A stretch of 29,762 nt of DNA from the NCBI GenBank assembly GCA_046597055.1, contig JBKJLC010000029.1, positions 1 through 29,762 of the forward strand. Direction: 5' to 3'. Position numbers and translations under genes: made by a program. This stretch comes from Kofleriaceae bacterium (GTDB lineage: Bacteria; Myxococcota_A; Polyangia; Haliangiales; Haliangiaceae). Position 1 is the first letter of the stretch. The number at the start of each line of letters is the position of its first letter. This document shows positions 1 to 29,762 of this stretch, piece by piece. Below the pieces are notes generated by a model that made no database searches, had not been told where the DNA came from, and saw only the letters and a list, made by a program, of their open reading frames with translations.

Positions 1-16
1 CTCCCCTCGGGTCTGG

Positions 17-1516
17 TCAGTCGTCTTCGGTGCGGGTGATCCTGCGGCGTACGGCGTCGGCGAACGCGTCACCGCGGGCGCCGTAGTTGGCGAACATGTC
101 CATCGAGGCACACCCCGGAGCCAGCAGCACGGTGTCCCCGGACCTGGCGAGTCCGGCGGCAGCGTCGACGACGCGCTCCATGGGATCCCCAGTCTCGCCG
201 TCACCGACTTGGATGAGGGGAACATCGGGCGCGTGTCGTGAAAGAGCATCCGCGATCACCTGCCGGTCCCGTCCCAGGAGTACGACGCCCCGCAACCGCG
301 TGTGGACCGCTGCCACGAGGTCGTCGAAGCGGGCCCCCTTGGCCAGTCCGCCGGCGACCCACACGACATGGTCGTAGGCCTGCAACGACGCCTGGGCGGC
401 GTGCGGGTTGGTGGCCTTGGAGTCGTTCACCCAGGCGATGTCGTCGGCCTCGGCGACGAGCGCGATGCGGTGGCCGTCGGGCCGGAACGCCGTCAGGCCG
501 TCACGCACCGCCTGCTGGCTGACGCCGTGGGCCCGGGCGAGCGCCGCTGCCGCCAGGGCGTTGGCGACGAAGTGCGGTGCGGAGGAGGCCAGGTCGGACA
601 GCGTGCACAGCTCGGCGGCGCTGGTGGCGCGCTCCTCGATGAAGGCGCGGTCGACCAGCAGGTCCTCGACGACACCCACGTTGCCGACCGACGGCATGCC
701 GAGGGTGAACCCGACGGCCCGGGCGCCGTCGACCACGTCGGCCTCGCGCACCATCTCCTCAGTGGCAGCGTCGGCCAGGTTGTAGACGCACGCCCGCTGG
801 ACGCGGTCGAAGATCGAGGCCTTGTCGGCGGCGTAGCGCTCCATGCGGGACATGCCGTCGACGTCGCCGTCGTACCAGTCGAGATGGTCCTCGGCGAGGT
901 TGAGGACCGCGGCGGACTCCGCCGACATCGAGTGGGTGTAGTGCAGCTGGAAGCTGGAGAGCTCGACCGCCAGCACGTCGTAGGGCTCGGGGTCCATCAC
1001 GGCCTCGACCACCGGACGGCCCACGTTGCCGACCGCGGCGGCCCGGAGACCGGCGGCGAGGAGGATCGACTCGAGCATCCGCACGGTGGTGGTCTTGCCG
1101 TTGGTGCCGGTCACCGCGAGCCAGGGAGCAGGGTGCTCGGGGTCGCGCAGCCGCCAGGCAAGCTCGACCTCGCCCCAGATCGGGATGCCACGCTCCACGG
1201 CCTGGGACAACAGCGGCGCAGCGGGGGACCACCCGGGCGAGGTGACGACGACGTCGACGTCGTCGGGCAGGAGATCGGTCGCGCCCGGCTCGAGCCGGAC
1301 GATGGCGCCGAGGGTCTCCAGCAGGGCAGCCTTCTCGGCCCGCTCCGGGGTGCTGACCTCGTCGAGCGCGGTGACCTGCGCCCCCAGGAAGAGGAGGTTG
1401 TCGGCCGCTGCGAAGCCGGACACGCCGAACCCCGCCACCACCGCACGGACGCCGGACCAGTCGCTGGTGCGACCCAGCCCCTCGAGGTCGCGGGTGCGGT
1501 CGTCGTACGACGTCAT
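17..1516 (-). CDS. murD: UDP-N-acetylmuramoyl-L-alanine--D-glutamate ligase (actinobacterial type)
   Basis: Motifs [53 protein letters not shown] and [12 protein letters not shown]. The ATG at 1516 overlaps the mraY stop (ATGA at 1513-1516), the usual mraY-murD coupling. The ORF-track extension to 1960 is out-of-frame mraY sequence. Confidence 0.97.
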
Positions 1517-1731
1517 CCGATGCCTGCGACCCACTCGGCGTAGAAGATGCCGATGCCGGTGGCGACGCAGAGCCCGGTGATGATCCAGAACCGGATCACG
1601 ATGGTGACCTGCTCCCAGCCGAGCATCTCGAAGTGGTGGTGCAGCGGGGTCATCCGGAACACCCGATGGCCCGCCTGGACCTTGAAGACGCTGCGGAACG
1701 CGCCGCTGGCGCGACTGACCTTGAAGACCGA
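1513..1731 (-). pseudogene. mraY: C-terminal ~72 aa of phospho-N-acetylmuramoyl-pentapeptide transferase; the 5' part is missing, replaced by an unrelated gene at the junction
   Basis: SVFKV...[30 protein letters not shown]...IFYAEWV is the MraY HHH-motif C-terminus with actinobacterial flavour, and it lies directly upstream of murD. Confidence 0.9.
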
Positions 1732-2247
1732 GCTCTCCTCGCAGAGGCCGTTCACGCAGTAGCAGCCGGCGGCGCAATCGACGTCGCTGTTGCAGCTGAG
1801 CGGCGGGAGGGGCTGCTCGGGCACGCACGAACCCTCGGCGGTGCAGACGTAGCCGGTGGGGCAGCCGGTGGTCCAGCAGCTGTCCGGCTGGCACGAGCGG
1901 GTGCCGGTGTTCACCGGGATGCACGAGCCGGAGCAGTCGCACTCCAGCCCGTATCCGCACTCCGCGTCACTCGCGCAGTAGCCGGCCTCGATGCAGCTGC
2001 CGCTCGACTCCTCGCAGTAGCAGCCGCTCGCGCAGCCGGAGTCGGTGGTGCAGCCGTAGCCGTCAGGGAAGCACTCCTGGTAGCCGTCGGGCTGCGTGTA
2101 ACAGGTGTAGCAGGTGGTCGCCTCGGCGACCCCGTCGCAGTAGTGCGACACCTGAACCTCGTTGTCGCGATCTTCGCCGAAGTAGAGTGTGCATCCTGAT
2201 ACGAAGAGGGCCATTACCAGGCCTGTACACGCGATCAACTTGTTCAT
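1732..2247 (-). CDS. Cys-rich repeat lipoprotein (myxobacterial type), 3'-truncated and fused in frame to the mraY fragment
   Basis: GGAGG RBS precedes ATG 2247. Signal peptide with lipobox FVSGC. Repeated CxxDxxCxxGxxC units ([39 protein letters not shown]). Confidence 0.8.
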
Positions 2248-2317
2248 GACGTCCTCCGATGTGCTGCGAGCTGCGAGAGCGAGGCGGGGTGGGGATTGCG
2301 CTTCCGGCACGGACCTA

Positions 2318-2333
2318 AGCAGTCATCGTGCCA
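2318..2333 (-). promoter_or_regulatory. sigma54 (-24/-12) promoter for the Cys-rich lipoprotein gene
   Basis: Minus strand TGGCACGATGACTGCT has exact GG-N10-GC spacing with TGGCACG, about 70 nt upstream of the ATG. Confidence 0.75.
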
Positions 2334-2738
2334 TTACGGCAACGGGATCGAACTGGGCGGAATCGCGGCGGACCCTGGTGGGAGGGCCGACGGATTTTCA
2401 TCGGGTGCGCCCACGCCATGACACAAACGTCCGGGAATTTGGTCTGGCGGTTAACCAGCCGGTCCTGGATCGCCGGATCCGTCACGCCAGCGGGGGGACC
2501 GGGAGCGCGACGCGAAAACCGGCTGCGGCGGTCGTCGCGAGGCGCCGTCAACGCCTGTACACGATCGCGGGTGGCCGGTGTGGCAACGGCTTCACACAGC
2601 TGGGGGGCGGGTCGCCACACGTCCGGTTGGTGCCCGGCGCCGAGGATTCCGTCACGGCGATCGCCTCCCGACTGCCGGCGATCGGTCACCACGCTCGGCC
2701 GCGGTTCGAGCGCCGCGGCTCGACGGAGCCCGGCGCGA

Positions 2739-3686
2739 TCAGGTCGGCTCGTCGACGGCGAGGATCGTCTCGCGCAGGGTCGCGCGCGACCGGAACCCCA
2801 GCTCGCGCTCGGCCCGCGAGCCATCGACCATGCAGACGTAGCGGATGAAGTCGAGCTCGGGGACCGGGTAGCTCGACAGCCCGAGCCGGAACGCGAGCGC
2901 GTAGAGCGGCTTGGCCAGCGGGTGCGGGATCCGCATCTGCTTGCGGCCAAGCTCGCGCAGGATCACCGAAAGCGGCACCTCGCCCGGGCCGGTGACGTTG
3001 TAGATGCCGCGTGCGCCCGGCGCCAGGCCACAGGCGACCGCCTCGGCGACGTCGCGTTCGTGGATCACCTGCACCATCGGATCGAAGCCGAGCAGGGTCG
3101 GGGTCGGATCGAGGCGCAGGTAGTTCGACGGCGCGTTGTGGACCCGGCCCAGGATGTGGACCGGACGCAAGATCACGGTCTCGACCTCGCGCGCCTTCCA
3201 GAAGAAGGTCGACGCCATGTGGTCGATCTCCACCAGGTCGCGCATCTGCGGGAAGCGCTGGGCGGCCAGCAGCGGCGCCTCTTCGGTGAGGAACTGGGGG
3301 TTCTCCGGGCGCGGGCCGTAGACGTTCGACGACGACAGCACGACCACCTTGGGGACGCCGTAGGCCTGGACGTACTCGAACAGCTTGGTGGTACCGCCGA
3401 TGTTCCACGAGTACAGCTCGGCCGGCGTGCTACGCGGGTCGTGCATCACGCCCATGTGGACCAGCGCATCGACGTCGCCGGCGCGGAAGATGTCGCGCGC
3501 CTTCTTGCTGCGCAGGTCGACCTGGTGATGGACGATGTCCTTGGGCCGGTCGGGAAACGGCCGGCGATCGAGCCCCTCGATCGTGAAGCGCGGGTCGTGA
3601 TGCAGGTGGCGCGCGACCACCCGCCCGAGCCGGCCCGAGATGCCGGTCATCACGATCTTCAGCTTACGCGGCTTACCAGAAGACAT
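2739..3686 (-). CDS. NAD-dependent epimerase/dehydratase (extended SDR)
   Basis: N-terminal TGISGRLG Rossmann motif, plus SSSNVYG, ILRPVHILG, QVIHERDVA and YNVTG. Confidence 0.9.
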   Translation of the reverse strand: MSSGKPRKLKIVMTGISGRLGRVVARHLHHDPRFTIEGLDRRPFPDRPKDIVHHQVDLRSKKARDIFRAGDVDALVHMGVMHDPRSTPAELYSWNIGGTTKLFEYVQAYGVPKVVVLSSSNVYGPRPENPQFLTEEAPLLAAQRFPQMRDLVEIDHMASTFFWKAREVETVILRPVHILGRVHNAPSNYLRLDPTPTLLGFDPMVQVIHERDVAEAVACGLAPGARGIYNVTGPGEVPLSVILRELGRKQMRIPHPLAKPLYALAFRLGLSSYPVPELDFIRYVCMVDGSRAERELGFRSRATLRETILAVDEPT

Positions 3687-4530
3687 GCTTTCGCTCTCGC
3701 AAGCCGAGGTGGATCATCGACTCGATGCGGTGCTTGACCGAGCGGACCTGCTCCTCGAGCACGTCGTCGTCGTCGTCGGGATCGCCGTGGAAGGTCATCG
3801 CCTCGCCGAAGTAAACCCGGTACTTGACCGGCAGCGGCACCAGGGGCACGAACGGTGGGTACGGCACCACCGGGAACGACGGCATGCGCAGCAGCCGGGC
3901 CAGCGGCTTGATGTTGATCGCGGGTGCCTGCTCCTCGGCGCCGATCACCGCGACCGGGACGATCGGCGTGCCGGTCTGCAGCGCGAGCCGCATGAAGCCG
4001 GCGCCGAAGGTCTCGAGCTGGTAGCGGCGTGAGAACGGCTTGGAGATGCCGCGGGCGCCCTCGGGGAAGACCAGGATCGCCTCGTCTTCCTCGAGCAGCC
4101 GCAAGCAGTTCTCGGGCGTCCCGGTGATCTGACCCCAGCGGGCGAGCAGGTAGCTCGCGAACGGCACGGTCGGCACGAAGTGCTCGACCATCGAGCGGAC
4201 CAGCCGCGGCTGGGGCGGCTCGAGGAAGCACGCCGAGCCGATCACCAGGCCGTCGTACGGGAGCTGCCCGGAGTGGTTGGCGACGAACAGGACCCGGCCC
4301 GACGCCGGGATGTGCTCGATCCCGAACGACTTGGCGCGGAAGTAATGACGGTAGATCCAGCCCGCGAACAGCGCCGCGACCTTGAGATGACCGCGGTCGA
4401 GCCCGTACGCGTCGTAGCCGTACTCGTTGCCACGGATGACGAGCGCGCGGGTGCGCGCGCTGACGTCGTCACCGAGACCATCTTCCACCGCTCGATCGAA
4501 GCGGCTGCGCATCCAGTCGGTGACGCCCAC
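3673..4530 (-). CDS. Lysophospholipid/glycerol acyltransferase (PlsC-like)
   Basis: ANHSGQLPYD (HxxxxD-type), VFPEGARG and PIVPVAVIGAEE motifs. Overlaps the SDR gene start. Start is GTG 4530 or ATG 4512. Confidence 0.9.
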   Translation of the reverse strand: MGVTDWMRSRFDRAVEDGLGDDVSARTRALVIRGNEYGYDAYGLDRGHLKVAALFAGWIYRHYFRAKSFGIEHIPASGRVLFVANHSGQLPYDGLVIGSACFLEPPQPRLVRSMVEHFVPTVPFASYLLARWGQITGTPENCLRLLEEDEAILVFPEGARGISKPFSRRYQLETFGAGFMRLALQTGTPIVPVAVIGAEEQAPAINIKPLARLLRMPSFPVVPYPPFVPLVPLPVKYRVYFGEAMTFHGDPDDDDDVLEEQVRSVKHRIESMIHLGLRERKHVFW

Positions 4531-4817
4531 GGCCGGCACTGTCCCCGCGTCCCGGGCCGGTGTCAAACCCTTGGGCCGGTCGCCACCTGACAGCCATGCC
4601 GGCTGAAGGATCGGCCGGTCCTTCGTGGCCGGTAGGCGAGCCGACCGTGCTGGTAGTAGAAGATGATGCGGGACCCGGATGTGGCGCCAGCGCAGCGCGC
4701 GATGGCGGCGTGCTGACGATGACGCTCGACCTCGCGGCGCTTCGGCGCGCCCAGGAGGGGCCGGGCTGACCGCGCACGCCGCCGCCGGTCGCAGCACCCG
4801 TGCTACCGTCGCGGCCG

Positions 4818-5621
4818 ATGCCCAGCGAGACCTTCGTAGACGTCACCTGGCGCGGCCTCGAGGTCGGTCGCCGCGTGAAGCTGCGCGCGATCCGTCCGGC
4901 GACCGCGCAGCTCGATCACGGCACGCCGATGCCGGTCGGCACCGTGCTGGCGATCAAGACCGACGAGGGCATCGAGCTGACCGCGACGGTGACCCGGGTC
5001 CATGAGCAGGTCGGCGGCTCGACCGAGGTGCCGGGCATGCAGGTCGTTCCCGCGCTCGAAGGCGCGGCCCAGGCCTGGTGGCAGGCGCGCGCCGAGCCTG
5101 AACCGGAGCCGGTGGTGGCGCCGCCGATCGCCGTCACCGAGGTCGGCGACGCGTCGGACCGGACCACGCTGTCGATGACGAAGGCGCAGCTGGCCGACGC
5201 GTTGGCCGCGGTCCGCCGTGCGCGCGACCAGGACGCCAGCGGCGGCGGGGTCGAGGACACCGCCAACACCCAGGTGATGGCCGCCGTCAGCGACGAGGAC
5301 CTCGCCGCGATGGAGGCCGCAGAGGCCGGCGCCGACTCGTCGGCATCATTGTCATCATCATCGGAGCCGAGTGACGGTGACGCCGACAACGACAGCGGGC
5401 GCGGGAACGAGGAAGGCGGGCGGACGATGGTGATGTCCGCGGTGGACGTGGCCGCGATCGTGGACGCAGCGACCGGGGGCACCCGCACCGGCGAGGGCGA
5501 CGACGATGGTGCAAGCCAGGACGGCCCCAGTCAGGACGGCCCCAGCGACGGTAACAACGGCGACAGCTTGACCCGCGGCAAGAAGAAGCCGCGCAGCGCG
5601 ACCCGCCGCAAGAAGCGGTAG
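4818..5621 (+). CDS. Hypothetical protein: small N-terminal beta-domain (PilZ-like?), long acidic disordered tail, basic C-terminus
   Basis: Typical high-GC codon usage. Extended -10 TGCTACCGT lies 8 nt before ATG 4818. Domain identity is inference only. Confidence 0.75.
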   Translation: MPSETFVDVTWRGLEVGRRVKLRAIRPATAQLDHGTPMPVGTVLAIKTDEGIELTATVTRVHEQVGGSTEVPGMQVVPALEGAAQAWWQARAEPEPEPVVAPPIAVTEVGDASDRTTLSMTKAQLADALAAVRRARDQDASGGGVEDTANTQVMAAVSDEDLAAMEAAEAGADSSASLSSSSEPSDGDADNDSGRGNEEGGRTMVMSAVDVAAIVDAATGGTRTGEGDDDGASQDGPSQDGPSDGNNGDSLTRGKKKPRSATRRKKR

Positions 5622-5659
5622 TCCGCCGGCCCTTGCTCGCCCGTCCGTCCTGCGCCCCG

Positions 5660-6094
5660 CTCGGGGACACCGGAACGAGGCGAGCGCTCTCGATCACATC
5701 CACAGAACCCGAGCGCCAGCCCGTCTAGCAGCGCGGGCCTCCACCTGGGCGACTGCCCGACTGCCCTCGGGATCCCGCACATCTTCCCCGGTGTCCCTGA
5801 GCCGCCGTCGAAGGGCAGCCCATCGAAGATCACGTGCGGCACCGTGGCGCTCTGCCCTCAGGAGCCCGCACATCTCCCCCGGTGTCTCTGAGCCAGGGCG
5901 AGCGCACGCGAGCCCGCCGTCGAAGGGCAGCCCGTCGATCACGTGCGGCACCTCGGCGCTCTGCCCTTCGACGCGGCGCCTGCGGCGCCGGCTCAGGGAG
6001 ACCGGGAAAGGGTGAGCGCTTTCGATCACATGGAGACTTGTGATCATCCTTGGCTCTGCCCTCCGGATCCCGCACAACTTCCCCGGTGTCCCTG
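5660..6094. repeat. REP/BIME-like cluster of direct and inverted degenerate repeats between convergent genes
   Basis: A ~40-bp unit CTGCCCTCnGGAnCCCGCACAnCTnCCCCGGTGTCnCTG occurs at 5761, 5852 and 6056. An inverse-related unit CTCrGGGAsACCGG...GAGCGCTyTCGATCACAT occurs at 5660 and 5992. GCCGTCGAAGGGCAGCCC...GATCACGTGCGGCACC occurs at 5804 and 5916. Confidence 0.85.
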
Positions 6095-6116
6095 CTGCCG
6101 CCGCTGCCGCTGCCGG

Positions 6117-7046
6117 CTACGCGACCGCGCCGTCGAGCACGTCGATCGTACCGGCCGTGAAGTCGACCGTCGCCCGGGCGAGAAACGGCAGGGCGACGTT
6201 GCGGCTGCCGTGGCCAATCGGGGCGCCGACGAGGCCGGGCAGGTCGAGGCGGAGCAGGTGGTCGAGGACCGCCGCGCGGGCGGGCAGGGGGTTGTCGTGG
6301 GCGCCCTCGGCGAGCGGCGGATCGGTGCAGCGGGTGAGATCGCCGAGGATCAGGCCGCGGCAGCCCGCGAGCACGCCGGCAAGCTCGAGCTGCATCAGGT
6401 AGCGATCGATCGCGTAGGGCTTCTCGGTGATCTCCTCGGTCACCAGGACGGTGCCGGCGGCGTCGAGCTGCCAGGGCGTCCCGCACAGGTGGGCCAGAAG
6501 GCACAGGTTCCCGATCAGGAGCGGCGCGGCGACCGGCGCCCCGGCGACGCCGCCGATCGGCGTGAGGGTCCAGGGCAGGCGGCCCAGCGGGCGGGGATCG
6601 GTCATCACGCGGACCAGCGTGGTGATGTCCTCGGCGGGCAGGTCGCCGAGCTGGCCGATCATCGGGCCGTGGATGCCGCGGACGCCGGCGGCGGCGGCGA
6701 AGGCGAGCAGCGCGGTCGCGTCGGAGAAGCCGACGATCGGCTTGGGATCGCGCGCGAGCAGGTGGGGATCGACGTGGCGCAGGATGCGCGTGATGCCGTA
6801 GCCGCCGCGGGCCAGGATGATCGCGCGCACGTCGCGGTCGGCGAGGAGCGCGGCGAGCTCGGCGGCGCGGCGCTCGTCGGAGCCGGCGAGATAGCCGGTG
6901 CGCGCGGTGACACCGTCGGGCACCCGCAGCGTCAGGTGCTCCCCCAGCAGGCCCAGGCCGCGGTGAAACCGGCCCGGGTTGACCGGACCGGCAGGGGCGC
7001 ATACGCCTACAATGTCGCCAGGCCGCACGGCCGGCGGTACCACCAT
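6117..7046 (-). CDS. LD-carboxypeptidase (peptidase S66)
   Basis: Start [20 protein letters not shown], then [23 protein letters not shown] (catalytic Ser), [16 protein letters not shown] and PIGHG. Confidence 0.95.
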
Positions 7047-7680
7047 GTCGATCGCAGAGCAGCTCACCATGTGGGTCGGCGAGGAGGATAGCCTCGCTGG
7101 CTGGCTCGTGCTCGCGGGCGTGGCGACGATCGAGTACGTGTTCCCGCCATTCCCGGGCGACTTCGTCACGGTGCTCGGCGCGGTCATGGTCACCGCTGCG
7201 TCGTGGTCGTGGCTCGGCGTGCTGTCGGCGTTGATGGTCGGCTCCGCCGTCGGCGCCGCCCTGGTGTTCGAGCTCGGTCGCCGCTGGGGCCGCCGGCGGG
7301 CCGCGCGCACCGGCACGGAGGCGGCGCTGCTCGATCGCCTGGTCCAGCGGTTCGAGCGCCATGGCGCTGCGTATCTCGTGCTCAACCGGTTCGTGCCCGG
7401 CGTCCGCTCGCTGTTCTTCGTCGCCGCCGGGCTGGCCGGGATGCGCCGGGGCCCGGTCTACCTCTACGCGATGTTGTCGGCGCTCCTGTGGAACCTGAGC
7501 CTGATGGCCGTCGGCGCCGCGCTGGGCGCGAACCTCGACCGGCTCGAGCGCCTGATGGCGACCTACACCATCGCGTGCTCGGTCGTGCTCGCGCTGGTGG
7601 TCGGGGGGGTGATCACCGTGACGCTGTGGCGGAAGCGCCGGGCGCGGCAGGCGGCCGACGCGTCCACGCCCGGTCAGTGA
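7045..7680 (+). CDS. DedA family membrane protein
   Basis: IEYVFPPFPGD, GAALVFELGRRWG and LNRFVPGVRS...AAG motifs; hydrophobic segments. Confidence 0.92.
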   Translation: MSIAEQLTMWVGEEDSLAGWLVLAGVATIEYVFPPFPGDFVTVLGAVMVTAASWSWLGVLSALMVGSAVGAALVFELGRRWGRRRAARTGTEAALLDRLVQRFERHGAAYLVLNRFVPGVRSLFFVAAGLAGMRRGPVYLYAMLSALLWNLSLMAVGAALGANLDRLERLMATYTIACSVVLALVVGGVITVTLWRKRRARQAADASTPGQ

Positions 7681-7967
7681 ACCTGGCGCTCGTCGTCCGG
7701 CAGGTCGCTGACCTCGATGGTCCCGAACCGCTCCTCGAAGCGCTCCAGATTCTTCTGAAGCGCGAGCAGGAGCCGCTTGGTGTGCCGGGGCGACGAGATC
7801 ACGCGCGAACGGACCTTGGCGCGCGGCGAGCCCGGCTGCAGGAACGCGAAGTCGAGCACGAACTCGTTCTCCGTGTGGTTGATGACCACCAGGTTCGCGT
7901 AGGTGCCCTGGGCAAGGTCGTCATCGATCTGCACCTGGATCTTCGGACCTGGTGGTTCGTCGGCCAT
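7674..7967 (-). CDS. DUF3467 family protein
   Basis: IQVQIDDDLAQGTYANLVVINHTENEFVLDF...RVISSPRHTKRLLLALQKNLERFEERFG is characteristic of the family. Confidence 0.9.
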   Translation of the reverse strand: MADEPPGPKIQVQIDDDLAQGTYANLVVINHTENEFVLDFAFLQPGSPRAKVRSRVISSPRHTKRLLLALQKNLERFEERFGTIEVSDLPDDERQVH

Positions 7968-8181
7968 GACGCGGAGGGTAGCCCAGCCGAGCAAGGATCT
8001 CGGCGGGCGAGGCCCGGCGAGGACGGTTTGTCCCCCTGGGGACTCGCGGTTCTTGGTGAGGTGGCCGGACCCCGGGCCTTACGCCTGCGAGCGGCCGGTC
8101 GGCGCCGCCCCGGGGTCGGTCGAGCGCCACGTGCGGGCCGAAAAAGCAAACGGCGTGCGGACCGGGGAGGCACGCACGCCG

Positions 8182-8222
8182 AAAAGAAAAAGGGCGCTGC
8201 ACTGGGGGGACCATGCAGCGCC
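8182..8222 (-). terminator. Intrinsic terminator (minus strand)
   Basis: Perfect 9-bp stem GGCGCTGCA/TGCAGCGCC (8193-8201 with 8214-8222), followed on the minus strand by CTTTTTCTTTT. Confidence 0.85.
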
Positions 8223-8467
8223 TGCGCAGATCGCGACGAGATACTTGTTGCCTCAGGTGGGAGGGGGGATGCCGACAGGGATGAGGGGAGGGAGACCAGC
8301 CGGCGCCACCGAGTCGAAACTTTCTCTAGTCACGAACGCGCGTGTGAAATGTTGGGGGGGCTTGGGGGGGGCTGCCGTGAAACCGGCAGCGTGCGATGAA
8401 GATTCCGGGAAGGAGCGTGTGGGGGAGAGACTGAGTCAGCGGCTGCGTGGTTGCTCGCCGCCGATGA
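8182..8467 (-). ncRNA. Candidate sigma54-dependent small RNA with multiple C-rich tracts
   Basis: Bounded by a sigma54 promoter and an intrinsic terminator, with no credible ORF between them. Hairpins at 8437-8463, 8371-8390, 8271-8304 and 8193-8222. The 5' end is estimated from promoter geometry. Confidence 0.55.
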
Positions 8468-8477
8468 CCGGAACTAG

Positions 8478-8494
8478 AGCAACAGGTGTTCCAA
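8478..8494 (-). promoter_or_regulatory. sigma54 (-24/-12) promoter
   Basis: Minus strand TTGGAACACCTGTTGCT has GG-N10-GC spacing and a consensus TTGCT -12 box, with one mismatch to TGGCAC. Confidence 0.7.
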
Positions 8495-8833
8495 CTCGGA
8501 CCGAGATCTCTCCCGATGAGCGTTCGCACCCTTACGGCCCCTCCCGGTTCGAGGTTGTCACCCCGTGTCACCACCCGTTGACGAAGTGGCTAGCTGAGTG
8601 GTCACGCGGTGCGCCAACCCCGCGGAGCTGGTGGCTACTCGACTAGCCGCGTGGCTCCTCGATGAGCCTGGGTCTCTGAATCCCAATGAAGTTCGCCGTG
8701 GTTGGGTGTGTGCCCTCGTGCCCACGGTCGTGCGCGGTGCGCCGTCGCGGCGCGACGCACGTTGCGTCTGGCAGCGGTCGAAGCAATGCGTGCTCGCACG
8801 CGCGGCTGGCTGTCGCGTGCTACGGAAGCGCTC

Positions 8834-9262
8834 GTGCGTGCGCTCGGGCTCGATGTTGGAAGCAAGACGATCGGTGTCGCCGTGTCCGACGAGCTCGGCA
8901 TGGCCGCTCATCCCGAGCGCGTGATCGCCCGCCGCGGAACCACGGCCGACGTCGCCGAGGTGCTCACCATCCTCGTCGCCAAGGCGGCCGCCGCGGTCGT
9001 GGTGGGAATGCCATTCGAGCTGTCGGGCGCGATCGGTCCGCGCGCGCGCCGGGTCCGCGTCTTCGTCGAAGCGCTGCGCGCCGCCCTCCCGGCCGGCGTG
9101 GAATTACACGAGCAGGACGAGCGTTTCTCGACCGCCGAGGCCCAGCGCGTGCTGCTCGCTGGCGACGTCTCGCGGGCCCGCCGCAAGGAAGTGATCGACA
9201 AGCAGGCGGCCGCCATCATCTTGCAGGGCTGGCTCGACGCGCGACCAAACGCCATCGGCTAG
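8834..9262 (+). CDS. ruvX: Holliday junction resolvase-like / pre-16S rRNA nuclease RuvX (YqgF)
   Basis: RALGLDVGSKTIGVAVSD, VVGMP, QDERFST and IDKQAAAIILQGWLD motifs; lies upstream of mltG. Confidence 0.96.
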   Translation: MRALGLDVGSKTIGVAVSDELGMAAHPERVIARRGTTADVAEVLTILVAKAAAAVVVGMPFELSGAIGPRARRVRVFVEALRAALPAGVELHEQDERFSTAEAQRVLLAGDVSRARRKEVIDKQAAAIILQGWLDARPNAIG

Positions 9263-9336
9263 AGTCGCTCGACCCGTGGTCGGCCGGCCGCACCACGTCA
9301 CCCGGACACCTCGGTCACTTCGCTCCAGGCCCAACG

Positions 9337-10455
<1,119 letters not shown>

Positions 10456-10538
10456 CGGCGCCGGCTACCCGCGGCGTCCGCACCGGCTCCCGGCGCTTCG
10501 TCGCCACCCTCGGGTCGTCATGATACCGTAGGACGCAT

Positions 10539-12580
<2,042 letters not shown>

Positions 12581-12581
<1 letters not shown>

Positions 12582-12792
12582 TGGACCCACAGGGACGCGG
12601 GACGGTGGCGGTGGAGCTCAACGCGACGCTCGCGGAGCTCCTGGTTCGGCTGTGCGCCGAGCAGGGGACCGAGGACTACCTCGGCGTCATCTCGCGGGCC
12701 CTGGGCCTGTTCGATCTCGCGCAGCAGACGCGCCGGCAGGGCGGTCGGCTGTGCTTCGTCAACGAACGCGGCGAGGCCGCCGAGGTGGTGTT

Positions 12793-12796
<4 letters not shown>
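12581..12796 (+). CDS. 71-aa hypothetical protein, possibly ribbon-helix-helix-like
   Basis: [14 protein letters not shown]...EAAEVVF. Its ATG overlaps the prkA stop (TGATG) and its stop overlaps the yeaH TTG start (TTGA), so it exactly fills the gap. Confidence 0.75.
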
Positions 12797-15407
<2,611 letters not shown>

Positions 15408-15556
15408 GACCGACCGCGCACGCCGCCGGTGACCCCGGACACCCAGCGTCCTTGTTGACCGCTCGCGTTGCGCGCTGGGGTGTCACCGAGAAGCCCGCGG
15501 AGTACGTGCCGTGACCGGTCGCTCGCCGTCGTCGGCCGCAGGGTAGCGGGCCGCCG

Positions 15557-16450
15557 ATGCGTCTGTATGCCTGGGCCAAGACCGACACCGGTCGCAAGCG
15601 CGATCACAACGAGGACGGCTACCTCGTCGACGAGGGCATCGGGCTGTTCGGCGTGGCCGACGGCATGGGCGGTCATCAGGGCGGGGAGCACGCCAGCCGG
15701 CTCGCCCTGCAGGTGGTCTACCAGAAGATCGCCGGCAGCCGCAGCGACCTGGTCACCGCGGCCCGCGACATCGAGGACGCCCGTCGGGAAGAGCTGCTGC
15801 GGCGGATGGAGGAGAGCTCGGACGAGTCCACCGAACGCCCCGAGGCGGGCGAGGGCTGGGCGACCAACACGCCGACCTCGCCGCTGCTCGAGGTGGTGCC
15901 GGCGGCGGGGGTCAGCGTGATGCGCGCGGCGGCCCGCGAGGCGAGCTGGGCGATCTTCGACGCCGCCCTGGCCAGCCCGCACCTGCGTGGCATGGGCACG
16001 ACCCTGACCGCGATGCTCTACGACGCCGGCAAGATGCACGTCGTCCACGCCGGCGACAGCCGCTGCTACCTGTTCCGCGACAACAGCGTCCGTCAGGTCA
16101 CCGACGACCACTCGTGGATCGCCGAGCAGGTCCGGTCCGGGAACCTGTCCGAGGCGGAGGCGAAGACCTCGCGGTATCGCCACGTGATCACGCGCTCGGT
16201 CGGTTTCGAGCGCGACGTCGAGGCCGACGCCCGCACCGTCGCGGTCGAGGCCGGCGACTGCTTCCTGCTGTGTACCGACGGGCTGTCGAACTATGTCGAG
16301 AACGCCGAGCTCGAGCGAGTGCTGGCGACCACGTGGTTCCGGCGCGCGCCGCAGTACCTGGTCGACCTGGCCAACCAGCGCGGCGGTGACGACAACATCA
16401 CCGTGGTCGCCGTGATGGTGGCCAACGAAGACCTCGACGACGGCGCCTGA
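15557..16450 (+). CDS. PP2C/PPM family Ser/Thr protein phosphatase (Stp1-like)
   Basis: TDTGRKRDHNED, VADGMGGH, GMGTT, HAGDSRCY, ITRSVG, LLCTDGL and GGDDNIT. Confidence 0.96.
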   Translation: MRLYAWAKTDTGRKRDHNEDGYLVDEGIGLFGVADGMGGHQGGEHASRLALQVVYQKIAGSRSDLVTAARDIEDARREELLRRMEESSDESTERPEAGEGWATNTPTSPLLEVVPAAGVSVMRAAAREASWAIFDAALASPHLRGMGTTLTAMLYDAGKMHVVHAGDSRCYLFRDNSVRQVTDDHSWIAEQVRSGNLSEAEAKTSRYRHVITRSVGFERDVEADARTVAVEAGDCFLLCTDGLSNYVENAELERVLATTWFRRAPQYLVDLANQRGGDDNITVVAVMVANEDLDDGA

Positions 16451-16661
16451 CGCCGGACTCGCCGCACGCGTCTGCTGCGCGGGGCGCGGCGGTCGCCGCT
16501 CGGGCGTGGGTGGGCGTGGGTGGGTGACGATCGCGACGCCGCGATCGTCGCTGCACGAATGTCAGCCACGGCCGAACACGCCGAGGTCGGGTGTGCGACC
16601 GTGATCAGGGGGGCCGCCGGCTAGCTTGCGGGCGGAGCCTCGTTCGATCGAAGGAGCTGCG

Positions 16662-18599
16662 ATGGTCCGTTCGTCATTTTTGTCGTGGACGTCTCGTCTT
16701 CGCGCGCCGCTGACCGCGGTGCTCTGGGTGCTCGCGTTCGCCGCGACACCCGCCGCTGCCCAGGATGACGATGAGCCGCCGGCAGCGGCCGACCAGCCGG
16801 CCGATCCGCCAGCGCCGGCTGCCGGGGATGCCGACGGCGACGGCACGCCCGACGACAAGGAGCCGCCGGCGCCGGCGGCCGGGGATGCCGACGGCGACGG
16901 CACGCCCGACGACAAGGAGCCGCCGGCGCCGGCTGCCGGGGATGCCGACGGCGACGGCACCCCCGACGCGGTCGACACCGACGACGACAACGACGGGGTG
17001 CCCGACGCGCAGGAGCCGCCAGCGGCCGGCGACGCCGACGGCGACGGCACCCCCGACGCGGTCGACACCGACGACGACAACGACGGCGTGCCCGACGACC
17101 AGGAGGTCGCCGCCGGCGGGGCCGAGGTCGACGAGGACGGCCAGGTTTACCTGGACGACGACGCCGACGGCGACGGCGTGGTCGAGGCCGACGAGGCCGC
17201 CGACGCCAAGGAGTTCGACGCCGCGTTCGACGACATCCCCGACGTGATCAACGACGACGCCCTCGACGCCCGCGCCGAGGAGTCCGAACTCGTGCCGTCG
17301 CTCGACATCGAGACCTTCCGCACGCTGGTCCGGCTCGCGAAGAAGAAGGTGCTCACGCGCATGGAGGCCAAGATCAAGCTGAAGGCCGAGCAGAAGATGG
17401 CCACGGTCAGCTGGGGCATCTTCTTCCTGTCGCTGCTCGGCTTCCTGCTGCTGGCGATGCCGTTCGCCTTGAACAAGAAGCACCCGGGCCAGATGGGCAA
17501 CCTGGTCAAGTACTCGGCGCTGGCCGCGGTCACCTTCTTCGTCACGGTCAACCTGTTCGGTGCGATCCTGATCGGGCTACGGACCACCCAGAGCGCGCTG
17601 GCCAGCCAGACCAACCCGCAGCTCAAGATCGCCGCCGGCTTCTTCGACGCGCTCGATCACAACGCCGAGGACTACGCGATCATGGGCAAGGAGCTGTTCG
17701 GGCCGACGCTCGAGCAGCTGAGCGGCAAGAGTGACGAGCAGCCGGCGGTGCTGTTGATCGAGAACGGTCAGAAGATCGTCGAGCAGGCCAGCGTCTTCAA
17801 GACGGTCGCGGGCATGTTCAAGAGGGTCAACTTCATCTTCGGCATCCTGCCGATCGTGCTGCTCGGCGTGACGCTCTTGCTGTTCATGCTCGCGATCAAG
17901 CCCACGCTGATCGAGATCATCAAGCTACCGGCGACGGCGGCGTCGGGCCAGGGCAGCACCGGCGTGGTCCAGCGCGCCATGCGGCGGGTCGGCGGCGAGA
18001 TGGTGGCGACCGTTTGCACGCTCGGCGTGCTGGTGCTGCTGACGCTCCTGTCCGGCTTCATCCTCGGGCAGGTGGTCGAGCCCGCGCTCGACTCGATCAT
18101 CAGCTACTTCTCGCTGGCCGTGATCTACCTGCAGTGGGTCGAAGGCGCGTCGACCGCTCAGGTGATGCTGATGCTGTTCAGCGTGATCCTGTTCCTGGTG
18201 TTCAACCTGGCGGTCGTGATCCTGTCGATGTCGTTCTTCCTCGGCAAGTCGCAGAAGATCTTCCAGCAACGCTTCAACGACGGCGTGCCGCTGTCGGCGC
18301 ACCGGCGCTGGTGGATCTGGGGACCGGCCGCGGTGCTCCTGGCGCAGCTGCTGCCATGGCTCTACGTGCAGGTCGCGGCGATCGGCGTCGAGAAGATCGA
18401 GAACCGCGTCACCGCCGGCGTCACCGACGCGGACAAGCTCAGCTGGACGATGCTGATGCTGCCCGGACCCCTGTTCTTGATCGTCGGGTTCCTGATCTTC
18501 TACTGGGCGGCGCGTGGCCTGAAGTCGATCGGCTTCCTGGCGACGTACCAGGTGAAGCTGCCGGCCAGCCTGCCGGTCCCGGCCGCGCCGTCTCCCTGA
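16662..18599 (+). CDS. Polytopic membrane protein with signal peptide and N-terminal thrombospondin-type-3-like Ca-binding repeats
   Basis: AAGGAG RBS at 16651-16656, signal peptide ending AAAQ, DADGDGTPD/DDDNDGVPD repeats and about 7-8 hydrophobic segments in the C-terminal part. Confidence 0.85.
   Translation: MVRSSFLSWTSRLRAPLTAVLWVLAFAATPAAAQDDDEPPAAADQPADPPAPAAGDADGDGTPDDKEPPAPAAGDADGDGTPDDKEPPAPAAGDADGDGTPDAVDTDDDNDGVPDAQEPPAAGDADGDGTPDAVDTDDDNDGVPDDQEVAAGGAEVDEDGQVYLDDDADGDGVVEADEAADAKEFDAAFDDIPDVINDDALDARAEESELVPSLDIETFRTLVRLAKKKVLTRMEAKIKLKAEQKMATVSWGIFFLSLLGFLLLAMPFALNKKHPGQMGNLVKYSALAAVTFFVTVNLFGAILIGLRTTQSALASQTNPQLKIAAGFFDALDHNAEDYAIMGKELFGPTLEQLSGKSDEQPAVLLIENGQKIVEQASVFKTVAGMFKRVNFIFGILPIVLLGVTLLLFMLAIKPTLIEIIKLPATAASGQGSTGVVQRAMRRVGGEMVATVCTLGVLVLLTLLSGFILGQVVEPALDSIISYFSLAVIYLQWVEGASTAQVMLMLFSVILFLVFNLAVVILSMSFFLGKSQKIFQQRFNDGVPLSAHRRWWIWGPAAVLLAQLLPWLYVQVAAIGVEKIENRVTAGVTDADKLSWTMLMLPGPLFLIVGFLIFYWAARGLKSIGFLATYQVKLPASLPVPAAPSP
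16808..17105 (+). repeat. Intragenic tandem repeats: two 57-bp units, then two ~90-bp units
   Basis: PAPAAGDADGDGTPDDKEP x2, then GDADGDGTPDAVDTDDDNDGVPDxQE x2; nearly identical at DNA level. Confidence 0.9.
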
Positions 18600-18728
18600 G
18601 CCGAGCGTAGCGCGGCGGCGGTGGGTTCCGTCGGACGCCGCCTCCGGGCCGCGGCCGACCGATCGGACGAGCGTCTGGGCGTCAAGAGAATCCCGGACTC
18701 CGAGCACCCCGCCGCGTTACAATGGAGC

Positions 18729-19733
18729 GTGCAACGGACACGCTCGATGGTCGTGACGGTGGTCGCGCTGGCGGCCTGCGGCAAGGCGGGTACCGGGACC
18801 GGTTCCGGTACCGCCGGCGCCGCCGGAGGATCGGCGGCCGCGCCGGTGCCGCCCGCCATCGCGGCGCCGGCCCCCACGCCCCTGGCCGACACCGGCTGCA
18901 CGATCGCGCGCGAGAGCTGGCGGTTCCCCGCGGTCACGCGGGTGATCGCGGTCGGTGACGTCCACGGCGACCTCGCCGCGGCCCGGCGCGCGCTCCGGCT
19001 GGCCCGGGTCGTCGACGAGGACGACCAGTGGGTCGGCGGCGCGACCTGGGTCGTGCAGGTCGGCGATCAGCTCGACCGCGGTGATGACGAGCAGGCGATC
19101 CTCGACTGGTTCGAGCGACTCGAGGGCGAGGCGGTGCAGGCCGGCGGGCGGTTCGTGTGGCTGCTCGGCAACCACGAGGTGATGAACGCGGCTGGCGACC
19201 TGCGCTACGTGACGCCCGGCGGGTTCCGCGACTTCGAGGACGTGGCCGGGCTGCCGCTGGACCGGCACGCCGACGTGCCCGCGGCTGCGCGGGCGCGGGT
19301 GGCGGCGTTCGCGCCCGGCGGTCCCTACGCGAAGATCCTCGCGGGCCAGCACATGGTGGCCGCGGTCGGCGACACCGTGTTCGTCCACGGCGGCATCCTG
19401 CCCGGGGTTGCCGCCCGGCTCGACGAGACCGATCACGGCGCTCGCTGCTGGCTGGCCGGGCAGGGCGCGCCACCGGCCGCGATCGAAGATCCCGGTGGCC
19501 CGCTGTGGGATCGCAGCTTCGCCGGCGACGATGTCGACTGCGGTCGACTGGGCCAGGTGCTCACCGAGCTGGGCGCGAAGCGGCTGGTGATCGCGCACAC
19601 GCCTCAGCCCGCCGGCGTCTCGTCGGCGTGCGACGAGCGGGTGTGGCGGGTCGACGTCGGGCTGGCGCGCCACTACGGCGGCCCGACCCAGGTCCTCGAG
19701 CTGACCGCGGCCGGCGCCCGGGTCCTGCGCTGA
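18729..19733 (+). CDS. Calcineurin-like metallophosphoesterase (Shewanella-like phosphatase, Shelph type), predicted lipoprotein
   Basis: GDVHGD, QVGDQLDRG, LGNHE, FVHGG, IAHTPQ and VDVGLA motifs; lipobox LAAC. Start is uncertain (GTG 18729 or the next ATG). Confidence 0.9.
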   Translation: MQRTRSMVVTVVALAACGKAGTGTGSGTAGAAGGSAAAPVPPAIAAPAPTPLADTGCTIARESWRFPAVTRVIAVGDVHGDLAAARRALRLARVVDEDDQWVGGATWVVQVGDQLDRGDDEQAILDWFERLEGEAVQAGGRFVWLLGNHEVMNAAGDLRYVTPGGFRDFEDVAGLPLDRHADVPAAARARVAAFAPGGPYAKILAGQHMVAAVGDTVFVHGGILPGVAARLDETDHGARCWLAGQGAPPAAIEDPGGPLWDRSFAGDDVDCGRLGQVLTELGAKRLVIAHTPQPAGVSSACDERVWRVDVGLARHYGGPTQVLELTAAGARVLR

Positions 19734-19754
19734 CTTCGCAAACCGTTTGGTGCG

Positions 19755-20993
19755 CTAGAGCCGGCGGCCGCGCACGTAGGTCGCGGCGACCGGCCCTGCG
19801 TCGTGGCGGAATACCAGGCGATCGAGCAGCGCGGCGTGCTCGAGGCCGGCGGGGGCCGGCACCGCGATCACATCGGCGTCGAAGCCAGGGGCGAGCCGGC
19901 CCACGGTGTCGGCGAGGCCGAGCGCGCGGGCGCCGCCGGCGGTCGCCAGCCAGAGCAGCTCCTCGGGCCCGGCCGGGGCGCCGACGATCAGCGCGGCGTC
20001 GTAGGCGCTGGCGACCACCCGGCGTAGCGAGAACGTGCGGCCGGCGCCGACGTCGGTGCCGAGGCCGACCGTGATCCCGCGCGAGGTCGCCTGGCGCAGC
20101 GGCATGCAGCCACTACCGAGGAAGAAGTTGCTGTCCGGGCAGTGCGCCACCACCGCGCGGTGGTCGGCGACCCGGTCCCACTCGTCCTCGCCCAGCCAGA
20201 TGCAGTGGGCGAGGATCGTGCGGTCGCCGACCAGGCCGTGGTCCTCGTAGACCGCGAGATAGTCGCGCGCCGACGGGAAGGTGGCGGCGGTGGCCTGGAT
20301 CTCGTCGCGGTTCTCCGAGATGTGGGTCTGGATCCACAGGCCGCGCCGGGCGGCCAGCTCGGCCGCGCCGCGCAGGAGCGCGGGCGTGCAGCTGAGCGCG
20401 AAGCGCGGGACGATCGCGACGCGCAGGCGGCCGCCGTCGTGGCCATGCCAGCGCTCGATCAGCCCGGCGCAGGCGTCGAGCGCGGCGGCGGCCTCGAGCA
20501 GCACGTTCGCGGGGGCGCCGCGATCCATGAGCGTGATCCCGGCGAGCGCGCGCAGGCCGCGTCGATCGAGCTCGGTGAACAGCACGTCGGCGGCGGCCGG
20601 GTGGCTCGAGCTGTAGATCGCCGCGCTGGTGGTGCCCTGCGCGATCAGCGCGTCGCAGAACTCGTGGGCGACCGCGCTCGCGTACGCGCGCTCGGCGAAC
20701 CGCGCCTCCTCGGGGAACACCGAGCGGTCGAGCCACGGCAAGAGCGGGCCCGAGGCGCTGCCGATCACCCGCGTCTGCGGGAAGTGCACGTGGGTGTCGA
20801 CGAAGCCGGGCAGGAGCACGGTATGCGGGTGGGTCTCGGCGACCGTGCAGCCGGCCGGGGCGGGTCCGGCCGCGACGATCCGACCGGCGTCGTCGAGCTC
20901 GATCAGCGCGTCGGCGATCAGGTCGAGCTGGGGCGCGTCGGCGCGCGGAAACAGCGCGCGGCCGCGCAGGATACGTGGGGCGAGATCGAGCAC
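19755..20993 (-). CDS. guaD: Guanine deaminase (amidohydrolase)
   Basis: PGFVDTHVHFPQ, LLPWL...FPEE, PRFALSC, QTHISEN, LAHCIWL, HCPDSNFFLGSG and LGTDVGAG. Start approximate. Confidence 0.92.
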   Translation of the reverse strand: MLDLAPRILRGRALFPRADAPQLDLIADALIELDDAGRIVAAGPAPAGCTVAETHPHTVLLPGFVDTHVHFPQTRVIGSASGPLLPWLDRSVFPEEARFAERAYASAVAHEFCDALIAQGTTSAAIYSSSHPAAADVLFTELDRRGLRALAGITLMDRGAPANVLLEAAAALDACAGLIERWHGHDGGRLRVAIVPRFALSCTPALLRGAAELAARRGLWIQTHISENRDEIQATAATFPSARDYLAVYEDHGLVGDRTILAHCIWLGEDEWDRVADHRAVVAHCPDSNFFLGSGCMPLRQATSRGITVGLGTDVGAGRTFSLRRVVASAYDAALIVGAPAGPEELLWLATAGGARALGLADTVGRLAPGFDADVIAVPAPAGLEHAALLDRLVFRHDAGPVAATYVRGRRL

Positions 20994-21066
20994 GTCGCCC
21001 CCAGTATCGCCCACGCCCGCCGGGCGGGAGCAAGCGCCCGGGCGCATCCTGGGCCGTTCAACTCGA

Positions 21067-23394
<2,328 letters not shown>

Positions 23395-24139
23395 CCCGGC
23401 AAGTGTACGCGCGCCGCGGCGATCTCGGGAAGCCGCAAGCGGTCCGAGTGCGAGATCGCGATGCACCTACACGCCGCAGTGTCGACTCGGCCGGGGCTCG
23501 GACTCGAGCCTGGTCGCCCCGCACCCGTCGCCGCGACGGTCGGTGGCGGCCGCCCCATCGGGGTGCCGGGCGGCGACGCGCGAAGCACCGGCGGAGACGC
23601 CGCCTTGCCTTGGAACTCGGGTGGATAGCACGCTCGAGTGGCTCGGTCGCCGCCGCGGGAGTCGGACGCTCACCCCTCGGGTAGCCACGACGCCTGGCGA
23701 ACGGTTCCCGAACCGTTGCTGAACCGTCCACCCGCGGACACGCGGGCCGCCGTCACGGCTCATGTCCGCGTGGGCCCGATCGGACCGCCGCGGCACGCGG
23801 AGTGCTGAAGGCGTGCGCATGGGCGTATCCAGGAAATCTCGGAATCGACTCGCGGGTGGCGCCGGCTGCGCCCGCGCGGATGACCGCGGCGCGTTGCGGG
23901 GACCGCCCCCGTCGAGCGCTGGACGGGCTCCACCGCGGCGGCGCCGCGGAGTTGCCAGGATGTTCGCGAACTGGCCACGGACCGCGCTGGCATCGATCGC
24001 TGAAAGCCGTCGACATGGGGCCGTGCCGCACCGATCGGAGGCCCAGCTGGCTCGCGCAGCGGCGGCTCGGGTGGCGCTGTTCCTCGGCTTCGCCGTGACC
24101 GCGCTGTCCTTGACGAGATGGTTCTAGGGATCCGCCAAC

Positions 24140-25297
24140 ATGGCATTCACCGATCTCTCTGTCTTCAGTCGGGACGGCGCCCTGACTCGGCCCCTGGACC
24201 TGCGCTTGCCAGCCACGACCCGCCCGGCCCCGCCGGCGCTGGGTCACATGTCTGCCAATCTGGATCTGCTGCGCGCCCTCGCGGTCCTGGCTGTGATGGT
24301 GGACCACCTGGTGCCCACGCTGTGCTTTGTCGGCGTCGCGGTGCCGTCGTGGGTGTTGCAGCTCACCAGGCACATCGGCCAGTCGGGCGTCCTCGCCTTC
24401 TTCGTCCACACCAGTCTGGTCCTCATGTACTCGCTGGCGCGCCTGGCGGACCAGGGACCGCGGCTCGGGTCGTTGATCCGGCGCTTCTATGTCCGCCGGG
24501 CGTTCCGCATCTACCCGCTGGCGGTCGTGTGCATCCTCGCCGCGGTCGCGTTTCACCTGCCCGAGGCGACCTGGCGCGAGCCGAAGCAGCTCACCGCCGA
24601 GGTGATCGCGGCGAACCTCCTGCTCGTCCAGAACCTCGTCTCGGGGACGAGCGTGCTCGCCCCGCTGTGGAGCCTGCCGTACGAGGTCGAGATGTACGTG
24701 GTCCTGCCGTTCCTGTACGTCGTCGCGCGAAGCGCCCACGGCGTGCGCTGGTTGAGCGCGCTGCTGGCGCTGTGCTGCCTCGGCGGCTACGGGCTCGCCA
24801 CGGTCGCGGGCCACCTCAACATGGCGGCCTATCTCCCGTGCTTCGTCAGCGGCGTGCTGGGCTACGCCCTCCGTCGGACGATCCGTCGGCGCCTGCCGGG
24901 CCGGATCTGGGTGCTGTTCCTGCTGGCGCTGATCGGCTGCTACGCCCTGGTTCACTGGCACTGCCTCCGGCCCGTCTACTGGATCGGGTGGTGCTACTGC
25001 CTGGTCCTGGCGCTGGCCATCAACTTCTTCGAGGACCTCCGCAGCGACGTCCTCAACCGACTCGCGCACCAGGTCGCGACCTATTCGTACGGCATCTATC
25101 TGCTGCACGTGCCGGTGCTGTACGTGGTGTTCCTGGCGTGGCGCCCGAGCTCGGTGGCGCTCGGGATCGCCGCGTTCTTCGTGCTCACAGGGGTCGCGTC
25201 GTTCGTGGCGTTCCACCTGATCGAGGCGCCGATGATGAACCTCGGCCGCCGCGCGAGCCGGGCGAGCGCTCGGCCGGGTGCTACGACGGCAAGGTGA
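24140..25297 (+). CDS. Acyltransferase-3 (OafA/YrhL-like) membrane O-acyltransferase
   Basis: NLDLLRALAV...DH, GVLAFFV, FYVRRAFRIYP, LWSLPYEVEMY, YSYGIYLLH and HLIEAP. Confidence 0.93.
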   Translation: MAFTDLSVFSRDGALTRPLDLRLPATTRPAPPALGHMSANLDLLRALAVLAVMVDHLVPTLCFVGVAVPSWVLQLTRHIGQSGVLAFFVHTSLVLMYSLARLADQGPRLGSLIRRFYVRRAFRIYPLAVVCILAAVAFHLPEATWREPKQLTAEVIAANLLLVQNLVSGTSVLAPLWSLPYEVEMYVVLPFLYVVARSAHGVRWLSALLALCCLGGYGLATVAGHLNMAAYLPCFVSGVLGYALRRTIRRRLPGRIWVLFLLALIGCYALVHWHCLRPVYWIGWCYCLVLALAINFFEDLRSDVLNRLAHQVATYSYGIYLLHVPVLYVVFLAWRPSSVALGIAAFFVLTGVASFVAFHLIEAPMMNLGRRASRASARPGATTAR

Positions 25298-26096
25298 ACG
25301 TGAAGGTCCACACCACCACCGACGGGACCGGCCGGTCGTTGGTGTCGAGCGCGGGCTCGAACGTGAGCTTGCGGGCGCGGGACAGCGCCAGCTCGTCGAG
25401 GCCGTGGCCGAGGCTGCCGAGCAGGCGCACGGTGGTGACCTTGCCCACGGCGTCGACGACCAGCCGGGCCCGCAGCTCGCCCTCGACCCCGAGCCGCTTG
25501 GCCTCGGCCGGGTAGTCCTTGCCGAGCGACAGGTAGTCGAAGTCGCCCTTGGGCTTGGCCGGGGTCTTGATCGACGCGATCGACACCGGCGCGGCCGCCG
25601 ACCCGCTCCCGGCGCCGCTGCCCTCGCCGTCGCCAGTGCCACCACCGCCGCGGCCGGTGCGCCGGGCGGTCGGCCCGGGCGCGACCGCGACGCCGCGCGC
25701 CGCCGGCGCGATCCCGGGCATCGCCACCACCGGACCGCCGCCGCCGAAGTCGCCCGTCGGTGGCGCCACGTCGACCGGGGGCGGGGTGCTGCTCGGCGGT
25801 GGCGGGGTCTTGCTCGCGGTCCGCGGCCTGGGCTGCGCCGGCGGCGGCGTGGTCGTCGTCGGCGCGACCACCGGCTCGGGCGCGGCCGGCTCCGGCGGGG
25901 CCGGAACCGGCGGGGGCGGCTCGGGGGGCGGCAGCGTCTTGACGTCGATCAGGCCCAGCTTCTGACGCGGCGGCTCGGGGATCTTGCGGCCGACCACCGT
26001 CACCACGTCGATCACGACGACGACGAGGAGGTGGACGGCGAGGGCCCCGATGACCACCAGCGGCGCCGACGACGAAGACGACGACCCGGTCGTCAC
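25281..26096 (-). CDS. tonB: Energy transducer TonB
   Basis: TM segment with His (ALAVHLL), Pro-rich linker and C-domain DYPAEAKRLGVEG...FEPA. The GTG start overlaps the exbD stop. Confidence 0.92.
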   Translation of the reverse strand: MTTGSSSSSSAPLVVIGALAVHLLVVVVIDVVTVVGRKIPEPPRQKLGLIDVKTLPPPEPPPPVPAPPEPAAPEPVVAPTTTTPPPAQPRPRTASKTPPPPSSTPPPVDVAPPTGDFGGGGPVVAMPGIAPAARGVAVAPGPTARRTGRGGGGTGDGEGSGAGSGSAAAPVSIASIKTPAKPKGDFDYLSLGKDYPAEAKRLGVEGELRARLVVDAVGKVTTVRLLGSLGHGLDELALSRARKLTFEPALDTNDRPVPSVVVWTFTFTLPS

Positions 26097-26533
26097 CGCG
26101 GGCTGACCGCCTGGGTCTCGGCGGCCAGCGGGTCGTTGGCGAGGGCGATGCTGTCGATGCCGGCCGACTTGGCCAGCTCGATCGCCCCGAAGATCGCGCC
26201 GTACGCGACCTTGGTGTCGCCCGCGATGATCGCCTTGGGCTCCTGGGTGAGCGCGGCCAGCTGGCGGATGCGGACGAGCGCCGCGTCGCGCCCGGGCTGC
26301 TTCTCGCCCTTCACGTAGATCGCGCCGCCGGCGTCGACGGTGATGAGGATGGTGCCCTTCACGTCGTCGCCGACCGACGACTTCGGCTTCTCGACCTCGA
26401 CCCCACGCGCGACGATGAGGCGGGCGGTGACCATGAAGATGATCATCAGCACCAGGGCGACGTCGACGAACGGCGTCACGTTGATCTCGGTGATCGCCTC
26501 CTCGTCGTCCTGGTACATGCTCCCGCCGGCCAT
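26093..26533 (-). CDS. exbD: ExbD/TolR biopolymer transport protein
   Basis: EINVTPFVDVALVLMIIFMVTA and IAGDTKVAYG. Confidence 0.95.
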   Translation of the reverse strand: MAGGSMYQDDEEAITEINVTPFVDVALVLMIIFMVTARLIVARGVEVEKPKSSVGDDVKGTILITVDAGGAIYVKGEKQPGRDAALVRIRQLAALTQEPKAIIAGDTKVAYGAIFGAIELAKSAGIDSIALANDPLAAETQAVSPR

Positions 26534-27180
26534 CAGGGCCTCGCTTCGTCGGCGGCATGGATCGAGGACAGGACCGCGTGGGCCATCTCGTCAGCGCCGC
26601 CGAGCATGACCTTGACCCGCCGACCGAAGTAGTTGAACGCGACCACCGCGGGGATCGCGACCAGGAGGCCGATCGCGGTGGCGGTCAAGGCCTCGGCGAT
26701 GCCCGACATGACCGCGGCCTCACCCTCGGCGCCGGGGGTCTTGAGATCCTCGAACGCCTTGATCACGCCGAGCACGGTGCCGAACAGCCCGACGAACGGG
26801 ACGTTGTTGCCGAGCGTGCCGAGCCAGATCAGGTTGCGGTCGGCCACGCGCTTCCAGCGCACCTTCTCGCCGTACATCGCCTCGGCGGCCGACGCGGCCC
26901 CGCCGGCAGCGGCCTCGAGCCCGCGCGCCGCGACCTGCAGCGGGATCGCGGTCGCGGTCTTCCAGATGCGGGCCAGCGCGGTCAGCGCGGCGGCGTCGCC
27001 GGCGGCGAACGCGGCGCGGAGCTGGTCGCGGGCCGCGTCGGTGTTGGTGTCGCGGCCGCGCAGCCACAGGGCGCGATCGATCATCACGGCGATCGACAGC
27101 ACCGACAGCACCACCAGCACCCACATCACCCATTCGGCGCCGAGGTTGGAGAAGTCGACGAACGCTTGCGTCAGATCCAT
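26533..27180 (-). CDS. exbB: MotA/TolQ/ExbB proton channel
   Basis: LGTLGNNVPFVGLFGTVLGVI and GIAEALTATAIGLLVAIPAVVAFN. Confidence 0.95.
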   Translation of the reverse strand: MDLTQAFVDFSNLGAEWVMWVLVVLSVLSIAVMIDRALWLRGRDTNTDAARDQLRAAFAAGDAAALTALARIWKTATAIPLQVAARGLEAAAGGAASAAEAMYGEKVRWKRVADRNLIWLGTLGNNVPFVGLFGTVLGVIKAFEDLKTPGAEGEAAVMSGIAEALTATAIGLLVAIPAVVAFNYFGRRVKVMLGGADEMAHAVLSSIHAADEARP

Positions 27181-27187
27181 GGACGGT

Positions 27188-28315
27188 TCACTCGGTAGGA
27201 GGTTGATCGAGCTCGGAGTCGTCGCCGGTCGGCGCGGCCTCGGCCTCGCGCGCGGCCGCGCCCTTCTGGATCTCGCGGAGGATCGAGGTCGCGTACGCGC
27301 CGGCGGGCAGCGTGAACGTGACCCGGATCGCGCCGGGCCCGGCCGCGACCGCGGCGGGCTCGCCGATCGCGATCGCCGCGGGACGGCGGGTGCCCTCGGC
27401 GATCGCGCGGGCGGCGTGGAAGCTGGCCGGCCCGAGCTCGAACGGCGCGAGGATCGCGGCCTCGCGGGCGTGGGCCGGGGTGCCGTCGGGTGGCGCGCGC
27501 ATCGCGGCGCCGAACATCGGCCCGGTCACGACGATCTCGCCGGCGGCGACCCGCGCGCGGTCGACGTCGGGCTCGGTCGACGGGAAGATGCCGCCGCTGC
27601 CGCGCTTCTGCAGGATGTCGCCGACCAGGACGTCGCGGTAGAGCCCGTCGGCGACCCGCGCGACCAGCCAGCGATTGAACAGCTCCGACTGCAGCGCCGA
27701 CACCAGGAACCGGCGCTGGCGCGGCGCCCCGCGGCGCGGCGAGCCACCGCGGATGATCGCCAGGCCCTCGGCCGCGTTGTCGCCGGCCCGGCCGAACCGC
27801 TGCTCGCCGTACCAGTTGGGCGAGCCGGGCAGGACCGCGAGCGCGGTGAGCACGGCCTGGGCCCGCGCCGCGGCTTCGTGCTCGTCGCCGACCTCGCGCA
27901 CGACCAGCGCGAACCGGTTGCCGGTGAGATGACCGGTGCGGAGCTTGTGGCGATGGCGGGTGACCGCGAGCACGCGCACGCCCTGATCGTCGAAGCCGGT
28001 GACCTGCTCGGGCTTGGCCGGCGGCGGCAGCGACAACCACTGCCGGGTCACCGCGTATCGATCCTTGAGCCCGGCCCAGCCGACGTCGCGCACCGGGACC
28101 CCGGCGACGCCGGCCAGGATCGCGGCGGCCGCCGGCGTGGTCAGGTCGCGCTTCTCGATCGAGACCCAGACGTGGTCGCCCTCGCCGGTGAGCTGGTAGG
28201 CGGGGAGCTCTTCGACCGCGAAGTCGTCGGCCGAGGTGCGGATCCGACCGCCGATGCCCGGCACCTCCGCGGTCAGAAATGGCAGCTCGATGGGCGACAG
28301 ATCCGAGGACGACAT
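27188..28315 (-). CDS. truD: tRNA pseudouridine(13) synthase TruD
   Basis: DFAVEEL, AGLKDRYAVTRQW, KLRTGHLTGNRF, PNWYGEQRFG and FTLPAGAYAT. Start ATG 28315 is approximate. Confidence 0.96.
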   Translation of the reverse strand: MSSSDLSPIELPFLTAEVPGIGGRIRTSADDFAVEELPAYQLTGEGDHVWVSIEKRDLTTPAAAAILAGVAGVPVRDVGWAGLKDRYAVTRQWLSLPPPAKPEQVTGFDDQGVRVLAVTRHRHKLRTGHLTGNRFALVVREVGDEHEAAARAQAVLTALAVLPGSPNWYGEQRFGRAGDNAAEGLAIIRGGSPRRGAPRQRRFLVSALQSELFNRWLVARVADGLYRDVLVGDILQKRGSGGIFPSTEPDVDRARVAAGEIVVTGPMFGAAMRAPPDGTPAHAREAAILAPFELGPASFHAARAIAEGTRRPAAIAIGEPAAVAAGPGAIRVTFTLPAGAYATSILREIQKGAAAREAEAAPTGDDSELDQPPTE

Positions 28316-28413
28316 CGAGGGCAGGAGTGTGGCACGGCCGCGCCGCAGGTCGAGCGCTGCGACCGTGTGTCCTGGCCCTGGCACAATCGCGCCGCTGCGG
28401 GGGATGATCCCTC

Positions 28414-29397
28414 ATGGGCCTGGCTTGCTCGATCCGGTGGGTGCTCTTGGTGGCCCTGGCCACTGGCTGCGGTGGTCGCTACCGCGCTCGTGCCACTGCT
28501 GCGCCGGTGGCGGCCCCCGCGGTCGGCCCGGTGCTCGCGGTCGCCGCGGCGGCCCTGCCGTTCGCGATCGTCGACGGCCGCACCGGCCGGGCGGTGACGA
28601 CCGACGACTTCTGGCGGCGGCTCGGCGAGGCCCGCGCGGTGTGTGTCGGCGAGGAGCACCCGAACCCGCATCACCACTGGGCCCAGCTCACCGTCGTCGA
28701 CCACCTGGCGGTGGCCGGCAGCGGCCGCCGGCTCGCGCTCGGCCTCGAGATGGTGCAGCGCCCGTATCAGGGCGTGCTCGACGACTACGCGAGCCGCGCG
28801 ATCGACGAGGCCGCGCTGCTGTCGCGCACCGGCTGGGCCGATCGCTGGGGCTACCCGTTCGCGCTGTACCGGCCGATGCTCGAGCTGGCCCGCACCCGGG
28901 GCCTGGCCCTGATCGCGCTCAACGCACCCCGCGAGCTCGTGAAGCGGGTCGCCCGCGCCGGGGTCGCCGCGCTCACCGCCGCCGAGCGCGCGCAGCTCCC
29001 AGCTCTGGTGCTCGACGACGTCCAGCACCGGGCCTGGTTCGACGGGGTGATGCGCCGCGCCGGCGACGATCGTGACAACCCGCACCACGCCGCGCCCGCG
29101 GCGGGCCCGCACCCCGGCGCGCCCCCGGCCGACCAGGTCTACGCGGCGCAGGTGGTCTGGGACGAGTCGATGGCCGAGCAGGCCCACGCCTGGCTGGCCG
29201 GCGGCGGCGACGCGATCGTGATCCTCGCCGGGACCGGTCACTGTCACGACAGCGCGATCGTCCGCCGGCTGCTCCGGCGCGGCGCAACCGCGGTCGTGTC
29301 GGTGCGGCCGATCCTCGACGACGGCGAGGGCAACGTGGCCGACGCCCTGGCCGAGGCCCACAACGACTACCTGTTCGTCATGACTCCACCGGGCTGA
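28414..29397 (+). CDS. ChaN family (heme-binding / iron-regulated) lipoprotein
   Basis: Lipobox [45 protein letters not shown] and LAGTGH. Confidence 0.9.
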
Positions 29398-29627
29398 CCG
29401 TTGTTCGACGGGACATTCCACCGGGTCCAGGCACCGGCCGGCGGGTAGGTCCGGCACCTCCTCTGCCGCACCACGCCGGCCGCTGTCACGCTTTGCCATC
29501 CTTGGCTGTCCCGGATCGGGGAGATTCACGGTCCCGGAGGCGTGACATCGCGTCCGGGCGTGACACCGCGCGGTCCCGGTGCGGTCCCGGGACGCGGTCT
29601 CGGCACCTTGGGTGCCTGGCGAAGTGC

Positions 29628-29643
29628 TGGCACGCCGGGTGCT
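29628..29643 (+). promoter_or_regulatory. sigma54 (-24/-12) promoter
   Basis: TGGCACGCCGGGTGCT, GG-N10-GC spacing, 13 nt before ATG 29657. Confidence 0.7.
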
Positions 29644-29656
29644 TGAGCAATCTCAC

Positions 29657-29762
29657 ATGAGCAACTTCGTTGAGACCTGGAAGGCGATTGCGGGCGCGAT
29701 GGATCGGTCGGAGCGGTGGTGCCGGTACATGGCGCAGCGGGCGGCGGATCCGCTGCCCGTGT
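29657..29762 (+). CDS. 5' part of a small protein, possibly helix-turn-helix; runs off the window
   Basis: Open frame MSNFVETWKAIAGAMDRSERWCRYMAQRAADPLPV directly after a sigma54 promoter. The WKxIA...RSERW pattern is HTH-like (inference). Confidence 0.6.
   Translation, partial: MSNFVETWKAIAGAMDRSERWCRYMAQRAADPLPV

Follow-up and report, generated by a model that had tools for sequence, protein, structure and literature searches.

Organisation of the locus and fold of the RNA

The window analysed here, a stretch of 29,762 nt, carries a compact transcription unit on its minus strand, in the gap between a DUF3467 gene and the divergent ruvX/yqgF and mltG genes (Table 1). In this genome, mltG is followed by prkA, DUF444 and spoVR (10539-15407), whereas in genus g8 (L016, L017) prkA lies downstream of the RNA on the RNA's own strand, directly so in L016. 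The first-pass annotation had proposed a free-standing regulatory RNA of ~285 nt in this gap, with a sigma54-type promoter, several short hairpins and six C-rich tracts, acting as a multi-seed RNA or as a protein sponge and possibly a functional counterpart of Pxr. We found a real, single-copy, conserved and structured non-coding RNA gene of the Kofleriaceae, larger than that annotation saw, with a covarying fold, its own promoter and terminator, a cassette that occurs in both orientations and no reading frame.

Table 1. Features of the RNA gene, its surroundings and its 3'-UTR relatives (window coordinates unless a locus is named)
Feature	Position	Strand	Remarks
Distal palindrome, TGGCNA-N6-TNGCCA type	8632..8649	minus	putative sigma54 enhancer-binding protein site
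Proximal palindrome, TGGCNA-N6-TNGCCA type	8587..8604	minus	second of two putative sites at the promoter
Second conserved upstream element, GTCA-N8-TGAC, GTGACA core	8567..8582	minus	GTGACA in 44/65 upstream regions
Sigma54-type -24/-12 promoter	8478..8494	minus	predicted +1 near 8467
Variable 5' leader	8355..8467	minus	hairpins 8463-8437 and 8390-8371; C-tracts 1-3; words GCAACC, GGAAU and GGUU recur
Conserved RNA core	8354-8183	minus	3' ~170 nt of the unit; covariance model match
Conserved long hairpin (118 nt)	8224..8341	minus	covariation in MAFFT and model-fitted alignments
Basal helix	8341-8323 with 8241-8224	minus	part of long hairpin
Middle helix	8313-8306 with 8260-8252	minus	part of long hairpin
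Apical helix	8304-8299 with 8276-8271	minus	part of long hairpin
Internal loop, 5' strand (NAA then UUUCGA)	8314..8324	minus	near-invariant in homologues
Internal loop, 3' strand (GCAAC..AGUA)	8242..8251	minus	near-invariant in homologues
Apical C-rich loop, tract 4, with CCUCC and CUCAU	8281..8295	minus	conserved; unpaired 1.0
C-rich 3' bulge, tract 5	8261..8270	minus	CCCC in 48/52 homologues
Intrinsic terminator with C-rich loop, tract 6	8182..8222	minus	8/9 pairs co-vary
DUF3467 gene (PF11950)	7674..7967	minus	downstream of RNA
ruvX/yqgF and mltG, then prkA, DUF444, spoVR	8834..10455 (ruvX-mltG)	plus	divergent from RNA
Compact 3'-UTR relative	L255:1370-1555 (G021); L257 (G034)		behind sigma54-type promoter

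Folding supported the proposed orientation. The minus strand of segment 8467-8182 folds at -96.8 kcal/mol (z -3.67, with none of 200 shuffles as good), whereas the plus strand of the same segment shows no fold excess over its shuffles (z +0.12). The 9-bp terminator was found in its given place, 8222-8214 pairing with 8201-8193 ahead of a U-tract at 8191-8182; a simple terminator scan returned nothing there, probably because of the bulge and the long loop. The six C-tracts were likewise present as placed and are all predicted to be mostly unpaired (0.72-1.0). The density of C/T-tracts alone is unremarkable in this genome, as 22 other 300-nt windows score equal or higher. Many intergenic pyrimidine microsatellites of hexamer type were also seen on contigs C53, C148, C73 and others. 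The terminator is followed by another hairpin (8178-8142, minus), which likewise has a C-rich loop and a U-tract, and the hairpins downstream of the terminator vary among homologues.

The conserved part of the unit is its 3' portion, in which a basal helix, internal loop, middle helix, C-rich 3' bulge, apical helix and C-rich loop are followed by the terminator. The hairpin first noticed at 8304-8271 is real, yet it is merely the tip of a conserved 118-nt hairpin that had been missed. Covariation among aligned relatives bore out this fold: in a MAFFT alignment, 16 of 39 predicted pairs carried double changes and 95.2% of cells paired, a result matched by 0 of 500 shuffles, while slid controls paired in 27-47%. 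In an alignment of 52 sequences that was fitted to the covariance model, and that consequently leans towards it, 28 of the 39 pairs co-varied.

Letter conservation is strongest in the internal loop and the basal helix rather than in the C-rich seeds, an uncommon pattern for a simple antisense RNA. No part of the core is better conserved than the internal loop, which is invariant in 52 of 52 sequences, 33 of which had been chosen by the internal-loop pattern itself. Among 13 low-scoring loci fetched without that pattern (20, minus 5 duplicates and 2 more divergent loci missed by the regular expression), the 5' word was kept in 12 and the exact 3' word in 7, the remainder showing one change each. 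The pair flanking the 3' strand was G-C in 36, G-U in 2, C-G in 2 and A-C in 12 of the 52 sequences. Within the loop AGUA faces NAA, where N is G in 30, C in 18 and A in 4 of the same sequences. In the loop-E/sarcin-ricin motif, AGUA lies opposite GAA and forms non-canonical pairs; the predicted arrangement here may resemble it.

Overall, stems change with compensation while the unpaired C-tracts stay constant. The apical loop carries CCUCC in 61, CUCAU in 64 and CCCC in all 65 homologues, and the terminator loop holds CCCC in 49 of 52 homologues, as against 5 of 361 terminator-like hairpins in this genome (this terminator included). The lengths of the C-runs shift between species. In 3 of 65 homologues, a 12-nt word of the terminator loop recurs in the first loop of Pxr, whose sequence was deduced from the published primer and probe. 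An internal switch, in which CCUCA of the loop would pair with UGAGG of the middle helix, was rejected, since g8 and g11 have kept the loop but not this pairing.

No conserved reading frame was found. The spacing within the core takes values of 61-74 nt, covering all three frames, and each frame is open in at most 36 of 65 loci, so that a translated small ORF does not explain the unit, overlapping shadow ORFs notwithstanding. A small protein gene, a Y RNA and a non-functional repeat are readings already largely refuted, and we give them next to no credence. A Y RNA would fit the Ro60 gene of this genome, but Ro60 was not found in g8 (0/3) or g11 (0/1), both carriers of the RNA, and it is present in g16 (4/4) and in genome G029, where the RNA was not found; nor does the RNA adjoin rsr. 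A repeat is at odds with the single copy per genome.

Promoter, leader and orientation of the cassette

The -24/-12 promoter stands where it had been placed. Its pattern, TGG-N9-TGCT, occurs in all 65 homologous loci, 94-358 nt ahead of the core anchor, against 5.5% of random 520-nt windows. The genome contains rpoN, and no sigma70-like site was detected within 7900-8900. Upstream lie activator-type palindromes which, like the long covarying helix and the near-invariant internal loop, had escaped the first pass. With a pattern derived from those same 65 loci, a palindrome was found ahead of 47 of the 65 homologous promoters and in 1.0% of random windows. Its distances cluster near 112, 123, 134, 145 and 156 nt, in steps of ~11 nt. 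Such phasing would be as for an enhancer-binding protein, and the palindromes are, judging from sequence, likely sites of a protein of the sigma54 enhancer-binding class.

Elsewhere in this genome, the palindrome stands beside 10 of 527 intergenic sigma54-like sites (by estimate, ~2x chance) and, by weight matrix, before 4 of 125 promoter genes versus 8 of 2082 others. Genes preceded by both the palindrome and a sigma54-like site lie on contigs C77, C108, C198, C179, C278, C129, C15 and C124; by eye, most of their products have exported-looking N-termini, and the domains noted among them are DUF6748, beta-propeller and P-domain. A domain scan of five such genes returned two DUF6748 proteins, and the ORF on C129 is reminiscent of a thiol-activated cytolysin. 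These genes could form a regulon, which we treat as a lead only. Seven other genes with this promoter arrangement had no similar hairpin in their 3' UTRs.

The leader, which contains the two other hairpins first noticed, varies in length from 43 to 296 nt (18 loci) and in most homologues is not rich in C. An AAC/GGU(U) word pair recurs in the leader of 43 of 65 loci, and CCCC is found there in 15 of 26 ruvX-divergent loci and in 3 of 38 ruvX-facing ones. The whole unit measures 210-471 nt across loci, which does away with a fixed length of ~285 nt; the conserved unit is ~170 nt. The idea of a multi-seed RNA survives in part: the promoter, the core stems and C-tracts 4-6 are conserved, but tracts 1-3 lie in the variable leader and are not, leaving three conserved tracts rather than six seeds.

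Promoter, leader, core and terminator invert as a block, 38 of the 65 loci facing ruvX, 26 facing away from it and 1 being assigned to neither. Downstream of the 26 averted units lie DUF3467 (7), prkA (3) or other genes (16). Since the cassette has the opposite orientation in 38 of 65 loci, the RNA is a free-standing gene, as first claimed, and not a leader; its inversion together with the changing downstream genes argues for action in trans. A cis-acting leader of the downstream gene, either riboswitch or attenuator, is very unlikely. It would account for the structured, conserved core and for the ruvX-facing loci, in 30 of which (of 38) the RNA ends 5-50 nt ahead of ruvX. However, the averted loci and their diverse downstream genes contradict it, and the RNA lacks the fixed orientation before functionally related genes that a leader would show. 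Moreover, the sequences of the terminator stems differ freely, opening the 3' arm of the terminator within the core costs a median of 18.5 kcal/mol (63 loci), and a fold test of the core, leader excluded, gave no antiterminator.

Distribution and divergent forms

A search of 147 genomes of the order with the covariance model R1, derived from 16 sequences, gave a match in 102, a tally that includes two unpublished genomes (G088 and G089), with one copy each and all in one family: this genome, 12/16 in g1, 82/91 in g14, 3/3 in g15, 1/1 in g11 and 3/3 in g8. These counts include related genomes and are not independent. R1 matched no genome from 12 further genera of the family and none of 9 belonging to other families, and neither blastn nor the covariance model revealed a paralogue in this genome. 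In a DNA search of 61 genomes, the 3' core turned up in 14 of the 16 from the same genus and in 4 from 3 other genera. R1 missed 13 genomes of g1 and g14. In two of these the RNA was split across contig ends; of 10 misses tested for ruvX, 9 had no ruvX match and one had ruvX cut at a contig end. In G029 ruvX abuts the DUF3467 gene, a true absence of the RNA. Almost all of a large soil clade, most of it uncultured, has the RNA.

A pattern scan of named genomes listed at least 120 stretches; of the 80 examined, 33 matched R1, labelled Kofleriaceae (16), Haliangiales (2), Myxococcales (8), Deltaproteobacteria (6) and Proteobacteria (1); from these labels we infer that the family is Kofleriaceae. 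The broader model R2 found nothing outside the family among 151 genomes of the class, and R3 gave no credible match outside it among 151 genomes of the phylum, only matches of 23-27 bits, in searches of sampled genomes under strict filters, which did overlook distant members described further on. Weak R3 matches (21-27 bits) off the syntenic locus (L256, L262, L264-L268) were rejected as terminator-level matches.

A small share of the RNA's words occurred in 24 sequencing runs, 21 of them recorded as RNA. Contigs of relatives in 4 runs from 4 studies cover 8190-8348, 8236-8359, 8241-8349 (with 2-5 differences) and 8242-8324. These contigs, which are unstranded and possibly contain DNA, weakly support transcription of the core in relatives. 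They do not cover the leader or the promoter, a gap that carries no weight either way.

A long hairpin with a central bubble, present in single copy almost throughout a clade, recalls 6S RNA, and the RNA might bind RNA polymerase, perhaps the sigma54 holoenzyme. We consider this very unlikely: a separate full-length 6S match, at 46 bits (cut-off 46.4), lies at C260:56316-56492, RF00013 finds nothing at the RNA locus, the hairpin spans just ~118 nt, and no mimic of a -24/-12 element is visible in the alignment.

The locus also has distant forms. A divergent member in G019 (L261:1501-1672, minus) stands alone ~2 kb from ruvX, behind a sigma54-type promoter of its own; its internal loop is partly preserved, its terminator loop is C-rich and 19 nt long, and it scores 19.8 bits (E 8e-4) with filters off. 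In G021 and G034 the gene behind the ruvX-divergent promoter encodes a lipoprotein-like product of ~560 aa with weak matches to CUB and Kazal domains. The 3' UTR of this gene contains a hairpin that shares the basal letters and has C-rich loops, together with an almost identical terminator. G024, alone among 147 genomes, carries behind a sigma54-type promoter two tandem ~120-nt hairpins of the same outline in the ruvX-DUF3467 gap (L183:697-980), each with CCCUCCCC in its apical loop and in its 3' bulge; the covariance models did not match them. The relatives in G024, G021 and G034 keep the hairpin outline and the C-rich loops and have lost the internal loop; synteny, outline and short words suggest their homology. 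Stand-alone, inverted, tandem and 3'-UTR forms at one locus offer a natural series for the origin of an sRNA gene.

Possible modes of action and known systems

Our working interpretation, held with modest confidence, is that the RNA is an Hfq-independent anti-Shine-Dalgarno (anti-SD) sRNA acting in trans through its three single-stranded C-rich segments. The sigma54 promoter would be activated by an enhancer-binding protein that occupies the upstream palindromes, and the variable leader might be trimmed away to leave the ~170-nt core. The long helix would serve as a scaffold that keeps the C-rich loops open, a protein or nuclease would have its site in the near-invariant internal loop, and the three strands would pair with G-rich SD regions of other mRNAs, blocking translation without Hfq.

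Anti-SD pairing is favoured because CCUCC is kept in 61 of 65 homologues, because C-rich unpaired strands appear to be selected, and because there are precedents. The conserved unpaired loops complement SD words of this genome: GGAGG, the complement of the apical CCUCC, peaks right before starts (439 versus 73-137 per other 20-nt bin), with start positions resting on the simple caller used (6408 genes). No Hfq, ProQ or CsrA was found in this 94% complete genome, in which positive controls matched. The assembly contains no 16S rRNA and hence no anti-SD tail sequence for comparison.

Target prediction by duplex energy over 6187 genes is barely enriched at starts and gives no clear signal. Strong duplexes of the apical loop numbered 146 at starts versus 124 upstream and 132 in antisense controls; the corresponding counts were 188, 125 and 121 for the bulge and 150, 131 and 156 for the terminator loop, and longer seeds gave 19 at starts against 18 and 16 in controls.

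SD-like words were found for 1724 of the 6187 genes, a leaderless-like -10 box near the start for 1203, and both for 75. About one fifth of called genes thus have a -10-like box just ahead of the start, where SD words are rare (75/1203), which suggests many leaderless mRNAs. The idea that the CUCAU loop reads starts of leaderless mRNAs was dropped for now: its best site (contig C104) is kept in 1 of 10 orthologues, and a second candidate target, an ECF-sigma site, in 0 of 5.

Alternatively, the RNA could be a sponge or scaffold, its internal loop and C-rich strands titrating or organising a KH-domain protein, Rho or a nuclease, a reading we find less likely. The sequence invariance resides in the irregular helix, and an invariant module points to a protein partner. 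The repeated display of CCCUCCCC, doubled in G024, the two KhpA/B-family genes of this genome and the lack of a conserved mRNA target (by duplex-energy prediction, with two sites checked in orthologues) would also agree with it. Conversely, the relatives in G024, G021 and G034 do without the internal loop, the C-rich loops fit SD words, no partner protein emerged as co-occurring, and CsrA was not found.

A broader hypothesis, which we regard as doubtful, would join both ideas in a two-module riboregulator: the irregular helix would recruit a protein standing in for Hfq, the three anti-SD strands would repress SD-led mRNAs as a class, and the sigma54 signal would shift translation to leaderless mRNAs. 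Its origin would lie in the 3' UTR of a lipoprotein mRNA under sigma54 control, and two genomes would still show that stage. As an anti-SD sRNA that also carries an invariant structured module, in a host without detected Hfq, ProQ or CsrA, the RNA would make chaperone-free sRNA action testable.

The first-pass annotation had recognised no known family, and Rfam offers none: a search of the window at gathering scores was empty, one of 8100-8600 at E up to 10 gave three chance-level matches without Pxr (RF01812), and eight related loci gave no credible match. The literature searched, which named the clade, DUF3467 or MXAN_RS24205 and left most subscription journals outside, described the RNA nowhere. 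The myxobacterial sRNAs encountered in that literature (Pxr, MXnc1 and an M. xanthus survey) all come from Myxococcus and close kin. This structured RNA family of the Kofleriaceae behind a sigma54-type promoter is apparently undescribed so far, and adds a well-covarying family with a promoter and enhancer-type sites beyond Myxococcus.

Pxr of M. xanthus, which is processed to a short form and blocks development, is similar in being a myxobacterial sRNA with a predicted sigma54 promoter and an upstream enhancer region, a C-run in a functional hairpin loop and an Hfq-less host (PMC5684412, PMC5568312, PMC10217877). It differs in its three-hairpin model of 109 positions, against a nested hairpin in a 170-nt core here, in its locus directly behind the pxrK-pxrR sigma54 two-component genes, against ruvX-DUF3467 here, and in a host from another class of the phylum. 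The Pxr model was unmatched in this genome and in the 151 phylum genomes, but controls were equally unmatched. MXnc1 is also an sRNA from a myxobacterial intergenic region and pairs with many mRNAs close to their SD sequences; in M. xanthus, which lacks Hfq, contacts near SD sequences are described for both Pxr and MXnc1 (10.1101/2025.09.11.675593). Homology to MXnc1, compared by description, is unlikely, given that R3 had no credible match outside the family.

Several unpaired C-rich loops are also described for 6C of Actinobacteria, RsaE and RNAIII of Staphylococcus and sX13 of Xanthomonas; chaperone-independent mRNA pairing is reported for 6C (PMC6486639) and for RsaE with its UCCC motif (PMC2790875). 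These RNAs use adjacent short hairpins, whereas here one long irregular helix carries a near-invariant internal loop. Cuckoo RNAs of Alphaproteobacteria share modular anti-SD loops on variable stems and repeatable modules as in G024 (PMC4615179), but their loop word is CCUCCUCCC rather than CCCUCCCC, the fold here is nested, and the phylum is another. The RNA showed no match at gathering score to the 6C, RsaE, sX13 or cuckoo families (sX13, 16.2 of 50 bits). It does display a conserved unpaired C-rich motif on variable stems, as the anti-SD class does, and most likely resembles the C-rich anti-SD sRNAs in working mode while belonging to none of their families. Enterobacterial GlnZ, from the 3' UTR of glnA, parallels the G021 and G034 forms as an sRNA in the 3' UTR of an mRNA controlled by an enhancer protein; its sequence is unrelated, and most members here are stand-alone genes.

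In G270, from another family of the phylum, an unrelated-looking unit of ~210 nt (L266:1318-1555) combines a sigma54-type promoter, a C-rich 5' strand, and a hairpin and terminator with C-rich loops, with no Rfam match. The design of a sigma54 promoter and an RNA with C-rich loops may recur across myxobacteria.
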